Source: Candidatus Moranbacteria bacterium UBA2282 (lineage in GTDB: Bacteria; Patescibacteriota; Minisyncoccia; Moranbacterales; UBA2206). Taken from it: a stretch of DNA of 64,000 bases. The notes under the pieces are model-generated. The model did not search any database. It was given only the letters and a program-made list of their open reading frames with translations, and was not told the origin of the DNA. This document shows positions 1 to 64,000 of this stretch, piece after piece. Where the stretch lies: the NCBI GenBank assembly GCA_002345745.1, contig DDWQ01000011.1:21995-85994 (forward strand), given 5' to 3'. Numbering within the stretch: the stretch's first letter is position 1; each line of letters starts with the position of its first letter. The position numbers were made by a program, and so were the translations under genes.

Positions 1-156
1 ATGAAATTAAGAGAATTTATACAAAAATTAAAAAAGATTGAATCAGAACAAGGAGAAGATATTGAAGTTGTCATGGCTGATAATATTCCTATTGTATCGC
101 CAGTTTTTCTTGATAATTTTTTCGGTAAAAAAGTTATTATAACCGACCAGGAATAA
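1..156 (+). CDS. small hypothetical ORF (51 aa), begins at window edge
   Basis: ATG at position 1 to TAA at 154-156. Not in the ORF track (<60 aa). No recognisable domain. Confidence 0.15.
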   Translation: MKLREFIQKLKKIESEQGEDIEVVMADNIPIVSPVFLDNFFGKKVIITDQE

Positions 157-210
157 ATTTTTTTAAAAATCGGCTCAATTAACGAACAAAAAAAATCTTT
201 GAAATTTGAA

Positions 211-366
211 ATGGAAAGATTTTTGAAACAGGGTTTTGTTTTGAAGGAAGATATAATTAAAAGACAGTATAATTGCAAGGCGACTGGCTTCTGGGTTAAT
301 CGCTCAAAAGAAAGTAATTTTCTGCTGATTATGCACGAGCATTTATTTATTTTTCAGAAAATTTAA
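211..366 (+). CDS. small hypothetical ORF (51 aa)
   Basis: ATG 211 to TAA 364-366. Not in the track. No recognisable motif. Confidence 0.15.
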   Translation: MERFLKQGFVLKEDIIKRQYNCKATGFWVNRSKESNFLLIMHEHLFIFQKI

Positions 367-399
367 TTTATTGATTAAAATTCACTAGTAACAAAGAAA

Positions 400-1548
400 A
401 TGAAAAATCTAACACAAAGATACAAAAAAATAACGGGAGTGATTTTTATAGTCTTGGGAATTTTGGCATTAATTACGCCACTGACGCCAGGATCTTGGTT
501 GATTTTTGTGGGATTGGAATTGATTGGAATTCGTTTAGTTTTTTATAAAAATCTGCAAAAGACTATAATGAAGTTAGTAACTAAATTAAATATTCAAAAG
601 AAAACAATGATTAATATCCAAAAAAATATAATCTTAGCACCGTACACAACTTTTAGAATTGGCGGACCAGCCAAAGAATTTGTGGAGGTGACTTCAGAGC
701 GGGAGTTGATTGAGGCAGTTGATTATGCGGAAAAAAATAATCTTAAGATTTTTATATTGGGTGGCGGTAGCAATCTTTTGATTAGTGATAACGGATTTGA
801 TGGGTTGGTTATAAAAATCAAATTAAATAATCTTGAAATTGATAATGAAAAAAACACCATTATTGCTGGTGCGGGAGTTTCAATTGCAAAATTGATTAAG
901 TATGCGACAGAACATAGTCTGACCGGCTTGGAATGGTCAGCTGGATTGCCTGGAGGCTTAGGCGGGGCTATTCGCGGAAATGCTGGAACTTTTGGACTAT
1001 CAATGTATGATGTGGTTGTGAGTGTTAGAATATATAATCTAGAGAATAAAAAAATAGAAGAATTTGAAAAAAACAAATGCGAACTTGTGTATAGAAATAG
1101 TATTTTTAAGAAAAACGAGAACTTGATAATACTTTCAGCAATTTTAAAATTAGAAAAAGGCGAGAAGGATGCAATACAGCAAAAAGTTTTGGAAAATATA
1201 AATTGGAGAAAAAATACTTTTCCTGAGAATTCTTCACCGGGAAGTTTTTTTAGGCATACAGAGCCGACAGAACATAATTTGAAAAAATTACAAGAACTCC
1301 CAAGATTCTATGAATTAAAAATGCATGAAAAGAATACAATTCCAACGGGTTTTGTTATTGAAGAAGCTGGTCTGAAGGGCAAGAAGATTGGTGGGGCGAT
1401 GGTTTCGCAAAAGCATGCTAATTTTATTCTAAATACGGGTGATGCCACGGCAGAGGATGTGGTTATGCTGGCCAGTTTCATCAAACAACAGGTGCGAGAT
1501 CAATTTGGCGTTGAATTGCAAGAGGAAATTCGGTATGTTGGATTTTAG
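400..1548 (+). CDS. murB: UDP-N-acetylenolpyruvoylglucosamine reductase MurB, with possible N-terminal TM extension (alternative start ATG 607)
   Basis: FAD-binding/MurB motifs ILAPYTTFRIGGPA, GGGSNLL and GLEWSAGLPGGLGGA. The first 69 codons encode a hydrophobic helix not typical of MurB. An internal Met (MINIQKN) at 607 gives a canonical MurB N-terminus. Confidence 0.85.
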   Translation: MKNLTQRYKKITGVIFIVLGILALITPLTPGSWLIFVGLELIGIRLVFYKNLQKTIMKLVTKLNIQKKTMINIQKNIILAPYTTFRIGGPAKEFVEVTSERELIEAVDYAEKNNLKIFILGGGSNLLISDNGFDGLVIKIKLNNLEIDNEKNTIIAGAGVSIAKLIKYATEHSLTGLEWSAGLPGGLGGAIRGNAGTFGLSMYDVVVSVRIYNLENKKIEEFEKNKCELVYRNSIFKKNENLIILSAILKLEKGEKDAIQQKVLENINWRKNTFPENSSPGSFFRHTEPTEHNLKKLQELPRFYELKMHEKNTIPTGFVIEEAGLKGKKIGGAMVSQKHANFILNTGDATAEDVVMLASFIKQQVRDQFGVELQEEIRYVGF

Positions 1549-1657
1549 GCTAAAAAAATGTATAATAGGGATAGGGCAATATACAAAATGATTTGTTAAT
1601 TATTAAAACACCACTGTTAAATATTCAGCAAAACTGAATTTAACCCAGTTGAATAGG

Positions 1658-1673
1658 TTCCACAGTTGTGGAA
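1658..1673 (+). promoter_or_regulatory. 16-bp perfect palindrome TTCCACAGTTGTGGAA upstream of hpf (candidate operator)
   Basis: Direct reading. Inverted repeat centred 37 bp upstream of the hpf ATG. A GGGGTAAA direct repeat follows at 1681-1697. Confidence 0.3.
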
Positions 1674-1702
1674 ATTCAACGGGGTAAACGGGGTAAAAAT
1701 AT

Positions 1703-2071
1703 ATGACAATAGAAAGCAAGGACAATGTGCGATTTTTGTACAAAGGTGTCAAAATTGATGATAGGACAAAAGAATATATTTTAAAGAGATTATCACAGCT
1801 GGATAAAGTAACAGAGAAAGTTCTTCTTCAAGAAGTTGAGATTGATATGGACAAGAAGGGAAAATTTCGTGTTGAAGTGATGATCAAAACTGCGTATGAG
1901 TTGTTCCGAGCTGAAGAAACAACGGAAAGCGTTGAAGGCTCAATCGACCTAGTAGTAGATGAATTAAAGGTTCAAGTCACTAAAGATAAGGAAAAAAGAA
2001 TGACCCTGATGAAGCGTGGTGCTAGATCAATCAAGAAAAAAATTGTTGTCGACAAAAGTGCAAGATTCTAG
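1703..2071 (+). CDS. hpf: ribosome hibernation promoting factor / ribosome-associated inhibitor (HPF/RaiA family)
   Basis: Size 122 aa with a YfiA/HPF-like beta-alpha-beta-beta-beta-alpha pattern. It lies immediately upstream of secA, the classic hpf-secA arrangement. Confidence 0.7.
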   Translation: MTIESKDNVRFLYKGVKIDDRTKEYILKRLSQLDKVTEKVLLQEVEIDMDKKGKFRVEVMIKTAYELFRAEETTESVEGSIDLVVDELKVQVTKDKEKRMTLMKRGARSIKKKIVVDKSARF

Positions 2072-2092
2072 TTATTAAAGACTGCTTATGTA

Positions 2093-2129
2093 AAAAAGCC
2101 TCTTGCTTTGACTTGAGAGGCTTTTTTTG
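2093..2129 (+). terminator. rho-independent terminator after hpf
   Basis: AGCCTCT...AGAGGCT 7-bp stem followed by TTTTTTT. Confidence 0.55.
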
Positions 2130-2183
2130 ATAGAATTATCAGGTTAAGTAGTATATCTAAATAAGAATTAAAAACTAATAAAT

Positions 2184-4838
2184 ATGGAACTTTTTAATAA
2201 ACTTTTTGGCTCAAACCAGCGTGAGATTGCAAAGTTGCAACCAATTGTCGAAAAAATAAATTCCTATGACGCGACAATGCGTCGTTTGTCTGACAGTGAA
2301 TTGCAAGCAAAAACACCAGAATTTCGGGAAAGAATTGCCAAAGGCGAAACTCTAGATGAGATTTTGCCAGAGGCATACGCGGTAGTGCGAGAGGCGGCTG
2401 ATCGAGTCAACGGGACTCGGCCTTTCGATGTGCAGTTGATTGGTGGCATTGTTTTGCATCAAGGTAAAATTGCGGAAATGAAAACAGGTGAAGGAAAAAC
2501 TTTGACTTCAACTTTGCCAATTTATTTGAATGCACTAACTGGCAAAGGTGTGCATGTTATTACAGTTAATGATTATTTGGCCAAACGTGATTGCAACTGG
2601 ATGGGATCAATTTTCTATTTTCTAGGAGTTTCAGCCGCTTGCATTATTCATGATGCGTCGTATATGTATAAAGCGAAAGTTGTTGATACTAATGAAGTGA
2701 ATGTTGGAAACCTGCCTGCTGGCAGGCAGGTGGAAAATTTGCAAGAAGTGATGCGTCGTGATGCCTACAATGCTGACATTGCTTATGGAACTAATAATGA
2801 ATTTGGTTTTGATTATCTGCGGGATAATATGGTGCAAGCAAGTTCTCAGATGGTGCAACGAAAACTCAATTTTGCCATTGTTGATGAAGTCGATTCAATT
2901 TTGATTGATGAGGCGCGAACTCCACTCATTATTTCGGCACCCGATACTGAATCAACTAAATTGTATCAGCAGTTTGCACAAATTGTGCCAAAACTAAAAA
3001 AAAAGGAGGATTATGAAGTCGATGAAAAAGCAAAGGCCGTGGTCATCACTGATTCTGGAATTTCTAAAGTGGAACAAATGTTGGGTGTTAGTAATCTATA
3101 TGAAACGGGCAAGATAAATTTTGTGCATCATCTAGAGCAAGCTTTGAAAGCACAGGTTATTTTTCAACGAGACAGCGATTATGTGGTAAAGGACGGTGAA
3201 GTTATTATCGTAGATGATTTTACTGGTCGTATGATGCAAGGTCGCAGATATAGTGACGGTTTGCATCAGGCTATTGAAGCCAAAGAAAATGTCAAAGTGC
3301 AAAAGGAATCACGCACATTAGCAACGATCACTTTTCAAAATTATTTTCGAGTTTATAAAAAACTAGCTGGGATGACTGGAACAGCTTTAACGAGTGCAGA
3401 GGAATTTTTTAAGGTGTATAATGTTGATGTTCTAGAAATTCCGACTAATCGCATTATGCAAAGAAAAGATTTGCCGGATGTAATTTATAAAACAGAAAAA
3501 GGCAAATTTAATGCTATCGCAGAAGAAATAAAAAGAGTTTATGAAATTGGACAACCAATTCTTGTGGGAACTATTGCAATTGAAAAATCAGAATATTTAA
3601 GCGCACTTTTGCAGAGGACTGGCGTGCCACACGCAGTTTTGAATGCTAAAAATCATGAAAGTGAAGCTTCTATCATTGCGGGGGCTGGGAAAAAAGGCGC
3701 CGTGACAATCGCAACTAATATGGCAGGTCGTGGAACGGATATAAAACTTGGAGAAGGTGTGAAAGAACTGGGCGGTCTTTTGATTATCGGAACGGAACGG
3801 CATGAAGCACGTCGCATTGATAATCAGTTGCGAGGGCGAGCCGGACGTCAGGGCGATCCTGGTGCTTCACAATTCTATGTCTCATTGGAAGATGAATTGA
3901 TGCGTCGCTTTGGTGGTGATAAATTGAAAGATATGATGGATCGTTTTGGCTTGCCAGAAGATCAGCCGATTCAAAATGGCATAATTTCCAAATCAATCGA
4001 AAGTGCACAATCAAAAATCGAAGGTTTCAACTTTGATATTCGAAAACACGTGCTGGATTATGATGATGTTATGAATAAGCAGCGTGAAGTTGTGTATAAA
4101 AAACGACGAGAAATTTTGGAGATGAAAGATGCCAAAAGTGAACTCTTGAATTATATTAACGAGGAAATTGAAAAAGTAGTTTCCTTCAATTGTGCTGGTG
4201 ATGAGTATGCTTGGGATATGAAAGAGTTGAACACTAATTTTAATGCAATTGTTTTTGCCCAAGGAGATTTGACTGGCAAATTGGAAGAAATTAAACAAGA
4301 TGGTCGTCATAGCGCGGCGGAAAAAATTAGCCAACTAGTGGAATTTTTGATGGGCATTGCCAAAGAAGTTTATAATAAAAAAGAGCAAAATGCAGGCACA
4401 GAGCAAATGAGATCCATAGAAAAAGCAGTTATTTTGCAAACGATGGATATGTCTTGGATGAATCATCTGGATGAAATTGATTATTTACGCGAGGGGATTG
4501 GTCTGCGTGGCTATGGTCAGCGTGATCCACTGATCGAATATAAGCGGGAAGCTTTTGGAATGTTTGCACAATTGATGGATAGTATTCGAGCTAATATTGT
4601 TAGTACAATTTTCAGAGTTAATGCAGTTTCGTCGCAGAAGGAAACTCCGCAAGAGAATTTGAATTTTAGCGGAGCGAATGATGAGGTGGAACAATTTGGA
4701 ACTACTAAAGCAGTTGAATCTGGCAACGATAAGGTGTCTGTTAAAAAATCACCAATTATCAATGAAGACAAGGTCGGTCGCAATGATCCTTGTCCGTGTG
4801 GATCAGGTAAAAAATATAAGAAGTGTTGTGGTAAATAA
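2184..4838 (+). CDS. secA: preprotein translocase ATPase SecA
   Basis: DEAD-like motor motifs ([26 protein letters not shown]), 884 aa, and a C-terminal zinc finger [14 protein letters not shown]. Confidence 0.97.
2711..2730. repeat. GC-rich palindromic mini-element (CCTGCCTGCTGGCAGGCAGG) in-frame inside secA
   Basis: Near-perfect 20-bp palindrome encoding LPAGRQ within the SecA nucleotide-binding region. The same element occurs at 9651-9670 and 13083-13104. Confidence 0.8.
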
Positions 4839-4861
4839 TGTAAGTTAGTGAGAAATTTAGA

Positions 4862-5341
4862 ATGAAAATATTTAATTTATCTTTTGAAAAATCAGTCGGT
4901 GCAGTTATCTTTCGTAGAAATGAAAGTGACGAAAAAGAATTCTTGCTTTTGCATTATCCTTCTGGTCACTGGGATTTTCCAAAAGGGCATATAGAAAAAG
5001 ATGAAACTGAGAAAGAAACTTTGCGACGGGAAATTATAGAGGAAACTGGAATAATTGAACTAAATATTATTGCTGGATTTAAAGATTACATCAGATATTT
5101 CTATCAAGCCAATGGTGATGAGCGAGAAGAAAGAATTAAAAATGGAAATGGCCTGAATGTTTTTAAAAAAGTTGTGTATTATATCGCTGAAACAAAGGAA
5201 ATATCTATCATAATTTCAGATGAACATATTAATTTTGAATGGTTAAATTATGAAAAGGCGGTTGCTAGAATAACTTTTGAAAATGGCAGAAATGTTCTTA
5301 GAAAAGCCGATGTCTTTTTAGAAAAGAATTTGCATAACTAG
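4862..5341 (+). CDS. NUDIX hydrolase
   Basis: Nudix box GHIEKDETEKETLRREIIEETGI (Gx5Ex7REUxEExGU). Confidence 0.8.
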   Translation: MKIFNLSFEKSVGAVIFRRNESDEKEFLLLHYPSGHWDFPKGHIEKDETEKETLRREIIEETGIIELNIIAGFKDYIRYFYQANGDEREERIKNGNGLNVFKKVVYYIAETKEISIIISDEHINFEWLNYEKAVARITFENGRNVLRKADVFLEKNLHN

Positions 5342-5396
5342 CCCTGAACATGTTTCATTTGCACAGTTTCTTAAGATATTGTAAAATAAATTTACT

Positions 5397-7139
5397 ATGA
5401 CATTAAAACGAAAACTCTCAATACAATTTATAGCAGTCATTATCTTGGCAATAATGGTTGGATTAATTTCCTATCCGAAAGTGGTTTCAAAAATACCGCC
5501 TGTTTATAATGCATTAAATAAACTGAAAATAAATCTTGGTCTTGATTTGCAAGGAGGAATTCATCTTGAATATGCGCCTGACTTGAGTAAAATCGAAGAT
5601 GCTAAAATTGATGAGTCAATGCAAGCCGTGCAAGATGTCATCGAGCGACGCGTGAATGCCTTTGGTGTAGCTGAACCGGTTATTTATACTACGAAATCAG
5701 GCACTGACCGTAGATTGATTGTTGAGCTGGCGGGCGTGAAAGATATTAATGAAGCTAAGAGTCTAATTAAAGAAACTCCATTTTTGGAATTTAAGGAAGA
5801 AGCCGAATCCGACACATCTAATGATATTCCACAGTCTGTGCTGGATGAATTAAATGTGCAGGTCAAACAAAAAGCTGAAGAAGTTCTAAAAAAAGCTCTA
5901 GCTGGCGAAGACTTTGCGCAACTAGCGAAAGATAATAGTGAGGATCCTGGTAGTAAAGAAAATGGCGGGGATTTGGATTTTGTTAAGAAAGGAACTTTTG
6001 TACCAGAATTTGATAAAATATTATTTGAAGGAAATTTAGCTGATGGCGAAATAAATAAAGAATTGGTTGAAACTCAATTCGGGTGGCACATTATTAAGAA
6101 AATTGAAAAACGACCTGCCTCGACTGGCGGAGAATTATTGTCGACGCAAGGCGGGGGCGAAGGCGATAGTTTAGAAATTCATAGTGCGCATATTCTGTTT
6201 GCTAAAAAAGTTAATCCAGCACCAGCACGAAACTTTGTCGAAACAGGACTAACGGGTAAAAATTTAAAGAATGCCTCAGTTGATTTTAGCAATCAAGGTA
6301 TGTCCGAGACGCAAGTCGCATTAAAGTTTGATGATGAGGGAACAAAATTATTTGCTGAATTGACTAAAAAAAATATTGGGAAAAGTTTAGCAATCTATCT
6401 TGACGGACAAATTATCAGTGCACCAACTGTGCAAGCTGAAATTACGAATGGCGAAGCTGTAATCACTGGAAATTTTTCAAATGATGAAGCTAGTAATTTA
6501 GTAAAGAAACTTAATGAAGGCGCACTACCGGTGCCAATTAATTTAGTTAGTCAAGATAGTGTTGATGCCTCACTTGGCACAGCTTCACTAACCACAAGTT
6601 TGAAAGCTGGCTATATCGGACTGGGTGTAGTGATGATTTTTATGTTATTCTATTATCGTTTTCTAGGACTGATTGCTTCGGTGGCTTTGTTTATTTATAC
6701 TGGCATGATGATCGCCCTATTTAAAATATCGGGTTTGACACCTTGGCAAATAACATTGACTCTACCGGGAATTGCTGGCTTTATTTTGTCGATTGGTATG
6801 GCGGTGGATGCGAATATTCTGATTTTTGAACGAACTAAAGAAGAAATTAAAAAAGGTCGCAATATTTTAGGGGCACTTGATGAAGGTTTCAAACGAGCTT
6901 GGACCTCTATCCGTGATGGAAATGTATCTTCAATTATAACCGCATTAATTTTAATTGAACTTGGTACCGGATTTGTAAAAGGTTTTGCCGTAACTTTGAT
7001 TATTGGAGTTTTACTTTCTATGTTTACAGCCGTTACAATTTCCAGAACGATGTTGCGATTTCTGCTAGGTGAATGGATTAACGACAAATTGTGGCTAGTA
7101 GGTGTGAAAAAGAAAGATATTGCCGAAATTAAAAAATAA
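5397..7139 (+). CDS. secD: protein translocase subunit SecD with parvulin-like insertion in the periplasmic head domain
   Basis: N-terminal TM, LDLQGGIHLEY SecD signature and a C-terminal 6-TM SecD/F core. Residues ~140-270 contain PpiC/parvulin-like motifs (GGDLDF...FGWHIIKK, HSAHILFAK). Confidence 0.9.
   Translation: MTLKRKLSIQFIAVIILAIMVGLISYPKVVSKIPPVYNALNKLKINLGLDLQGGIHLEYAPDLSKIEDAKIDESMQAVQDVIERRVNAFGVAEPVIYTTKSGTDRRLIVELAGVKDINEAKSLIKETPFLEFKEEAESDTSNDIPQSVLDELNVQVKQKAEEVLKKALAGEDFAQLAKDNSEDPGSKENGGDLDFVKKGTFVPEFDKILFEGNLADGEINKELVETQFGWHIIKKIEKRPASTGGELLSTQGGGEGDSLEIHSAHILFAKKVNPAPARNFVETGLTGKNLKNASVDFSNQGMSETQVALKFDDEGTKLFAELTKKNIGKSLAIYLDGQIISAPTVQAEITNGEAVITGNFSNDEASNLVKKLNEGALPVPINLVSQDSVDASLGTASLTTSLKAGYIGLGVVMIFMLFYYRFLGLIASVALFIYTGMMIALFKISGLTPWQITLTLPGIAGFILSIGMAVDANILIFERTKEEIKKGRNILGALDEGFKRAWTSIRDGNVSSIITALILIELGTGFVKGFAVTLIIGVLLSMFTAVTISRTMLRFLLGEWINDKLWLVGVKKKDIAEIKK
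6114..6163. repeat. longer palindromic element related to the CCTGCCT family, in-frame inside secD
   Basis: CCTGCCTCGACTGGCGGAGA...TTGTCGACGCAAGGCGGGGGCGAAGG, about 80% similar to the intergenic copy at 9782-9823. Termini CCTGCCTCG / CGAGGCAGG-like. Encodes RPASTGGELLSTQGGGEG. Confidence 0.6.
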
Positions 7140-7150
7140 AATGACAAAAA

Positions 7151-8050
7151 ATGTTTAATATTATTTCTAAAACTAAATATGCCTACATCTTTTCAATAAC
7201 TTTGACAGTTTTGAGTGTGATTAGTTTGTCTTTGTGGGGATTAAAAACCGGCATTGATTTTTCCGGTGGAACTGAAATGGAGATTGGATTTGTTGATAGT
7301 GTTCCAGCTAATCAAGAAATTGTTGCAGTACTTGAACCATTGAATTTAAGCAGTTTGACGGTGCAAAGAAAAGGAACAACTTCTTTATTGATGAGCTATG
7401 CTTCAGTAGAAGATAGCGTTAATCAAAATGTTTGGAAAAGTATTACGGAAAAATATCCCGAAGCAACACAACTTAAGGCTGATTATCGCGATTCATCCGT
7501 TTCTTCAGAGCTAAAAAATAAATCTTTGTGGGCACTTTTTTGGGCAGCAATTGGAATTATGTCCTTTATTGCTTGGGCTTTTCGTAAGGTTTCCCGACCG
7601 ATTGAATCTTGGAAATATGGAGTTGGAGCCGTTATAGCACTCATTCATGATGTGTTAGTCACTGTTGGTGTGTTTTCAATTCTAGGGCATTTTCAAGGAG
7701 TTGAAGTTGGTGTTCCATTTATCGCCGCGCTTCTGACAATTCTCGGATTTTCAGTGCATGATACAATTGTTGTTTATGACCGAACTCGTGAAAATCTTTT
7801 AAAAGGTTCGTCTAAAGAACCTTTTCCAGAGGTTGTTAATCGCAGTTTAAATGAAACTCTTGTGCGTTCAATCAACACATCCCTCACAGTTATTATAACC
7901 CTGTTATCATTGTATATTTTTGGAGGGGAATCAATTAAAAACTTTGCATTAGCACTTTTGATCGGTGTAGGTTTTGGGACATATTCTTCTATTTTCATTG
8001 CCTCAGCGCTGCTTGTGACGAGTTATGAAATGCAACTAAAAAAGAAATAA
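7151..8050 (+). CDS. secF: protein translocase subunit SecF
   Basis: 6-TM SecF topology and conserved DFxGG motif (GIDFSGGTEMEI). Adjacent to secD. Confidence 0.9.
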   Translation: MFNIISKTKYAYIFSITLTVLSVISLSLWGLKTGIDFSGGTEMEIGFVDSVPANQEIVAVLEPLNLSSLTVQRKGTTSLLMSYASVEDSVNQNVWKSITEKYPEATQLKADYRDSSVSSELKNKSLWALFWAAIGIMSFIAWAFRKVSRPIESWKYGVGAVIALIHDVLVTVGVFSILGHFQGVEVGVPFIAALLTILGFSVHDTIVVYDRTRENLLKGSSKEPFPEVVNRSLNETLVRSINTSLTVIITLLSLYIFGGESIKNFALALLIGVGFGTYSSIFIASALLVTSYEMQLKKK

Positions 8051-8085
8051 ATAATTCTACCAACTACTAACTATAAACTAAAATT

Positions 8086-8334
8086 ATGTGGAATCCATTT
8101 GCAAAAAATTCAACAACTAATGATGACGTAAAAGTTCCAAAGATGGGGATGATGCAAGCGATGGCAATGAAAAGAATTGCCAAAATGAGTCCTAAAGAAA
8201 GAAACAAAATTATGCAGGACGCAATGAAACCGGAAAATCGTAATAAAATTATAGGGGCTATGGATGCTATGAAAGCTTCTGGTCAAGTATCTGAAGAACA
8301 AATTGCTAAAGCGAAAAAAATGTTGGGGATGTAG
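8086..8334 (+). CDS. hypothetical Met/Lys-rich small protein
   Basis: Clean 82-aa ORF between secF and mscL. No recognisable domain. Confidence 0.4.
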
Positions 8335-8369
8335 CGCCTCAACTTTTTTATAAAACTAACAATAATCGT

Positions 8370-8768
8370 ATGTTTAAAGAATTTAAAAAATTTGCTGTCA
8401 AAGGAAATGCAGTTGATATGGCAGTTGGTATTATTATCGGTGCGGCTTTCGGTAAGATTGTAACGTCATTGGTAACTGACGTTATTATGCCACCAATCGG
8501 AGTTCTGCTAGGTGGGATTGATTTTTCTAACTTAGTTATAACATTGAAAAAAGCCACAGACACTACGGCGGCCGTAACACTAAATTATGGAATTTTCATA
8601 AATACAATTCTTGATTTTGTTTTAATCTCCTTCGCCATATTTATCATTATTAAACAAATCAATCGCTTGAAGAAAAAGGAAGAAAATAAGCCGGTAACTA
8701 AACCCACTGAAGATATTCTGCTACTGCGAGAAATCAGAGATGCACTCAAAAGTGGCACAAAAAAATAA
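8370..8768 (+). CDS. mscL: large-conductance mechanosensitive channel MscL
   Basis: [31 protein letters not shown] matches the canonical MscL N-terminus and TM1. Confidence 0.92.
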
Positions 8769-8859
8769 TTCATACTGTGAAAAAAGATATAAAACCCAAT
8801 CTTATTACAATTGGGTTTTGCTATTTAACGATATTTTTATTTTGTGGTATACTATAATT

Positions 8860-9441
8860 ATGAAATATCATAAAGACATATTTGAAATAATTTTCCATGC
8901 GCGGGGTGGACAGGGGGCTAAGACAGCCGCTGAAATCATTGCGCAGGCAGCGGTGAATGAGGGCAAATTTGTGCAGGCTTTTCCGCAATTCGGACCTGAA
9001 CGCAGTGGGGCGCCAACCAAGACGTTTGTGCGTATTTCTGATCATGAGATTAGAACTCATGAGCCGATTACTGACCCGGATGTCGTGGTTGTTTTGGACG
9101 AGACTATTCTTGATTCTGAGATTGTCACCACTAACCTCGACAAAAATGAAGCTTTGGTTGTGGCTACTAAAAAAACAGCATTGGAAATTAGTCAAAAGCT
9201 TTCTGTGCGTGCTAGATTTGAAGGCAAGATCTATCCGATTGATGCCAACGGAATCTCGATGGAAATCGTGGGACAGCCGAGACCAAACACGGTGATTCTG
9301 GGAAAATTTGTGCAAGTAACGGAAATTGTCAGTTTGGAAAGTGTAATTTCCGAATTTAAAAAAATATTTGGAACAAAAATTGGCAAAGAAGCCACAGATA
9401 AAAATATTTTAGCGATTGAAAAAGCATATGACACAATATAA
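8860..9441 (+). CDS. porC: pyruvate/2-oxoacid:ferredoxin oxidoreductase gamma subunit
   Basis: FHARGGQGAKTAAEIIAQAA...FPQFGPERSGAP. The start was moved to the internal Met at 8860. A TGgTATACTATAAT -10-like box lies just upstream. Confidence 0.85.
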   Translation: MKYHKDIFEIIFHARGGQGAKTAAEIIAQAAVNEGKFVQAFPQFGPERSGAPTKTFVRISDHEIRTHEPITDPDVVVVLDETILDSEIVTTNLDKNEALVVATKKTALEISQKLSVRARFEGKIYPIDANGISMEIVGQPRPNTVILGKFVQVTEIVSLESVISEFKKIFGTKIGKEATDKNILAIEKAYDTI

Positions 9442-9763
9442 TAAATCGGAAATTGAGAATAAAAAGTCTAAAATTGGCAGTGAAGAAGGTGCCGTTATTA
9501 AACACGATTTGAAAAATGCAGCTGCGACTGGTGATTGGCGATATATGACACCAATTGTAGATAAAGAAAAATGCACTGGTTGCACAACTTGCATGCCATT
9601 TTGCCCGGAAGCGTCAATCATAATGAAGGCATATAAAAGTGAGTCAACGGCCTGCCTGCCGGCAGGCAGGGACAAGTGTGATATTGACTATGATTTTTGC
9701 AAAGGTTGCGGAGTATGTGCAGCTGTTTGCCCAGCCAAAGCGATTACAATGAAGAAAAATTAA
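9416..9763 (+). CDS. porD: pyruvate:ferredoxin oxidoreductase delta subunit (2x[4Fe-4S] ferredoxin)
   Basis: Two CxxCxxCxxxCP motifs: CTGCTTCMPFCP and CKGCGVCAAVCP. Confidence 0.85.
   Translation: MKKHMTQYNKSEIENKKSKIGSEEGAVIKHDLKNAAATGDWRYMTPIVDKEKCTGCTTCMPFCPEASIIMKAYKSESTACLPAGRDKCDIDYDFCKGCGVCAAVCPAKAITMKKN
9651..9670. repeat. perfect 20-bp palindrome CCTGCCTGCCGGCAGGCAGG in-frame inside porD
   Basis: Encodes CLPAGRD between the two Fe-S motifs. Identical to the core of the element at 13083-13104. Confidence 0.85.
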
Positions 9764-9781
9764 TAATCCGATTCGAAACTA

Positions 9782-9823
9782 CCCGCCTCGACTCGCGGAG
9801 ACCTCTTGTCGAAGCGAGGCAGG
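9782..9823. repeat. palindromic element (CCCGCCTCGACTCGCGGAGA...GTCGAAGCGAGGCAGG) in the porD-porA spacer
   Basis: Terminal inverted repeat CCYGCCTCG / CGAGGCAGG. Related to the secD-internal copy at 6114-6163. Confidence 0.6.
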
Positions 9824-9852
9824 CGAATGTAATTCGAATCTACGAAAATATT

Positions 9853-11019
9853 TTGAATAATTCAAACAAAAAAAGAATAGCACTAAGTGGCGGCGCAGCG
9901 GCAGCGGAAGCTTTGAAACAGCTGGAACCGGATGTAATGGCGGTCTATCCGATTACCCCGCAAACCACGATTATCGAAACTTTTGCCAAATTCAAAGCAG
10001 ACGGCGAGGTTGCGACTGAGGTAATCGAGGTTGAGTCAGAACATTCAGCTATCTCAGCTTGCGTGGGGTCAAGTGCCGCTGGAGCACGCACAGTGACTGC
10101 TACGAGTTCACAAGGTTTGGCGTTGATGAATGAGATTTTATATATTGCTAGTGGAATGCGTCTGCCAATTTTGATGATTGTTTCTTCGCGTGCTTTGAGC
10201 GCACCACTGAACATTCACGGTGATCATTCTGATGTAATGGGCGCACGCGACACTGGTTGGATTCAAATTTTTTCTGAGAATGCGCAAGAGATTTATGATA
10301 ATACAATTATTGGTATGAAATTAGCGGAAAAAGTTAGATTTCCGGTGATGGCAATTATGGATGGTTTCAACACTTCGCATTGTGTTGAAAATCTGGAGAT
10401 TTTGCCGATTGAAAAAGTGCGAGAATTTGTCGGTGAATTTGTGCCAGAGCAATCATTATTGGATATTGAAAATCCTGTAACTTTTGGACCCGTAGCATTG
10501 CAAAATTCATATTTTGAATTTAAGGTCAATCAGGAAGAGGCGATGGATGATGTTGCGAATGAATATTTAAAAATCGCGAAAGAATTTGAGAAGTTGACTG
10601 GGCGAAAAAAGGATATTTTTGAAGCCTATCAAATTGAAGATGCCGAGCAAGTAATCATTTTGGCTGGTTCCACTGCGGGGACTGCTAAAGACGTAGTGGA
10701 TAATATGCGCGGTCAGGGCAAGAAGGTTGGACTGATTAAAATAAATCTATTCCGACCATTTCCGAGAAAAGAAATTATTGAAGCACTAAAAAATGTCCAA
10801 AGCATTGCAGTGATGGAGCGAGCAATTTCTTCAGGAACATATCCACCATTTTATCAAGATATTATGACAGGGTTGTTTCAATTTGGTGAGAAGAAAAATA
10901 TGCAATCAATCATATACAGTTTGGGTGGGTGCGATATTTTTGCGAAAGATATTGAACAAATTTTTAATGATTTGATTGCTAATAAAATTTCTAATGAAAT
11001 TAAATATATTGGAATATGA
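9853..11019 (+). CDS. porA: pyruvate:ferredoxin oxidoreductase alpha subunit
   Basis: IALSGGAAAAEAL...AVYPITPQT N-terminal consensus. The track ORF starts at 9697 and overlaps porD. TTG at 9853 (MNNSNKKRIALSGG...) gives a canonical PorA start. Confidence 0.8.
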   Translation: MNNSNKKRIALSGGAAAAEALKQLEPDVMAVYPITPQTTIIETFAKFKADGEVATEVIEVESEHSAISACVGSSAAGARTVTATSSQGLALMNEILYIASGMRLPILMIVSSRALSAPLNIHGDHSDVMGARDTGWIQIFSENAQEIYDNTIIGMKLAEKVRFPVMAIMDGFNTSHCVENLEILPIEKVREFVGEFVPEQSLLDIENPVTFGPVALQNSYFEFKVNQEEAMDDVANEYLKIAKEFEKLTGRKKDIFEAYQIEDAEQVIILAGSTAGTAKDVVDNMRGQGKKVGLIKINLFRPFPRKEIIEALKNVQSIAVMERAISSGTYPPFYQDIMTGLFQFGEKKNMQSIIYSLGGCDIFAKDIEQIFNDLIANKISNEIKYIGI

Positions 11020-11921
11020 ACAAAGAATTGACGAAAAATTTTGCATCTGGTCATAGTGCGTGTGCGGGCTGTGCTTTTCCGACAATTGTTCGGACGATTT
11101 TGGGTGAGTCGCCAGATCCAGTGGTCATTTCCAATGCCACAGGGTGCCTTGAAGTGACTTCGACGCTCTATCCATATTCGGCGTGGAAAACACCCTATAT
11201 TCACAGTGCCTTTGAAAATGCTTCCGCTACAATTTCGGGTGTGGAACGGGCGCATAAAATCTTGAGCAAAAAAGGCAAGGCGGCAAAGAAAATAAAATTT
11301 GTAGTCTTTGGTGGTGACGGCAGCACATACGACATCGGTCTGCAAAGCCTCTCGGGAGCATTGGAACGCGGACATGATTTTCTATATGTAGTCTATGATA
11401 ATGGCGGATATATGAACACTGGCAACCAGCGGTCCAGCGCGACGCCCTATGGTGCTGCCACAGAAACCACACCCACGGGCAAAGAATCTTTCGGCAAGGT
11501 GGAAATGCGAAAAAATATGATGGAGATTGTAAATGCGCATCACATCAAATATGCAGCGCAAGCTAATGTGGCATATTTGTCTGATTTGAAAAAGAAAGCT
11601 AAAAAAGCTTTTGAAACTGACGGACCAGTTTTTCTGAGTGTTTTTTCACCGTGCACGAACAATTGGAAGTTTCCAACATCGCAATATGTAAACATCGCTA
11701 AACTCGCCACTGAAACAAATTTTTGGCCACTCTATGAAATCGAGGATGGTAAATATAAAATTAATTGGGCGACAGAAAAACCGAAAGAATTGGAAGAATT
11801 TTTGAAAACTCAAGGGCGTTTCAAACATCTTTTTTCCGAGAAAAACGCGCCAGTTTTGGCAGAAATGAAAAAAATAGTCAAAGATGAATGGCAGTCATTG
11901 GTTAATAAAACGGAAGAATAG
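11016..11921 (+). CDS. porB: pyruvate:ferredoxin oxidoreductase beta subunit (TPP-binding)
   Basis: CAGCAFP Cys cluster and TPP motif GGDGSTYDIG...YDNGGYMNTGNQ. Overlaps the porA stop by 4 nt. Confidence 0.88.
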   Translation: MNKELTKNFASGHSACAGCAFPTIVRTILGESPDPVVISNATGCLEVTSTLYPYSAWKTPYIHSAFENASATISGVERAHKILSKKGKAAKKIKFVVFGGDGSTYDIGLQSLSGALERGHDFLYVVYDNGGYMNTGNQRSSATPYGAATETTPTGKESFGKVEMRKNMMEIVNAHHIKYAAQANVAYLSDLKKKAKKAFETDGPVFLSVFSPCTNNWKFPTSQYVNIAKLATETNFWPLYEIEDGKYKINWATEKPKELEEFLKTQGRFKHLFSEKNAPVLAEMKKIVKDEWQSLVNKTEE

Positions 11922-11947
11922 AATTTGGGGAAGTGATATATATGGGC

Positions 11948-12020
11948 GCCGATGTGGCTCAGTTGGTAGAGCAGCGCACTCGTAACGCGCAGGTCGTCGG
12001 TTCGATTCCGACCATCGGCT
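11948..12020 (+). tRNA. tRNA-Thr (anticodon CGT)
   Basis: Cloverleaf: acceptor GCCGATG/CATCGGC, D-arm GCTCAGTTGGTAGAGC, anticodon loop CTCGTAA, T-arm GTCGGTTCGATTCCGAC. Close to the E. coli thrW pattern. Confidence 0.85.
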
Positions 12021-12037
12021 CATAATTTTTTTAAGAA

Positions 12038-12784
12038 ATGGTAATTATGTTGGGTTTATTTCAAGATTTATTTTTCAATACGGAAACTCTGATTGCCACG
12101 CTAATCGGCTTTGTTGGAATTGCTGGAATGATATTATTTGTATCGTTGTATAAAATAAAAAATCCAATAACAAATCCTGTTGAGCTAAGTCAAAAAGATG
12201 CAACTGAATTGGAATGGAATTTGAATGCTGGTGAAAGGAAGATTATTAATAAAAAGATTATAATAAAATTATTTATTATAATAGTTCCAATTTTGTTTTT
12301 GTATCTTTTTTCTAAACGTTTAGAATTAGGAATTGACTCTAACAATCTTGCCATAGGATATCTGTTGTTTATTGCTGTGGTATTTGGACTAAGTTATTTA
12401 TTTATGGTTATCATTGCACCCAAAAATTTGCATTATAAATTGACAAATCAAGGGATAGTAGTGAATAGGGGCAATTCCGAAGGTTTTTTTACTTGGGATA
12501 ATTTTATTTATTTTTCTGGTAAATTTCAGGGCATATCACTGGATAATATAGATAGCGAGATACAAGATAGAAGCGTCATGAAACAGTTGAGGGATATTCG
12601 CGGGGAAATTTTTTATTTAAAATTTAACTCAAGAGGATTTTTTTCTAAGATAAATTTTATAGAGCGTATTTTAGTTATTTATACAAGGCCGGATAATTAT
12701 CAGAAGGTACATGCATTTTTAACGGATAAATTACCTCAAGAGCCAATTAAAAATTTAGGTTTTCAGAGTTATTATTTTAAATAA
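12038..12784 (+). CDS. hypothetical membrane protein
   Basis: Several predicted TM helices. No recognisable motif. tRNA-adjacent. Confidence 0.45.
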   Translation: MVIMLGLFQDLFFNTETLIATLIGFVGIAGMILFVSLYKIKNPITNPVELSQKDATELEWNLNAGERKIINKKIIIKLFIIIVPILFLYLFSKRLELGIDSNNLAIGYLLFIAVVFGLSYLFMVIIAPKNLHYKLTNQGIVVNRGNSEGFFTWDNFIYFSGKFQGISLDNIDSEIQDRSVMKQLRDIRGEIFYLKFNSRGFFSKINFIERILVIYTRPDNYQKVHAFLTDKLPQEPIKNLGFQSYYFK

Positions 12785-12960
12785 AAAAACATGAAAACGC
12801 GCATATGTATTTAATTTACATAATTTTTATAAAAAATAATATTTTTTATATCTAAAAAAAGAGTGCAGAGGAGAAGAAAAAAGATCTGGAGCATCTAAAA
12901 ATGGACGATTTGTTCTAATTTTTGGGAATAAGAATTTATTTTTAATGATTACAAAAGTAA

Positions 12961-13033
12961 GGTATAATAAAAAATAACATAACAAAACTATGAAAACATA
13001 CATTTGTGAAATCTGCGGGGATGCTTACATTGG
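12961..13033 (+). repeat. 73-bp perfect direct repeat, copy 1 (rubrerythrin promoter plus first 14 codons)
   Basis: Identical to 15136-15208. Contains a TATAAT -10 box and ATG-MKTYICEICGDAYIG. Confidence 0.9.
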
Positions 13034-13064
13034 AGATGGCACACTTCCGCCAGTGGGCGGATAA
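12990..13064 (+). pseudogene. truncated duplicate of the rubrerythrin 5' end (24 codons then stop)
   Basis: Translates MKTYICEICGDAYIGDGTLPPVGG*. The first 14 codons are identical to the intact gene at 15165. Confidence 0.7.
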
Positions 13065-13082
13065 ACTCCATGCGTAGGTCGT

Positions 13083-13104
13083 CCCTGCCTGCCGGCAGGC
13101 AGGG
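13083..13104. repeat. perfect 22-bp palindrome CCCTGCCTGCCGGCAGGCAGGG (intergenic copy)
   Basis: Direct reading. Lies 50 bp right of the 73-bp repeat copy 1. Confidence 0.85.
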
Positions 13105-13164
13105 GTTCGTTTCCGACAGGTGGCTCAGCATAAATCATAAAATAAGCAAGATTAAATTAAAAAA

Positions 13165-13506
13165 ATGAAAATTATTAAAGATGAAATTTCAATTGATGAG
13201 TTGCGAGAAATGTCAGGCAAGATGTTTGGTAATTTAGTCAAGGCAGTTGTTGATGTTGAGAAAAAGATTATGGCAGTAGATGCCGATTTGCATGCTGATG
13301 AAGAAGCTTTGCTTTTGGAAAATGGATCAGTACAAAAAAATTTGTGGGGTATTAATATGTACCCAGAACTAACAGGTGAGGATTTCGTAGAATTTGATTC
13401 TATGATAAACTTGCGTCCATCACAGGGCAATCGCAGTCGAGGAGTGGAGGATATTGAAATTCAAAAAGAAATTATAGTCATAGTTAACAAATTAGTGAAA
13501 AAATAG
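13165..13506 (+). CDS. conserved hypothetical protein (DUF-type, 113 aa)
   Basis: Clean ORF. The motif pattern WGINMYPEL...NLRPSQGNRSRGVED recalls an uncharacterised conserved family. Confidence 0.55.
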   Translation: MKIIKDEISIDELREMSGKMFGNLVKAVVDVEKKIMAVDADLHADEEALLLENGSVQKNLWGINMYPELTGEDFVEFDSMINLRPSQGNRSRGVEDIEIQKEIIVIVNKLVKK

Positions 13507-13839
13507 ATGGAAATACAACATAAAAATCTAGCCTCTGGTGGATGGCAAAAACTTTCTTTCTTTGAGCAAATGGCTAATATTGGGAGTGAGGTTGAGCGCA
13601 CAATTAAGTGGAAAAATAAAGGTAATGCTGAATATAGTCAAATGGCCTTTGATCGTGCATTAGAACTTTTGGATTTGACTGTCAGTATGGAAAAAAATAA
13701 AAGCCATCTCAAAGAATTGTTGCGCGCAAGAGAAGCACTGGCTGATTATTTTGTATTTGATAATGATTATCAATCAACGGATAAAAGCTGGCAAAATTAT
13801 TTTTATGCCTTTAACTTCGCGGCGAGAATAAATTTATAA
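13507..13839 (+). CDS. hypothetical protein (110 aa), translationally coupled to upstream ORF
   Basis: The ATG abuts the TAG of the previous ORF (TAGATG). No recognisable domain. Confidence 0.5.
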   Translation: MEIQHKNLASGGWQKLSFFEQMANIGSEVERTIKWKNKGNAEYSQMAFDRALELLDLTVSMEKNKSHLKELLRAREALADYFVFDNDYQSTDKSWQNYFYAFNFAARINL

Positions 13840-13856
13840 AAAATAATTTTTACAAA

Positions 13857-14018
13857 ATGAATGATGATAAAAAAATAATCGCTGAAATAGAAAAAATCTC
13901 CAAAGAATATTGGGAAAAGCTTGGTGAATTGAAAATGGAGCAAAATGAGGTAGTTCGTGAATATATTCTGAAATTGGAGGAAAAAAAGAAAGAGGAGTTA
14001 ATGAAAAAATTTGTTTAA
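13857..14018 (+). CDS. small charged/coiled hypothetical ORF (53 aa)
   Basis: ATG 13857 to TAA 14016-18. Not in the track. K/E-rich. Confidence 0.25.
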   Translation: MNDDKKIIAEIEKISKEYWEKLGELKMEQNEVVREYILKLEEKKKEELMKKFV

Positions 14019-14032
14019 TTATAGGAAATATT

Positions 14033-15142
14033 ATGTTTGAAGCAAAATCTGAAAATTCAAAAACAGAATCAGAAAAACCAAGGATTGAAAATGCAACTAA
14101 GGAAATTATCAGTCCAGAGTCTTTGGTAAAGCAAAAAATTTCTGAGATGCAGAATGGCACATTTGAACTGGAAAGAAATGGGCCGGAACGCATAGAAGGA
14201 GCTAAAAAATCGATTGGATTAAATGCTGAGGATGTAAAAAAGATACAGGATGAATTGCAAATAAATGAAAGGGTGTCTGGAATATCGGATAGAGCAAAAA
14301 AACTTTTTGAATTAGCACAATCGGCCATAAAAAAAGTTGTAGTGATTGGAATGGCGACGATGGCTTTTTCAGGCACAGCAGGAGGACATAATGAATTTAA
14401 TGATGAATTTACTATCAACTCTAATGCACTGGAAAGCATAAAAAATGATGCAGATAGAATAAAAAATGAAATTAAATCACATATAGGTAGCCAGGAATAC
14501 TTAGAGAAGTTGACAAAGGAAATGAATGGAGACAGGCAGGGGGCGGAAAATATACAAAAAGATCGCTTGAGCTATTTAGATAGTGTTGCGTCTTTTTTTG
14601 TAAATGATGTTAATCGTAGCTATGCGGCTGAAGTCTTAAGAATATCAGATAATCTTAATCCATCTATTCCTCAATGGCTGATTAAAATGATTGGCAATGA
14701 AGGTATGAAAGGTTTCTATAACTCCCTAGACCACAAAATTTTTTTAACTGATGGGAGTAATAATGAAACGGCTAGACATGAGTTTTTGCATGCTAGCACT
14801 AAAAGTAATTTTAGTATAACAAAAGAAGCAGGGAAAATTTTATCTGACTCATATAAGCCTCTTAAAAATGAAAATGATGAGTATTTTAGTAAATCTACAG
14901 AAAGATTAGTGCGCAAACAACAATTGGACCATGAAATGGAAGTGTTAGGAATTAAAAAATATGGTGAAAAATTTACACCAGAACATTATAGTAAGCTGAT
15001 GAAATTTTATAATGAGAAAAAGTTATCATCTGGTTCAAAGCAATTTATAAAGACTACAAAACCAGAATATTTTGAGAAGATTTTTAATGAAATAGCTGAT
15101 AATGAAGATAAAAGAGATGCAAGTAGCCACAATGTGGTATAA
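14033..15142 (+). CDS. hypothetical single-TM protein with HExxH motif (putative zinc-metallopeptidase-like)
   Basis: Central hydrophobic helix VVVIGMATMAFSGTAGG. ARHEFLHAS contains an HEFLH (HExxH) motif. No further family assignment is possible by eye. Confidence 0.5.
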   Translation: MFEAKSENSKTESEKPRIENATKEIISPESLVKQKISEMQNGTFELERNGPERIEGAKKSIGLNAEDVKKIQDELQINERVSGISDRAKKLFELAQSAIKKVVVIGMATMAFSGTAGGHNEFNDEFTINSNALESIKNDADRIKNEIKSHIGSQEYLEKLTKEMNGDRQGAENIQKDRLSYLDSVASFFVNDVNRSYAAEVLRISDNLNPSIPQWLIKMIGNEGMKGFYNSLDHKIFLTDGSNNETARHEFLHASTKSNFSITKEAGKILSDSYKPLKNENDEYFSKSTERLVRKQQLDHEMEVLGIKKYGEKFTPEHYSKLMKFYNEKKLSSGSKQFIKTTKPEYFEKIFNEIADNEDKRDASSHNVV

Positions 15143-15208
15143 TAAAAAATAACATAACAAAACTATGAAAACATACATTTGTGAAATCTGCGGGGATGCT
15201 TACATTGG
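15136..15208 (+). repeat. 73-bp perfect direct repeat, copy 2
   Basis: Identical to 12961-13033. Confidence 0.9.
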
Positions 15209-15683
15209 CGAAGAACGGCCAAGTGACTGTCCGTTTTGCGGGGCGGCGAAAAATTTTATTAAAGATGGTGTGGAAGCGCGACCATTTGTAAATCAGGTAA
15301 TTGAACTGTCAGAACTTTCCAGAAAAAATCTAGAAGAAACAGTGCAATTAGAATTGCACGCCAATGCCGTTTATCTGTGTATGGCGGGCAAAGCCAAGAC
15401 CTATGAAATCAAGGCAATGTATAAACGCATTGCTAAAGTTGAATTGGAGCACGCTAACATTGCTTGCAAGCTAATGAAGATTGCACTGCCGGCAGTTAAC
15501 CCAGAATTGTGTAGTGATGAGGACGCGGAAAATTTTGCAGAAACTATTAAGTTGGAAGAAAATGCCACAGCATTATATGCGAAATTTGCCAAAGAGGCGA
15601 CTGAGCAGGAAATTAAAATTATCTTCACCGCCCTGATGCAAATTGAAGCCAGTCACATAACGCTTATAAAAAATTATCTTTAA
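15165..15683 (+). CDS. reverse rubrerythrin (N-terminal rubredoxin-like CxxC...CxxC plus ferritin-like diiron domain)
   Basis: CEICGDAY...CPFCGA rubredoxin-type centre, followed by E...EHANIA / E..H helices typical of rubrerythrin. Confidence 0.8.
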   Translation: MKTYICEICGDAYIGEERPSDCPFCGAAKNFIKDGVEARPFVNQVIELSELSRKNLEETVQLELHANAVYLCMAGKAKTYEIKAMYKRIAKVELEHANIACKLMKIALPAVNPELCSDEDAENFAETIKLEENATALYAKFAKEATEQEIKIIFTALMQIEASHITLIKNYL

Positions 15684-15695
15684 GTCCATAAAAAA

Positions 15696-16448
15696 ATGTT
15701 AATAATCTGGAGTTATACCCTAATATCTGTAATTATCGTCAGTCTCATTTCCCTCGTGGGTGTTTTCACCTTTTCTATTAATCAAAAAAAATTAGAGCAG
15801 GCTCTGATTTATTTAGTCAGTTTGTCGGCTGGAACTCTCTTAGGTGATGCTTTTATTCATTTAATCCCAGAGGCGTATGAAAATGGAAATGATGGCTTAT
15901 TAATTGGGCTATATATTTTAGCTGGTATTATGTTTTTCTTTATCGTAGAAAAGTTTTTTCATTGGCGTCATTGCCATCAAGTTCCGTCGGCTCATCATCC
16001 GCATCCATTCTCCTATATTGTTCTGGCCGGAGACACGGTACATAATTTCATTGATGGGTTGATCATTGCATCTAGTTACTTAGTTAGCATCCCAGTGGGA
16101 ATTGCTACGACAATTGCAGTAATATTGCATGAAATACCGCAGGAAATTGGTGATTTTGGATCGCTAATCTATGGCGGGTTTTCTCGAGCAAAAGCCTTAC
16201 TTTTTAATTTTATAACTGGTCTGACTGCTGTTGCAGGTGCAATTGTTGTTCTGTCTATTAGCAATCTAAATATTACGGATATAAATAATTTCCTGATTCC
16301 ATTCGCCGCCGGAGGATTTATCTATATTGCTAGCTCTGATCTTATTCCGGAACTGCATAAAAATACTGAGCCAAAGAAATCACTTGGGCAGATAATTCTA
16401 TTTATGGTTGGAATTGGACTAATGATGTCATTGTTACTATTGGAATAA
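15696..16448 (+). CDS. ZIP family divalent metal transporter
   Basis: 8-TM pattern, a His-rich loop (HWRHCHQVPSAHHPHP) and the HEIPQEIGDFG ZIP signature. Confidence 0.85.
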   Translation: MLIIWSYTLISVIIVSLISLVGVFTFSINQKKLEQALIYLVSLSAGTLLGDAFIHLIPEAYENGNDGLLIGLYILAGIMFFFIVEKFFHWRHCHQVPSAHHPHPFSYIVLAGDTVHNFIDGLIIASSYLVSIPVGIATTIAVILHEIPQEIGDFGSLIYGGFSRAKALLFNFITGLTAVAGAIVVLSISNLNITDINNFLIPFAAGGFIYIASSDLIPELHKNTEPKKSLGQIILFMVGIGLMMSLLLLE

Positions 16449-16451
16449 ATT

Positions 16452-17544
16452 ATGCTTAAAGATATACAAGAAAAACTAAAAAACTTACAAGCTAAAATCG
16501 CTCTTCTGAGCGACTATCTTTGACTTGCCGACAAAAGTACAGACTATTACAGACTTAGAGCGGACTAGCGCAGAACCTGGATTTTGGGATGATAGTCAAA
16601 AGGCAGCTAAGACTATGCAAGAGCTGGAGGAATTGCGCAAAGAAATCGCGGATCTCAGTCGCATTGAAACGGAAATTGACGAACTTCTGGAATTAGCTGA
16701 AATTATTACCGAGGAAAGTCTTGAAACTGCAGAAGTCGAAGATCGAATTTCAGGACTAGAAAAAGAGATTGAAAAATTGGAATTTAAAATCCTGTTGGGC
16801 GGAGAATATGATCGCAATGATGTGATTATGGCAATCCACAGTGGGGCGGGTGGAGTGGATGCACAGGATTGGGCAGAGATGCTTTTGCGAATGTATTTGC
16901 GTTGGGCGGAAAAAAATAATTTTAAAACCAGAGTGCTGGATGAATCACGCGGAGCCGAAGCAGGCATCAAAAGCGTGACAGTGGAAATTTCCGGACCATA
17001 CGCTTTTGGCTATTTGAAAAGCGAAGCCGGTGTGCATCGCTTGGTGCGACTTTCCCCGTTCAATTCGGATAATCTGCGTCAAACTTCTTTTGCACTAGTA
17101 GAAATTTTGCCCGTCATTTCTGAAATAAAAGACGTAAAAATTGATCCGAAAGATTTGCGTGTGGATGTCTATCGGTCTTCTGGGGCGGGCGGACAAAGTG
17201 TGAACACCACTGACAGCGCGGTACGCATTACCCACATTCCAACTAATATTGTAGTGACTTGTCAGAATGAACGCAGTCAATTGCAAAACAAGGAACAAGC
17301 GATGAAAATTTTGCGAGCCAAACTGCATCAAGAATATCTAGCAGAAAAAGAGTCAGAAAAACAAAAACTGCGTGGAGAATTTACTTCAGTGGAATGGGGC
17401 AGTCAAATTCGTTCCTATGTAGTTCATCCCTATAAAATGGTCAAAGATCATCGCACAAAATATGAAACAACCAATGCGGAAGGCGTGCTAGATGGAGACC
17501 TCACAGAATTTATGGAAGCCTACTTGAAAAATATTGAAAAATAA
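16452..17544 (+). CDS. prfB: peptide chain release factor 2 with programmed +1 ribosomal frameshift (shift at 16518-16524)
   Basis: ORF0 MLKDIQEKLKNLQAKIALLSDYL ends at TGA inside the canonical CTT TGA C shift site. The +1 frame continues DLPTKVQ... through the GGQ motif (SGAGGQSVNTT) and SPF region. Confidence 0.9.
16518..16524 (+). other. RF2 autoregulatory +1 frameshift site CTT TGA C
   Basis: Exact match to the conserved prfB recoding heptamer. Confidence 0.85.
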
Positions 17545-17584
17545 TATAAAATATAAATGTGAGTAAGAGTTTTTATTTATAACT

Positions 17585-18316
17585 ATGACAATTAAAAAAA
17601 ATATAAATATTGAAGAAGAATCAAAAAAAACAATTCTATGTTTCGATGGCATTTGTAAGGTTTACAAAGGTGATTATCCTGCCTTGGATGACATTAATCT
17701 AGTTATTCGTGAAGGAGAGTTTGTTTCCATTGTCGGTCAGAGCGGATCTGGCAAATCAACGCTTTTGAAGTTGATTTATGCTGAAGAATCAGCCACTGGT
17801 GGAGAACTATATTTCAATGATGAGTTATTGAATAATCTAAGTAAAAGAAAACTACCATATCACAGACGAAGTATCGGGACTGTTTTTCAAGATTTTAAAT
17901 TATTACCAAAAAAGAATGTCTACGAAAATGTTGCTTATGCGCTAGAAGTTTCTGGTGTTTTGCAAGAGGAAATAGTTTCGGATGTTCCGCAAATCTTAGA
18001 TATTGTTGGCTTGAGTGAAAAAATGCGAAAATATCCGCATCAATTAAGTGGTGGTGAGCAACAAAAAGTAGCTATCGCCAGAGCTTTGGTGCATGCACCG
18101 ATGGTTATTATTGCTGATGAACCAACCGGAAATCTAGATCCAAAATCTTCTCTTGAAATAATTGAACTGCTGATGAAAATAAATTCCCTCGGAACAACAG
18201 TCATTCTCGCTAGTCATGACAAAGATATTGTTGATAAGGTAAACAGACGAGTGATTCGCTTGGACAACGGAAAGATTATAGTAGATTGTGCCAAAGGAAA
18301 ATATAAAAATTCATAA
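17585..18316 (+). CDS. ftsE: cell division ATP-binding protein FtsE
   Basis: Walker A GQSGSGKST, ABC signature LSGGEQQKVAIARAL and Walker B IIADEPTGNLD. Confidence 0.9.
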   Translation: MTIKKNINIEEESKKTILCFDGICKVYKGDYPALDDINLVIREGEFVSIVGQSGSGKSTLLKLIYAEESATGGELYFNDELLNNLSKRKLPYHRRSIGTVFQDFKLLPKKNVYENVAYALEVSGVLQEEIVSDVPQILDIVGLSEKMRKYPHQLSGGEQQKVAIARALVHAPMVIIADEPTGNLDPKSSLEIIELLMKINSLGTTVILASHDKDIVDKVNRRVIRLDNGKIIVDCAKGKYKNS

Positions 18317-18324
18317 AATAAAAT

Positions 18325-19233
18325 ATGTTTTTAACAATTCACCGTACATTTAAAGAAGCTTTCAAAAATTTTACCAGAAATGGCTGGCTGTCTATTGCGA
18401 CAGTTAGTATTTTAACTATGTCACTTTTCGTGATCAGTGTTTTTTTTGTAGTTACACTGGCTGTGGATAATGTTCTGAATGGCGTGCAAGAAAAAGTTAA
18501 TGTTAGTATCTATTTTAAACCAGATGTGTCAGAAGAAAAAATTGATGAGGTTAAGAGTGCTTTAGAAAAATTTGAAGAAATTAAATCAGTTGACTACATT
18601 TCAAAGGAAAAAGCACTAGAAGATTTTAAAAGAAATAATGCTACGGAACCAGTCATTCTCGCATCCTTGGATGAGATAGGCGAGAACCCATTGCTGGCAT
18701 CATTAATCGTGAAAGCCTATGATGTCAATAAATATCAATTGATTTCTGAATATGTTGAGAAGGCTGAATTTAGTTCGGATATAAGTCGGGTGAATTATGG
18801 AAAGAATAAAGATATTATAGATAAATTAAATGGCTTTATTGCTGTCACTAGAAAGGTTGGCATTGGATTGGGATCACTCTTCACATTAATTTCACTACTA
18901 GTAACATTTAATGCAATTCGCATCACAATCTATACGCACAAAAGCGAGATTGAAATTATGCGTCTAGTTGGTGCTTCTAATATGTTCATTCGCTTGCCGT
19001 TTATTTTCGAAGGAGTTCTCTATGGAATTTTGAGTGGTATGATTTCAATGTTGATATTATTCACCTCAATTAAACTCATAGCCATATATGCACCTTCTAT
19101 TAGTCTCGTGAGTAGCTTAATGAGTATATATCTCGGAAATTTCTGGATACTATTTGCTGGTCAAGTTGCTCTCGGATCACTCCTTGGCATCATCGGCAGT
19201 TTCATCGCAATGCGTAAATATTTGAAAGTGTAA
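18325..19233 (+). CDS. ftsX: cell division permease FtsX
   Basis: 4-TM FtsX topology with a large periplasmic loop. Immediately downstream of ftsE. Confidence 0.85.
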   Translation: MFLTIHRTFKEAFKNFTRNGWLSIATVSILTMSLFVISVFFVVTLAVDNVLNGVQEKVNVSIYFKPDVSEEKIDEVKSALEKFEEIKSVDYISKEKALEDFKRNNATEPVILASLDEIGENPLLASLIVKAYDVNKYQLISEYVEKAEFSSDISRVNYGKNKDIIDKLNGFIAVTRKVGIGLGSLFTLISLLVTFNAIRITIYTHKSEIEIMRLVGASNMFIRLPFIFEGVLYGILSGMISMLILFTSIKLIAIYAPSISLVSSLMSIYLGNFWILFAGQVALGSLLGIIGSFIAMRKYLKV

Positions 19234-19426
19234 GCTGGTTTCATTCTTACAAAAACCAAAAAGGCTATCTTTCACGGATAGTTTTTTTTGCTTTTCAAAT
19301 GTTTAGCCGTACACACACAGTTTGACTTCTATGCCAAACTATGCTATAATTAAGAACAAGTTAAGGAAAGTCCTTTCATAATTTTCGATGTATGAACAGA
19401 TAACATAGCCAAGGAGGAGGAGAAAG

Positions 19427-19720
19427 ATGATGTGTATAATAAAATGGTTTTTTTGGCTACCCTTGGTAGTTGCAAGGATATTACCGAAGGAATCTGAACC
19501 AGAGTATATAACTGACTGCTGTCTTTTTGCGTCATTAGGCATAGTAGTTATTGCTATGAGTGCTTTTCTTGGAAGATGGCTCAATGTAGAACTTGTAATT
19601 AGTTCTTTTGCATTGAGCGAGAGACCATTGTCGCTCATAGTGGGAACTTCAACCTATCTAACTCTTGGTATGATAGCACATCGTTCTCTCAAGCTACGAT
19701 GGGAAAGAGGTATTATCTAA
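19427..19720 (+). CDS. hypothetical small hydrophobic protein (uncertain; region may instead be non-coding RNA)
   Basis: Unusually strong SD AAGGAGGAGGAGAAAGATGATG and an upstream TATGCTATAAT -10 box. No recognisable domain. An overlapping antisense ORF also exists. Confidence 0.25.
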   Translation: MMCIIKWFFWLPLVVARILPKESEPEYITDCCLFASLGIVVIAMSAFLGRWLNVELVISSFALSERPLSLIVGTSTYLTLGMIAHRSLKLRWERGII

Positions 19721-19744
19721 TGCTAAGCAGTTTTCTGTCGTGAC

Positions 19745-19790
19745 AGCTCGGAGCTTATAAAGCTTTGAGCTGTTTTTTTAACGCTCAGAG
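19745..19790 (+). terminator. hairpin plus T-tract downstream of 19427-19720
   Basis: CAGCTCGGAGCTTATAAAGCTTTGAGCTG followed by TTTTTTT. Confidence 0.5.
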
Positions 19791-19829
19791 CGTGATTTGA
19801 TCGTTTATTATAGAGATGACTCTTTGATT

Positions 19830-19847
19830 TGTTGGAGGGGAGGGATT
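19830..19847. repeat. 18-bp direct repeat of tRNA-Gln 3' end (TGTTGGAGGGGAGGGATT), copy 1
   Basis: Identical to 20037-20054, which is the 3' end of the tRNA-Gln gene on the minus strand. Confidence 0.8.
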
Positions 19848-20038
19848 TTCGTCCTCTTCGCCTAAGGCGAATCGTTGTCCTGGGCAGCACTGAATACTCG
19901 CTCGCTCGTATCCATCGACTCTCGACTGCTCCGCCTTAAAGCGGCTTGTCTCGCTCCTGCACGTTCGAATCCCTAGTAGTTTTTAATTTGGCTTAATTAA
20001 AAATAATGTCTTGGGGATACTTTTTTAAATTTTATCTG

Positions 20039-20109
20039 TTGGAGGGGAGGGATTCGAACCCCCGATGCAAGGACCAGAACCTTGTGCCTTACCACTTGGC
20101 GACTCTCCA
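20039..20109 (-). tRNA. tRNA-Gln (anticodon CTG)
   Basis: The reverse complement reads TGGAGAGTCGCCAAGTGGTAAGGCACAAGGTTCTGGTCCTTGCATCGGGGGTTCGAATCCCTCCCCTCCA. It has a U1-A72 pair and D-arm like E. coli tRNA-Gln. Confidence 0.85.
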
Positions 20110-20256
20110 ATATATGATAGTATTTATATATCGTATATCAAATTGTTTGAAAAATCAACCAAACTATACGTAAGTCTTTACATACATGAGTCTGTACTTG
20201 CATAAATAAAAATAGTATGTTATAATTAGTATTCAAAAAACTTTAATATTTTTGTT

Positions 20257-20973
20257 ATGGAAATGCCAGAATATCCAATGAGAATTAATCGATACCTTGC
20301 TAAGAGGAATTTTTGCAGTCGGCGCGAAGCTGATGGTTTAATTGAGAAAGGATTGGTCACCATTAATGGGAAAAAGGCAGTGCTTGGAGCTAAGGTGAAC
20401 GAGGAAGACAAGGTTGAAATTAATACTAAAAACAAGGCGACCATAAAACATCGTCAATATTTTGCTTATTATAAACCAATTGGTGTTATTACACATTCTC
20501 CCGAAGAAGGACAACAGGGAATTGAAGATGTCGCTAATTTTTCCCCAGAATTTTTTCCTTTGGGCAGATTAGATAAAGATTCACATGGCTTGATTATTAT
20601 GACCAATGACGGACGCATTACTGATAAATTGTTGAATCCAAAATATGAACATGAAAAAGAATATGTTGTGCGAGTTAACAAAAAAATTAACAATTTCTTC
20701 ATACGGCATATGAGCGAGGGGATTGATTTAGAAGACTTTCGCACAAAAATGGCGACAGTGGAAAAAATAGGTGAGCAAGTTTTTAGAATAGTTTTGGTAG
20801 AAGGAAAGAAACATCAAATTCGCAGAATGTGTACAGCTTTGGGTTATGAAGTTGTAGATTTGAAACGTGTGCGAGTAATGAATCTTAAATTAGGAAGCTT
20901 GAAACCAAATCAAAAAAAGGAAATTAAAGAAGAAGAGCTAGAAATATTTTTAAAGAGTTTAGAGATAATATAA
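20257..20973 (+). CDS. rRNA pseudouridine synthase (RsuA/RluB family) with S4 domain
   Basis: S4-like N-terminus (RINRYLAKRNFCSRREAD), catalytic motif GRLDKDSHGLIIMTNDG and KHQIRRM. Confidence 0.85.
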   Translation: MEMPEYPMRINRYLAKRNFCSRREADGLIEKGLVTINGKKAVLGAKVNEEDKVEINTKNKATIKHRQYFAYYKPIGVITHSPEEGQQGIEDVANFSPEFFPLGRLDKDSHGLIIMTNDGRITDKLLNPKYEHEKEYVVRVNKKINNFFIRHMSEGIDLEDFRTKMATVEKIGEQVFRIVLVEGKKHQIRRMCTALGYEVVDLKRVRVMNLKLGSLKPNQKKEIKEEELEIFLKSLEII

Positions 20974-20993
20974 TTTTGTAATTTTGTAGGTTT

Positions 20994-21953
20994 ATGTTAA
21001 CTGATGAAGTAAAAATTGAAGTCTTCGCGGGACGTGGAGGAGATGGCGTAGTTGCTTTTAATAAGACTAAGATGAGTCTTGGTCCAACTGGTGGCACTGG
21101 TGGTCGTGGTGGAAATGTATATTTCCAAGGCGTTTCGAACTTGTCTGCATTGAATAAATATAAAAACAAACCAAAGCATTATGCTGGCAATGGGAAGAAT
21201 GGTCAAGGTGATAATTCTGATGGTCGCTCGGGTGAGAACATAACTCTGACTGTGCCAATTGGTTCTGTTTTGCACAATCTGACTACTGGTGAAGATATTG
21301 ATATAGTAACAATCGATAAGCCAATTTTAGTTGCCAGTGGTGGCTTTGGCGGGAGAGGAAATTTTTGTTTTCGTTCACCTGTGAACACTTCACCAGAAGA
21401 ATCTGAAGAAGGCTCTGTAGGAGAAGAATTTGAATTTCGTATTGAACTGAGATTAATCGCAGATATTGGCTTGGTTGGATTGCCTAATATCGGAAAATCG
21501 AGCCTACTTAACGAATTAACTAAAGCAGATGTCAAAGTAGCTAACTATGAATTTACAACTCTAGAACCAAATCTAGGAGCTATGGATGGCATTATAATTG
21601 CTGATATTCCTGGACTTATTGAAGGTGCATCAACGGGCAGAGGTTTGGGCATAAAATTTTTAAAACACATCAAAAGAACAAAAGCATTAGTTCATTGTAT
21701 TTCACTTGAATCAGAAAATCCCGAGAAGGACTATGCTATAATTAAAAAAGAGCTAGGAGATTTTGATCCAGAGCTTTTGGATAAAAAAGAAATAATTTTG
21801 TTAACTAAATCAGACTTAATAGACGCGGTGGAAATTGCTAAAAAAGTTGCAGAAATTGAGAAAATTAATCCAAGAGTTGAAGTTGTTTCTATTCACGACT
21901 GGGACAGCTTGCAACATATTCGCAAAGTTTTTTTGGAACTAGCCAGCAGGTAG
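20994..21953 (+). CDS. obg: GTPase Obg/CgtA
   Basis: Glycine-rich Obg fold N-terminus (AGRGGDGVVAF...GGTGGRGGNVYF) and G1 GLPNIGKSSL. Confidence 0.9.
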   Translation: MLTDEVKIEVFAGRGGDGVVAFNKTKMSLGPTGGTGGRGGNVYFQGVSNLSALNKYKNKPKHYAGNGKNGQGDNSDGRSGENITLTVPIGSVLHNLTTGEDIDIVTIDKPILVASGGFGGRGNFCFRSPVNTSPEESEEGSVGEEFEFRIELRLIADIGLVGLPNIGKSSLLNELTKADVKVANYEFTTLEPNLGAMDGIIIADIPGLIEGASTGRGLGIKFLKHIKRTKALVHCISLESENPEKDYAIIKKELGDFDPELLDKKEIILLTKSDLIDAVEIAKKVAEIEKINPRVEVVSIHDWDSLQHIRKVFLELASR

Positions 21954-21990
21954 GTATGGGAAGTAATAACTAATCTAATTTAAAATAAAA

Positions 21991-22206
21991 ATGGAAGGAA
22001 TAAATTTAAATATATTATTTGCAATTGTCGCATGGTCGCTACCATGGAAGGGTTTTGCTCTTTGGAAATCGGCACGACGAGGTGATAATATTTGGTTCAT
22101 CGTTTTACTACTTATTAATACCGCTGGCATCTTGGAAATAGCGTATCTGTTTTTATTCTCTAACAAACGCAAAGTTATAATTGATCCAAATGAAAGAGCT
22201 ATTTAA
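21991..22206 (+). CDS. small hypothetical membrane protein
   Basis: Two hydrophobic helices. No known motif. Confidence 0.35.
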   Translation: MEGINLNILFAIVAWSLPWKGFALWKSARRGDNIWFIVLLLINTAGILEIAYLFLFSNKRKVIIDPNERAI

Positions 22207-22226
22207 TTAAATTTATTGGAAGGAAT

Positions 22227-22937
22227 ATGTATTGGCTATATTTGATAATTTTCACAATTGCTGTGATGATTCCTGACATTTTTAAAAGTGATGTTTTTGG
22301 ATTACATCATGAACAGATACAAGAGTTAGCAATTTTTCTATTAGGAATGGCTGGCTTTTTATTTTTTATAGCTAAAGATCATCAACTAGCAATTCATCAT
22401 AAAGAAAAGGAACGTGAGCAACGAAGATTGCAACAGACAGCGAAGGATTTGGTTGAATCATATAGCTATATCGGCGAGATAAATCGTAAAATGGATATGT
22501 TAATGCATATTGGTTTAGGTTTATCAGAAAGATCTACTTTAAATGAAAAACAAGAGCACGAAATTTATCAAGCAATTATTGATTCAACAACTTCTCTTTT
22601 GAAAGCACGATGCTCAACAATTAGGTTCGTACAGGTGGATACCGGCAGAATTGTAAAAGACGTGGTTTTTGACGAAAAGTGCCGTTCGTTTAAAGATGGC
22701 ATTAATTTTTTTGAGATGGAAGATGATATTTATATGAAAAACGTTGAAGATTTTATGATTTTTCGTTCAGAAAAAACTATGAATGGAATAAAGAGTTATT
22801 TGATTGTTAAATCGCCAGATAAATTTTTAAGTGAAAATAATAACAATCAAGAAATTATAAAATATTTAACTGCACAGGCATTATTTCTATATTCATATTT
22901 AGCGAAATCATCAATCTACCAAAAAAAGAAACAATAA
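22227..22937 (+). CDS. hypothetical membrane-anchored protein
   Basis: Two N-terminal TM helices. No recognisable domain. Confidence 0.4.
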   Translation: MYWLYLIIFTIAVMIPDIFKSDVFGLHHEQIQELAIFLLGMAGFLFFIAKDHQLAIHHKEKEREQRRLQQTAKDLVESYSYIGEINRKMDMLMHIGLGLSERSTLNEKQEHEIYQAIIDSTTSLLKARCSTIRFVQVDTGRIVKDVVFDEKCRSFKDGINFFEMEDDIYMKNVEDFMIFRSEKTMNGIKSYLIVKSPDKFLSENNNNQEIIKYLTAQALFLYSYLAKSSIYQKKKQ

Positions 22938-22942
22938 AAAAT

Positions 22943-23770
22943 CTATTTTACAATTTCGTAGTTTTTGTTTTTCCAGTCGTTCAATCCATTTGAGAGTGTG
23001 AGAGTGTTAAAAAATCCCATATCAAATAATCTGACTGCTGCTTGAAAAGCCTCTAGCTCAGTATCGCCATAAAGAATAATTTTTTTATTGGAAGGAATCT
23101 CTTGGTTCCTTTTTTCAAGGTCAGCTAGAAAGATATTGATAGCACCAGCTAGGTGACCTGCATTAAATTGCTCTTTTTTTCTAACATCAATTAATGCAAT
23201 ATTAGTATCAGCTTTTAATAGTTCTTGCAATTTTTCAGCTTGAATATATGTAACTTTTGACTGGTCAACAAAAGAACTTGGGTCACCCGCAAAAATTGTT
23301 GGATTATAACCTGCCTTCCAAGCAGAAAATCCACCCTCCAGATAGGATATATTATTAAATCCCATGTTGGTCATATTTTTTACAACTGTCGCAATTAATT
23401 CTACTGATGAATCATAATCAATCAGAACATAGGATTTATTTTTATCAAGGGCAGTCATTGCAGTCGAAACTGTTATAAAAGGCACGCTATTGGAATTGAG
23501 TATATGTTCTTCAGTAAAATTATCAGAGCTACGCATATCAATCAAAGTTAGATCATTCTGATGATCCATCATTTTTGTAGCCAAATCATCGCTGGAAATT
23601 TTTGTAGCTTTGCGTATATTTTCAGTGATGCTATTCGTAGAAGAAGCCGTAGTATTATTTAAAGTATTCTTAACATTTTTTGCTTTGAAAAAAGCCATCC
23701 CAGATATAATAGCGATTAGAAAAAAACCTAGACCTAGGGCAATAACATTACTGTGAATATTTTTTTTCAT
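22943..23770 (-). CDS. tandem rhodanese-like domain protein lacking catalytic cysteine (signal/TM anchored)
   Basis: Two rhodanese-like segments (EEHILNSNSVPF, NAGHLAGAINIF). The protein contains no Cys at all, and Asp occupies the active-site positions (YVLIDYDSS, IILYGDTEL). Confidence 0.7.
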   Translation of the reverse strand: MKKNIHSNVIALGLGFFLIAIISGMAFFKAKNVKNTLNNTTASSTNSITENIRKATKISSDDLATKMMDHQNDLTLIDMRSSDNFTEEHILNSNSVPFITVSTAMTALDKNKSYVLIDYDSSVELIATVVKNMTNMGFNNISYLEGGFSAWKAGYNPTIFAGDPSSFVDQSKVTYIQAEKLQELLKADTNIALIDVRKKEQFNAGHLAGAINIFLADLEKRNQEIPSNKKIILYGDTELEAFQAAVRLFDMGFFNTLTLSNGLNDWKNKNYEIVK

Positions 23771-23826
23771 ATTTAATTAATATTATATTTGTATTCAGAA
23801 AGCCGTAAATGATGTATTTATTATAA

Positions 23827-24777
23827 CTAATTTTTCAAAATACTACCAATAAGATCCCTATGACCATTTAGAAAATCAACTATTTTTGTATTTGGCTTGC
23901 CCTCTAATTGCACCTCTAGGAGTTCAATCATGCCATAATTTGTTTGAACGTAAATCATATTATCAATTTCAAAAACCTCACCATTCTGATGAGAGGTAAT
24001 ATTTGTCGCAGTAATTTTAATATTATTTAATTTTAATCGTTTATTATTCCAAATGGTAAAAATTCCTGGCCAAGTGCTGAAAGCTCGGTACTTATTGTAA
24101 ATTGTTTGTGCTGAATCATTCCAACTAATTTGTCCATCCTCTTTTTTAATCATTTTGCAATAAGTTGCACTAGTATCATCTTGTTTTTGCGGAACTATTT
24201 CACCAGCTAGCCATTTTGGTAATGTATCCAAAAGAGTTTGTATGGATAGTCTTGTTAATTTTTTTTCAAGTTCAATATATTTTTCTGTAGCAGTAACTAC
24301 AACTTCCACTTGTTTGAGAATCGCGCCGGTGTCCATATTTGCATCCATTAACATTATCGTTGTGCCGGTTATTTTTTCTCCATTTAACAACACATTTTGG
24401 ATGGGGGATGGACCACGAAATTTCGGCAAAAGTGAAGGATGAATATTAACCGCACCAAATCTGGGTGCATCCAAAACAGCTGGCGGTAATATTTTTCCGT
24501 AAGCAATGAGAATTATTAACTCGGGTTTTTGCTCGCATAACTGTTTAATGGCAGTCTCATTTAATTTGTGTGGATCATAGACGGGAATATTGTTTTTTTC
24601 AGCTAGCATTTTTACGGGTGATTTTTGAACGACTTGCTTTCTTCCAACTTTTTTGTCTGGTTGAGTATAGGCGCTAATAATATTATAACCATCCTGTAAA
24701 AGCGCTGCGAATATATCCGCAGAAATATCTGGCGTGCCCATAAAAATAATGCGTAAATCTTTTTTATTTTCTAACAT
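23827..24777 (-). CDS. fmt: methionyl-tRNA formyltransferase
   Basis: RIIFMGTPDISADIFAALL N-terminus and the formyltransferase SLLP motif (NIHPSLLPKFRGPSPIQ). Confidence 0.9.
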   Translation of the reverse strand: MLENKKDLRIIFMGTPDISADIFAALLQDGYNIISAYTQPDKKVGRKQVVQKSPVKMLAEKNNIPVYDPHKLNETAIKQLCEQKPELIILIAYGKILPPAVLDAPRFGAVNIHPSLLPKFRGPSPIQNVLLNGEKITGTTIMLMDANMDTGAILKQVEVVVTATEKYIELEKKLTRLSIQTLLDTLPKWLAGEIVPQKQDDTSATYCKMIKKEDGQISWNDSAQTIYNKYRAFSTWPGIFTIWNNKRLKLNNIKITATNITSHQNGEVFEIDNMIYVQTNYGMIELLEVQLEGKPNTKIVDFLNGHRDLIGSILKN

Positions 24778-24783
24778 AATAAT

Positions 24784-25248
24784 TTATTTTTTCTTTTTTC
24801 GAACTTTAACTTCTTTCTCGATAAAAACTTTGCCATCCAGATGATCTATTTCATGTTGCAAGGCACGCGACAAAAGACCTTCTGCTTTGATAGTGACTTC
24901 TTCTCCTAATTCATTTTGCGCTTTGACGCGAACCTTTTTGTGTCTCTTGACTGGAATAAATTTTCCGGGAAAAGAAAGGCAACCTTCTTCCCAAGTTTCT
25001 TTCAAATAGGATTTATAAGTAACCCGCGGATTGATTAGAATATATGTTTCATTCTCTACGCGAATAACGCAGAGTCGGAGAGATTTTCCAACTTGCGGAG
25101 CGGCCAAACCGACACCATTATTTTTTTCCATTGTCTCAAGCATATCAGAAATAAGTTTTTTGATGGAAGCTTTTTTGATATCCAAAATCAGCTCAGTTTT
25201 TTGTAAGAGAATTGGATTGGGATATTCAACTATTTTTAGTTCAGTCAT
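24784..25248 (-). CDS. def: peptide deformylase
   Basis: Three PDF motifs: GVGLAAPQVG, EGCLSFPG and HEIDHLDG. Confidence 0.92.
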   Translation of the reverse strand: MTELKIVEYPNPILLQKTELILDIKKASIKKLISDMLETMEKNNGVGLAAPQVGKSLRLCVIRVENETYILINPRVTYKSYLKETWEEGCLSFPGKFIPVKRHKKVRVKAQNELGEEVTIKAEGLLSRALQHEIDHLDGKVFIEKEVKVRKKKK

Positions 25249-25290
25249 ATATTTGAGTGGTTATTAAAGCCCAGTTTTAGGCACCCTTGC

Positions 25291-27306
25291 TTAAATTATG
25301 CTAATTGGATCAACATCAATTATCCAGCCAGCGGGCAATGCCACTAATATTTTTTGCAGTTCTGGTGAAATTAATTTATTTTTTAACTTTATGATTATTT
25401 GTTTTCGACGGCGTCCCCGAACAGTAGCGACAAAAGAATCTTGCGGTTCGGAAATTTTGATGTTTTCGTCGACTAGGTTTTCCAAAGATTGATACAAGGC
25501 ATCTACTGCCTTAGAAACTTTTTGCATATCGTAGTCTTGAAAAACTAATTTAATCAATTTGCCAAAAGGTGGCAATGATAAGTCTTCACGCTCTTTGATT
25601 TCTTTCTCAAAAAATTGTTTGAAGTTTCGTTCAGCTGCAAAACGGAAAAGCTCTAGATTTGGATTGAATGTTTGAATAATTACTAATCCTCGAAATTTTG
25701 CATTCGGTCGATTGGATCTTCCTGCAACCTGCACAATATTTTGAAAGGCGCGGGTGTTTACAGAAAAATCAGGAATGGACACCATATTATCCGCGTCAAT
25801 TATACCAATTAAGGCGACATTTGGCAAATCCCAGCCCTTGGTCAGCATCTGTGTGCCAATTAAAATATCAATCTTGCCCGAAGCAAAATCGTGATAAATT
25901 TTTTCTTGCACGCCAGACTCTTTCATTGTTTGGGAATCCATGCGTGCAATTCTGGCGGAGGCAAACATCGAAGCGATCTCGCGTTCAATTTTTTGCGTGC
26001 CCAGCCCAATGTTTTGAAAGATCAAACCTTTGCATTTGGAACACTCGGGTGTGATGGAAGTTTTATAAGTGCAACTTACACATTTATAGACACCGCTATT
26101 GTCATAAATCAGCGCGCGTTCACAGTTGGGACAACGCAAAACTGTTTTGCAACCAGTGCAAATGGAAAAACTGCTCATGCCTTGGCGATTAATAAATAAA
26201 ATAGTCTGCAATTTATTTTTAAGGGCATAGGCGATTTCTGTGCGTAATTTTCGTGAGATAGGGGAATGATTCTTCTCCCACTTTTCTTTTTTCAAATCAA
26301 TAATTACAACTTCTGGACCAGTATAATCTTTTTTGGGTGCACCGGGGATTTCTAAATGTGGAATTTCAACGAGAGTTAATTCTTGAGTAAGTGTTTTTTG
26401 ATAAGATTCAATTCTGGGTGTCGCGGAGCCAAAAATAATTTTACATTTGTGCAGTTCGGCTAACTTTTCCGCCACTGTGCGAGCGTCATAGCGGGGATTC
26501 ATCTCCCATTGTTTATAGGACATATCCTGTTCTTCATCCACCACAATCAAACCCAGCTTTTTAAACGGCGCAAAAATAGCCATACGCGTACCAATAATAA
26601 TTTTGGTTTCGCCAGCTTGAATCTTTTGCCATTGTGTATAATATTCACCTTTGGAAACCTTGCTGGTCAAAACTGCAATATTTTCTCGACCGAATTGTGC
26701 ACTATATCTTTCAATGGCTTGCGGGGTGAGCGTCAGTTCCGGCACCAAAATTAACGCTTGTTCATTTTTTTTGAGATTTTTAATTGCTTCGATGTAAATC
26801 TCAGTCTTTCCAGATCCAGCGGGACCGTAAAGAAGAAAGTTTGTAGTTGGTAGTTTGTAGTTGGTAGATATTTTATTTATCGCGTTTTTTTGTTCGGGCG
26901 TGAGAACCACTCGAGGCTTAGCCTCTGATAGGTTTTTTGACACTTCGAGGCTAAGCTTCTTAATCGTTCGCGCTTTAACTCTTTTTGGGATAAAAGATCT
27001 TAGTACAATTCCCAACGGTGAAAAATAATAATCACTCAAAAATTGCGCCAATGCAATTTGTTTCTTATCTAGAAAATTTTCTTTGCTCACAGCTGAAACT
27101 TTTTTTAGTTCGATGTTGCCGAGTCGCTCGAAGTCTGGGCGATTGCCAGTCACAATTCCTTCCACTGTCCGATGAAAAAGCGGCACGGAAACCAGTGACC
27201 CGGCTGGGATTTCAACATCGGATAAATAGGAAAAAGACTGGTTCCGTGACAACGGAATCCTTGCAATCGGCACAACGTCAACAATGATTTTCACAGGTTT
27301 TTGCAT
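25291..27306 (-). CDS. priA: primosomal protein N' (PriA helicase)
   Basis: Walker A GPAGSGKTE, DEAH-like VVDEEQD, and a Cys-rich zinc-binding insert (CTGCKTVLRCPNC...CVSC...CSKC). Confidence 0.9.
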   Translation of the reverse strand: MQKPVKIIVDVVPIARIPLSRNQSFSYLSDVEIPAGSLVSVPLFHRTVEGIVTGNRPDFERLGNIELKKVSAVSKENFLDKKQIALAQFLSDYYFSPLGIVLRSFIPKRVKARTIKKLSLEVSKNLSEAKPRVVLTPEQKNAINKISTNYKLPTTNFLLYGPAGSGKTEIYIEAIKNLKKNEQALILVPELTLTPQAIERYSAQFGRENIAVLTSKVSKGEYYTQWQKIQAGETKIIIGTRMAIFAPFKKLGLIVVDEEQDMSYKQWEMNPRYDARTVAEKLAELHKCKIIFGSATPRIESYQKTLTQELTLVEIPHLEIPGAPKKDYTGPEVVIIDLKKEKWEKNHSPISRKLRTEIAYALKNKLQTILFINRQGMSSFSICTGCKTVLRCPNCERALIYDNSGVYKCVSCTYKTSITPECSKCKGLIFQNIGLGTQKIEREIASMFASARIARMDSQTMKESGVQEKIYHDFASGKIDILIGTQMLTKGWDLPNVALIGIIDADNMVSIPDFSVNTRAFQNIVQVAGRSNRPNAKFRGLVIIQTFNPNLELFRFAAERNFKQFFEKEIKEREDLSLPPFGKLIKLVFQDYDMQKVSKAVDALYQSLENLVDENIKISEPQDSFVATVRGRRRKQIIIKLKNKLISPELQKILVALPAGWIIDVDPISII
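26838..26865. repeat. 14-bp unit AGTTTGTAGTTGGT in perfect tandem (x2) inside priA; a third inverted copy at 48931-48946
   Basis: Direct reading. On the coding strand this encodes ...STNYKLPTTN... Confidence 0.7.
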
Positions 27307-27518
27307 ATCTCTATTCTATCAAGTTTGCAGACACTCCGCCATATTTGACAATTTCGTTATAATGTGCAATAGTTATTTATTCGAGGAAAGTTCTTTTTTA
27401 TTATATATACTGGCGTTATTAACCTCGCACAACTAACTCAACGCATAGGAAAAATGAAATGAGTGAGACAACTTGTTGTTTGAGAACTTGAATCCAAAAA
27501 TACTGGGAGGGTGGCACG

Positions 27519-27809
27519 ATGAAAAAATTTTATCAATGTGAAATATGTGATACTTTGTATGCTAGCGAAGAAAAAGCTTTGGCATGCGAGGCACTTGGAT
27601 TTAATCCACTGTATGAAATTGATGACAAAGTGATGTATGAGGGTGCGGTCGTCATTATTACCCATCGTAGTATTTGCGAATTAACACATGCTTTTATCTA
27701 TAGATTTTCTATGAACGCAGAGGATAATCCTGGTAAAATTCTTTCTTCGTGCGGATGGCAAAATGAAGAAAAATTATCTCCACAACACAATCTGCAAGGC
27801 TGTGCCTAA
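27519..27809 (+). CDS. hypothetical Cys-containing small protein
   Basis: Good SD (GGGAGGGTGGCACGATG). CEIC...C motifs. No assignable family. Confidence 0.4.
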   Translation: MKKFYQCEICDTLYASEEKALACEALGFNPLYEIDDKVMYEGAVVIITHRSICELTHAFIYRFSMNAEDNPGKILSSCGWQNEEKLSPQHNLQGCA

Positions 27810-27889
27810 AAAGCAAAAATTCGGCAATGTTCGAAAAATCGTCAAAAAAGGGGCGGAAAAATTCCAATCCTTTTTTATTTTACCAAATA

Positions 27890-27923
27890 TTAACATAATC
27901 TTACGGTCGTAAGTTAATGTTGG
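27890..27923. repeat. palindrome-containing element copy A (core CTTACGGTCGTAAG)
   Basis: TTAACATAATCTTACGGTCGTAAGTTAATGTTGG. The first 16 nt are identical to copy C. Confidence 0.75.
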
Positions 27924-28015
27924 GAATGTGCAGGTAGATAAAAAATTAAATAGATAGATGTATTTGTGATTTGAGATAAATTAATTGTTATTTTAAATGT
28001 CAACGTTATTTAAAA

Positions 28016-28050
28016 TTAACATCTTCTCACGGTCGTAAGATTATGTTATG
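28016..28050. repeat. palindrome-containing element copy B (core CTCACGGTCGTAAG), inverted relative to copy C
   Basis: 30 nt identical to the reverse complement of 28621-28654. Ends 8 bp before the ATG of the 28059 ORF. Confidence 0.8.
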
Positions 28051-28058
28051 ATTGGGAT

Positions 28059-28619
28059 ATGTATAAATTCGGACCGGTGCAAAAGAAAATAATGATCACA
28101 CTTTTGGGTGGGGTTGCTTTGGGGATGTCCTCAAATCCGCGACAATATTTCAAGACTTTGCGGAAAGTGCGTAAAGATTGGAATAATGTCGATCAATATA
28201 GCTTCAAGCGTTCCGTTTTACGACTTTCAAAAGAAAAACTGATTGAGGAGAAAATTCTTCCGGACGGATCATTTAAATTGGTACTTACGAAAAAAGGCGG
28301 TGAGCAGGCAAAGAAATTAAACTTGCTAGGTAATTCCATTAAATTTAAATTTCCGAAAAAGTGGGACGGAAAATGGCGAATAGTTATTTTTGATATTCCG
28401 GAAAAAGATCGGGTGTTTCGAGATATTTTGCGTGGACATCTTCATAAGCTCAAATTTATTAAATTGCAAAACAGTGTCTTTGTTTCACCGCATCCTTTTG
28501 AAAGTCTTATTTTAGAATTAGTTGGATTGTATTCAGCTGAAAAATATGTACGGGTAATTACGGCATTAAAAATTGATAACGAAGATGACCTTAAAAAGAA
28601 ATTTTTTGATAAAATTTAA
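28059..28619 (+). CDS. putative transcriptional regulator: wHTH-like N-terminus plus Cas2-like / PaaX C-terminal-like domain
   Basis: C-terminal WRIVIFDIPEKDRVFRDILRGHLHKLKFIKLQNSVFVS matches the Cas2/PaaX_C beta-alpha-beta pattern (hhhhYDI...R..h...L...G.RhQ.SVF). The N-terminal ~90 aa is basic and helix-rich. Confidence 0.5.
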   Translation: MYKFGPVQKKIMITLLGGVALGMSSNPRQYFKTLRKVRKDWNNVDQYSFKRSVLRLSKEKLIEEKILPDGSFKLVLTKKGGEQAKKLNLLGNSIKFKFPKKWDGKWRIVIFDIPEKDRVFRDILRGHLHKLKFIKLQNSVFVSPHPFESLILELVGLYSAEKYVRVITALKIDNEDDLKKKFFDKI

Positions 28620-28620
28620 A

Positions 28621-28654
28621 TTAACATAATCTTACGACCGTGAGAAGATGTGGG
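28621..28654. repeat. palindrome-containing element copy C (core CTTACGACCGTGAG)
   Basis: Begins 2 bp after the stop of the 28059-28619 ORF. Confidence 0.8.
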
Positions 28655-28712
28655 TTTTGCATCACAAATCCCGTCACAAATCCTTGCTTCTAAGAGCCAA
28701 ATAGGCTAGAAT

Positions 28713-29261
28713 TTGCATATGAAAAGAAAAATATATATTAGTATTAATTTGCCAGCGCGGACGAAAAAAAGCCTTAGTAGAGCCACACAGAAGTGGGAGG
28801 ATTTGCCTGTGAAATGGTTTAAAGAGGATAATTTGCATATCCAGCTTTTTTTTCTTGGTTTTGTGGATGATGATTCTACCTATGAAATTTGTGAAAAAGT
28901 CACAGAGGCAGTGCATGATGTAGAAATTTTTGATGTTGAATTTGACGCAATCAAACTTAGTCCGACGCCGGAAGATCCTAGAGTGGTTGTTGTATCTGGC
29001 AAGCCTAGTACGGCGTTGCGAAATTTAGTGGAAAAAATTGAAAAAGAATTGGGTATTTTTTCCAGTTCTAAGAAAGAATTCCGTCCAAACATCACACTTG
29101 GAAAAATTCGCAAAAATATGTGGCAAGAACTGCCAGAAAAACCTGAGATATATAAACACTTCCCGTTACTAGCCACTGTGGAAACCGTCGATGTTATGGC
29201 AAGTGATTTTGAGGGAGATGATTTGGAATACGCAATTATTGAAAGTTGTGAATTGCAATAA
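28713..29261 (+). CDS. 2H phosphoesterase (LigT/ThpR-like) with degenerate HxT/S motifs
   Basis: Architecture and spacing match LigT (ENLHIQLFFLGFV...PNITLGKI). The two HxT catalytic tetrapeptides read HIQL and NITL. Confidence 0.55.
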   Translation: MHMKRKIYISINLPARTKKSLSRATQKWEDLPVKWFKEDNLHIQLFFLGFVDDDSTYEICEKVTEAVHDVEIFDVEFDAIKLSPTPEDPRVVVVSGKPSTALRNLVEKIEKELGIFSSSKKEFRPNITLGKIRKNMWQELPEKPEIYKHFPLLATVETVDVMASDFEGDDLEYAIIESCELQ

Positions 29262-29310
29262 ACAATTTTGTCGACACTTCAGTAAACTAGCTTACTGAAG
29301 CAAAAAAAAT

Positions 29311-30042
29311 ATGGATATTCTTGGAGTAAAATTAGATAATTTTACTAGAAAAGAAGTACTTGCAAAAGTGACAACTTTTTTGGCGGAAGATAGATTTCAT
29401 CAGATCGCTACTATCAATCCAGAATTTATCTTGCGTGCACAAAAAGATGTGGCATTTCGAGATATTCTAAATGACTGCGATTTGAAAGTTGTGGATGGAG
29501 TTGGTATTTGGTTCGCATTCCTACGTTTTGGGAAATATTTGAAAAGCCGAATGACTGGTATTGATTTGATGATGGAAATTTTGAAATTAGCTTCGGAAAA
29601 TAAATTAAAGGTTTTTTTAATAAGTTATGATGGTGCCTTGAGTTCTTGGGAAGAAACGAAAGTGGCAATCTTGAAAATTCATCCTAATTTAGAAATAGAC
29701 GGCGAGCTCTTGGACACTGGGTGTCCAATGGACATTAAGAATGAGAGACACTCAGTGTCCAAAGCGATTGCTGATTATGAGATTGTTTTTTGTTCCCTGG
29801 GCACTCCATCGCAAGAAAAATTACTGCACTCGCTAAAAACCGTAGAAAATGCTAAGATACGGTTAGTAATGGGCGTTGGAGGCAGTTTTGATTTTTTGAC
29901 TGGCAAGTGTAAAAGAGCTCCAAAATTTTTACAAAAAATTGGTCTGGAATGGTTGTGGCGTTTTTTACAAGAGCCAAAATATCGTGCCAAGAGAATTTTC
30001 CGTGCAGTTATAGTTTTTCCCATTAAAATAATTTTCAATTAA
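29311..30042 (+). CDS. WecB/TagA/CpsF family glycosyltransferase
   Basis: ATINPEFIL...DGVGI...GVGGSFDF...EWLWR are conserved blocks of the WecG/TagA family. Confidence 0.8.
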   Translation: MDILGVKLDNFTRKEVLAKVTTFLAEDRFHQIATINPEFILRAQKDVAFRDILNDCDLKVVDGVGIWFAFLRFGKYLKSRMTGIDLMMEILKLASENKLKVFLISYDGALSSWEETKVAILKIHPNLEIDGELLDTGCPMDIKNERHSVSKAIADYEIVFCSLGTPSQEKLLHSLKTVENAKIRLVMGVGGSFDFLTGKCKRAPKFLQKIGLEWLWRFLQEPKYRAKRIFRAVIVFPIKIIFN

Positions 30043-30063
30043 AAATACACTATAGGAGAATCT

Positions 30064-30417
30064 ATGGATAAATTTACTGCGAGAATAGTTGGGATTGTTG
30101 CAAAAGGCAAGCAAAAGGGTCGTGAGTTGGGATTTCCAACTGCCAATTTGGTATTATTGGATTCTGCTCTGAAAAGCGGGGTTTATGCCGGCAAAGCTAT
30201 CTTTGATGGTGGGGAATATGTGGCGGCGATTTTTGTGCCAGATTTAGGTAACTTGCTGGAAGCGCACATTTTGGATTTTCAAGGTGATTTGTATGGCAAA
30301 GAAATTGAAGTTGCGGTGGGCCGGAAAATTCGGGAAGCACTAAGGTTTAAAAGTGAAAAAGAATTAGTTAGTCAAATATCCAAAGATTTACTGCAGATTA
30401 GAAGTGCTAAAATATAA
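30064..30417 (+). CDS. riboflavin kinase (stand-alone kinase domain)
   Basis: GRELGFPTANL and GVYAGKA...GEYVAAI match the RibF C-terminal kinase domain. 117 aa with no FAD synthetase domain. Confidence 0.7.
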   Translation: MDKFTARIVGIVAKGKQKGRELGFPTANLVLLDSALKSGVYAGKAIFDGGEYVAAIFVPDLGNLLEAHILDFQGDLYGKEIEVAVGRKIREALRFKSEKELVSQISKDLLQIRSAKI

Positions 30418-30430
30418 TTTTAAGAAACTT

Positions 30431-31051
30431 ATGTATACAGGCATAGTACAAGGTATTTCCAAAGTTATCAAATTAAACAAAATAGGCGGGGTTTTGAATA
30501 TAACCATAGATTTTAGCGATGCACTTGCAAGTCATTTAGTTATGAGTGCTAGTGTAGCAATTGACGGCGTCTGTATGACTGTGTCAGGCATAGATGGCAA
30601 CCGCATCTCGTTTGATGCTATGAAAGAAACATTGGAAAACACGACACTTGGAAAGCTTGAGGTTGGCAGTGCTGTTAATATTGAGCGGTCAGCCAAGCAA
30701 GGGGATGAAATCGGAGGACATATATTATCCGGACACATTGAGGGAATGGCAGAGATCATTGATATTGATTCTAGTGATAATAATTTCGTTGTAACTTTTC
30801 GTTTTCCTGAAGCATGGAATGAATATATTTTTCATAAAGGATTTGTCGGCGTCAACGGCGCGAGCCTGACTGTGGTTAAACACGACAATAAAAAAAATGA
30901 ATTCTGTGTATATTTCATTCCGGAAACTTTGAAATTAACAACATTTGCAGAAAAAAAAGTTGGTGACTTTGTTAATATTGAAATTGACGGTCAAACAAAA
31001 ATAATTGTCGATACAGTGAAGAGTTATATGGAGCATCAAAATATAATCTAA
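30431..31051 (+). CDS. ribE: riboflavin synthase alpha subunit
   Basis: MYTGIVQGI N-terminus and duplicated lumazine-binding halves (IDGVCMTV / VNGASLTV). The start was moved to the ATG at 30431. Confidence 0.85.
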   Translation: MYTGIVQGISKVIKLNKIGGVLNITIDFSDALASHLVMSASVAIDGVCMTVSGIDGNRISFDAMKETLENTTLGKLEVGSAVNIERSAKQGDEIGGHILSGHIEGMAEIIDIDSSDNNFVVTFRFPEAWNEYIFHKGFVGVNGASLTVVKHDNKKNEFCVYFIPETLKLTTFAEKKVGDFVNIEIDGQTKIIVDTVKSYMEHQNII

Positions 31052-31067
31052 TTAACATGGAAAAAAT

Positions 31068-31484
31068 ATGCAAAAAAACATAGCAATTATCCTCGGCTCT
31101 TTTCATAAGAATCAGGTAGAAGAAATGCTGGATGAGGCGAAAAAAACTGCTGCCACAATTGGTTTGAATATAATTGAGGAAGTTTGGGTTCCGGGGTCAT
31201 ATGAAAAGCCATTAATACTGAAGGGTCTTTTATCGCGTGAAGATGTGGCTGGCGCAGTAGTTTTGAGCATCATCGAAAAAGGTGAAACAAAACATGGTCT
31301 AGTTATGGCACAGGTGGTTATGGGCAAAATTTTAGATTTGGAATTGGAATATATGAAACCAGTAGGTATTGGAATTTTGGGGCCAGAAATTTTGCCAGAG
31401 CAAATCTCTAATCGTCTGCGACCATACGCTCGCGACGCAATCAAAGCTACTAAAATAATGTTAGATATAATGGAATCTAAATAA
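31068..31484 (+). CDS. ribH: 6,7-dimethyl-8-ribityllumazine synthase
   Basis: Size and flavodoxin-like pattern (IAIILGSFHKNQ..., GAVVLSII). Sits in the riboflavin cluster. Confidence 0.65.
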   Translation: MQKNIAIILGSFHKNQVEEMLDEAKKTAATIGLNIIEEVWVPGSYEKPLILKGLLSREDVAGAVVLSIIEKGETKHGLVMAQVVMGKILDLELEYMKPVGIGILGPEILPEQISNRLRPYARDAIKATKIMLDIMESK

Positions 31485-31492
31485 AAAACACT

Positions 31493-33577
31493 ATGTTCAC
31501 AAAAAACTTCACGCAACTAAATAGAAATGATGCTGATATCGCCGGCGGTAAAGGCGCTTCCCTTGGTGAGATGATTCAATCTGGCATTCCAGTGCCAGAG
31601 GGCTTTGTCGTGCTGGCGGGAACTTTTGAAAAATTTTTGGAAGAAACTGATTTGAATGTTGAAGTTGATGCAATTCTGCATACTGTGGATCACAATGCGA
31701 TGCACACAGTTGAAGATGCTTCCGAAAAAATTCAAGCCTTGATCAAGGCCGCACAAATGCCAAGTGACATTGCGCAGGAGATTGAAAAAGAATTTGTGAA
31801 ATTGGACGCTGAATTTGTGGCGGTCAGGTCCAGTGCCACTGCCGAAGACGGCACCGAAAATGCTTGGGCTGGACAACTGGATTCATACTTGAACACTACG
31901 GAGGATAATCTATTGGAAAAAGTGCAACACTGTTGGGCATCTCTCTTCACCCCGCGAGCAATTTTCTATCGCTTTGAAAAAAATTTGCACAAGCAAAAAA
32001 TTTCCGTGGCGGTGGTGGTGCAAAAAATGGTCGCCAGCGAAATTTCTGGCATTGCTTTTTCTGTGCATCCTGTCACGGAGGATTATAATCAGCTTATTAT
32101 CGAAGCCGGTTTTGGCTTGGGCGAAGCGATTGTCTCCGGCTCGATCACACCAGATTCCTATGTGGTGGAAAAAGAATCACGCAACATTTTGGACATTAAC
32201 GTCTCCACACAAACTCGCGGACTCTATCGCGCGCAAAATGGCGGCAATGAGTGGCGAGACGTTCCCGAACCGCAAGCCTCATCGCAAGTGCTGACGCAAG
32301 AACAAATATTGGAACTGTCGGAAATAATCCTTGGCATCGAAAAACATTATGGTTTCCCGTGCGACATTGAATGGGCATATGAGAACAGTAAATTCTACAT
32401 CGTGCAAAGCCGACCAATTACAACACTGCAAAAGAAGCAGGAAACATCTGAAGAAAATATTGTTGAATTTGTTAATAAGAACAAATTTCACAAGCAATTT
32501 GTTTATTCCTTTTTGCCTACGGTTTCCAAAACGTTTTTGCCAATTTTTACATTTGAGGCAACTACAAACTGCTACTTAAATAATCCACTTGTGGGCAGAC
32601 TAAGATTGAAGAAATTGCCAAAGTTTGTCATCACACTGAAGGATGGTTATGAAGATTGGGAAGGCGGTGACATGCAAAAAATAACCAGGGATACAGATAT
32701 TAAATTTATTATCCAAGAGTGCCGAACGATCATGGAGAAGCATTCACAATTCACAGAAGAATTGTTGCAAAAAGATTATTCAAAAATTGATAACATTGAG
32801 CTTGCAGAAATATTAAGAAAATCAAATGAGGTTATGAAAGAAATTTGCCAGCGTCAAATATTTTTGATTCGCGATTTCATTGAAACAGAAAACTCAGCAT
32901 ACATCAAAATTTTGCCAGAACTTCGAGTTGAAATAACTAATTTTGTAGATAAATTTTACATTTCTTGCAATGATATTCTGACATCGCTAGCTGATAGGTT
33001 TGAGCAAATACCATGGCGAACTTTTATGTATGCGACTACGGGAGAAATAATAGAACTATTACAAGGCTCAAAAGCTACTGATGAATTTGCAAAAATATAC
33101 CAGCGTCACATTGCGTTTGTATTTGATGGAGAAAAAATTTCATTCATCACGGATTCATCGATAGTTTCAAAGGTTGATGAAATTTTGCACAAGAAAGAAT
33201 CAGGCAAGCAAGTGGAAATTACTTCAAATCAATTTTATGGCAACTCAGCTTTTGGCGGCCACGCCAAGGGGAATGTGGTCAAAATCACAGATGCTCAATA
33301 CAGAGATATTGCAAAATATTTGGAAGATAAAAAGGATTATATTCTAGTGATTTCTATGACTCGTCCAGAATTTATACCATACTTAAAAAACTGCAAAGCC
33401 ATCATCACCGACGAAGGTGGTATCACTTGTCACGCCGCCATCGTTTCCCGCGAACTCAAAATTCCTTGCATCATCAGCACCAAAATCGCCACGCAAGTTT
33501 TGCATGATGGAGATTTAGTGGAAGTGGATGCAGATAAGGGGATTGTGAGAATATTGAACAGAAAAAAGTTGACATGA
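31493..33577 (+). CDS. PEP-utilising enzyme family phosphotransferase (PPDK-N ATP-grasp nucleotide-binding domain + middle domain + phospho-His swivel domain)
   Basis: N-terminus DIAGGKGASLGEMIQSGIPVPEGFVV (PPDK_N / PEP synthase ATP domain). C-terminus GGITCHAAIVSRELKIPCII with the catalytic His. No TIM-barrel PEP/pyruvate domain, so the architecture resembles rifampin-phosphotransferase/YvkC-like enzymes. Confidence 0.8.
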   Translation: MFTKNFTQLNRNDADIAGGKGASLGEMIQSGIPVPEGFVVLAGTFEKFLEETDLNVEVDAILHTVDHNAMHTVEDASEKIQALIKAAQMPSDIAQEIEKEFVKLDAEFVAVRSSATAEDGTENAWAGQLDSYLNTTEDNLLEKVQHCWASLFTPRAIFYRFEKNLHKQKISVAVVVQKMVASEISGIAFSVHPVTEDYNQLIIEAGFGLGEAIVSGSITPDSYVVEKESRNILDINVSTQTRGLYRAQNGGNEWRDVPEPQASSQVLTQEQILELSEIILGIEKHYGFPCDIEWAYENSKFYIVQSRPITTLQKKQETSEENIVEFVNKNKFHKQFVYSFLPTVSKTFLPIFTFEATTNCYLNNPLVGRLRLKKLPKFVITLKDGYEDWEGGDMQKITRDTDIKFIIQECRTIMEKHSQFTEELLQKDYSKIDNIELAEILRKSNEVMKEICQRQIFLIRDFIETENSAYIKILPELRVEITNFVDKFYISCNDILTSLADRFEQIPWRTFMYATTGEIIELLQGSKATDEFAKIYQRHIAFVFDGEKISFITDSSIVSKVDEILHKKESGKQVEITSNQFYGNSAFGGHAKGNVVKITDAQYRDIAKYLEDKKDYILVISMTRPEFIPYLKNCKAIITDEGGITCHAAIVSRELKIPCIISTKIATQVLHDGDLVEVDADKGIVRILNRKKLT

Positions 33578-33645
33578 TGAATTAATCATCGTATTATGAA
33601 ATCAGATACTTATAAAATATTATAAACTTTTGTTTTAATAAAAAT

Positions 33646-34254
33646 ATGAAATATTTAGATTTTGCAGAGATATTTAAGGATTTTAACTCTTTTTCATTTC
33701 AGGATATTAAAAATGCCTTTGGTGATGTCAACCACTCACAATTGAGTGACTGGAAAAGGAAAGACCTTCTGCAATATGCAAAAAGAGGAGTTTTTGTTTT
33801 GCCAAATGCTAAAATTGACTTACATATTTTAGCTAACGAACTAAATTATTCGTATATATCCCTTGAATATGCATTGTCATATTATCAGATGATTCCAGAT
33901 GTAGCGCAAACCATTACTTCAATTTCAAAGGATAGAAATGAGAAGATTCACAATGAATTTGGCAGTTTCGTGTATCAAAAAATAGCTAAAGATCTTTTTT
34001 TGGACTACATTTTAGTTAAAAGTGAAAATGAGAAGAGATATTTTAGAATCGCGACTCCGGAAAAAGCCCTATTTGATTTGGTTTATTTACGGCAGGATTT
34101 GCAAACCAAAAACGACTTTGAATCTTTGCGTTTAACATTACCAAAGGATTTTAAAATATCTAAAATTAAAAAACTTTCCAGCTTAGTTAAGGCGAATAGA
34201 ATGAAAAGCAGGCTAAATAATTTAATTGATTATTTGTATGATTGCGTTAAATGA
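33646..34254 (+). CDS. AbiEi-like antitoxin (type IV TA, wHTH)
   Basis: Size, N-terminal wHTH-like segment and the position directly upstream of, and overlapping, the AbiEii-like gene. Confidence 0.55.
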   Translation: MKYLDFAEIFKDFNSFSFQDIKNAFGDVNHSQLSDWKRKDLLQYAKRGVFVLPNAKIDLHILANELNYSYISLEYALSYYQMIPDVAQTITSISKDRNEKIHNEFGSFVYQKIAKDLFLDYILVKSENEKRYFRIATPEKALFDLVYLRQDLQTKNDFESLRLTLPKDFKISKIKKLSSLVKANRMKSRLNNLIDYLYDCVK

Positions 34255-35011
34255 AATACTAAAATATTATTCAGCGACTGAAGTGAGGCATGTCAGGCAT
34301 ATTTTAAAGGAATATCTGCAATATCGAATTTTGAATATTGTTTTTTCTTCAAAATATGGAGATCGACTTATTTTTATGGGCGGTACTTGCATTAGAATTG
34401 TTCATGGCAATGATCGTTTTTCTGAGGATATTGATTTGGATAATTTTGATTTAACTGAAGAAAATTTTAGCGACCTTATGAATATTGTAAAGTTGGAGCT
34501 TGAGAAAGAGGGGATAAGCGTTGAGATCAGGAATACTTTCAAGGCAGTCTATCATTGCTATATTAAATTTCCTCAAATACTATTTGATAATAAGTTATCA
34601 CCATTAAAAGATGAGAAAATTTTAATTCAAATAGACAGTTTTAAACTAAAAAAGAAGCCGGGAACTGTATTGAAAATAATTAGTAAATTCGATGTTTTTG
34701 CAGAGATAAAAGTTTATCCGATGGAAATCGCTTTGGCACAGAAAATTCATGCCCTAGTAGAACGAAAGAGATTTAAGGGGCGGGATATTTATGATATCGT
34801 ATATTTGTATTCTTTAACGCAGCCGGATTGGAATTATCTGAAAAAATATTTAAATATTGGAAATCAAAAAGAGCTAAAAGAAAAATTGTTGAATTTATTT
34901 ACCAAAAAAGAATTACAAAGTTTGGCTAAGGATGTCGAACCTTTCTTGATTAACGCTAGAAAAGTAATTCAAATAGAAAAATTTAATGAGTGGGTTGAGT
35001 CTAGGTTATAA
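34226..35011 (+). CDS. AbiEii/AbiGii-family nucleotidyltransferase toxin
   Basis: MGGTCIRIVHGNDRFSEDIDLD matches the (K/M)GGTAL...R.SEDLD nucleotidyltransferase signature of DUF1814/AbiEii. Confidence 0.75.
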   Translation: MIICMIALNEILKYYSATEVRHVRHILKEYLQYRILNIVFSSKYGDRLIFMGGTCIRIVHGNDRFSEDIDLDNFDLTEENFSDLMNIVKLELEKEGISVEIRNTFKAVYHCYIKFPQILFDNKLSPLKDEKILIQIDSFKLKKKPGTVLKIISKFDVFAEIKVYPMEIALAQKIHALVERKRFKGRDIYDIVYLYSLTQPDWNYLKKYLNIGNQKELKEKLLNLFTKKELQSLAKDVEPFLINARKVIQIEKFNEWVESRL

Positions 35012-35127
35012 CTTAAAGCAAATATAAAACGATGCATCTATGACTACCAAAACCGTCATAAGTGTAATATAGGCAAAAAATACCTTATTTTAGTCGAAAT
35101 TTATCGACAGCATAAGTCCTTCAAATA

Positions 35128-35207
35128 AAATCGCCACCCAAGTTTTGCATGACGGGGATTTGGTGGAGGTGGATGCGGATAATGGGATTGTGAAAATTAT
35201 TAAATAA
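35128..35207 (+). pseudogene. 3' remnant of a PEP-utilising swivel-domain gene (last 26 codons only)
   Basis: Translates KIATQVLHDGDLVEVDADNGIVKIIK*. It is ~90% nt identical to the 3' ends of the neighbouring paralogs. No upstream ORF is connected. Confidence 0.7.
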
Positions 35208-35213
35208 ATTATT

Positions 35214-36689
35214 ATGGAAAATATTTTATTGGAAAAAATAAATCGTGAATGGCTACAAATTGCAGTTAGGCGTATGTCGTATCAAAAAATGCGTCTCTAT
35301 CATGACGGATTGATTCGAGGATTTAGAGATATTTTTGGTTATAATCAACATTTTTCTTTGGGCAGAATAAAAAATGGAGAGAATATTTATCATACAAATC
35401 GCCAAGAAGCAGAGGGTCAAGAAAAATTTATTCTAAATAAATTTATTGACACCAACTATATCAATTCAACCGTCAAAACACTTGGCAAAGAAATAGCATT
35501 GAATCTTGACAGCTATCTTGCATTTATCAAGTCCCTACCACAAGATTGGAGTGCCTATTCAAATAGTGAGCTAGTTGAAAATATACATCATCTGTATGAC
35601 AATGATCGCAAAGTTGAGGCATATTATTGGATTTTGTTTGATAATATAGAGAATGTTGCCGTGTTGGCAACTAGACAAGTAATGACTAGGAATGGCCATA
35701 ATGCAAAAGCGATAGAAAAAGCTTTTGCAGTCATTTCTCAACCGACTTTGATCATTCCGTTGGACATGGAAAGATTGTCTATATTGAAAGTGGCACTTTG
35801 TGAGAATGGCGCCAAACAAGAAACGCTGAAAAAGCACTGGGAAAAATTTGCTTATATGCCAATGTATGACATTAATTATGATTCACATGATTTGGAATAT
35901 TTCGAAAGAGAACTTGCCTTGATTGAAAAAGAAATTACCGTTGAGAATATTCAAGCTGAAATTGAAAATATAAACTTGAAATATTCTGATAGAAAAAAGC
36001 AGTGTTCTGATACTATCAAGCTTTTCAATAAAGATGCGGAAGTTGCCATCATGTTGGAATTTTTGAACGCTTTTGCCTCGCTCAAGGATCGCAAGCCCTA
36101 TGTTCGTGATCAAAGTAGCTATTTCACCAAAAATTTATTTGCTGAAGCTGCAAAGCGTCTGGACATTTCTTTATCCGAAGTTTTGTTTCTAACTAAAACA
36201 GAATTGGATGACGCATTGATTGGCAAACTTGAAATATCCAAATCAATGCTTGCGGAGAGAATCACAAGCAGCGCTTATTTATTTGAAGATGAGGATGTGT
36301 ATGTTTTCACAAAACCCGATGAATTAGCAATAATTGATAGTTATCTAGCGACGAAAAAAGATGCCTCAACTGAACTCAAAGGAGTGGTTGTGTCTAGCGG
36401 AAAAGCCGTGGGTACAGTGGCCATCATCATTAGTAATACTGATTTTGACAAATTCAAAGAAGGTCAAATACTCGTGACTAGCTCAACTCGACCTGATTTT
36501 GTACCGCTCATGAAAAAAGCAGTTGCTATCTTGACTGACGAAGGTGGAATTTTGAGTCACGCTGCTATCGTATCACGGGAATTGAAAGTGCCATGTATTG
36601 TTGGATTGAAAAATGCCACCCAAATTCTGGAAGATGGAGATTTGATTGAGATAGATGCAGCCAAGGGAATTGTAAAAATTATTAAATAA
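35214..36689 (+). CDS. PEP-utilising swivel-domain protein lacking the ATP-grasp domain (paralog 2)
   Basis: C-terminus GGILSHAAIVSRELKVPCIVGLKNATQILEDGDLIEIDAAKGIVKIIK. The N-terminal 400 aa are homologous to the middle domain of paralog 4. Confidence 0.7.
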   Translation: MENILLEKINREWLQIAVRRMSYQKMRLYHDGLIRGFRDIFGYNQHFSLGRIKNGENIYHTNRQEAEGQEKFILNKFIDTNYINSTVKTLGKEIALNLDSYLAFIKSLPQDWSAYSNSELVENIHHLYDNDRKVEAYYWILFDNIENVAVLATRQVMTRNGHNAKAIEKAFAVISQPTLIIPLDMERLSILKVALCENGAKQETLKKHWEKFAYMPMYDINYDSHDLEYFERELALIEKEITVENIQAEIENINLKYSDRKKQCSDTIKLFNKDAEVAIMLEFLNAFASLKDRKPYVRDQSSYFTKNLFAEAAKRLDISLSEVLFLTKTELDDALIGKLEISKSMLAERITSSAYLFEDEDVYVFTKPDELAIIDSYLATKKDASTELKGVVVSSGKAVGTVAIIISNTDFDKFKEGQILVTSSTRPDFVPLMKKAVAILTDEGGILSHAAIVSRELKVPCIVGLKNATQILEDGDLIEIDAAKGIVKIIK

Positions 36690-36693
36690 TCAT

Positions 36694-37719
36694 ATGGAAG
36701 TTAAATACGAAAAACATCAGCGTGATTATACAGTTTTGGCCTGTTCGGAAATTGCTGATGAATTTTTTGACCCAAGGATGAGTGGATTTTTTTCCTATGA
36801 TTCACATCCGGTTTTTATGTTGGTGGAAGATGGAATTTTTTATCATTTTGTAACTGAAAATGATTATTTAGGTTTGGCACTAGCCTATGCTAAAAAATAT
36901 CCCGAGGAACATTTGCAGAAATATGCACAAGAGTTTCAAGAAACATTAACGATTTATAGAAAATTTCTAATTCAAGCACATGTAAATGTGGCTGATGATA
37001 TTTTGAAGTTACATGAATACATGCGCATATTTTTACCGATAGTTATTATTTCAGCTTATCTTCCAATGTGTGGTGCAACCATCAATGAAAACACTATGGC
37101 ACTTTGCATGAAACTCAGACGAGAATATGAAGATGTACATAGAAATGGCATGACTTTAGAAAGGGAGTTATTAAATATCTTAGAGAAGGAATTATTCATC
37201 AAGCATGATTTTTTACGTTATTTGACCTCGAAAGAATTTAAGCATTTTCTAATTACCCATGAGTTGCCAAATGACATAGAAACAAGACAAAAATTTTTGT
37301 TGATGGAAGTTTATCGTGGAAAAGATACGGCATTTATTGGAAATGAAGCAATAGCTAAATTGAGAGAAATTGATGAACATAGAAATGTGTCTAATGTTCG
37401 GGAAATCAAAGGTAATGTGGCTTTTCGAGGCATAATAAAAGGCAGAGTGAAATTAATTAGATTAATAGAAGACGCCAATGATATTACGGAAGGTGATATA
37501 CTCGTGGCATCCATGACTGATCCGCGATACCTTCCTCTCATGAAAAAAGCTGGCGCTATTGTTACCGACGAAGGTGGCATCACCTGCCACGCAGCCATCG
37601 TCGCCCGTGAACTCAAAAAACCGTGTATAATAGGAACAAAGATCGCCACCCAAGTTTTGCACGATGGGGATTTAGTGGAGGTGGATGCGGATAAGGGGAT
37701 AGTAAAAATTATAAAATAA
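36694..37719 (+). CDS. PEP-utilising swivel-domain protein with short divergent N-terminal domain (paralog 3)
   Basis: C-terminus GGITCHAAIVARELKKPCIIGTKIATQVLHDGDLVEVDADKGIVKIIK. Confidence 0.7.
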   Translation: MEVKYEKHQRDYTVLACSEIADEFFDPRMSGFFSYDSHPVFMLVEDGIFYHFVTENDYLGLALAYAKKYPEEHLQKYAQEFQETLTIYRKFLIQAHVNVADDILKLHEYMRIFLPIVIISAYLPMCGATINENTMALCMKLRREYEDVHRNGMTLERELLNILEKELFIKHDFLRYLTSKEFKHFLITHELPNDIETRQKFLLMEVYRGKDTAFIGNEAIAKLREIDEHRNVSNVREIKGNVAFRGIIKGRVKLIRLIEDANDITEGDILVASMTDPRYLPLMKKAGAIVTDEGGITCHAAIVARELKKPCIIGTKIATQVLHDGDLVEVDADKGIVKIIK

Positions 37720-37724
37720 TTTGT

Positions 37725-39224
37725 ATGGGGGAAAAAACAGTTCTAGGTAATAATGCAATGATTTTGGATTATATTAATTCAAAAAATATATTTAAGCTTT
37801 ATAGTCGTAATATTTGTTTACAGATTAATGAAGTTTTTTTTAAATATTCGATGGCAGAGCTTAAAAAAAATAGAGGGATAACGTTTAGTTCATTATCTAT
37901 TAATAAAAACGGGTTTGTTGATTGTTATGGACAAACAGATGAAGCAGACGCTGTCAGTGAGAAAATCAAAAAAATTTATGAAAAATCAAAATCAATAAAA
38001 GATTTTTATGAAGATCATGCACTTCAATCATTCAATGAATATATTGAGTTTACCAAAAGAATGAATATGAAATATAGCGATAAATATAAAAAGATATCGG
38101 TCGATGAAATTAGAGGGGATTATGATAAATTTTCTAAAGTTAACGCAAAATTCATTAGCAATCTATGGTTTATTTATCTTTCAGATTCGCCGATTGATAA
38201 AATGCTAAAGGATGTGCTGTCAAAATATCTTGAAGGAATAAATAAAAAGCAGGATATGCAAGCATATCTTACTTTAATTTCAACTACTTTGAAAAAACCC
38301 GCAATAATTAGACAGCACAAAGAACTTTTGGAAATTGCATTAATAGAGGATGATGAAAAGCGCCAAATTGAGATCGAAAAACATTGTAAAAAATGGAATT
38401 GGTTTCCTTGCTACAATCCTTGTGATGATACATATGAATTAGCTCATTACACACATCAATTAAAGCAATACACTCCAGTAGTTGCCGAAAAAGAATTAGC
38501 TAAAATCAAGAAAGAAGAAAAAGAGCATGTAGATCAATATGACAATTTTTTAAAGTCAATAAAAGATGAAAAGTTGCATAAGCTTGTTAAAATGACAAAT
38601 GATATTTGTTTTTATCGCGAACATCGTAATGATTTACGTCGGGAGGGTCTTTGTTTGATTCGTCCTCTATATGAAAAGATAGGTATGATACTTGGATTAA
38701 ATGTAAAGGAGGTTTGTTATCTCACTAAAGATGAGATAGAAATATCACTTAAAAATGAAGAAATAAACATTTCTAAAGAAGATATTAATAATCGGATTTC
38801 AGAATACATTCTATTTACAAAAAATGAGAATTTCATATTAATTAGCAGTAGAGATACTATTAGTAGAATAAAAAAAATAATACAAAATAAGGATAGTGAG
38901 GATGATTTTCTCAAGGGCAGTTCAGCTGCTGGAGGTTTTGTAATAGGAAAAGTTTTTGTTATAAATAGCATAGACAAGTTAAAAAATTTCAAAGAAGGCG
39001 AAATATTAGTGACTTCTATGACGGCACCTGATTATGTAATGGCTATGAAAAAAGCGTCCGCAATCATCACCGATGAAGGTGGCATTACTTGTCATGCGGC
39101 CATCATTGCGCGTGAACTTAAGAAACCATGTATAATAGGAACAAAGATCGCCACGCAAGTTTTGCACGATGGGGATCTGGTTGAGGTGGATGCGGATCAG
39201 GGAATTGTTAGAATTTTGAAATAA
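37725..39224 (+). CDS. PEP-utilising swivel-domain protein lacking the ATP-grasp domain (paralog 4)
   Basis: C-terminus GGITCHAAIIARELKKPCIIGTKIATQVLHDGDLVEVDADQGIVRILK. The middle domain is similar to paralog 2 (HCKKWNWFPCYNPCDD vs HWEKFAYMPMYDINYD). Confidence 0.7.
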   Translation: MGEKTVLGNNAMILDYINSKNIFKLYSRNICLQINEVFFKYSMAELKKNRGITFSSLSINKNGFVDCYGQTDEADAVSEKIKKIYEKSKSIKDFYEDHALQSFNEYIEFTKRMNMKYSDKYKKISVDEIRGDYDKFSKVNAKFISNLWFIYLSDSPIDKMLKDVLSKYLEGINKKQDMQAYLTLISTTLKKPAIIRQHKELLEIALIEDDEKRQIEIEKHCKKWNWFPCYNPCDDTYELAHYTHQLKQYTPVVAEKELAKIKKEEKEHVDQYDNFLKSIKDEKLHKLVKMTNDICFYREHRNDLRREGLCLIRPLYEKIGMILGLNVKEVCYLTKDEIEISLKNEEINISKEDINNRISEYILFTKNENFILISSRDTISRIKKIIQNKDSEDDFLKGSSAAGGFVIGKVFVINSIDKLKNFKEGEILVTSMTAPDYVMAMKKASAIITDEGGITCHAAIIARELKKPCIIGTKIATQVLHDGDLVEVDADQGIVRILK

Positions 39225-39243
39225 AAAATACATTTTTACAAAT

Positions 39244-39286
39244 AAAAAAACCGGATTTTTTGCAACTGCAAGAATCCGGTTTTTTG
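39244..39286. terminator. bidirectional rho-independent terminator
   Basis: AAAAAAA-CCGGATT...AATCCGG-TTTTTT between convergent genes. Confidence 0.8.
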
Positions 39287-39306
39287 TTGAAGAGATTACT
39301 CAAATC

Positions 39307-39930
39307 TCATTCAACGATTGGTGCCAAGATAAACTCGGCATCGATAATGTTTCCATCCTGGATCGTGTAAACAACGCACGAGGCTTCTGGTGCCTCATAT
39401 GGCACAGACGCTGCCCATTTTTCTGGGACAGCTAGTGTATGAAAAGGCGAGTGGGAGAAGCAGATTGCTTGTTTTCTCCCGAGATCCTTTTCTCCAAGAT
39501 TCACGATCTCTTCAGCAAAGCTGAAGAGATAATTACTGAGATGTTGGCGAGCCAAGTGTGAGTAGTTGTTGATTTCGCGTGCCGCAGCCACTGTGTTTCC
39601 AGTCTCGACGACTTTTTGGAGATCTTTTTTGTAAGCTTCCATATCTCCATCAAAGGCCTCGGCGAAAGGAGCTTCAAAGCTAAGTCCGTTAATCTCTCTG
39701 TAAACAAAAAAATGATGACCTTTTATTGCGGTTTGTGCAATGTCGGCGCATTGCCGAGTTCTCACCGTGGGTGAGTGTGCGATATGCCCAAAATCAAATC
39801 CTCTTTTGAACAGAGCTTTGACTGCTGCTTTGATTTGGCGCTCACCCAAAGGAGTGAGACTGTCATCATTTTTGTTACCGTGCCGCATTACGGCGATTTC
39901 AACGTTTTTGGTAGTGATGTTATTTGGCAT
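39307..39930 (-). CDS. histidine phosphatase superfamily protein (phosphoglycerate mutase-like), GC-rich
   Basis: RHG motif (VMRHGNKND) and LTPLGERQ. The start was set to the internal Met (MPNNITT...) because the in-frame 5' extension lacks homology. Local GC ~47% versus ~35% background. Confidence 0.65.
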   Translation of the reverse strand: MPNNITTKNVEIAVMRHGNKNDDSLTPLGERQIKAAVKALFKRGFDFGHIAHSPTVRTRQCADIAQTAIKGHHFFVYREINGLSFEAPFAEAFDGDMEAYKKDLQKVVETGNTVAAAREINNYSHLARQHLSNYLFSFAEEIVNLGEKDLGRKQAICFSHSPFHTLAVPEKWAASVPYEAPEASCVVYTIQDGNIIDAEFILAPIVE

Positions 39931-40115
39931 GATGTGCTCCTTTTGAGATGGTTGATGGTTTTCCGTAAAAAATACGGATAAATTGACAAAGAAATCAGGC
40001 ACCATACCTGATTATCAATTATAGCAGATGAAATGATTTCTGTCAAATTATAGAGCTTTGATCTTTTCGGAAAAAATGCTATAATACACGTACTTTAAGA
40101 TTAAGATATAATATT

Positions 40116-41666
40116 TTGGATAAAAAAATCAGGGTTAGATTTGCGCCGTCACCGACAGGTTATTTGCATGTTGGAGGTTTGCGAAGCGCTTTATATAACT
40201 ATTTATTCGCCAAAAAGAATGGCGGTAATTTTATCTTAAAAATAGAGGACACTGATCGCAAAAGATTTGTTGAAGGTGCAGTGGAAAGTCTAATTAGCTC
40301 TTTGGATTGGGTGGGACTGAATCGAGATGAAGGCGTATTTCTGAAAGATACGACTTCGAATTTGGGAGACAAAAAAAATATTGAATCTGAAAATTACCCA
40401 GGGATTATGGAGGTGGGTGATTTTGGACCATATATTCAATCGGAGAATTTAGCTATGTACAAAAAATATGCGGAGGATTTGGTGGCTGCCGGCAAGGCTT
40501 ATTATTGTTTTTGTGAACAAACAAGATTGGATGCAATCAAAGAGGAACGTATAGCTAACAAGCAAGCACCGATGTATGATCGCTACTGCTTGAAAAATGT
40601 CAGCGCGGAAGAAGTTAATGAGAAATTGAAATCAAATTGCGCCTACACAATCAGATTAAAAGTTCCAGCAGATGAAATCATTGAGTTTGAAGATTTGATT
40701 CGTGGCAAAGTTTCCATCAATTCCAATACGATTGATGACCAAGTTTTGATGAAGTCTGATGGTTTTCCAACCTATCATTTGGCCAATGTAATTGATGATC
40801 ATATGATGGGCACCACCCAAGTGATTCGTGGTGAAGAATGGTTGCCAAGTACGCCGAAACATATTTTGTTGTACCGAGCTTTTGGTTGGGACATTCCAGA
40901 ATTTGCCCATCTGCCACTACTACTTAGTACTGATAAAAAGAAACTTTCCAAACGTATGAATGACGTCGCCGTGGAGGATTATATTAAAAAAGGCTATTTG
41001 AAAGAAGCGATTATTAATTTCGTGGCACTACTCGGCTGGAATCTGGGTGAAGGCAGTACGCAAGAGGTTTTTTCTCTTCAAGAATTGGAACGAGTTTTTG
41101 ACATCAAGCGCGTGCACAAGGCGGGTGCAGTTTTTGATTTGAAGAAACTAGACTGGTTGAATGCACAGTATATTAAAAAACTTTCCATCGATGAGTTGTA
41201 TCAAAAATCATTGGAATTTTTTGCGCAAAAAGATTTTTACAAATCGTGGAACGTGGAACGTGAATCGTGGAGCGTGGAAAAGAAAGAAAAATATTTGAAA
41301 AAAGTTTTGCAAATTGAACAAGAACGCCTGAATAATTTATCTGAGGTGGGGGAGAACAATCAATTTTTCTTTGCAGACATTTCCTATGACAAAAATTTAT
41401 TACGCTGGAAAGATATGTCAGACACTGCTTTGCAAGAATCGCTAGAAAAGTCCATTGCGGTTTTAAGTGCGATTGATGAGTCGGATTGGGAAATAAAAAA
41501 TATTGAAGAAAAACTTTTTGTAGCGGCGGGGGATAAGAAGGGTGATTTGCTCTGGCCACTGCGCGTAGCTCTTTCTGGAGCACAAAAATCACCGTCACCA
41601 ATGGAGTTGGCGTGGGTTTTGGGCAAAGTTGAATCACTGCAAAGATTGCAAAAAGCCCTTGCATAA
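40116..41666 (+). CDS. gltX: glutamyl-tRNA synthetase
   Basis: HIGH-region RFAPSPTGYLHVGG and KMSKS-region KLSKR. 516 aa. Confidence 0.92.
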   Translation: MDKKIRVRFAPSPTGYLHVGGLRSALYNYLFAKKNGGNFILKIEDTDRKRFVEGAVESLISSLDWVGLNRDEGVFLKDTTSNLGDKKNIESENYPGIMEVGDFGPYIQSENLAMYKKYAEDLVAAGKAYYCFCEQTRLDAIKEERIANKQAPMYDRYCLKNVSAEEVNEKLKSNCAYTIRLKVPADEIIEFEDLIRGKVSINSNTIDDQVLMKSDGFPTYHLANVIDDHMMGTTQVIRGEEWLPSTPKHILLYRAFGWDIPEFAHLPLLLSTDKKKLSKRMNDVAVEDYIKKGYLKEAIINFVALLGWNLGEGSTQEVFSLQELERVFDIKRVHKAGAVFDLKKLDWLNAQYIKKLSIDELYQKSLEFFAQKDFYKSWNVERESWSVEKKEKYLKKVLQIEQERLNNLSEVGENNQFFFADISYDKNLLRWKDMSDTALQESLEKSIAVLSAIDESDWEIKNIEEKLFVAAGDKKGDLLWPLRVALSGAQKSPSPMELAWVLGKVESLQRLQKALA

Positions 41667-41693
41667 CTTAGCGTTATAATATTCTATCAAAGC

Positions 41694-42959
41694 ATGAATA
41701 AAATAAAAAATAATAAAATAATAAAATTTAACGTACTATTTTTATTGCTAGCAATTATTGCCTTGGCACTTTTTAATTTTGCATCATACGCCAATGTCCG
41801 TGCCGAAAGTTGCGACACACTAATAGGTGATGACAAAGATAAATGCATCATCGCACTGGAAAAAAAGGCCGAAGCCTACCAAGATATTATTGATATAAAA
41901 GTTAAACAGCAAACCGCCTTACAAAAACAAATGACTTTGATTGATGCCGAACAATCTAAAAATCAATCCGCCTTGCAAGAAGTACATGAAAAATTTCAAA
42001 CTACGCTAGATCAAATTAATAATTTAAAAAGAAGAATTGAGCACGAAGAAACACAAATTGAGCAACAAAAAATAATCCTATCAGGATTGATGCAGTCATA
42101 TTATGAAGATGATCAGCAAGGTGTTTTGGATATTGTTTTGGCTAATAGAGATTTTTCAGAAATTCTGAATCAGTCTGACTACATTCAACAATCAAGTTTT
42201 AAAGTTTCTGACGTGTTAAAATCAATTCAAGATATAAAAAATGATTTAGACCGTCAAAAAATTGCTCTGGAAGAAACAAAAACAGAACATGAAAATTTAC
42301 AAAATCAATTAGAGGATAAAAATTTGAACTTGCAAAACACTGAGGCTCAGAAGCAAAAATTATTTGGACAAACAAAAGCTGATGCAGAAAAATATCAAAA
42401 TCTTCTAGATAATATTGAAAATGAAATTTATAGCTTGGAATCAAGTAAGTCTGTTGATTACAGTAATGTGCCAGCAGCAAAGGGTGGTTATTTTGATTAT
42501 CCAGTTTCAAGTGAAGTTATTACTCAATCATATGGCTGTTTGAAAGATTCTTTTGCGAAAAGATCATATCCTACTTGCGATAATGGCAGTGGAGGATTTC
42601 ATAATGGATTGGATTTTGGTAAAAATAGTGGGAACAGTATTTTCTCCGTTAAAAGCGGTAGGGTAATCGCATCTGGAGATAATGGTAAATATGCTTATGG
42701 TAGGTGGCTTGCAATTGATCATGCAGATGGATTGGTAACTCTCTATGGGCATCTAAGTAGTAAGCTTGTTGCAAAAGGTGCTAAAGTTGAAGCAGGGCAA
42801 AAAATTGGAATAATAGGAACAACTGGATATTCTACAGGAATTCATCTTCATTTTTCAGTTTTTGATAAAAATAGCTTCGAGATTGTTGAATCCTTAAAAG
42901 TAAATGGGTTGATGCTACCCGCTGGAGCATCAATTAGTCCAAAAAGATATTTAAAGTAA
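41694..42959 (+). CDS. M23 family peptidase with N-terminal signal/TM and long coiled-coil (EnvC-like)
   Basis: C-terminal LytM/M23 motifs HNGLDFG...HLHFSVF. Q/E/K-rich coiled-coil in the first 250 aa. Confidence 0.8.
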   Translation: MNKIKNNKIIKFNVLFLLLAIIALALFNFASYANVRAESCDTLIGDDKDKCIIALEKKAEAYQDIIDIKVKQQTALQKQMTLIDAEQSKNQSALQEVHEKFQTTLDQINNLKRRIEHEETQIEQQKIILSGLMQSYYEDDQQGVLDIVLANRDFSEILNQSDYIQQSSFKVSDVLKSIQDIKNDLDRQKIALEETKTEHENLQNQLEDKNLNLQNTEAQKQKLFGQTKADAEKYQNLLDNIENEIYSLESSKSVDYSNVPAAKGGYFDYPVSSEVITQSYGCLKDSFAKRSYPTCDNGSGGFHNGLDFGKNSGNSIFSVKSGRVIASGDNGKYAYGRWLAIDHADGLVTLYGHLSSKLVAKGAKVEAGQKIGIIGTTGYSTGIHLHFSVFDKNSFEIVESLKVNGLMLPAGASISPKRYLK

Positions 42960-42990
42960 ATCTTCTCTTTTTGTCGGTTAAATTTATATT

Positions 42991-43016
42991 TTCAGCATAC
43001 ATTGATGTATGCTGAA
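42991..43016. terminator. bidirectional hairpin between convergent M23 genes
   Basis: TTCAGCATACAT-TGA-TGTATGCTGAA perfect 12-bp stem, flanked by A/T runs. Confidence 0.5.
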
Positions 43017-43116
43017 ATTATTTAATTTTGTGGTAAGCTAATTGCTTTTCTGTATTAGGTGTCGCAAAAGATACCTTGTGCGACACTGTCCATATTTCAA
43101 GATACGATCTTCCCTG

Positions 43117-43689
43117 CTAAATTTGCGTATTTTTAGGATTATAATTTTTTATAAAACTAACTGGCTCTTTCCAATATTCTAACTCCGTCGTATTCTCTTT
43201 GTCAGATTGCTCTTTAAAATAACCTGGCAAAACTCGCGCGTGGAACGGTCCATCATAAATTCCAAAATGCAAATGTTCTTCCTCCCACGCTCCATTGGAT
43301 TCACTTAGTGATTTTCCAATGATTCCAATCAAGCCACCCATTTCAATGGTATCGCCTTTTTTAACATAGCGCTTACCTAGATGACCATAGACGGAGTAGA
43401 AAACTTTTTTTGTCTTTGGATCTTTGTGTGCAATGATGGTGATGCCACCCCAATTTCTTTTAATAATAGTTTCTCCATCTTCGGAAAATTCCCCCGGATG
43501 TAGTTTTGAATAAACAACAGTTCCGCGTCCAATGGAAAAAACTTTCGTCTCCGCAGGTGCTGAGATATCAATGCCCAGATGCTTGCCCCACAGTTGTTTA
43601 TCATAGACATTCATCTCACCAAAACCAGAAGAAATATTTTTAAAATTCCCCACAGGAAACATTAGATTAGGTGTGATTCGATAAGCCAT
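43117..43689 (-). CDS. M23 family peptidase
   Basis: HLGIDISAP...EEHLHFGIYDG matches the M23 HxxxD / HxH zinc ligand pattern. Confidence 0.75.
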   Translation of the reverse strand: MAYRITPNLMFPVGNFKNISSGFGEMNVYDKQLWGKHLGIDISAPAETKVFSIGRGTVVYSKLHPGEFSEDGETIIKRNWGGITIIAHKDPKTKKVFYSVYGHLGKRYVKKGDTIEMGGLIGIIGKSLSESNGAWEEEHLHFGIYDGPFHARVLPGYFKEQSDKENTTELEYWKEPVSFIKNYNPKNTQI

Positions 43690-43763
43690 TGGTAGTTTGC
43701 GAATTTAGAACAATTTTTAGCTAATGATTGTTAATAAATTATTCGCAATAAATTCGCCTTAAA

Positions 43764-44156
43764 TTAGTTTTTAATTAGAGAATTTCTATAATCTTTTATA
43801 GCTTCATGCAACGCCTCGTCTGCCAGATTTGAACAATGCATTTTAATTGGCGGCAAACCATCTAGTGCATCTGCTACATCGTTGCGCGTAATTTTCATCG
43901 CATCTTCGACTGTTTTGCCTTTGGCAAGATCAGTTACCATTGAAGATGTTGCAATAGCCGAGGCACAACCAAGTGTTTCAAATTTAATATCACTAATGAT
44001 ATCCCCTTTTTTCTTGTCTTTTTTTACTTTAATGTAAATTTTCATTAAATCACCACAAACTGGATTTCCGACCATACCAACGCCAGAGGCATTTTTAAGC
44101 GCTCCTTGATTATGCGGTCGAGTGAAATGTTCTAAAACTTTTTTTGAATATTGCAT
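43764..44156 (-). CDS. iscU: Fe-S cluster assembly scaffold IscU/NifU
   Basis: GNPVCGDLMKIY, LGCASAIA and HCSNLADEAL hold the three conserved Cys. Confidence 0.85.
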   Translation of the reverse strand: MQYSKKVLEHFTRPHNQGALKNASGVGMVGNPVCGDLMKIYIKVKKDKKKGDIISDIKFETLGCASAIATSSMVTDLAKGKTVEDAMKITRNDVADALDGLPPIKMHCSNLADEALHEAIKDYRNSLIKN

Positions 44157-44159
44157 TTT

Positions 44160-45389
44160 TTATTTGTTAGAATAATAATCTTCCAGCACTGAACCAGAAA
44201 TTTTTCGCAGACGCACAACGACTGTTTTTAATTTTTGCACAGCAGTGTTTATTTCCTGCTTTGTTGTGTATTTGCCTAATGTTAATCGCAATGAGCCATG
44301 AGCTTGTTCAGCTTTAAGTCCAATAGCCATTAGCACATGTGACGGTGAAAGTGCGCCAGATGAGCACGCCGAACCTGTAGAACCAGCTACGCCTTCCATA
44401 TCCAAGGAAAGCAAGAGTCCCTCGCCTTCAACATCACGAAATGTAAAATTAGCGTTATTGGGTGAGCGTTTTATTTTCGAACCATTGAGCATTGTATGAG
44501 GAATTTCACGCAAAACTTTTTCAATTAAATAATCTCGTAAAAATTGAATTTTTTTAGCATCTTTTTGTCCATTTTTTTGCACTAACTCAATTGCCTTGCC
44601 AGCTCCGACAATACCCGGTACATTATGTGTGCCAGCACGCATCTTATATTCTTGATCTCCGCCGTCCTGAATTTTTTTAATAGCAGTCCCCTTTTTAACA
44701 TATAATATTCCCACGCCCTTTGGTCCATAAATTTTATGTGCCGACATAGAAAGCAAATCTACGCCTATTTTTTTTGTATCACAATCACAATAATTAATTG
44801 CTTGTGTGGCGTCAGTGTGAAATAAAATTTTGAAATCAGTTTCTTTTTTCTGGGCGTTTATTTTTTTGACTAATTTGCCAATTTTTTCAATTGGTTGCAC
44901 AGTGCCAATTTCATTATTTACATACATTACTGAAATTAAAATCGTGTTAGTTTTGATAGCATTATTGATATCACTAATTTTAACTACCCCATCTTTTCCA
45001 GGTTTGATATAGGAAATTTCAGCTAATTTTTCTTGCTCGACTGCCTTGCACGAGTCTAAAATACAATGATGCTCAATAGCAGAAGTGATAATGTGCGGTT
45101 TTATTTTAGCATTCTTTGGCTTGGAATAATATGATTTAAGCACGCCTTTAATAGTGATATTATTTGATTCCGTAGCACCGCTAGTAAAAATTATTTCGGA
45201 TGGAGTCGCATTAAAAAAAGTCGCAATCTTGCCACGAGCCTCATCCACTGCTTGCAAAGCCTCTTGACCAAAAGAATGAATTGACATAGCGTTACCGAAT
45301 TTTTCACCAAAATATGGCAACATTTCTCTCAATACTTCTTTGTCAACTGGGGTGGTGGCAGCATAATCTAGATATATATTTTTTTGCAT
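44160..45389 (-). CDS. iscS: cysteine desulfurase IscS/NifS
   Basis: PLP-lysine motif SMSAHKIYGPKGVG and the active-site loop with Cys (GSACSSG). Confidence 0.9.
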   Translation of the reverse strand: MQKNIYLDYAATTPVDKEVLREMLPYFGEKFGNAMSIHSFGQEALQAVDEARGKIATFFNATPSEIIFTSGATESNNITIKGVLKSYYSKPKNAKIKPHIITSAIEHHCILDSCKAVEQEKLAEISYIKPGKDGVVKISDINNAIKTNTILISVMYVNNEIGTVQPIEKIGKLVKKINAQKKETDFKILFHTDATQAINYCDCDTKKIGVDLLSMSAHKIYGPKGVGILYVKKGTAIKKIQDGGDQEYKMRAGTHNVPGIVGAGKAIELVQKNGQKDAKKIQFLRDYLIEKVLREIPHTMLNGSKIKRSPNNANFTFRDVEGEGLLLSLDMEGVAGSTGSACSSGALSPSHVLMAIGLKAEQAHGSLRLTLGKYTTKQEINTAVQKLKTVVVRLRKISGSVLEDYYSNK

Positions 45390-45440
45390 ATTATTTTATT
45401 TACCCCGTTAAATTCGGTTTTGCCGAGTCGCTTTTGGCGA

Positions 45441-45839
45441 CTATTTAACTGGGTGAATTAAATCACTTAATTTTATATTGTGTAATGTTTTTTCAATTTG
45501 AGCTCCAAGAATTTCCCAAACAATCTTAGAAGAACAAATATCTTCCATACAACATATTTTGCCAACACATTTCATCGGTGCAATTGGACCTTCCAGAGCA
45601 ATAACAATTTCAGCCACATTAGTTTTTTTAGCTTGTTTTTTGAGAGTATATCCCCCATTGGTGCCTTTAAAACTTTCCACTAAATCGTGCTTACGCAGTA
45701 TATTTAAAAGTCTCTCTAAATATTTAATCGAAATTGATTCTTCCTTGGCGATTAACTTAATGTTTTTAGTTTGTCCTTCATTTTTAGCCAGATTAACCAT
45801 TGCTTTTAGACCATATTCAGCTTTTGTCGAAAATTTCAT
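45441..45839 (-). CDS. iscR: Rrf2 family transcriptional regulator (IscR-like)
   Basis: Rrf2 wHTH (MKFSTKAEYGLKAM...ISIKYLERLL) with C-terminal Cys ligands (CVGKICCMEDIC). Confidence 0.8.
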   Translation of the reverse strand: MKFSTKAEYGLKAMVNLAKNEGQTKNIKLIAKEESISIKYLERLLNILRKHDLVESFKGTNGGYTLKKQAKKTNVAEIVIALEGPIAPMKCVGKICCMEDICSSKIVWEILGAQIEKTLHNIKLSDLIHPVK

Positions 45840-46116
45840 ATTTTGTGGAATTTAATAGTCTACCAAATTAGTATACATTTATAATACAAAAAAAGCTGAA
45901 CGAAGTCAAGTCTTCTCTATGAGGCTAATTGTGCAATTTCATATGAAGCAGCGATAACAACTATTAGAAATACTGATGCAACAACAATAGCTGCGAAACG
46001 AAATGTTTCGTCTATTTTTGGTGCGGAAACATTCTTGAACATTTATTTTGATATTAACTTTTAATCCTGCTATAATTATAATACAAGCTTAATTTTATGC
46101 AAGTCCTCTAAACCTT

Positions 46117-47241
46117 ATGAGAATATCATATTCAGCACTAGATAGTTATCAAAACTGCTCACTGAAATACAAATTTCAAAATATTGATCACATCAAAACT
46201 CCCAAATCCAAAGAGGCGGTTTTTGGAACCATTATTCATGACGCAATGAAGTTTATCCACACACCAAGCATTCTTCCCCCCACTGTAGATGATGCTTTGG
46301 AGCATTTTTCCAATGCCTGGAATCCGACGGTTTTCGATAGTGAAGATCAGGAGCGTGCCGCTTTTTCACAAGGAGTTAAGATTATCCAAGACTATTATCA
46401 AAAAAATAACCCCGCTAATTTTAATATTGTCGATCTGGAGTCACGTTTTCAAATCGAGATAGGCACCAAGGGAAATCCACATATCGTTTCCGGTATCATT
46501 GACCGCATTGATAAGACTGCAGATGGTTACGAAATTATTGATTATAAAACAACCAAGAAAATGCCCTCACAAGATAAAGTGGATAATGATTTGCAACTCT
46601 CGGTTTATTTGCAAGCTTTTCTCGCGCGCTATCCCAAAGAAATTGCTAATATTGATAAATTAACTGTCAGTCTCTATTTCCTCAAGCATGGCGTGAAATT
46701 GTCCGCTACACGCACGCTGGAACAACTCAAAAAAAGCGAACAATTATTTTTAGATGTCATTGCACAAATTGAGTCTGGAAAATTTGAACCCAACATTACG
46801 CCACTGTGCGATTGGTGCGGTTATCAAAATATTTGCCCAATGTGGAAACATAAATTCAAGGAACTGCGGAAGATTGATACTGCGGAGGTTGATTCTGTCA
46901 TCAATGAATACATTGAATTGAAATCAGCTATTACTCTTACCAAAGATCGTATGGCAAAAATCCAAGAAACTATTACACAATATATGGATCAAGAAGGTGT
47001 GGAGCGTGTTTTCGGTGAGCAAGGTCTGATCGCCCGCTCTCTACGCAAAACCTATAAATATGACGCGCAAAAAATTCGTGAAATTCTGGAACCGCTCGAC
47101 AAATGGGAGTCAGTCCTGAAAGTTGATGGCGTGGCTCTCAAACAAATCACTAGTGTCTTGCCTTTTGAAACTCGCACCGAAATTGAAAAAGCTAAAGTTA
47201 TCGACAAAGAAACCAAGACCTTGGCGGTGAAAAAGAAATAG
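46117..47241 (+). CDS. PD-(D/E)XK nuclease with Cas4/AddB-type Fe-S cysteines (RecB-family nuclease domain protein)
   Basis: GIIDRIDKTADGYEIIDYKTTKK (nuclease motifs II-III), an N-terminal Cys (YQNCSLKYKF) and a C-terminal CDWCGYQNICPMWKH triad. Confidence 0.7.
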   Translation: MRISYSALDSYQNCSLKYKFQNIDHIKTPKSKEAVFGTIIHDAMKFIHTPSILPPTVDDALEHFSNAWNPTVFDSEDQERAAFSQGVKIIQDYYQKNNPANFNIVDLESRFQIEIGTKGNPHIVSGIIDRIDKTADGYEIIDYKTTKKMPSQDKVDNDLQLSVYLQAFLARYPKEIANIDKLTVSLYFLKHGVKLSATRTLEQLKKSEQLFLDVIAQIESGKFEPNITPLCDWCGYQNICPMWKHKFKELRKIDTAEVDSVINEYIELKSAITLTKDRMAKIQETITQYMDQEGVERVFGEQGLIARSLRKTYKYDAQKIREILEPLDKWESVLKVDGVALKQITSVLPFETRTEIEKAKVIDKETKTLAVKKK

Positions 47242-47270
47242 CTTTTTAACTGCTAAATACGAAAAAGCTA
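47239..47270. terminator. bidirectional hairpin overlapping the stops of convergent genes
   Basis: AGCTTTTT...AAAAAGCT 8-bp stem. Confidence 0.5.
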
Positions 47271-47729
47271 TTTATAAATTTCGAATTTGTGTTCAATTAA
47301 TTTGCCATTTTTATAGATAAATTTTCCAGAGAAAAATCCTTCTTGATCTAATTGCTGTATAAATATTTTATCACCTTCCCACAAATTTAGATCAAATAAT
47401 TTGTCATTATCAGTCCACTCAAGATCTCCTTCATTAGATTCTATCAGTTCGCCATCAAACTCATTCATTAAAAAAACAAACACATGCCAAGTTTCATTTG
47501 CACTGAAAGCTGGAAAAGTGAGGATTCCTTTCAGCTTGGGATTTTTAACATTCAATCCGCATTCTTCCTTGACCTCCCGAACAGCGCACTCTTCCGGAGT
47601 CTCGCCTTCTTCAAATTTTCCTCCAAGGCCATTCCATTTGCCTTCATGTATATCCTTCTTCTTTTTTACACGATGAAGCATGAGGGTTTTGCCATTTTTT
47701 CTGATATAACATAATGTTGCTAATTTCAT
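47268..47729 (-). CDS. NUDIX hydrolase (MutT-like)
   Basis: Nudix box GKFEEGETPEECAVREVKEECGL. Confidence 0.8.
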   Translation of the reverse strand: MKLATLCYIRKNGKTLMLHRVKKKKDIHEGKWNGLGGKFEEGETPEECAVREVKEECGLNVKNPKLKGILTFPAFSANETWHVFVFLMNEFDGELIESNEGDLEWTDNDKLFDLNLWEGDKIFIQQLDQEGFFSGKFIYKNGKLIEHKFEIYK

Positions 47730-47748
47730 TTTGAAGTAGGCTTAAAAT

Positions 47749-48441
47749 TTATTTTATAATCGTCCCATTGGCTTTTCCCCCTTCCAAATATTTTTTGAGA
47801 TTGGCAATGTTGTTGCCGTTTAGGATGGCAACTTCAAGTCCAATTTCCTGTGCTTCTTTGGAAGCGATAGGATCAAACGGTGCACTCATACCGGGATCCC
47901 ACTTGTCCCCCACCATTTTGCGAAATTCAACCCAAGAAATATTTTCAATTTTTTTGGCATCTGGAAATTTACGCGGATCTTTATCACAAACATAATCAAT
48001 ATTAGATAAATTAATTAGGGTTTTGATATTTAGATATTTTGCTAATAATACTGCATCAAAATCAGTTGAGAAGCCGGGACGCCAACCAGCCGCCACCAGA
48101 ATATCTTCTTTGAAGTTATAAAAATCTTCCAAATCATGTGGATTTTTATTAATTCTTGGATGAGCATGACTACGAAAAATCGTGCGAATGAAATGTGCAT
48201 TCATTCGAGTGGCGTGAATACCAATCCAATCCTTATCATCATCAGTAATATCATCCACTTTAGCAGCGGCATCAATATATTTTCTCGCCGTCTTGCCACC
48301 ACCTGTAATTAAAATAAATTTATAGCCATTTTTAATTTGCTCTTCAATCAACGCTTTGAATTTTTTCACAAATTTCCAGTCAATTTCTTCTGGCACAATC
48401 AGTGATCCACCCAATGAGATAATAATAGTTTTTTTGTCCAT
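47749..48441 (-). CDS. pyrH: UMP kinase, archaeal-type (amino-acid kinase family)
   Basis: IIISLGGSLI...ILITGGGKTARKY...DPRKFPDAK. Pattern of the short archaeal-like PyrH. Confidence 0.65.
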   Translation of the reverse strand: MDKKTIIISLGGSLIVPEEIDWKFVKKFKALIEEQIKNGYKFILITGGGKTARKYIDAAAKVDDITDDDKDWIGIHATRMNAHFIRTIFRSHAHPRINKNPHDLEDFYNFKEDILVAAGWRPGFSTDFDAVLLAKYLNIKTLINLSNIDYVCDKDPRKFPDAKKIENISWVEFRKMVGDKWDPGMSAPFDPIASKEAQEIGLEVAILNGNNIANLKKYLEGGKANGTIIK

Positions 48442-48479
48442 AACTTTTTTAGATTATAAAAAATATTTAAATTAAATTT

Positions 48480-48899
48480 TTAGTATTTACATCCACTGCT
48501 GATTATCCGACCTTGCGCCAAAGCTTCCTGCGCAGTTTTGAAACAAACCAAATTTTCCGGCTTGATTCTTTTGGCATAGGAGCAAGTTGGCGGATAATAT
48601 TTATTAGAGTTTTTACTGCCTACAAAAGCACAGTTTGCTTGTCCGGCAGTTGCCGGCAAATCAGCCACCACAGGCGCTTTTTGAGTGACAGCGCTCTCTG
48701 ATTCCATTATACTACTAACCCGCCCTTCTGGGCTAATTTCTGAGCCTACAGCTGGTTTCTCAATAATAATTGGGCTGGAATTAATGGTTCCAGCCTGCAT
48801 ATACCCAAATTCAAAGGAAATCGCAGCCACAAGCAAAAAACCTATGCTCAGGATAATCTTGTATTCATATTCAATCCAAAACTCTTTTATCATCTTCAT
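48480..48899 (-). CDS. hypothetical membrane-anchored protein
   Basis: N-terminal TM helix. The C-terminus has 4 Cys. No assignable family. Confidence 0.4.
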   Translation of the reverse strand: MKMIKEFWIEYEYKIILSIGFLLVAAISFEFGYMQAGTINSSPIIIEKPAVGSEISPEGRVSSIMESESAVTQKAPVVADLPATAGQANCAFVGSKNSNKYYPPTCSYAKRIKPENLVCFKTAQEALAQGRIISSGCKY

Positions 48900-48955
48900 T
48901 TGTTTGTTTTTATTAACTACAAACCACGAACTACCAACTACAAACTAATTCGTTG

Positions 48956-48983
48956 TTGACATTATACCATATTTTGCTATAAT
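48956..48983 (+). promoter_or_regulatory. consensus sigma-70-type promoter for rpmA (TTGACA-16 nt-TATAAT, extended TGc)
   Basis: Exact -35 and -10 hexamers. Lies ~180 nt upstream of the rpmA ATG, so it predicts a long 5' leader. Confidence 0.6.
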
Positions 48984-49162
48984 AAATCTCGTACTCTGTA
49001 TGAATGGCTATCCCAGTATCGATTCCGACAAAACCTTAGAGTGATGGCTTTATGGTTTCGCGGATTCGCCTCCGGCTTTAGTCTGTAGTTTTATTAAATA
49101 TTAATTATGAATCGATACGGGACGCTCATTTTTATGGCTTCTCGCTATCGCTCAAGATAAAA

Positions 49163-49516
49163 ATGGCGCATCGTAAAGCTGGTGGTTCCACCCAACTGGG
49201 TCGTGATTCAGTATCAAAAAGACTTGGTGTTAAAATTTTTGGAGACCAACGAGTCCAAGCTGGAAACATTATCATCCGACAAAGAGGATCAAAATGGAGA
49301 CCGGGAGAAAATGTTAGACAAGGTGAAGATGATACTCTCTATTCTGTAATTGATGGCGTCGTAAAATTTGCTACCAAAAAGATTAGAACTTTTACTGGTA
49401 AATTAGAAGCTAAAAGATTTGTTTCTGTTGTCGCAGCTGAAATCATACCGAGAAAAGTTCGCGCTCCTCGAGCAAAAACAAAGGCTGGAAAAATTAATAA
49501 TGCTAAGATAAAATAA
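49163..49516 (+). CDS. rpmA: 50S ribosomal protein L27 with Lys-rich C-terminal extension
   Basis: [16 protein letters not shown]...[12 protein letters not shown]...[14 protein letters not shown]. 117 aa versus ~85 typical. Confidence 0.88.
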
Positions 49517-49534
49517 TAATCTATCTTGAATAAC

Positions 49535-49565
49535 AAAAGCCTCTCGTAATTGAGAGGCTTTTTTG
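49535..49565. terminator. bidirectional rho-independent terminator (rpmA / pyrG)
   Basis: AAAAGCCTCTC-GTAATT-GAGAGGCTTTTTT. Confidence 0.8.
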
Positions 49566-49584
49566 TTATAAGTTTTTGCAAATA

Positions 49585-51228
49585 CTATTTTTTATTTTTC
49601 AATTTCTGTCCAGCTGCAATAAGTTCATTAAAAAGTGGTTGACCTTTCATCGGACTGCTTTTCAATTCTGGATGAAATTGCGTTGCAACGAAGAACGGAT
49701 GAACTGAAACTGGCAATTCAACAATCTCCATTAGGTTTCCTTTGGGAGATTTTCCAGAAAATATAATGCCAGCTTTTTCTAGACGTTCAATGTATGCGGG
49801 ATTAACTTCCCATCTGTGTCGATGTCGCTCAGAAATTTTAGTTGCACCATATGCCCTATTAGCGAGACTACCCTTTTTCAAATTAGCTGGGTATGCTCCA
49901 AGTCGCATCGTTGCTCCATAATTGTGATCCTCTAAGTTCTTTTTTTGCTCAGGCATAATGTCAATAACCGGATTTTTTGTTTTACGATTTACTTCAGTTG
50001 TGTTTGCATCTTTAAATCCCAAAACATTGCGGGTATATTCAATAACTGCTAATTGCATACCGTAGCAAATACCTAGAAATGGAATTTTATTTTTACGTAA
50101 AAATTCAATCGCTAAAATTTTACCTTCAATTCCACGTGAACCAAAGCCTCCAGGAATAACTACACCATCATATTGTTTCAATTCTTCTAATTTCTCAGGA
50201 TTTTTTTCATATGATTCGCTGCTAATCCAATCAATTTGCGGTTTTACATTGTTTTTATATCCTGCATGTTTCACTGCTTCAATAACACTAATATAGGCAT
50301 CTGACAAAACAAAGTCGCCTGTACCAAAATATTTTCCAACAATTCCAATCCTAGCAGTTCCTTTGGGATGTTTAATTCTTTCCACTAGGTCATACCATTG
50401 TTGTAGGTCAGTTTTTTTATATTTTAGTCCAAGTTTTTTCAAAATCAATCGACTCAAATCATCACGTTCAAAGTTAATTGGCACTTCATAGATATTATCG
50501 CTATCTGGTGCAGAGATAACATCACGTTCGGGAATGTTGCAAAACATAGCAATTTTCTCTTTTCTCTTTTTGTCAAGAAATGTTTCCGAGCGTGCGATGA
50601 TAAAATCAGGCTGAATACCAGCACCATTCAGAGTGCGTACAGCATATTGCGTTGGCTTGGTTTTCATTTCTCCAACCTTTGATGGAATTGGCAAATAGCT
50701 TACCATAATAGAAACAACATCATCTGGATATTTTATTTTCATCATTCGTGCCGCTTCCAGAAAAAGAATATTTTGATATTCACCAACTGTACCACCGATT
50801 TCAATAATCGCAATATCTGCTTCAGCTTTCTTAGTTGCTTTCTCAATTCGATCAATAACTTCCAGTGGAATATGTGGGACAACTTCAACACATTTACCTT
50901 TATATTCTAAATTTCTCTCCTTATGAATAACAGTTTCATAGACGCGACCCGTAGTCATATAGTTGTCGCGAGACAATTCAACATCCAAAAATCTTTCGTA
51001 GTTCCCCATATCCTGATCGGTCTCATCACCATCATTTAAAACAAAAACCTCGCCATGTTCAGTGGGGTTCATTGTGCCAGCATCAACATTGATGTAGGGA
51101 TCAATTTTTAAAGCTGTTACAACAAATCCACGTGCCTTGAGAATTGCTCCCACAGAGGAAGTAGTAATTCCCTTGCCGACTCCACTCATCACTCCCCCAA
51201 CTACGAAAATGTACTTCCTGTTTTTCAT
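49585..51228 (-). CDS. pyrG: CTP synthase
   Basis: KYIFVVGGVMSGVGKG N-terminus and a C-terminal glutamine amidotransferase domain (GICYGMQ). Confidence 0.95.
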   Translation of the reverse strand: MKNRKYIFVVGGVMSGVGKGITTSSVGAILKARGFVVTALKIDPYINVDAGTMNPTEHGEVFVLNDGDETDQDMGNYERFLDVELSRDNYMTTGRVYETVIHKERNLEYKGKCVEVVPHIPLEVIDRIEKATKKAEADIAIIEIGGTVGEYQNILFLEAARMMKIKYPDDVVSIMVSYLPIPSKVGEMKTKPTQYAVRTLNGAGIQPDFIIARSETFLDKKRKEKIAMFCNIPERDVISAPDSDNIYEVPINFERDDLSRLILKKLGLKYKKTDLQQWYDLVERIKHPKGTARIGIVGKYFGTGDFVLSDAYISVIEAVKHAGYKNNVKPQIDWISSESYEKNPEKLEELKQYDGVVIPGGFGSRGIEGKILAIEFLRKNKIPFLGICYGMQLAVIEYTRNVLGFKDANTTEVNRKTKNPVIDIMPEQKKNLEDHNYGATMRLGAYPANLKKGSLANRAYGATKISERHRHRWEVNPAYIERLEKAGIIFSGKSPKGNLMEIVELPVSVHPFFVATQFHPELKSSPMKGQPLFNELIAAGQKLKNKK

Positions 51229-51306
51229 ATTTTTTAAAATATAATTTAATTAACACAAACGAAAAAGTCGCCTCCCCCGCGACTTTATATAATTTTCAAA
51301 AGCACG

Positions 51307-51750
51307 CTAATTTGCGCTTTCCACTGAAACTGAAATAATCGCCTCTATATTATGCTCTAATTCTATCTTCACTTCATAATCGCCAACTTCTTTGATTGGA
51401 TTTTTCAAAATAATTGCTTTTGTTGGAATGATGATATTTTCTTTTTTTAATTCTTTGACAATATCTTTTGCGTGAATTGATCCAAATAATTTTCCATTTT
51501 TTTCTTTAACTAGGATCATAATAGCTGACCCTTCTAGTCGTGCAGCTAGTTCTTGGGTTTTTTCCAAATCTAATTGTTCTTTCTCAACTTGTTTCTTTTT
51601 TATAACATCAACCTTTTTCAATCCAGAGTTAGTTGCAATCTCAGCTAATTTTTTTACAAACAAAAAATTCCGCGCATACCCTTCGGACACTTCCTTTATG
51701 TCACCGTTCTTACCAAGGTTTTTTACATCTTGTAATAAAATTATTTTCAT
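51307..51750 (-). CDS. rplI: 50S ribosomal protein L9
   Basis: MKIILLQDVKNLGKNGDIKEVSEGYARNFL matches the canonical L9 N-domain. Confidence 0.88.
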   Translation of the reverse strand: MKIILLQDVKNLGKNGDIKEVSEGYARNFLFVKKLAEIATNSGLKKVDVIKKKQVEKEQLDLEKTQELAARLEGSAIMILVKEKNGKLFGSIHAKDIVKELKKENIIIPTKAIILKNPIKEVGDYEVKIELEHNIEAIISVSVESAN

Positions 51751-51787
51751 ATGTATAGTATATCAAAAAGAGTAAATTGAGGCAAAT

Positions 51788-51823
51788 AAAAAAATGCCGA
51801 GATCCTCGAGGGGGTCCCGGCAT
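51788..51823 (-). terminator. GC-rich hairpin plus T-tract (on minus strand) 43 nt upstream of the rplI start: terminator/attenuator or 3' end of a small RNA
   Basis: The minus strand reads ATGCCGGGACCCCCTCGAGGATCTCGGCAT followed by TTTTTTT. Confidence 0.5.
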
Positions 51824-52017
51824 AGCACGGAAAAACTAGGGTATTAATAATGTCTATCAAAGAAAATGGTTCTTCATTTGAAGATTTGTGCTGAACGACT
51901 GTACTCAGCGTCAAGGCACTGCAAATCTTCTTTGAAAACATTATAGTAATCTATGAATCGCCCAGCGATGCGTAAATTACACGTTAACCCTAGCATATTG
52001 CAATACTAGGAAATATA

Positions 52018-53304
52018 TTAGGATTTGTCAATAGTTGAGACGATAACCTCCATTGCCTTATCTAATTGTGGGTCTTTTCCTGCCTCAAAGTCAGCTCGAG
52101 TGAACTCAACTTCAATATCTGGAGAAATGCCCTTTTCCATAATATAATCACCATTTGGAGTCAGCCATTTGGCAACTGTAATTTTAACACTGGCTTTATT
52201 GGGCAAGCTAACTAACTCCTGCACTGAACCTTTGCCAAATGATTTTTTACCAATTAATTGAACAGTATGATTATCTCGCAATGCACCAGCTAGGATTTCT
52301 GAAGCACTAGCACTACCTTCATTAATTAAAACAACTGTTGGAATAGCACTAAGCTTATCTCCTCCTGTCGTGTATAGGTTATTTTTTTTGCCAGCACCAT
52401 CTTCTTCAGCTACAACAACTTTTCCTCTAGGAATCATACGACTGGCGATTTCAACTGATGACGTTAGGAAACCACCAGGATTATTACGCAAATCTAGCAC
52501 AATTCCCTTAGAGCTTTGCAAAATAATCTGATTCATTGCTAAATCAAATTCTTTGGAGGTTTTTTCACCAAACTGATTTATCTTAAGATACGCAATATTA
52601 TTATCTTTGAATTCTAATTTAACACTCTTGATTTCAATCGTATCGCGAATAATAGTAATATCTTTTGTTTCTTGATCTCCTACACGAAGAATTGTTAATA
52701 TAACTTCAGTGCCTTTTTTCCCGCGAATTAAATCTACCGCAGAATCAATTGTTGTCTCAGTAGTTGATTTATCCCCAATTTTAACAATCTTATCACCGGG
52801 AAGTAACCCAGCCTTTTGAGCAGGTGAACCATCTAACGGTGCAATTACAGTTAATATGTCATCCTTGATTCCAAGCTCAGCACCAATGCCTTCAAAACTT
52901 CCTCCTATATCCTCTGCAAATTCCTGAGTTTCTTTTGGGTCAAAAAAGGTTGTGTAAGGGTCATTTGTGGCCTTGAGCATACCTCTAATCGCCCCATAGA
53001 CTAATTCTTGCGCATCCAACGACCCTTGATCAACATATTTTTCTTTGAGTGTATCCCAAACCTTCCAAAAAAGTGCAAAATCAACTGTGTCTTTGCCAGC
53101 TGAAAATTTATTTAACATTATAGTTGTCCCAACTGGATTGATTTGACCTAGTGTGTCTTCACTCACTGATCTTCTTCCGTTATTATACCCAAGCCAAAAA
53201 CTCCCTACTAGAAGAACTAGAATGAAAAAAAAAGAAAAATATTTTATAAAAAAATTTTGATTATTTTTTTCTATACTAGAATTTTGTATTTGATCTTCAT
53301 TCAT
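52018..53304 (-). CDS. ctpA: carboxyl-terminal processing protease (S41, PDZ-containing)
   Basis: N-terminal TM, a PDZ segment (GLLPGDKIVKIGDK) and the S41 catalytic region (GSASASEILAG...FGKGSVQ). Confidence 0.85.
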   Translation of the reverse strand: MNEDQIQNSSIEKNNQNFFIKYFSFFFILVLLVGSFWLGYNNGRRSVSEDTLGQINPVGTTIMLNKFSAGKDTVDFALFWKVWDTLKEKYVDQGSLDAQELVYGAIRGMLKATNDPYTTFFDPKETQEFAEDIGGSFEGIGAELGIKDDILTVIAPLDGSPAQKAGLLPGDKIVKIGDKSTTETTIDSAVDLIRGKKGTEVILTILRVGDQETKDITIIRDTIEIKSVKLEFKDNNIAYLKINQFGEKTSKEFDLAMNQIILQSSKGIVLDLRNNPGGFLTSSVEIASRMIPRGKVVVAEEDGAGKKNNLYTTGGDKLSAIPTVVLINEGSASASEILAGALRDNHTVQLIGKKSFGKGSVQELVSLPNKASVKITVAKWLTPNGDYIMEKGISPDIEVEFTRADFEAGKDPQLDKAMEVIVSTIDKS

Positions 53305-53332
53305 AATCTTTCAATATTTTTTTATAATAAAC

Positions 53333-54142
53333 TTATTTATGCTTAGGCATTTCTTTGCCTGAATATTTTATGAAATATTTAATTGCACTGGCAATGTGTA
53401 TCCAAGTCAGTCGATTTGAGAGTAATGACTGGATAACGTTTTTGCCGACCGATCCACGTCCATGATAGTGATACATTTGAGCTTGTGGTAGATATATAAC
53501 TTTAAATCCTTGCTCCCAAAATCTGCGACACCAGTCGGTATCTTCAAAATATAATTTGAATTGATGATCCATTAAGCCTACTTTTTCTATTGCAATTTTG
53601 CTTGTCATCAAGGAAGATCCCATTATCCAGTCTACTTCACGAATACTTTGATGATCAAAATCTTTCATTAAAAAATTTTCCAAATGTTTTTTAGCAAAGC
53701 TAAATTTACCCAATAGAGTCCTCCTGTATACAATCGTCAAGGGAGTATAAAATCTAAATGTTGAGGGTTGAAAGGTTTCATTAAAATTCAAAAGCTGAGG
53801 ACTGACAATTCCAACATCAGGATTATTTTTTATATATTCCAAGAGTTTTTCAATTGCATCTTTTTTAACAATAATGTCACCATTCAAAATCAAAATATAT
53901 CTACCTTTGGAAATCTCCAATCCACGATTAACGGTGCCGCTAAACCCGATATTATCTATTGAAGCCAGAAATTTAATTTCTGGATAATCATCATTCATCA
54001 TTAGTTCCGTTTTTTCTTCTGTGGCACTATCTGACACAATAATCTCGTAATCAGAAAAACTAATATTTTTTTTAACTGAATCAATACAAACCTTGAGTAA
54101 TTCCGGATTTTTATAGCTAGTGATTATTATAGAAAGATCCAT
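53333..54142 (-). CDS. glycosyltransferase family 2
   Basis: LSIIITSYKNPELL...VSDSATE and DxD-like LNGDII. Confidence 0.8.
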   Translation of the reverse strand: MDLSIIITSYKNPELLKVCIDSVKKNISFSDYEIIVSDSATEEKTELMMNDDYPEIKFLASIDNIGFSGTVNRGLEISKGRYILILNGDIIVKKDAIEKLLEYIKNNPDVGIVSPQLLNFNETFQPSTFRFYTPLTIVYRRTLLGKFSFAKKHLENFLMKDFDHQSIREVDWIMGSSLMTSKIAIEKVGLMDHQFKLYFEDTDWCRRFWEQGFKVIYLPQAQMYHYHGRGSVGKNVIQSLLSNRLTWIHIASAIKYFIKYSGKEMPKHK

Positions 54143-54163
54143 TTATTGTAACAGTGTTAACAA

Positions 54164-55360
54164 TTACATTTTTGGTTTAATGTCTGATTGCGGTGGTAAA
54201 GTAAAAATATTTTTGACTACGTCATGGATTTTGTCATAGTTATCACCGATTGGAAGCAAGATGTAACCAGCTCCATCTGCTGGTGGATTATATAACATTC
54301 CCTCCTCTGAGTTTTCCATAACTCTTTGATAAAGTTGCGGATTAACCATCTTAGAATATAGTTCATAGAATCGTTTCATTTCCCATGCTTGCATATCGGT
54401 TCTGACATTATCACCAAGATTATCTAGAATTGCGTTTAATTTAGAAAAGTCAGTTAAAGTTCCAGCAGTTAATAATTTATCCTTGATTGCTTGAATAATT
54501 AGTTGTTGTCTTTTAGCTCTTTCAAAATCACTGGTTGTAACACGAGATCTTGAAAGACACAAAGCTTGGTCGCCATTTAGCGTGATATCACCAGCTGGCA
54601 AAGAAAAATTACCACCACATTCCAATGTTCCTGCTGGAGCGTTGCACAAAGGATGAGTTTCAATAACTCTAGTTTTGTAGATATTCGCTGATTTGCTGAA
54701 GTATTTTATTGTTTTATTTTCAAATTCTCCAGTCGGAATAGTGAAAAATGAATCGCAAACATGCGCTTCATTAAATTGCATAGCTTCTGAAAATGGAGCA
54801 TCTAAATGAAAATTAACGCCTCCAATACTATCCACTAAAGCTTTGAAACCCTCGAAATTTATACTAGTAGCATATGCGACGTTGAGACCTGTAACATCAC
54901 TCAAGATTGTTTTCATATCTTCCAATCCTTGACCACGACCTCTTTGTTCGCCATAAGCATGCACGGCATTAATTTTTTGTTTATCTTGCGTTCCTGGAAC
55001 AGTTACATATAAATCTCTCGGTACAGAAACCATAGAAATTTTATTTTCAGCCGGTCTTATGCTGACAATTATAATAGTATCAGCTAGCGTGCCTCCTCCT
55101 GTGACTCCCTCGCCACGCATTCCCAGAAGAGCGATGTTAACTTGCCCTTCCTCCTCACCCTGCAATTCATCTTTCACTCCGGGCAAAGAATGCATCAGAC
55201 TCGAAAGCAATCCACCATCACCATTGGAAATTTTGTTTAATAAATTGCCAGTTTTCCAAGCGAAAAGACCGCCACCAACAATTAATAACGCCAGCACAAC
55301 AAGTGCTATTTTAACCCATTTTCTTTTCATAAATCCTGGTTGAGAAGTTTTATTTAACAT
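54164..55360 (-). CDS. LytR-CpsA-Psr (LCP) family glycopolymer transferase
   Basis: N-terminal TM and the LCP core NIALLGMRGEG...DTIIIVSI...SVPRDLYV. Confidence 0.8.
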   Translation of the reverse strand: MLNKTSQPGFMKRKWVKIALVVLALLIVGGGLFAWKTGNLLNKISNGDGGLLSSLMHSLPGVKDELQGEEEGQVNIALLGMRGEGVTGGGTLADTIIIVSIRPAENKISMVSVPRDLYVTVPGTQDKQKINAVHAYGEQRGRGQGLEDMKTILSDVTGLNVAYATSINFEGFKALVDSIGGVNFHLDAPFSEAMQFNEAHVCDSFFTIPTGEFENKTIKYFSKSANIYKTRVIETHPLCNAPAGTLECGGNFSLPAGDITLNGDQALCLSRSRVTTSDFERAKRQQLIIQAIKDKLLTAGTLTDFSKLNAILDNLGDNVRTDMQAWEMKRFYELYSKMVNPQLYQRVMENSEEGMLYNPPADGAGYILLPIGDNYDKIHDVVKNIFTLPPQSDIKPKM

Positions 55361-55445
55361 AGTTTTTTATATTTTTAAATAAATAAATTACCTTGATAGG
55401 CATTACTATCTATTTTACTTTTAATTCATAAATTGTCAATCGATT

Positions 55446-56597
55446 TTATTTACCCATAATTTCATCATATATTCCCAGCATTTTCGTAGCAGTTTGTTGC
55501 CAGGAAAATTTAGCAGCTTGTTGTAATTCCTTTTGCATCAGATTAGTGCGTAAATATTCATCAGAAACAATTCGCGTTAGTTTTTCTGCAAAGTCTGTGG
55601 GATTTTTCACATCAAACAAAAGAGTTGAGTTATCAATTATTTCAAGGTGTGGTGCAATATTCGATGCCAAGGTCGGCACGCCCAGCGTCATTGCTTCCAA
55701 AATGGGAATGCCAAAGCCCTCATATAAAGAAGGGAAGCAAAAAACGTGTGCTAGTTTGAAAAGTGCCGGCTTATCAGTTTCATCAATAAAGCCTGGTAGC
55801 AGGACTTCTGTCTGCAAAGAATAGTTTTTAATAAATTTATCAATCTGCGTGTCATAGTTTCTTCCCTTACCGCCTGCCAAAACCAGTTTAATCCCAGCTC
55901 TTTTTTCACTAGGAATTTTTACATACGCTTCAATCAGAGCTGGTAGATTTTTTCTCGGTTGCAAAGTGCCGATAGAGAGAATGAATTTTGGTGGCAAATT
56001 ATACTTTTTTCTAATCACTTCTAGTTGCTCCGGAGAAATATCAACTGCAAAATTATCTGCCACAGCATTATGAATCCATTCTAATTTTTCTTCTTTGATT
56101 AGATAATATTTTTTTATTTCTGAAACTGTAAATTTGGAAACTCCAATTATCTTATCAGCTCGTCGTAAACTCAATGGCATCAAAATCTTGAGAAAAAATA
56201 AATCCAGCTTTCCAATTAATTCTGGAAAAACTTTGAAAGACACGTCGTGCACAATCGTGACAATTTTAATTTTTTTCGACACAAAAAACGGCGTTATATA
56301 TTGCACCTGCAAAATATCTACCGGATGAGTTCGCAAATATTTCGGCAAAATCCAAGCGTTCCACAAAAACTTATTTACACCTTTTTCACCCAAACTTACC
56401 ACGGAAAAATTAACTGGCAAATGCAAGATGTCTAGAGATTCTTGCAATAAACTGTCTCCATTCACTTTTCTATCAGTCAGGAGCAAATAATTGTTGACCG
56501 TATCAAGCAATGCAAATTGCTTCACCAAATTAAAAAACACCACTTCATCCCCTGTCCTGCCCTTGCCAATATTTCGAATATCAATTGCTATTTTCAT
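55446..56597 (-). CDS. glycosyltransferase family 1 (GT4)
   Basis: C-terminal EGFGIPILEAM motif. Confidence 0.8.
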   Translation of the reverse strand: MKIAIDIRNIGKGRTGDEVVFFNLVKQFALLDTVNNYLLLTDRKVNGDSLLQESLDILHLPVNFSVVSLGEKGVNKFLWNAWILPKYLRTHPVDILQVQYITPFFVSKKIKIVTIVHDVSFKVFPELIGKLDLFFLKILMPLSLRRADKIIGVSKFTVSEIKKYYLIKEEKLEWIHNAVADNFAVDISPEQLEVIRKKYNLPPKFILSIGTLQPRKNLPALIEAYVKIPSEKRAGIKLVLAGGKGRNYDTQIDKFIKNYSLQTEVLLPGFIDETDKPALFKLAHVFCFPSLYEGFGIPILEAMTLGVPTLASNIAPHLEIIDNSTLLFDVKNPTDFAEKLTRIVSDEYLRTNLMQKELQQAAKFSWQQTATKMLGIYDEIMGK

Positions 56598-56690
56598 AAA
56601 ATTATAATACGAATGATGCGAATTATTTGCATGCTAATCTACAAATATGCAAATAAAAATTCGCAACATTCGCATATTCGTAGATTAGCA

Positions 56691-58316
56691 TTAATTTGTA
56701 GATTCGTATTGATTAGTAATAAAAGCTAAGCCCAAAAATAACCACAGAAATCCTAGCAATATGCCAGAGTTGAACAGATTTGGAATAGTTAGCGCAAACC
56801 AACCTAATAATATGAACAAAGGTAGCGCCTTTTCCTCTTGTGTAGCAAAAAATAAAGTCGCACTTGCTTTTAAGAAAATAAATATCCAGGTTATTGTAAA
56901 GGCCAACAGGCCAATGATTCCAGCACCCAGCCAAATTTCTAGGAAAATGTTGCTGGCGTTTAGTCCTGTTCCCCGCTCGTCGGTGCCTAGGTGGGAGCTG
57001 ATATTTCCCCAACCAATTCCCCAGATTGGATTTTGCTTAATGAGGTCCCATGATTTTTTATAAATCTCACTACGCACGCCAACATTTGGATCTATGCGAT
57101 AAACTTCAGTCACAAAATTACCTGCCAATTTTTCTTGTTCAATTTCTTCTAAATTAATGTGACGACAACCAGATTTCGTCAACAGCTCAGTGTTCCAAGT
57201 CTGCGTACCAAGTTTTTGTTTTTCCAAACAAGAAATTGTAATTTTTTGCAAACCAGAACCAGTACTTTGCGCGCGATTTCCAAGTTGGAAGGTAGTCAAA
57301 TGAAAAAGAAAAACAAGCGCCAAACTAGCTATGAAAGCTAACAAAATTTTAATTTTTAAATTGAAAGTTTTTTTCCATTGCCACTTTTTGTAATCCATTT
57401 TCAATTGTGTAAAAAAACTCAGCAAGAAAATGACTGTCACACCCAACGCCCCCAGCCATGCACTGCGCGAAACAGTCAAAATCAATAAAACATATACAAC
57501 TACTAAAAATACATACATCAAAATTTGCAAAATTTGAAATTTAGTAATTAAAAATTGATTTGAAGTTTGAAATTTTAAATTTGAAATTTGAGCATCTTTA
57601 TAAAAATCATCCCTCTTCTTATATAAATAAAATATTAAACTATACGCCAAGGCTAATAATAATGACAGGAATATTCCCAACCAATCAGCCTCGGTAAAAG
57701 TTCCATTAGGTCGTCCGGGCATCACTTCAAAATTAGAGGCTCCCCGCATAAACTGCACATTCTGCCAGATGCCATAACCAATCACCACAATTGATGAACT
57801 TAAGAAAAACGGAATGACTTTTTTTAAATCATCCAGTGTTTGAATATAATTTCGCACTAAAAAATATAAAGCTATAAATGAAGCCAAGACTATTGATTGC
57901 TTGAGGCTCACAGCGACATTGGTTGCAAAAATAGCACTGGCAAAACTGGCAAGACCAAAAAGAATCAGCATCCAATCATACCAAGTTAATCGAGTCAATT
58001 TGAAATTTAAGCGTTTGGTCGCCAAGCGAATGATGATAGCTAAAATTGTCAGACCACCAAAAAATTGAAAGGGGCGGATTGCAATGCCAAGTTCCGCTGG
58101 TGCTAAATTTATATTTTCCAACATTATCGTGCCGACAAAAAAAAGAAATCCCCAGCCAGGACGATAGAGAGTTAATGCTAATGTCAATATTGAGAAAAAA
58201 ATGAAATCCCCAAACTGCAATGGTAGAATATGCAAATTGGAAAGCACAATGCTAAAAAAAACCAATAACACATTGATGCCAAGCAAAGCTATTTGATTTT
58301 TATTTTTTATAAACAT
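56691..58316 (-). CDS. O-antigen ligase / Wzy-like polytopic membrane protein
   Basis: More than 10 TM helices with a large loop. Context inside the glycosyltransferase cluster. Confidence 0.55.
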   Translation of the reverse strand: MFIKNKNQIALLGINVLLVFFSIVLSNLHILPLQFGDFIFFSILTLALTLYRPGWGFLFFVGTIMLENINLAPAELGIAIRPFQFFGGLTILAIIIRLATKRLNFKLTRLTWYDWMLILFGLASFASAIFATNVAVSLKQSIVLASFIALYFLVRNYIQTLDDLKKVIPFFLSSSIVVIGYGIWQNVQFMRGASNFEVMPGRPNGTFTEADWLGIFLSLLLALAYSLIFYLYKKRDDFYKDAQISNLKFQTSNQFLITKFQILQILMYVFLVVVYVLLILTVSRSAWLGALGVTVIFLLSFFTQLKMDYKKWQWKKTFNLKIKILLAFIASLALVFLFHLTTFQLGNRAQSTGSGLQKITISCLEKQKLGTQTWNTELLTKSGCRHINLEEIEQEKLAGNFVTEVYRIDPNVGVRSEIYKKSWDLIKQNPIWGIGWGNISSHLGTDERGTGLNASNIFLEIWLGAGIIGLLAFTITWIFIFLKASATLFFATQEEKALPLFILLGWFALTIPNLFNSGILLGFLWLFLGLAFITNQYESTN

Positions 58317-58357
58317 TTTTTGTATTGAGATTTAGACACTAGGCGTCGAGGTGATAA

Positions 58358-59533
58358 TTACAAACTCTTAATTATATTAAAAATCTTGCTACTAAATTTT
58401 TCCCAGGAAAAATTTAGTGCGCGTTCTTTTCCGCGTCTAACAAGAGTTGCACGAAGTTCTGAGTTTAGCAAAACATTTTTCATTACCATCGCAATATCAG
58501 AAACATCATCCGAATTACAATACAAAACACTATCTAATCCAACTTCCGGTAAAGAAGAATTTTTAGCAGTAATAACTGCTGTGCCAGTGTTCATTGCTTC
58601 CAGCACTGGCAGACCAAAACCTTCATAGTGCGATGGATAGACAAACATTAGTGCACTAGAAAATATGACTGGCATATCTGTTTGAAGAGTCATACCTAAA
58701 AGACACACTTGTTTGGTAAGATTGAGTTCCCGAACTAATTTTTCTGCGTCTACAGCAAGTGGAGCTAATTGAGGCAATAACTTTCCATATATAACCAACT
58801 TTGGAATCTCCCGACTAAAATGTGTTTTTTTATTCGACTCCAATAAGCTTGCATAGGCACGAATGACACCTTCCACATTTTTTCTAACCTCCATTCCCCC
58901 ACCAGCCAAAATATACCCCGACTTCAATCGATATTTTTTCAAAACTATGCTAATTGTTTTCTCAGAAATATTCTTTTTATAAATTTCATCAACATCAATA
59001 TAATTAACCGTAATTTTTTGTGCAGCAATGCCAAGTTGAGTTATTAGGTCTTTTTCTGTACGCGAAGAAACCGCCAAAATTTTATTAGCTCGCCCAATTG
59101 CGCGCTCAGTCATCGCCCAATATATTTTTTTGCGTATGTTATTTAGATATTCTGGAAATAGTCTTGGGACGATATCATGAACCACCATTATGTGTTTTAT
59201 GTCCGCACTTGTGACGGTCGGACATTGATAGAGCGACAGCAAAACATCACACCCGTCTTTTTTAACCATTTTGGGTAAACCATATTTTTCCCACAAAATT
59301 TTACGCACTAAATCATCGCGTCTCCAAAGGGGCAAAAAAATATGCTTGGTAAAATTCTCTGGCAATTTAATGTCAGCTGGCAGATCTTCCTCCAAATACA
59401 AAACAAACTCCGCGTCAGTTTTTTGCTGAGCAATCTTCTTTAAAAAGTTAGTTGTCACCTGCCCAATCCCGCTTCCGGGCTTTCTAGCAAATGAGGCGTT
59501 GATTCCAATTTTCATGAATTTATTATACCTCAA
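58358..59533 (-). CDS. glycosyltransferase family 1 (GT4)
   Basis: EGFGLPVLEAM motif. Confidence 0.8.
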   Translation of the reverse strand: MRYNKFMKIGINASFARKPGSGIGQVTTNFLKKIAQQKTDAEFVLYLEEDLPADIKLPENFTKHIFLPLWRRDDLVRKILWEKYGLPKMVKKDGCDVLLSLYQCPTVTSADIKHIMVVHDIVPRLFPEYLNNIRKKIYWAMTERAIGRANKILAVSSRTEKDLITQLGIAAQKITVNYIDVDEIYKKNISEKTISIVLKKYRLKSGYILAGGGMEVRKNVEGVIRAYASLLESNKKTHFSREIPKLVIYGKLLPQLAPLAVDAEKLVRELNLTKQVCLLGMTLQTDMPVIFSSALMFVYPSHYEGFGLPVLEAMNTGTAVITAKNSSLPEVGLDSVLYCNSDDVSDIAMVMKNVLLNSELRATLVRRGKERALNFSWEKFSSKIFNIIKSL

Positions 59534-59612
59534 AAGGCATTTATAACAAAATTATACAGAAGTTACATCCAAACTCATTGACATCGAAACACCTCCGAGA
59601 TATAATTTAACT

Positions 59613-59885
59613 ATGAATGAAAATAATGCGACTAAAAAAGAAACGACTATGGATGATTTGGCTAGAATTGTTCAAGGTGGTTTTTTAAGTGTGGAAGAAA
59701 GATTAGATAGAATTGAAACTGACGTTAGCACCCTCAAGACTGATGTTCATATACTCAAGACTGATGTTGCAGAAATAAAAACAACTCTAGGGAATGTTGA
59801 AGCTGACCTCAATAAAAAAGTTGATAAATTCACTCACAATGACCTTGAATATCGCGTAGAAAAGTTGGAAAAGAAATTTGCCTAA
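59613..59885 (+). CDS. hypothetical coiled-coil small protein with TDV-type heptad repeats
   Basis: Repeats TDVSTLKTDVHILKTDVAEIKT. No family assignable. Confidence 0.4.
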   Translation: MNENNATKKETTMDDLARIVQGGFLSVEERLDRIETDVSTLKTDVHILKTDVAEIKTTLGNVEADLNKKVDKFTHNDLEYRVEKLEKKFA

Positions 59886-60049
59886 GTAACTGCCTAACAT
59901 CTCACCGCCATAAAATGGCTTGCCAGCTGAAATCCTGAAATTCAACTCGGCATGAGATATTAGACAGTTACTAAAAAATAAAACTTCAACCCACGAAAAA
60001 ATCCAGCTGGTTGCTGGATTTTTTAATATCTTTTTTTACGCAAAGAAAA

Positions 60050-60982
60050 TTATTTAAAAATCGTAATCAAAATAGTTCCGATGACCATAAGAACAGTGGC
60101 GAAAATTTTCTTTTTGGCATCGCGTGTTTCATGCAAGAAAATATAACCGATGAAAAACGAGAACATCGGAGCAATTCTTTTGATCGACATTACAAGCGAG
60201 GCTTGTTGGGACTCCAAAGCTACATTAATGCTTCCATTCGCCAACGCATATCCAGCTCCAGCCACCAATGCTAGTATAAAAAATATTTTTTTTTCTTTGC
60301 CAGTCAAATGATTCAGAATTCTTTTAGATTTTTTCCATTCGAAAGCAAGTATAATCAACAGAAAAGTCAAGGCAATGGATAGATGTGCAACAATCGCTAC
60401 AAAAATGGCTGAGCTTTCTAGAATCGACATTTTCATGCCAACTGGCGTCAATGTATAGCAAATTCCCACCACAACCATATATAATTTAGCCTTATTTCTT
60501 CTAGCACGCAATTCTTTCTCCTCCACACTCGGATTTTTTATTTTCTTGCGATAATCCATAATCACCGCGCCTGATATGACAATAAGAATACCAATGAAGC
60601 TAAGTATGGTCGGAACTTCTTTCAATAAAAAAAAGGCTGGGATAATAATAAACAAGGAAGTGAAGGCTAGCCACGGTGCAACATAATTATATTCTGCTAC
60701 TTGCAAGGCTTTGTAGCCGAAATAAGCACCCAGCACATTAAACGGCACAGTAATCAACATTCCATACCAAAAATTCAAATGATTTTTTATTTCTGGAAAA
60801 ATCTGGCCAGTTTGAAAATAGAAAAAAATTGCCAAGAGCAAGCCGGCAAAAAAATAATTTATAAAAGCAATAATATTGATAGCACTTCTGGAGACATCAA
60901 TATTTCTTTTATTAATCGCACCTGTCACTGATTGAAACAAGGCACCTGTAATTGATAATATAATCCACATAAAAAATATCAA
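60050..60982 (-). CDS. EamA/DMT superfamily transporter
   Basis: 10 TM helices in a 5+5 duplicated EamA arrangement. Confidence 0.7.
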   Translation of the reverse strand: MIFFMWIILSITGALFQSVTGAINKRNIDVSRSAINIIAFINYFFAGLLLAIFFYFQTGQIFPEIKNHLNFWYGMLITVPFNVLGAYFGYKALQVAEYNYVAPWLAFTSLFIIIPAFFLLKEVPTILSFIGILIVISGAVIMDYRKKIKNPSVEEKELRARRNKAKLYMVVVGICYTLTPVGMKMSILESSAIFVAIVAHLSIALTFLLIILAFEWKKSKRILNHLTGKEKKIFFILALVAGAGYALANGSINVALESQQASLVMSIKRIAPMFSFFIGYIFLHETRDAKKKIFATVLMVIGTILITIFK

Positions 60983-61077
60983 AAAAAATAAAATCGTAAA
61001 TTTATTATATCATAAAAAAACTAAACCCCCTCAGCGATACTATACGCTTCGGGGGCCAGGCAGGTCAATGTAGATAT

Positions 61078-61890
61078 TTACGCGAGTTGTTTTGTAAACT
61101 CGCGCAAACCCTTTTGATGGTAGAAGGCAGCTTCGGCTTGAAGTTCTGTCTTCTGTGGGGTGCGATTTGGTGGCACGCCCAGGCATTCCAGGTAAGCCAC
61201 ATCCATCTTGGCTCCGGCAAGATGAGCCAGAAATTGAATGACGAAATGCATGCCCCATTTGGGTATGGATTTTTCGCCATACTGTTCTTTCGCGAACCTC
61301 TCGTATGCGGGGTACATTTCAAGTGCTTTTGCCAAAAATTCTGGTCTGCCGAGATTAAGGCCAGAGCTTTGGATATAGGTGGGGTTTTTCATATCCAGCA
61401 TGGCTGACTGGAATGAGGCAAGGGAGCGCATCATGTGTCGGTCGTGATAGCCGGTGGCGTGGTCTGGGTACACAATGGTTCCGATCATATGATCACACTT
61501 CCCGGAAACTATTGTTCGAATCAATCGTGGAAAAACGGCAGGGTTATGTTCGCCATCTGCATCCAGGCAGCCAATGATGGCACCTTTTCCAGCTTGCTCA
61601 AGAGCCCAGGCATAGCCGATTAAAATATTGGCAGCATTGCCTATGTTCTCTTGATTACAAATAACTTCGAGAAAATTATATTCTTCAGTCAGTTGCCGAT
61701 AAATTTCCTGCGAACCGTCGGTGCTGTTGTCATCGATGATCAACAGTGTCAGGTCGCACCCCCTTGATACGAGGTTGACTGCGAGATCTTCGAAGGCGTA
61801 GAAATTTTCTTGCACCTTGGTTCCTGCGTTATGTGCAGGAGAAAAAAGAAGCAAGCGTTGAATTCCAATTGGAGATATTCCTTTGTTCAT
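61078..61890 (-). CDS. glycosyltransferase family 2 (polyprenyl-phosphate sugar synthase-like), GC-rich
   Basis: IIDDNSTDGS...LDADGEH DxD region. Local GC ~50% versus ~33% flanks. Confidence 0.8.
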   Translation of the reverse strand: MNKGISPIGIQRLLLFSPAHNAGTKVQENFYAFEDLAVNLVSRGCDLTLLIIDDNSTDGSQEIYRQLTEEYNFLEVICNQENIGNAANILIGYAWALEQAGKGAIIGCLDADGEHNPAVFPRLIRTIVSGKCDHMIGTIVYPDHATGYHDRHMMRSLASFQSAMLDMKNPTYIQSSGLNLGRPEFLAKALEMYPAYERFAKEQYGEKSIPKWGMHFVIQFLAHLAGAKMDVAYLECLGVPPNRTPQKTELQAEAAFYHQKGLREFTKQLA

Positions 61891-62288
61891 GATGTCATTC
61901 TCCTTTGGGCTGTGCCCATGTTGTGTGTTTTAGAATATAATATTTTATATTCCATTGTAAAAATTCTATCCATAACTGACTATATACATTGTAGCACATC
62001 TAAGCCAAAAAGTCAAAACAAAAACTACCATATTTAATAGATATACTAAAATTTGGCTCAAAAAAAGCATTATTTTACTAATTTAAACCCGAAAATAAAA
62101 CTTACTTAATTTGCATTTGAAATTACTGCGTGCAAAAGATGAGATACATAGGCAACACTAAGGATTTATCAAAATTAAAATATTCCACATTTTCTTCACT
62201 TGACTCCCCTCTCAATCGTCCTATAATAGTATCTAGTTGTCCAAATTGACGGGACACATCTAAATTAAAAAAATAATTACAAAAAAAT

Positions 62289-63569
62289 ATGTCAGAAAAA
62301 AAGGATCAAAAGGTGTGCATCATTGGTATGGGCTATGTCGGGTTGCCATTAGCGGCGGTGTGTGCGAAGAATGGTTACGAAGTGACAGGTTTTGACACTG
62401 ACCAATCGAAACTAGATATCATCGCGCAAGGCAAAAGTCCGTTTTATGAAAAATTTCTGGATGACCTACTACCGAATGTAAAAATAAATGTCACTTCTGA
62501 TCCAAAAGGAATTCAAGGCAACGATATTTATATCATTTGCGTACCAACCCCAGTTGATGGCAAACACAATCCTGATTTGAAATATGTCATCAGTGCCTCA
62601 CAAGCAGTTGCTAATAATATGTCCCGGGGTGCTTTAGTCATTCTTGAATCAACCGTTAACCCCGGAGTAAGTGAAGAAGTTGTGGCACCGATCTTTGAAA
62701 AAGCCGGATTTGTTGTTGGTAAAGATGTCTTTATTTCTCACTGTCCAGAACGAGTTGATCCAGGCAATGAAAAATGGAATGTTACAAATCTTCCGCGCGT
62801 CGTTGGTTCTTTTGACGAAATAGGTCTAAAAAGAACTGTGGAGTTCTACAAAAATATTACTTCGGGAGAAATCGCTGAAATGGACAATATCCGCGAAGCT
62901 GAAGCAACAAAAATTTTGGAAAATTCTTTCCGCGATATTAACATCGCCTTTGTGAATGAAATGGCGATGTCATTTGCTCGCATTGATATCGACATTACCA
63001 ATGTTATTAGAGGAGCATCTTCCAAATTTTCCTTTATGCCTCACTGGCCCGGTTGTGGCGTCGGTGGACATTGCATCCCAGTTGATCCCTATTATATGAT
63101 TGAAAAGGGCAAGGAAAATAATTTCGAACACAAGTTTCTGAGTGCGGCTCGAAAAATAAATGACGGTATGGCTGATTACACGGTTGAAATGTTGCAAGAT
63201 AAATTAAACGAAGTATCAATGCCAGTCAAGGGAACTAATGTTGGAGTTTTAGGAATTTCTTACAAGGCTAACATTGGTGATTTACGTGAAAGTCCCGCTC
63301 TTCGAATTATTGATAAAATCAAAAAAATGGATGCTAACTTGATAACTTTTGATCCATATGTCCCAAGTCTTTCTTCTGAAAAAAGTTTAGATGAAATTAT
63401 GTCAAAATCAGAAGCACTAGTTGTTGTCACTAATCACGATGAATTTAAAAATATTCCGGTTTCAGATTTTGTTAAACACGGAATCAAAGTGATTATCGAT
63501 GGTCGCAACTGTCTAGATAAAAAAGCTATCCGTGCCGCTGGCATTGTCTATGCAGGAATAGGCAGATAA
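62289..63569 (+). CDS. nucleotide-sugar dehydrogenase (UDP-glucose/GDP-mannose dehydrogenase family)
   Basis: N-terminal Rossmann motif VCIIGMGYVGLPLA and the catalytic Cys in GCGVGGHCIPVDP. Confidence 0.88.
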   Translation: MSEKKDQKVCIIGMGYVGLPLAAVCAKNGYEVTGFDTDQSKLDIIAQGKSPFYEKFLDDLLPNVKINVTSDPKGIQGNDIYIICVPTPVDGKHNPDLKYVISASQAVANNMSRGALVILESTVNPGVSEEVVAPIFEKAGFVVGKDVFISHCPERVDPGNEKWNVTNLPRVVGSFDEIGLKRTVEFYKNITSGEIAEMDNIREAEATKILENSFRDINIAFVNEMAMSFARIDIDITNVIRGASSKFSFMPHWPGCGVGGHCIPVDPYYMIEKGKENNFEHKFLSAARKINDGMADYTVEMLQDKLNEVSMPVKGTNVGVLGISYKANIGDLRESPALRIIDKIKKMDANLITFDPYVPSLSSEKSLDEIMSKSEALVVVTNHDEFKNIPVSDFVKHGIKVIIDGRNCLDKKAIRAAGIVYAGIGR

Positions 63570-63614
63570 ATACTAACCTTCGCACTCATTGCAAAGCTCC
63601 GGTCAACCGGAGCT

Positions 63615-63917
63615 TTGCTTGCTAAACAAGTAAAAATATGCGACAATAAAAATGTTATTATAAATGGTTTAATCAATAAAATTGTGTTTGATATTATAAA
63701 ATCTTTCATTTGGATTGTAGTTATTCTAGTTATAGGTTATTTTGTACTGGGTTATTTTGGTTATGAAGTCAATATGGGTTATTTTTCTGATAGCAAAAAA
63801 AATTGCCAGGAAAAAATAAAAGACTGCACGGATACAGTTATTCATAAAGGACTTGATGGTACAAATGAATGTAGTTTAAATTGTGTTGATCCACAACTAA
63901 TAATTAAGAAAAAATAA
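63615..63917 (+). CDS. hypothetical small membrane protein
   Basis: One TM helix and a Cys-containing tail. Confidence 0.35.
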   Translation: MLAKQVKICDNKNVIINGLINKIVFDIIKSFIWIVVILVIGYFVLGYFGYEVNMGYFSDSKKNCQEKIKDCTDTVIHKGLDGTNECSLNCVDPQLIIKKK

Positions 63918-64000
63918 TGAAACTAATCGTAAACCTCCCTGCTTTCAATGAAGCAGAAAAAATTGCTGAAACTATAAAAAGAATTCCAAGGCAAATTGAA
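63917..64000 (+). CDS. glycosyltransferase family 2, 5' partial (runs off window)
   Basis: MKLIVNLPAFNEAEKIAETIKRIP matches the typical GT2 N-terminus. Confidence 0.5.
   Translation, partial: MKLIVNLPAFNEAEKIAETIKRIPRQIE

Follow-up and report, generated by a model that had tools for sequence, protein, structure and literature searches.

A PaaX-like protein with a Cas2-like domain and the palindromes bracketing its gene in a Candidatus Moranbacteria genome

The window analysed here, meaning the whole 64,000-nucleotide stretch of a Candidatus Moranbacteria contig, carries a gene for a small two-domain protein and three copies (A, B, and C) of a 34-bp two-fold symmetric element, of which about 0 were expected (Table 1). 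The neighbouring genes are def, priA, a 96-aa ORF, a LigT-like gene, wecG, and riboflavin genes, and the Pfam families found among them are PriA, LigT-like, WecG, and those of the riboflavin genes. A search of the whole window against Rfam at gathering thresholds returned two tRNAs only. A GC-skew switch is located about 16 kb away.

Table 1. Features of the locus, in positions of the window.
Feature	Position	Strand	Basis or remark
Gene for a 186-aa two-domain protein	28059–28619	+	PaaX-like, without the PaaX C-terminal domain
N-terminal winged-helix domain	28059–28343	+	Secondary structure of the model; weak profile matches; divergence tracks the arms
Cas2-like ferredoxin-fold domain (PaaX_M, residues 100–176)	28356–28586	+	Pfam, invariant residues, fold matches
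Copy A	27890–27923	.	TTAACATAATCTTACGG / TCGTAAGTTAATGTTGG; distal upstream site; centre 27906/7
Copy B	28016–28049 (/50)	.	Promoter-proximal palindrome; centre 28032/3
Copy C	28621–28654	.	Downstream palindrome; centre 28637/8
Promoter-like site TTCTCA-17 nt-TATGAT	28024–28052	+	Consensus match; TG precedes the -10 hexamer
Conserved unit (A, spacer, B, gene, C)	27869–28659	+	88–94% DNA identity to contigs of another genome

Judging from its conservation, the ORF is a genuine gene. The N-terminus MYKFGPVQKK is kept in hundreds of homologs, the protein is about 70% identical across Moranbacteria, and the gene is under strong purifying selection, with a dN/dS of about 0.03. The family comprises about 4,800 clusters at 50% identity, with proteins of roughly 185 aa, and its members are labelled hypothetical, "PaaX", or "Cas2" in public records. 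The AF2 model, which has a pLDDT of 91, shows three helices, a beta hairpin, and a further helix, followed by a beta-alpha-beta-beta-alpha-beta domain. The first of these parts is a winged helix, in agreement with the earlier view of a DNA-binding-like N-terminus, and its profile matches, all of them weak, are to the winged helix-turn-helix (wHTH) regulators QsrR, YodB, and F93. The second part matches the Pfam family PaaX_M (PF20803) at 80.4 bits, where the gathering threshold is 24 (E 1.1e-22; profile positions 2–78 of 83). The preliminary description had read a Cas2/PaaX C-domain pattern in this region; the Cas2-like fold has been confirmed, while the Pfam domain turned out to be PaaX_M, the central domain of PaaX, and not PaaX_C. 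This Cas2-like domain is the most conserved part of the protein. Even distant relatives all keep W102, D112, R121, and S139, and D112, which lies in the motif FDIPE at the Cas2 catalytic position, where Cas2 has an Asp closing beta-1, is unchanged among relatives of 27–42% identity, in which the wHTH is free to vary.

When the structural comparison with Cas2, VapD, and PaaX that had been proposed earlier was run, the best Foldseek match was E. coli PaaX (8a39), with 148 columns and a probability of 1.00, at E-values of only about 1e-3. The next PDB matches were Rv0674 (3kfw) and the Jannaschia PaaX-like protein 3l09, followed by many Cas2 and VapD structures; 8a39 is the structure from E. coli W, and Rv0674 is a protein of M. 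tuberculosis. For PaaX_C, zero Pfam matches were obtained at E ≤ 1, the protein stops 10 residues past the PaaX_M match, and the model shows no additional domain; the presumed ligand-binding domain for phenylacetyl-CoA is therefore absent here. In its fold the protein corresponds to the first two domains of PaaX, and it is probably a small site-specific DNA-binding protein. By analogy with PaaX, its Cas2-like domain most likely forms a dimer.

The annotation of relatives as "PaaX" or "Cas2" would suit a gene that is either a true PaaX phenylacetate repressor or a degenerate remnant of CRISPR adaptation, that is, a Cas2 with leftover repeats. Sub-threshold Cas2 HMM matches across residues 106–143, the only part at which the PADLOC Cas2 models gave a match (E 4e-5), would also agree with the latter. 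However, the PaaX equivalog TIGR02277 reached 28.4 bits against a cut-off of 264.55, PaaX_C is lacking as described above, and no paa genes were found among the neighbours in the window. The Cas2 models likewise remained below their cut-offs (PF09827, 19.3 vs 23.8; TIGR01573, 21.9 vs 24.5), and by these scores the protein is no Cas2. Moreover, cas1 and a repeat-spacer array are absent from the 64 kb, in which A and B are the only closely spaced direct repeats, no cas families occur among the neighbouring genes, and the repeats are spaced 126 and 605 bp apart with the gene in between. The earlier statement that cas genes and CRISPR arrays are missing is upheld by both the Pfam families of the neighbours and the repeat scan, and an origin as a phenylacetate repressor or a CRISPR remnant is considered extremely unlikely. 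Membership in a defence system was also rejected, since PADLOC yielded weak Cas2 similarity alone.

The palindromic element is confined to this gene within the window. CTYACGRYCGTRAG with up to one mismatch occurs in the 64 kb exactly at copies A, B, and C, against 0.01 expected, and a 30-nt version with up to three mismatches again retrieved A, B, and C alone, against 0.00 expected; a scan of the window for CGGYCG-centred palindromes gave zero copies beyond these. Three copies had been noted before, with B and C inverted relative to each other and identical at 30/30 positions, and the repeat search bears this out, as positions 28019–28048 are the exact reverse complement of 28622–28651. The 14-bp dyad core given in the preliminary description is real, but the symmetry reaches 34 bp, with complementarity detectable to ±17. 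The element is built as 13-8-13, with two 13-bp inverted arms and an 8-bp centre, and the consensus of its half-site is GTAWCATAAT-NNN-ACGG, in which the conserved patches CAT and ACGG are spaced about one helical turn apart. Its centre, CGG(C/T)CG, is invariant among related loci. In the window, copies B and C consist of CATCTTCTCACG plus CATAATCTTACG, while copy A consists of CATAATCTTACG plus CATTAACTTACG.

The positions of the copies with respect to the gene are close on both sides. The centres of A and B are 126 bp apart, and the 3' edge of B lies 8 nt before the ATG at 28059, the distance that had been reported earlier; the centre of B is 26 nt 5' of the ATG, and the copy spans about -43 to -10 relative to the start codon. 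At the other end, the TAA stop codon (28617–28619) is followed by a single spacer base, 28620, and then by copy C.

The same arrangement was sought in 79 related loci, within 200 bp of the gene. An element precedes the gene in 62/77 loci and follows it in 64/77, 51/74 loci have one at each end, and none of the related loci has one inside the gene. The distance from the upstream centre to the ATG has a sharp mode at 26 nt, with 23 related loci at 25–29 nt. Where a downstream element is present, its centre is in most loci no further than about 35 nt from the stop codon, with 18–21 nt a frequent distance, and in some loci the element overlaps that codon. The operator-gene-operator bracket characterises the family, with thousands of relatives among the Patescibacteria. 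Arm sequences agree at 22/26 positions when they come from one locus, at 12/26 when they come from paralogous loci in a single genome, and at 11/26 when the loci are random. In addition, arm similarity follows winged-helix similarity when the Cas2-like domain is controlled for (partial Mantel r 0.27, permutation p 0.0005), while the reverse control, of arms against the Cas2-like domain, gave a negative correlation. By these comparisons, the arms are private to each paralog and cognate to its winged helix.

Copy B also overlaps a promoter-like site (Table 1). The -10 hexamer TATGAT ends 6 nt 5' of the ATG, and therefore the mRNA would be leaderless or nearly leaderless. Among the 23 loci of the 25–29-nt class, TANNNT is found at -12 to -7 in 14, and this offset has the top -10 score of those tested. 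Copy B likely covers the gene's own core promoter, a putative and probably leaderless one. A dimer bound there would therefore keep RNA polymerase away, and the gene would be repressed by its own product. We consider it probable that the gene encodes an autorepressed, site-specific dsDNA-binding dimer and that the palindromes are its own binding sites. The winged helix would read double-stranded DNA, with A, B, and C as its cognate two-fold symmetric sites, and the Cas2-like ferredoxin-fold domain would make the dimer, which on copy B would exclude RNA polymerase. Copies A and C would be auxiliary sites of the same module and might make binding cooperative, allow looping, or stop transcription that enters or leaves it.

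An autoregulated repressor flanked by its own operators was one of the two readings offered in the preliminary description. The bracket, the promoter overlap, the paralog-specific arms, and the link between arms and winged helix speak for it, while solo sites in relatives and the exchange of the whole unit, both described below, do not fit it. Furthermore, a simple autoregulator has no need for the site abutting the stop codon that most relatives possess, and the invariant Asp of the Cas2-like domain, which would not be required of a mere dimerisation module, counts against it as well.

Whether such palindromes are recognised as duplex DNA or as hairpins bears directly on this autorepression reading. 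At the variable positions ±5–7 and ±14–17 the two halves are complementary far above the shuffled expectation, with all four Watson-Crick pair types, and such maintenance of pairs would also fit a hairpin or a cruciform. The palindromes might then act mainly as hairpins, serving as bidirectional terminators, mRNA-end stabilisers, or REP-like DNA hairpins, in which case the link to the gene would be secondary and the protein would bind the stem-loop or nothing. Many solo copies are indeed perfect 34–40-bp palindromes with short flanking A and T tracts, solo copies favour gene 3' ends and convergent intergenic regions, and the downstream copy sits against the stop codon or extends into it, all of which agrees with this possibility. 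However, the centre, which would be the loop of such a hairpin, is invariant across phyla, although a terminator needs no fixed loop. The transcribed strand lacks a G-U bias, with no excess of G-U over A-C on the sense strand (28 v 26, 40 v 36), and the mixing of half-sites is non-compensatory, leaving about 30% of the variable pairs mismatched. Conservation along the element is periodic at about 10 bp. The RNA folds of A, B, and C are weak (-7 to -10 kcal/mol, z about -2) and not terminator-like, the terminator scan called none of A, B, and C, and only 12/73 related copies have at least 5 T in the following 8 nt; on these grounds an intrinsic terminator was rejected. In addition, the upstream copy keeps a fixed register with a -10-like hexamer, and the arms co-vary with the wHTH of the bracketed protein and are private per paralog, neither of which would be expected if the palindromes were mainly hairpins. 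Taken as a whole, the sequence comparison favours recognition of the element as dsDNA rather than as a hairpin, and a primary role as hairpins is very unlikely.

All copies in the window are located at this gene, and dispersal as solo copies is seen in relatives. About half of the elements sampled there are solo copies beside unrelated housekeeping genes, with tsaE/polA, RNase J, ychF, uvrB, tgt, murB, and permeases as neighbours. Among the solo copies, those at gene 3' ends (32 v 14) and those between convergent pairs (11 v 3) predominate, and neither is a place in which an operator would be expected. A conserved regulon was rejected, as the neighbours of the solo sites are unrelated housekeeping genes and the sites lie mostly at 3' ends. 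In the 64-kb window and the metagenome sample that the counts covered, the element has tens of copies at most, and at the orthologous intergenic region of the window, the solo site of a relative is absent. Given the solo sites in the intergenic DNA of relatives, the protein is more aptly regarded as keeping a small set of dispersed palindromes than as a pathway-specific repressor.

The gene and its palindromes also appear to have travelled together. The conserved unit (Table 1) is far more similar to its counterpart in another genome than are the flanking genes, which have about 60% protein identity to those of the window. High-identity homology to the contig L002 of that genome starts at 27869, about 20 nt left of copy A, and the DNA identity of 94% shared with L001 stops at 28659; in that genome, a NUDIX gene is inserted directly after copy C. 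The dS of the gene is 0.31 vs saturated pS values of 0.83–0.87 for the adjacent ligT and wecG homologs. By this pattern, gene and palindromes have passed as one unit between diverged genomes. Together with the solo copies, the horizontal exchange of the unit implies that a private pair of operators is not the whole story.

One further explanation is that the wHTH places a Cas2-fold nuclease dimer on the CGG(C/T)CG centre and that cutting and rejoining, or a host recombinase, moves DNA between palindromes; the gene would then be a self-bracketed cassette, and the solo palindromes would be attachment sites or footprints, in analogy to REP/RAYT units or dif modules although the protein is unrelated to theirs. 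The start and end of high-identity homology at the outer palindromes, the NUDIX gene right after copy C, and the low dS of the gene against its saturated flanks would all be explained in this way, as would the solo copies at 3' ends and convergent pairs by unrelated genes and the missing solo site at the window's orthologous position. Moreover, the 79 loci have almost no synteny in common, nearly all of them lacking the neighbours found in the window, the order of cassettes next to palindromes is permuted between L040 and L043, accessory genes stand singly between arrayed palindromes in L035 and L148, and elements are hybrids of differing half-sites. The contigs L001 and L002 each break within the gene, with a difference of 3.6% in their overlap, and even relatives of 27–42% identity all retain the Asp at the Cas2 catalytic position. 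Against this cassette explanation, identical proteins were found in one fixed context in 7/7 and 24/24 contigs from different samples, which argues against ongoing transposition, and active transposition was rejected for this reason. Paralogs number 1–2 per genome and are diverged, with no identical copies; the strong purifying selection and the identity of about 70% across the class would be unusual for the enzyme of a selfish element; and weak linkage to a rib/ppsA cluster persists in several genomes. No recombinase was found among the called neighbours adjoining the unit in the window, and to our knowledge, Cas2-fold proteins are not known as recombinases. The orientation of the flanking copies is not fixed either, and by eye, no target-site duplication is evident at 27869 and 28659. 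The element is also absent from viral contigs (IMG/VR), phage records contain no relative of the protein, PHROG gave no match to it, and plasmid records hold true PaaX proteins only; a phage or plasmid origin was rejected on this basis. Overall, a cassette moved by a nuclease or recombinase is rather unlikely.

The other reading of the preliminary description, a MITE-like unit with terminal inverted repeats and the gene as cargo, was not supported in that form. The flanking copies do not have a fixed inverted orientation (19 direct, 13 inverted, and 20 indistinguishable among 52 loci), and in place of many near-identical copies at variable sites there are 3 copies in 64 kb and diverged paralogs, in a fixed context. 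What remains of this reading in relatives is the occurrence of solo copies and the horizontal exchange.

A broader proposal, which we regard as quite unlikely, is that Patescibacteria possess a palindrome-handling system in which the winged helix delivers a Cas2-fold dimer, with its invariant Asp, to the centre, where it would nick, cut, or help to recombine DNA, so that palindromes would be movable joints that bracket and shuffle single-gene cassettes, the protein's own gene included, with solo copies as leftovers; such a system would be a functional counterpart of REP/RAYT or dif modules on a Cas2/PaaX scaffold, and a link between Cas2 and PaaX might be found in it. An active Cas2-like domain would represent a new way to mark and move DNA and would bear on the kinship of Cas2, VapD, and PaaX. 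If the protein is only a repressor, as the autorepression reading has it, the locus would offer a promoter/operator model, possibly a leaderless one, for the candidate phyla radiation. In either case, a predictable cognate 34-bp site for each gene, an arm code that differs among paralogs, and an invariant centre make up a testable protein-DNA recognition system in unculturable organisms with very few known regulators. Literature searches on PaaX/Cas2-like/helix-turn-helix proteins and on palindromic repeats of Patescibacteria found nothing on this system, and the pairing of protein and palindrome across thousands of relatives is apparently undescribed. Neither Cas2 nor phenylacetate repressor is a suitable annotation for the family.

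Among known systems, PaaX is a phenylacetyl-CoA-responsive repressor of paa operons and shares with this protein its two leading domains, the winged helix and the Cas2-like PaaX_M. It has been described as a repressor with a wHTH and a dimerisation motif, which recognises an inverted repeat and, by impeding RNA polymerase, represses the promoter of its own gene (PMC9493321). A dimer on inverted repeats that excludes RNA polymerase matches the position of copy B. However, PaaX carries the effector domain PaaX_C, which the protein studied here lacks, remaining far under the equivalog cut-off, and the PaaX site is TGATTC-N27-GAATCA, whereas the site here is an uninterrupted 34-bp dyad centred on CGGCCG. 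Unlike in PaaX, the gene is bracketed on both sides, and in relatives solo sites occur at gene 3' ends. As well, D112 is invariant in this family, while the aligned stretch of Rv0674 has no such Asp. With Cas2 and VapD, which are ferredoxin-fold nucleases of CRISPR adaptation and of toxin-antitoxin systems, the C-terminal domain shares its fold, and its pattern h-h-h-F-D-I-P-E ... Q-x-S-V-F retains the Asp and Ser positions; it differs from them in falling below all Cas2 cut-offs, in being fused to a DNA-binding domain, and in the lack of cas1, an array, or an antitoxin partner.

The REP/RAYT systems resemble this one in that a single-copy gene is flanked by palindromes that are also dispersed near gene 3' ends (here, in relatives), that paralogs of one genome have different palindrome classes, and that palindromes may be clustered within one spacer, as in L151 and L148. 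In contrast to RAYT, the protein here is not an HUH/Y1 transposase, the copies number tens at most and not hundreds, and conservation is concentrated in the palindrome centre rather than in a 5' tetranucleotide, with recognition as duplex favoured over single-stranded hairpins. The sites of loxP/FRT and dif/pdif share the 13-8-13 geometry, bracketing in either orientation, and sites of hybrid half-sites, but neither a tyrosine nor a serine recombinase lies by the unit in the window, no products of excision have been seen, and the invariant centre with varying arms is the reverse of the lox/dif logic. No sequence or fold relation past the winged helix exists with RTP/Ter and ParB/parS, which are site-specific architectural or terminator proteins encoded beside their own sites, and the sites here are symmetric and therefore not polar. 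In RTP/Ter of B. subtilis and in ParB/parS, a small wHTH dimer is paired with a few dispersed dyad sites, some of them autoregulatory at its own gene.

The gene for a 186-aa PaaX-like protein (28059-28619, + strand) is bracketed by copies A, B and C of a 34-bp palindrome. Direct reading, together with pattern scans of the 64 kb, confirmed the three related elements claimed in the preliminary description, as well as the short distance from B to the ATG and the place of C beside the stop codon (table), and B and C are indeed exact inverted copies over 30 nt (30/30 identity). In the window, whose G+C content is ~36%, CTYACGRYCGTRAG, with one mismatch allowed, is confined to A, B and C (0.01 expected), a 30-nt pattern allowing up to three mismatches likewise returned A, B and C only (0.00 expected), and a scan for CGGYCG-centred palindromes found no further copy.

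Palindrome copies and putative promoter at the PaaX-like gene
Feature	Coordinates	Description	Remark
Copy A	27890-27923	Palindrome, distal upstream	Read directly in 27600-28900
Copy B	28016-28049	Palindrome, promoter-proximal	Ends 8 nt before ATG at 28059
Copy C	28621-28654	Palindrome, downstream	Begins one base after TAA at 28617-28619
Putative promoter, TTCTCA-17-TATGAT, TG before -10	28024-28052	Inside B	Consensus scan

Scanning a single genome for each GTDB species gave 79 related loci, most of which have a palindrome of the same centre on each side of the gene, with arms that vary between genomes. The usual centre is ACGGCCGT, sometimes GGTC, and one step out the alternatives GCGG..CCGC, TCGG..CCGA and CCGG..CCGG are found. 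Counted by one rule in all loci (CGGYCG centre plus at least 9 of 15 complementary arm pairs), the element lies within 200 bp upstream in 62/77 loci, within 200 bp downstream in 64/77 and on both sides in 51/74, and under the CGGYCG-centre rule none lies inside the gene in the scanned related loci. Upstream, 23 loci have the centre 25-29 nt ahead of the ATG, 16 of them at exactly 26 nt; the downstream centre, in most loci having that copy, is no more than ~35 nt from the stop codon and often 18-21 nt; some downstream elements overlap the stop codon, its TAA being part of the CATAA arm. A minority subfamily at L061 and L068 has a different centre, GCTATAGC; in these distant relatives (34-41% identity) the palindromes (3782, 4558) are centred on TGCTATAGCA, with CATAAT-like arms in L068, which suggests that the centre can also switch. 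In three public contigs (L028 3900-3930; L060 3901-3945 and 4629-4685; L078 4516-4593), runs of N start or end at GGCCG/CGGCC, that is, at palindrome centres, and are probably repeat-caused scaffold gaps or masking. Moreover, L073 (4001-4198) and L064 (4001-4246) retain only gene fragments (residues 1-66 and 104-185) with palindromes still adjoining, and are possibly decayed copies.

The -10 hexamer of the putative promoter ends 6 nt before the ATG, which, by consensus matches rather than mapped ends, implies a leaderless or nearly leaderless mRNA. Among the 23 loci of the same spacing, a TANNNT hexamer is present at -12 to -7 in 14, the mean -10 score peaks at this offset among those tested, and the left inner arm often resembles TTGACA (TTAACA, TTGATA, TAGACA). 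As judged from these matches, B would cover -43 to -10, which implies the classic geometry for promoter-occlusion repression, and a dimer on B, over its own promoter, would repress its own gene.

In an unbiased metagenome sample, arm complementarity is clear to ±17 and fades by ±23; at positions ±5 to 7 and ±14 to 17, 70-93% of copies are complementary (28-52% when shuffled), and all four pair types occur at nearly every one of these positions. The half-site consensus from 236 gene-proximal half-sites, G-T-A-W-C-A-T-a-A-T-n-n-b-A-C-G-G, has two strongly conserved patches, CAT at -13 to -11 and ACGG at -4 to -1, with about one helical turn between them. High complementarity at variable positions would suit a purely structural hairpin or terminator, but hybrid half-sites, mismatch types and weak folds make this reading very improbable. 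B and C join CATCTTCTCACG with CATAATCTTACG, A joins CATAATCTTACG with CATTAACTTACG, and such hybrids of different half-sites are frequent, occurring also in L035, L153 and L040. Sense-strand mismatches show no excess of G-U over A-C (28 v 26 downstream, 40 v 36 upstream), the RNA folds of A, B and C are weak, and a terminator scan found none of the three to be terminator-like. Since these observations argue for duplex recognition, we take the palindrome as duplex DNA recognised by a symmetric dimer; a hairpin or cruciform component is possible, given the complementarity at variable positions.

The Pfam family PaaX_M, the "central Cas2-like domain" of PaaX, matches residues 100-176 of the protein (E 1.1e-22). 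The likeness to the Cas2/PaaX C-domain proposed earlier therefore stands for this Cas2-like domain, but not for PaaX_C, which a Pfam search did not find in the protein, nor for Cas2 proper, whose models score slightly under their cut-offs. With the PaaX equivalog in addition at 28 bits against a cut-off of 265, a true PaaX or a CRISPR remnant can practically be dismissed. An AlphaFold2 model built from a diverse alignment (mean pLDDT 91) starts with a winged helix (three helices, then a beta-hairpin wing and one more helix), which bears out the suggested N-terminal DNA-binding region, and continues with beta-alpha-beta-beta-alpha-beta. The structural comparison with Cas2, VapD and PaaX proposed in the preliminary description was run with Foldseek against the PDB, and placed E. 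coli PaaX (8a39) and M. tuberculosis Rv0674 first, then Jannaschia 3l09 and many Cas2, VapD and SSO1404-type structures; E-values were modest (~1e-3) and consistent, and a weaker first model gave the same ranking. The closest protein relatives are in Candidatus Moranbacteria MAGs, which places the source of the window in the candidate phyla radiation; within Moranbacteria, mean column identity is 71%. A word-indexed search found 1195 near relatives, and an exhaustive search of 50% identity clusters found 4801 at E <= 1e-3 and 2378 at E <= 1e-10, nearly all 180-230 aa long. In relatives of 27-42% identity, W102, D112, R121 and S139 inside the Cas2-like domain and F182 just beyond its C-terminal end are invariant, among them the Asp in FDIPE, which occupies the place of the catalytic Asp of Cas2; the winged helix has almost no invariant residue.

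Protein and palindromes appear to be paired. In several genomes with two paralogs, arm identity over 26 positions is 22/26 within one locus and 12/26 with the other paralog's copies, no better than random loci (11/26). Across 53 loci, arm similarity follows similarity in the N-terminal domain after controlling for the C-terminal one (partial Mantel r 0.27, permutation p 0.0005), and the converse is negative (-0.18); thus the variable parts of site and protein, arms and winged helix, go together, as do the invariant ones, centre and Cas2-like domain. By inference, this suggests a dimer with its Cas2-like core over the dyad and two winged helices reaching the CAT patches. The earlier proposal of a repressor with its own operators is, on balance, the probable one: the bracket is kept in relatives, B lies over a promoter-like site, and the arms are private and co-vary with the N-terminal domain. 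The protein, of PaaX architecture minus the effector domain, would bind duplex DNA site-specifically as a dimer and repress its own gene; its cognate 34-bp sites would lie over its own promoter, at both gene ends and, for many relatives, also at a small number of further intergenic positions.

Such solo copies were sought in metagenomes with the Moranbacteria consensus CATAAT-N3-ACGGCCGT-N3-ATTATG, whose 20 specified bases make chance hits essentially nil. It occurs 103 times in 84 stretches: 37 within 200 bp of a family gene, 4 at 200-1500 bp, 35 without a family gene for at least 800 bp on both sides, and 27 too near a contig end to tell. Solo copies are intergenic, by unrelated housekeeping genes (tsaE/polA, RNase J, ychF, uvrB, tgt, murB, permeases); the nearest gene end is 3' in 32 and 5' in 14, and settings are convergent in 11 and divergent in 3. 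Most large loci have one solo copy, about one per 30 kb where present, and L035, L148 and L151 have clusters or arrays separating single small genes. The array at L148 8333-9912 consists of three repeats, spaced ~600-880 bp, of a pair of different palindrome classes ~104 bp apart; the ORFs in between are all small, and the 13.7 kb contain no family gene. In L123, one solo site separates two genes; their orthologs in the window adjoin, only ~40 bp apart and without a palindrome, so solo sites are gained and lost.

Almost no synteny is shared among the 79 loci, apart from a loose linkage to a rib/ppsA cluster in four or five. Next to palindromes, L040 and L043 carry their cassettes in permuted order with respect to conserved neighbours. 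At the DNA level the nearest relative, a bin with contigs L001 and L002, matches the window at 88-94% identity over 27869-28659, a stretch that runs slightly past A on one side and past C on the other. Outside this unit, the upstream flank is unrelated; downstream, a NUDIX gene has been inserted after copy C and before the ligT homolog, and protein identity is only ~60% for the homologs of ligT and wecG. Since identity is bounded by the unit and the gene (dS 0.31, dN 0.008) is less diverged than its saturated neighbours (pS 0.83-0.87), the unit was exchanged between diverged genomes, much later than the flanks diverged, unless L001 and L002 are chimeric; both contigs end within the gene, and their overlapping parts show 3.6% difference. 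NUDIX-like genes directly follow the downstream palindrome at unrelated loci, L001 (548-1145) and L035 (4647-5147). The element was absent from the viral contigs searched, the family protein from phage records, and plasmid records held only true PaaX proteins.

Proteins identical to that of the window (7 contigs) and to the protein P0103 (24 contigs) each have one constant context across different samples; overall, the unit keeps its place over population time scales, and over longer periods it is rearranged or transferred. Flanking copies are direct in 19 cases, inverted in 13 and equal in 20, so the inverted arrangement of the window is not defining, and this, with the fixed context, speaks against a MITE-like unit with terminal inverted repeats, the other reading first offered. 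As the main alternative, the conserved Cas2-like domain might act on the invariant centre, with the palindromes as joints for cassette exchange; this draws on what a simple repressor model does not explain (the copy at the stop codon, the 3' preference of solo sites, the hybrid half-sites, the unit-bounded transfer and the invariant Asp), but sits poorly with the constant context of the 7 and 24 contigs, and we consider it unlikely.

Several neighbouring features were also recorded. Upstream, between priA and copy A, a 96-aa ORF (27519-27809) carries a CxxC...C motif at its N-terminus, has no recorded Pfam family and is missing upstream of the unit in L002. Downstream, a LigT/2'-5' RNA ligase-like gene (28713-29261; weak Pfam LigT_PEase and 2_5_RNA_ligase2) has H-I-Q-L and N-I-T-L at the motif places of 2H phosphoesterases, which normally carry two H-x-T/S motifs, and its product may be catalytically inactive. 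Four genes (31493-33577, 35214-36689, 36694-37719, 37725-39224) all end in a PEP-utilizers-type domain, with nearly identical C-termini (...ATQVLHDGDLVEVDA.KGIV.I.K) and differing N-terminal parts; between the first and second lie two ORFs (33646-35011) that may be an AbiEi/AbiEii-type pair. GC skew on the + strand changes sign near 44 kb, where cumulative skew peaks, from values of ~+0.1 to +0.25 to a value of ~-0.13; this switch at ~44000, ~16 kb from the unit, could be a replication terminus or a gene-strand switch.

Public labels of family members are hypothetical, PaaX or Cas2, and the PaaX-like fold relationship is already implicit in the Pfam entry, where the domain is catalogued. In the library searched, which covers only part of the journals, neither the palindrome bracket nor the paralog-specific arms nor the dispersed solo copies were found described. 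The chance that this is something more unusual than a PaaX-type regulator is modest. PaaX is described as a repressor with a wHTH, a dimerisation motif and a C-terminal domain; its target is an inverted repeat, and it shuts down its own promoter by steric hindrance of RNA polymerase (PMC9493321). We class the family as PaaX-type, probably autoregulated wHTH proteins, with a site architecture that is unusual, conserved and apparently new.

What the first reader, a model, noticed from the sequence alone, without database searches (positions are those of the whole stretch)
31493..39224. Tandem array of PEP-utilising (phospho-His swivel) paralogs with near-identical 3' ends and modular, partly ATP-grasp-less N-termini
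Four intact genes plus one 3' remnant lie head-to-tail (31493-33577, fragment 35128-35207, 35214-36689, 36694-37719, 37725-39224). All end in the same ~60-aa swivel domain (GGIT/LCHAAIV.RELK.PCI...DGDLVEVDA..GIV.I.K). That domain is conserved at the nucleotide level (~85-90% over the last ~150 nt), while the upstream two-thirds of each gene is divergent. Only the first gene carries the PPDK-N/ATP-grasp nucleotide-binding domain. Paralogs 2 and 4 keep a homologous middle (substrate-binding-like) domain plus the swivel. Paralog 3 has a short unrelated N-terminus. In rifampin phosphotransferase and PEP synthase, the ATP-grasp domain charges the swivel His, which then phosphorylates a substrate bound by the middle domain. 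The layout here (one full enzyme followed by several substrate-domain+swivel proteins) suggests two possibilities. One is a trans-acting, multi-substrate small-molecule phosphotransferase (possibly antibiotic or xenobiotic inactivation) system. The other is a locus diversifying by gene conversion at the conserved 3' end. I am not aware of a described system with this split architecture.
Basis: partly seen in the sequence, partly recalled or inferred. Interest (0 to 1): 0.8.

Follow-up and report, generated by a model that had tools for sequence, protein, structure and literature searches.

The report
One-to-many split dikinase gene array
This stretch of an ultra-small (CPR/Patescibacteria-type) bacterial genome encodes one ATP-binding "charger" domain and four different phospho-histidine carrier modules plus a phosphatase, a layout repeated, with up to 13 modules and sometimes fused into one giant protein, in many ultra-small bacteria and archaea; it looks like a multi-substrate version of known two-part kinases, but what it phosphorylates is unknown.

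Summary
P1 (31493-33577), P2, P3 and P4 lie head-to-tail and all end in a PF00391 swivel domain with the catalytic His. Only P1 has the PPDK_N ATP-grasp. An 81-nt swivel tail (35127-35207) is a remnant. It missed the AbiEi/AbiEii cassette that sits where a lost module was, and a His_Phos_1 phosphatase gene downstream.

The gene-conversion reading fails. Synonymous sites between paralog swivels are near saturation (pS 0.63-0.71). Swivel tails do not cluster by genome.

The trans-acting multi-acceptor dikinase reading is supported by comparative evidence:
- 47 of 82 related loci carry at least 3 co-directional modules, and none has more than one ATP-grasp.
- The ATP-grasp is often a stand-alone gene about 315 aa long.
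- In some archaeal-titled loci the whole array is one ORF (ATP-grasp plus 10 modules, 4768 aa).
- Modules within an array are almost never similar to each other.
- A histidine-phosphatase-fold gene lies beside 23 of 44 arrays.

Split RPH-like dikinases (PpsAB, CreHI, HpeHI) are already described, so the split itself is not new. The one-to-many array, the fusions and the phosphatase partner appear undescribed. Substrates remain unknown.

The parts
31493..33577 (+). P1, 694 aa. ATP-grasp/PPDK_N (residues 15-322, nt 31535-32458), then a short-class acceptor module N-domain (about residues 323-583), then the swivel domain (residues 614-683, nt 33332-33541; catalytic His647 at nt 33431-33433).
   Evidence: Pfam PF01326 329 bits and PF00391 81 bits. 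There is no PF02896 PEP/pyruvate-binding domain. The ATP-grasp is 59-61% identical to stand-alone ATP-grasp proteins in L003 and L006, and 83% to L087_608. The middle domain matches stand-alone proteins of about 365 aa (N-domain plus swivel, e.g. P0129 at 44%) and ATP-grasp-fused proteins of about 690 aa. P1 is therefore an ATP-grasp fused to one module.
33646..34254 (+). AbiEi antitoxin gene (202 aa), part of an inserted toxin-antitoxin cassette. It is not part of the dikinase system.
   Evidence: PADLOC AbiEi E 1e-44. NCBIfam TAA_AbiEi E 2e-10. A promoter-like site matching 11 of 12 positions lies at 33569-33597.
34226..35011 (+). AbiEii nucleotidyltransferase toxin gene (261 aa from a TTG start; JGI aa).
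   Evidence: Pfam PF08843 E 3e-22. PADLOC AbiEii E 4e-79.
35127..35207 (+). 3' remnant of a lost module: the last 26 codons of a swivel domain plus the stop. It has no start codon and no upstream ORF.
   Evidence: Sequence read directly. It is 91% nt identical to the P3 tail and 84% to the P1 and P4 tails, and similarity ends at 35127. Its stop lies 6 nt before the P2 start.
35214..36689 (+). P2, 491 aa. Long-class acceptor module: N-domain about residues 1-385, then the swivel (residues 414-485, nt 36453-36668; His449 at nt 36558-36560).
   Evidence: Pfam finds PF00391 only. The N-domain is homologous to that of P4. The motif K291-D292-x-K294 aligns with the family [RK]-[ED]-x-[RK] motif.
36694..37719 (+). 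P3, 341 aa. Short-class acceptor module: N-domain about residues 1-235, then the swivel (residues 265-335, nt 37486-37698; His299 at nt 37588-37590).
37725..39224 (+). P4, 499 aa. Long-class acceptor module: N-domain about residues 1-392, then the swivel (residues 422-493, nt 38988-39203; His457 at nt 39093-39095).
39307..40005 (-). Histidine-phosphatase-superfamily (His_Phos_1, 'PhoE-like') protein, 232 aa. Motifs: R41-H42-G43, S78-P-x-x-R82, S184-H185. It is a probable third component of the system.
   Evidence: Pfam PF00300 24.6 bits, above the gathering cutoff of 21.7. JGI names it 'broad specificity phosphatase PhoE'. Motifs located. An 82% ortholog sits at the end of the array in L089. 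Family members lie within 1.5 kb of 23 of 44 arrays.
40018..40046 (-). Promoter-like site (TTGACA, 17 nt spacer, TATAAT, with TG) just upstream of the phosphatase gene.
   Evidence: It matches 12 of 12 consensus positions. Consensus match only, and the region as a whole is not enriched for such sites.

Best explanation
The locus encodes a modular, RPH/PpsAB-type ATP-dependent dikinase system built on a one-to-many plan.

Proposed mechanism (inferred):
- The single ATP-grasp domain (the N-terminus of P1) binds ATP and loads a phosphoryl group onto the catalytic histidine of a swivel domain. By analogy with RPH and PpsAB, ATP would give AMP + Pi + His~P.
- It does this for its own tethered module in cis and, by transient docking, for the swivel domains of P2, P3 and P4 in trans.
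- Each charged swivel then swings back onto its own N-terminal helical domain. That domain carries the conserved basic-acidic motif equivalent to RPH R666-E667 and binds a different acceptor, and the phosphoryl group passes to that acceptor.
- The array is therefore a set of non-redundant specificity modules sharing one energy-coupling domain.
- The adjacent histidine-phosphatase-fold protein is a conserved partner. It either dephosphorylates the products or resets phospho-His modules.
- A fifth module was destroyed when an AbiE toxin-antitoxin cassette landed in the array.

Shown here: domain content, catalytic motifs, fold, purifying selection, conservation of the array in other genomes, stand-alone ATP-grasps, and fusions.

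Inferred, not shown: phosphotransfer in trans, dikinase stoichiometry, the small-molecule nature of the acceptors, and the role of the phosphatase. The acceptors are unknown.
For: Domain content:
- Only P1 has PPDK_N, and all four genes have PF00391 with the TDEGGxxxHAA histidine.

Fold:

Catalytic motif:
- The P4-family profile aligns to RPH 607-866 with 'YRE' on RPH R666-E667, the catalytic pair in RPH.
- The motif [RK]-[ED]-x-[RK] holds in most of the 31 family members (28 of 31 carry R/K then E/D), including P2.
- An invariant Arg aligns in the P3 family and in the family of P1's module.

Comparative evidence from 82 other loci:
- 61 have at least 2 swivel domains, 47 have at least 3, 29 have at least 5, and the maximum is 13. 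All but one of the genes in them are co-directional.
- 21 loci have a stand-alone ATP-grasp of about 304-331 aa, and no locus has more than one ATP-grasp.
- Fusions occur: L060 is one ORF of 4768 aa (ATP-grasp plus 10 modules), L085 is 3625 aa with 8 modules, and L075 has 5 modules plus a C-terminal ATP-grasp.
- P1's own module type exists both fused to an ATP-grasp and as a stand-alone protein of about 365 aa.

Modules are maintained and distinct:
- P3 versus its ortholog gives dN/dS 0.09 in the N-domain and the swivel alike.
- 310 modules fall into 230 clusters at 35% identity or more. Only 2 modules share a cluster with another module of the same locus.

Precedent:
- HpeHI, CreHI and PpsAB are split RPH homologs that need both components and do not form a stable complex (PMC12167813).

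Phosphatase partner:
- His_Phos_1-like ORFs lie within 1.5 kb of 23 of 44 arrays. The window's copy has an 82% ortholog at the end of the array in a relative.
Against: - There is no biochemical evidence and no complex model.
- In this window the ATP-grasp is tethered to its own module, so it might serve that module only.
- Only 64 kb of the genome was seen, so another ATP-grasp elsewhere cannot be excluded.
- 26 of 47 large arrays show no ATP-grasp within the 20-kb locus held. Many of those loci are cut by contig ends.
- K670 of RPH has no aligned lysine. A basic residue sits one position away.
- The N-domains match the RIF-binding domain over only 60-120 residues beyond the swivel.
- Nothing points to a particular acceptor, and acceptors might be macromolecules rather than small molecules.
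Confidence: 0.6

Rival explanations
1. Concerted evolution or gene conversion. The array is a diversifying locus in which the conserved 3' swivel-coding ends are kept alike by ongoing gene conversion between paralogs, while the 5' parts diverge.
For: There is a small excess of identical codons at identical residues for P3-P4 (30 of 46 against 20.1 expected, P 0.0015) and for remnant-P3 (18 of 24 against 10.8 expected, P 0.0016). Module content differs between close relatives while the swivel ends persist. The AbiE cassette is bracketed by two swivel tails in direct orientation. The tails could therefore serve as recombination sites for occasional cassette exchange.
Against: The other eight pairs show no excess (P 0.013-0.31). 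Synonymous differences between paralog swivels are near saturation (pS 0.63-0.71), against 0.44 for the P3 ortholog pair. Swivel tails cluster by ortholog, not by genome: P3 to its ortholog is 0.89, within-window pairs are 0.65-0.76, and non-orthologous pairs between genomes are 0.58-0.80, reaching 0.72-0.80 among the P1/P3/P4-type swivels. The same amino-acid tail (GTKIATxVLxDGDLVEVDAxKGIVKI) recurs in unrelated genomes, so protein constraint plus AT-biased codon usage explains the identity. N-domain types have orthologs at 40-48% identity in distant genomes, so the paralogs are old.
Confidence: 0.05
2. ATP-grasp-independent modules. P2-P4 do not receive phosphate from P1. They would act as stand-alone phosphotransferases that shuttle a phosphoryl group between small molecules, or they would be charged by a different donor encoded elsewhere.
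For: HpeH alone catalyses phosphotransfer from phospho-product to substrate (PMC12167813). Many arrays have no ATP-grasp in the locus held. The phosphatase partner could set the direction of such exchanges.
Against: In-frame fusion of one ATP-grasp with 2-10 modules and the recurrent single ATP-grasp gene at array ends argue for a shared charger. No PEP-binding domain (PF02896) or PTS component was seen in the loci examined. Loci lacking an ATP-grasp are mostly truncated by contig ends.
Confidence: 0.15
3. Face-value annotation. P1 is a gluconeogenic PEP synthase or PPDK, and P2-P4 are decaying duplicates or non-catalytic regulators.
For: JGI names P1 and P4 'phosphoenolpyruvate synthase/pyruvate phosphate dikinase'. 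The best NCBIfam hits for P1 are PEP synthase models. Metabolic reconstructions of CPR and DPANN genomes use such annotations (PMC7143001, PMC11606122).
Against: P1 scores 403-423 bits against cutoffs of 598-740 and matches only the ATP-grasp and swivel parts. No PEP/pyruvate-binding C-terminal domain is present. P2-P4 keep the catalytic His and core motifs and P3 is under strong purifying selection. Module families are conserved across hundreds of genomes.
Confidence: 0.03
4. Role hypothesis A. The modules are a battery of antibiotic or xenobiotic-inactivating kinases, an RPH-like 'proto-resistome' that protects an episymbiont from host or community metabolites.
For: The closest structural relative is RPH. 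The module repertoire turns over quickly between close relatives. Arrays carry inserted defence or mobile genes such as AbiE, AAA_14/DUF4143, IS200 and a PF10706 aminoglycoside-nucleotidyltransferase-like gene. N-domain diversity is very high.
Against: There are no PADLOC hits for the modules. RPH's RIF-binding residues were not tested and the RPH model scores far below its cutoff. Module types are conserved at 40-48% identity across distant lineages and shared by bacterial and archaeal loci, which fits stable cellular substrates just as well. The recurrent phosphatase partner is not a feature of resistance kinases.
Confidence: 0.15
5. Role hypothesis B. The system phosphorylates scavenged metabolites or cofactor precursors, a salvage hub for organisms that lack many conventional kinases.
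For: It is widespread and syntenically stable in CPR- and DPANN-titled genomes with minimal metabolism. It can occupy up to about 20 kb; set against genomes of the order of 1 Mb (one record, L078, is an 896-kb chromosome) that is a large share. Flavin-cofactor genes (flavokinase, riboflavin synthase, lumazine synthase, RibL-like) lie beside arrays in the window and about 11 other loci. One CPR genome paper reports missing glucokinase and phosphofructokinase (PMC7143001).
Against: This is purely circumstantial. The flavin linkage could be inherited synteny. Repertoire differences between close relatives are unexpected for core metabolism.
Confidence: 0.2

Closest known systems
Two-component small-molecule dikinases: HpeHI (Rhodococcus), CreHI (Corynebacterium), PpsAB phenylphosphate synthase (Thauera/Aromatoleum), AcvAB (Sphingobium)
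   Same: The ATP-grasp lies on one polypeptide, and the substrate-binding domain plus His swivel lie on another. Both are homologous to RPH. The catalytic His sits in a T/S-x-x-G-G-x-x-x-H motif. Phosphotransfer occurs in trans without a stable complex (PMC12167813). Related loci here (L003, L006 and others) have exactly this split.
   Different: The known systems are 1:1 pairs acting on phenolic compounds in catabolic operons of Proteobacteria and Actinobacteria. Their substrate subunit is about 600-650 aa. Here one ATP-grasp accompanies 3 to 13 different modules of 340-500 aa. In the window the ATP-grasp is fused to one module. A His_Phos_1 phosphatase is a recurrent partner. The hosts are CPR- and DPANN-titled genomes. 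NCBIfam PRK08296 models (about 600-aa proteins annotated only as 'hypothetical protein') match only the swivel part of P2-P4.
Rifampin phosphotransferase (RPH, PDB 5HV1/5FBS)
   Different: RPH is a single polypeptide with a 430-aa RIF-binding domain. Here the acceptor domains are 235-390 aa and only 60-120 of their residues superpose. The NF041857 score is 323 bits against a cutoff of 999. K670 is not conserved in register.
PEP synthase / pyruvate phosphate dikinase
   Same: The ATP-grasp (PF01326) and swivel (PF00391) are homologous. The best PDB sequence hits of P1 are PEP synthases (8a8e, E 7e-90).
   Different: There is no C-terminal PEP/pyruvate-binding domain (PF02896), and scores fall below the equivalog cutoffs.
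Phosphotransferase system (EI to HPr to several EII)
   Different: The PTS is driven by PEP, passes through separate carrier proteins and is coupled to transport. Here the donor would be ATP through an ATP-grasp, and each carrier is fused to its own acceptor domain.
Prodiginine-condensing enzymes PigC/RedH/HapC
   Same: They have the same three-domain RPH-like plan, and NCBIfam models hit P1-P4.
   Different: Scores are far below the cutoffs (71-302 bits against 1300-1350). They are single polypeptides of about 880 aa within pigment gene clusters.

Membership tests
PEP synthase (pyruvate, water dikinase; TIGR01418 / NF005057) | C-terminal PEP/pyruvate-binding TIM-barrel domain (PF02896) | tested here: not met
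   Pfam finds only PF01326 and PF00391 in P1, and PF00391 as the only significant family in P2-P4.
PEP synthase (pyruvate, water dikinase; TIGR01418 / NF005057) | Whole-protein score above the curated equivalog cutoff | tested here: not met
   P1 scores 422.8 bits against a cutoff of 598, and 402.7 against 739.75. P2-P4 score 114-134 bits.
Rifampin phosphotransferase (NF041857 / NF000283) | Whole-protein score above the curated cutoff (a proxy for the RIF-binding domain) | tested here: not met
   P1 scores 322.7 bits against a cutoff of 999, and 227 against 1700.
RPH-like small-molecule dikinase superfamily (Stogios et al. 2016) | Swivel domain with the phospho-carrying His | tested here: met
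   TDEGG[IL]xxHAA is present in all four proteins, with H647, H449, H299 and H457. PF00391 hits have E 4e-23 or better.
RPH-like small-molecule dikinase superfamily (Stogios et al. 2016) | Catalytic Arg-Glu and Lys ('block 9') in the acceptor-binding domain | tested here: inconclusive
   The Arg-Glu pair aligns: P4 R298-E299 on RPH R666-E667. P2 has K291-D292. P3 has the invariant R142 and P1 has R478. No residue aligns with K670; a basic residue lies one position away.
RPH-like small-molecule dikinase superfamily (Stogios et al. 2016) | Acceptor-binding domain with the RIF-BD-like fold docking the swivel | tested here: met
Two-component dikinase (HpeHI/CreHI/PpsAB type) | ATP-grasp on a polypeptide separate from the acceptor-binding plus swivel subunit | tested here: met
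   P2-P4 lack any ATP-grasp. In the window the ATP-grasp is fused to one module (P1). In 21 related loci it is a stand-alone gene of about 304-331 aa.
Two-component dikinase (HpeHI/CreHI/PpsAB type) | Both components are required for ATP-dependent phosphorylation, with AMP + Pi as products | not testable with these tools
   This needs enzyme assays.
Two-component dikinase (HpeHI/CreHI/PpsAB type) | 1:1 pairing of components within a catabolic operon for a phenolic substrate | tested here: not met
   One ATP-grasp accompanies 4 modules (formerly 5) here and up to 13 elsewhere. No carboxylase or aromatic-catabolic genes lie nearby.
Histidine phosphatase superfamily branch 1 (PF00300), for the gene at 39307-40005 | RHG catalytic motif, a second Arg in S-P-x-x-R, a distal His, and a Pfam score above the gathering cutoff | tested here: met
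   R41-H42-G43, R82 and H185 are present. The score is 24.6 bits against a cutoff of 21.7, although only profile positions 16-68 are matched.
AbiE type IV toxin-antitoxin system, for 33646-35011 | An adjacent AbiEi antitoxin and AbiEii nucleotidyltransferase toxin | tested here: met
   PADLOC gives AbiEi E 1e-44 and AbiEii E 4e-79. Pfam gives PF08843.

The most novel reading that the evidence does not exclude
CPR bacteria and DPANN archaea share an ATP-driven, PTS-like one-to-many phosphorelay. A single ATP-grasp 'charger' serves a changeable set of up to a dozen or more phospho-histidine modules, each with its own acceptor pocket. Dedicated histidine-phosphatase-fold proteins act as erasers or resetters. 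This hub would stand in for conventional kinases that these reduced genomes lack, or would process host-derived molecules. That would make it a central and so far unrecognised part of the physiology of ultra-small symbionts.
Probability: 0.25. Interest if true: 0.85.

Novelty: new variant of a known kind. Interest (0 to 1): 0.68.

Why it matters
- Annotation. Genes of this kind are routinely labelled 'PEP synthase/PPDK' and taken at face value in metabolic reconstructions of CPR and DPANN genomes. P1-type genes lack the PEP-binding domain, so inferences of gluconeogenesis drawn from them are unsafe.
- Scale. The arrays can reach about 20 kb, a large investment if these genomes are of the order of 1 Mb (one record, L078, is an 896-kb chromosome), and they are widespread: 7271 homologs scored in one capped search, and 47 of 82 loci with at least 3 modules. 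They probably reflect an important, unstudied activity of ultra-small symbionts.
- Enzymology. One ATP-grasp serving many swivel modules, with natural fused and split versions of the same module type, is a ready-made test of how swivel domains find their partners. It also offers a possible toolbox of orthogonal kinases.
- Substrates. The acceptor repertoire could reveal which molecules these organisms take from hosts or defend against.

Tried and rejected
- Gene conversion. Tested three ways: codon identity against the codon-usage expectation, identity matrices within and between genomes, and Nei-Gojobori pS/pN. Rejected, apart from a weak signal for P3, P4 and the remnant.
- Anti-phage defence system. 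PADLOC hits only the AbiE cassette.
- Finding the state of the locus before the AbiE insertion. The close relatives L087 and L089/L090 have different modules, or an unrelated 426-aa gene, at that position, so no clean empty site was found.
- Identifying the phosphatase more closely. The best PDB sequence hits (PGAM5, E 0.14) are not significant and the SixA model is far below its cutoff.
- AFDB fold search. The library was unavailable.
- RNA elements. Only two distant tRNAs were found and there is no riboswitch near the array.
- Literature. Seven searches found no description of these arrays. The 'giant genes' preprint mentions PPDK_N only in a domain list.
- Promoter and terminator scan. The region is not enriched over shuffles. 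Only two near-perfect sites are worth noting.

Full report
**1. What is in the window**

ORF listing confirms four co-directional genes at the coordinates given: P1 31493-33577 (694 aa), P2 35214-36689 (491 aa), P3 36694-37719 (341 aa) and P4 37725-39224 (499 aa).

- Pfam finds PPDK_N (PF01326, residues 15-322, 329 bits) only in P1.
- Pfam finds the PEP-utilizers mobile ('swivel') domain PF00391 at the C-terminus of all four. NCBIfam agrees, and none of the proteins reaches any equivalog cutoff.
- All four keep the phospho-carrying histidine in TDEGG[IL]xxHAA: H647, H449, H299 and H457.
- 35127-35207 encodes KIATQVLHDGDLVEVDADNGIVKIIK followed by a stop. It has no start codon and similarity ends abruptly upstream. 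Its stop is 6 nt before the P2 start, which resembles the 4-5 nt gaps between P2, P3 and P4. It is the tail of a lost module.

- The space between P1 and the remnant holds an AbiEi/AbiEii toxin-antitoxin pair (33646-35011; PADLOC E 1e-44 and 4e-79). It has its own near-consensus promoter-like site.
- 82 nt downstream of P4, on the other strand, lies a 232-aa histidine-phosphatase-superfamily gene (39307-40005). Its PF00300 score is above the gathering cutoff, it carries R41-H42-G43, R82 and H185, and JGI names it PhoE-like.

The window is identical to a 118-kb JGI metagenome contig. Its relatives carry Patescibacteria/CPR record titles.

**2. The 3' ends and gene conversion**

Nucleotide identity over the last 150 nt is 0.69-0.85. 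Only P3-P4 reaches 0.85, and the remnant versus P3 is 0.91 over 75 nt.

Three tests were applied.

- *Codon identity.* Using codon usage from 38 other ORFs of the window, the number of identical codons at identical residues exceeds expectation only for P3-P4 (30 of 46 against 20.1, P 0.0015) and remnant-P3 (18 of 24 against 10.8, P 0.0016). The other pairs are not significant after correction.
- *Synonymous divergence.* Nei-Gojobori estimates give pS 0.63-0.71 between paralog swivels, near saturation. P3 and its ortholog in a related genome give pS 0.44.
- *Clustering of tails.* In a joint identity matrix with the relative L087, P3's swivel is closest to its ortholog (0.89). Within-window paralog pairs are 0.65-0.76. 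Non-orthologous pairs between genomes reach 0.72-0.80 among the P1/P3/P4-type swivels (0.58-0.80 overall). Tails therefore do not cluster by genome.

The same amino-acid tail occurs in arrays of unrelated genomes. Protein constraint and AT-rich codon usage explain the similarity.

**3. What the ATP-grasp-less proteins are**

- The N-domains of P2 and P4 are homologous.
- A 31-sequence alignment gave an AF2 model of P4 with pLDDT 92.7. It has a small N-terminal sheet, a helical domain, a beta-hairpin linker and the swivel.
- The family profile aligns to RPH 607-866. It places the family's 'Y-R-E' on R666-E667, which Stogios et al. identify as catalytic together with K670. Across the family the motif is [RK]-[ED]-x-[RK], and P2 has K291-D292-x-K294.
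- P1's middle region (323-583) belongs to a family that also exists as stand-alone proteins of about 365 aa (N-domain plus swivel). That family also occurs fused to an ATP-grasp at about 690 aa. It aligns nearly end to end with the P3 family.

All four genes thus carry the same kind of module, in a long or a short form, and P1 is an ATP-grasp fused to one module.

**4. The array elsewhere**

A capped protein search scored 7271 homologs. The named ones come mostly from Patescibacteria and from DPANN archaea. Loci around homologs, together with 79 loci from GTDB species representatives, were scanned with HMMs built here.

Among 82 non-window loci of at most 22 kb:

| Feature | Loci |
|---|---|
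| at least 2 swivel domains | 61 |
| at least 3 swivel domains | 47 |
| at least 5 swivel domains | 29 |
| stand-alone ATP-grasp (about 304-331 aa) | 21 |
| ATP-grasp fused to a module | 5 |

- The maximum is 13 swivel domains in one locus, and all but one of the genes are co-directional.
- The stand-alone ATP-grasps in L003 and L006 are 59-61% identical to P1's.
- No locus has more than one ATP-grasp.
- In archaeal-titled loci the array can be a single ORF. L060 is 4768 aa (ATP-grasp plus 10 modules), L085 is 3625 aa with 8 modules, and L075 has 5 modules plus a C-terminal ATP-grasp. These in-frame fusions link the ATP-grasp functionally to many modules.

The modules are old and distinct.

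- P4-type N-domains are 48% identical in L003 and L006, and the P3 type is 41% identical in L006. Paralogs within a genome are 25% identical or less.
- 310 modules fall into 230 clusters at 35% identity or more. Only 2 modules share a cluster with another module of the same locus.

The repertoires nevertheless turn over. In the close relatives L087 and L089/L090, P3 is 88% identical. P1's ATP-grasp is 83% identical in L087, and the phosphatase is 82% identical in L089. P2, P4 and P1's module have no orthologs there. P3 is under strong purifying selection (dN/dS 0.09).

**5. A third component**

Iterative HMM searches starting from recurrent non-swivel neighbours found histidine-phosphatase-like ORFs within 1.5 kb of 23 of 44 arrays with at least 3 genes. 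They carry an RH[GSED] motif, S-P-x-x-R-A-x-x-T, and a distal [ST]H. They often abut a module gene, and some arrays have two or three. Single-sequence Pfam support is weak except for the window's copy. The association is therefore firm, but the family assignment of the divergent members rests on motifs.

**6. Mechanism**

The best-supported reading is a one-to-many version of the two-component RPH-like dikinases. The ATP-grasp charges the swivel His of its own module and of the other modules. Each swivel then delivers the phosphoryl group to an acceptor held by its own N-domain.

HpeHI, CreHI and PpsAB show that this works in trans without a stable complex (PMC12167813). Trans-charging, the AMP + Pi stoichiometry, the nature of the acceptors and the phosphatase's role are inferences. 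Rival readings are given separately in the report: modules that work without the ATP-grasp, true PEP synthase, an antibiotic-inactivating battery, and a salvage hub.

**7. Novelty**

The following were not found in seven full-text searches:
- the tandem arrays of non-redundant modules with a single ATP-grasp;
- the giant fused forms;
- the phosphatase partner;
- the restriction, by record titles, largely to CPR and DPANN.

I rate the finding a new variant of a known kind. It is of solid interest, both because of its spread in microbial dark matter and because these genes are currently read as PEP synthase.

**Limits**
- Only 64 kb of this genome and loci of at most 22 kb elsewhere were seen.
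- Record titles of several MAGs look unreliable.
- No complex modelling or biochemistry was possible.

Noticed in passing
window 33646-35011 (with 33569-33597 and 35127-35207): An AbiEi/AbiEii toxin-antitoxin cassette with its own near-consensus promoter-like site sits inside the array. It is bracketed by two swivel tails in direct orientation (the P1 tail and the remnant, 84% identical over 75 nt). It apparently replaced the body of a fifth module.
   Followed up: partly
window 39307-40005 (-), promoter-like site 40046-40018; also L006 3690-4505 and 12876-13700, L089 11292-11927, L087 11540-12676: A histidine-phosphatase-fold gene (RHG motif) lies next to the array here and next to 23 of 44 arrays elsewhere. 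Some arrays have two or three such genes. The window copy is preceded by a perfect TTGACA-17-TATAAT match.
   Followed up: partly
L060 7106-21412; L085 269-11146; L075 2037-9161; L033 829-4422; L081 8462-11884: Whole arrays are fused into single ORFs. They reach 4768 aa (one ATP-grasp plus ten N-domain/swivel modules) in loci titled Nanoarchaeota, Woesearchaeota or 'archaeon'. Smaller fusions of one ATP-grasp plus two modules occur in loci titled Saccharibacteria (L033) and Gammaproteobacteria (L081).
   Followed up: partly
window 30064-31484; L087 13528-14936; L014, L025, L049, L051, L065, L069; RibL-like ORFs in L035, L038, L076, L078: Flavin-cofactor genes lie directly beside arrays in the window and about 11 other loci, in differing arrangements. 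They include flavokinase, riboflavin synthase, lumazine synthase and a RibL-like cytidylyltransferase. This could be a functional link or inherited synteny.
   Followed up: partly
L007 16746-17309; L089 7193-8446; L088 8460-9950: Other arrays also carry inserted accessory genes. These are an IS200-type Y1 transposase, an AAA_14/DUF4143 ATPase, and a PF10706 nucleotidyltransferase with a HAD hydrolase and a GIY-YIG gene. The arrays seem to be insertion-tolerant, variable regions.
   Followed up: no
L087 608-11498 and L089/L090 compared with window 31493-39224: In close relatives P3 is 88% identical, the ATP-grasp 83% (L087) and the phosphatase 82% (L089). They carry different modules at the positions of P2, P4 and P1's module. 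Module repertoires therefore turn over much faster than sequences diverge.
   Followed up: partly
L086 3128-3904; L027, L061, L080; L004 10723-11460: TrmB-family transcription regulator genes recur beside arrays in several loci.
   Followed up: no
window about 42000-44000: Cumulative GC skew peaks here and then falls, coinciding with a switch in gene strand. This may be a replication-related inflection.
   Followed up: no
L013, L014, L025, L036, L044, L056 and others; L015, L024, L027, L037, L039; L051: GTDB records titled 'uncultured Gammaproteobacteria', 'Methanosarcinales' or 'Bdellovibrionales' carry typical arrays. The titles of these third-party MAGs are probably unreliable.
   Followed up: no
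window 28059-28619: A 186-aa PaaX_M-domain protein is encoded 2.9 kb upstream of the array. PaaX is the family of the phenylacetate-catabolism repressor. No link to the array was examined.
   Followed up: no
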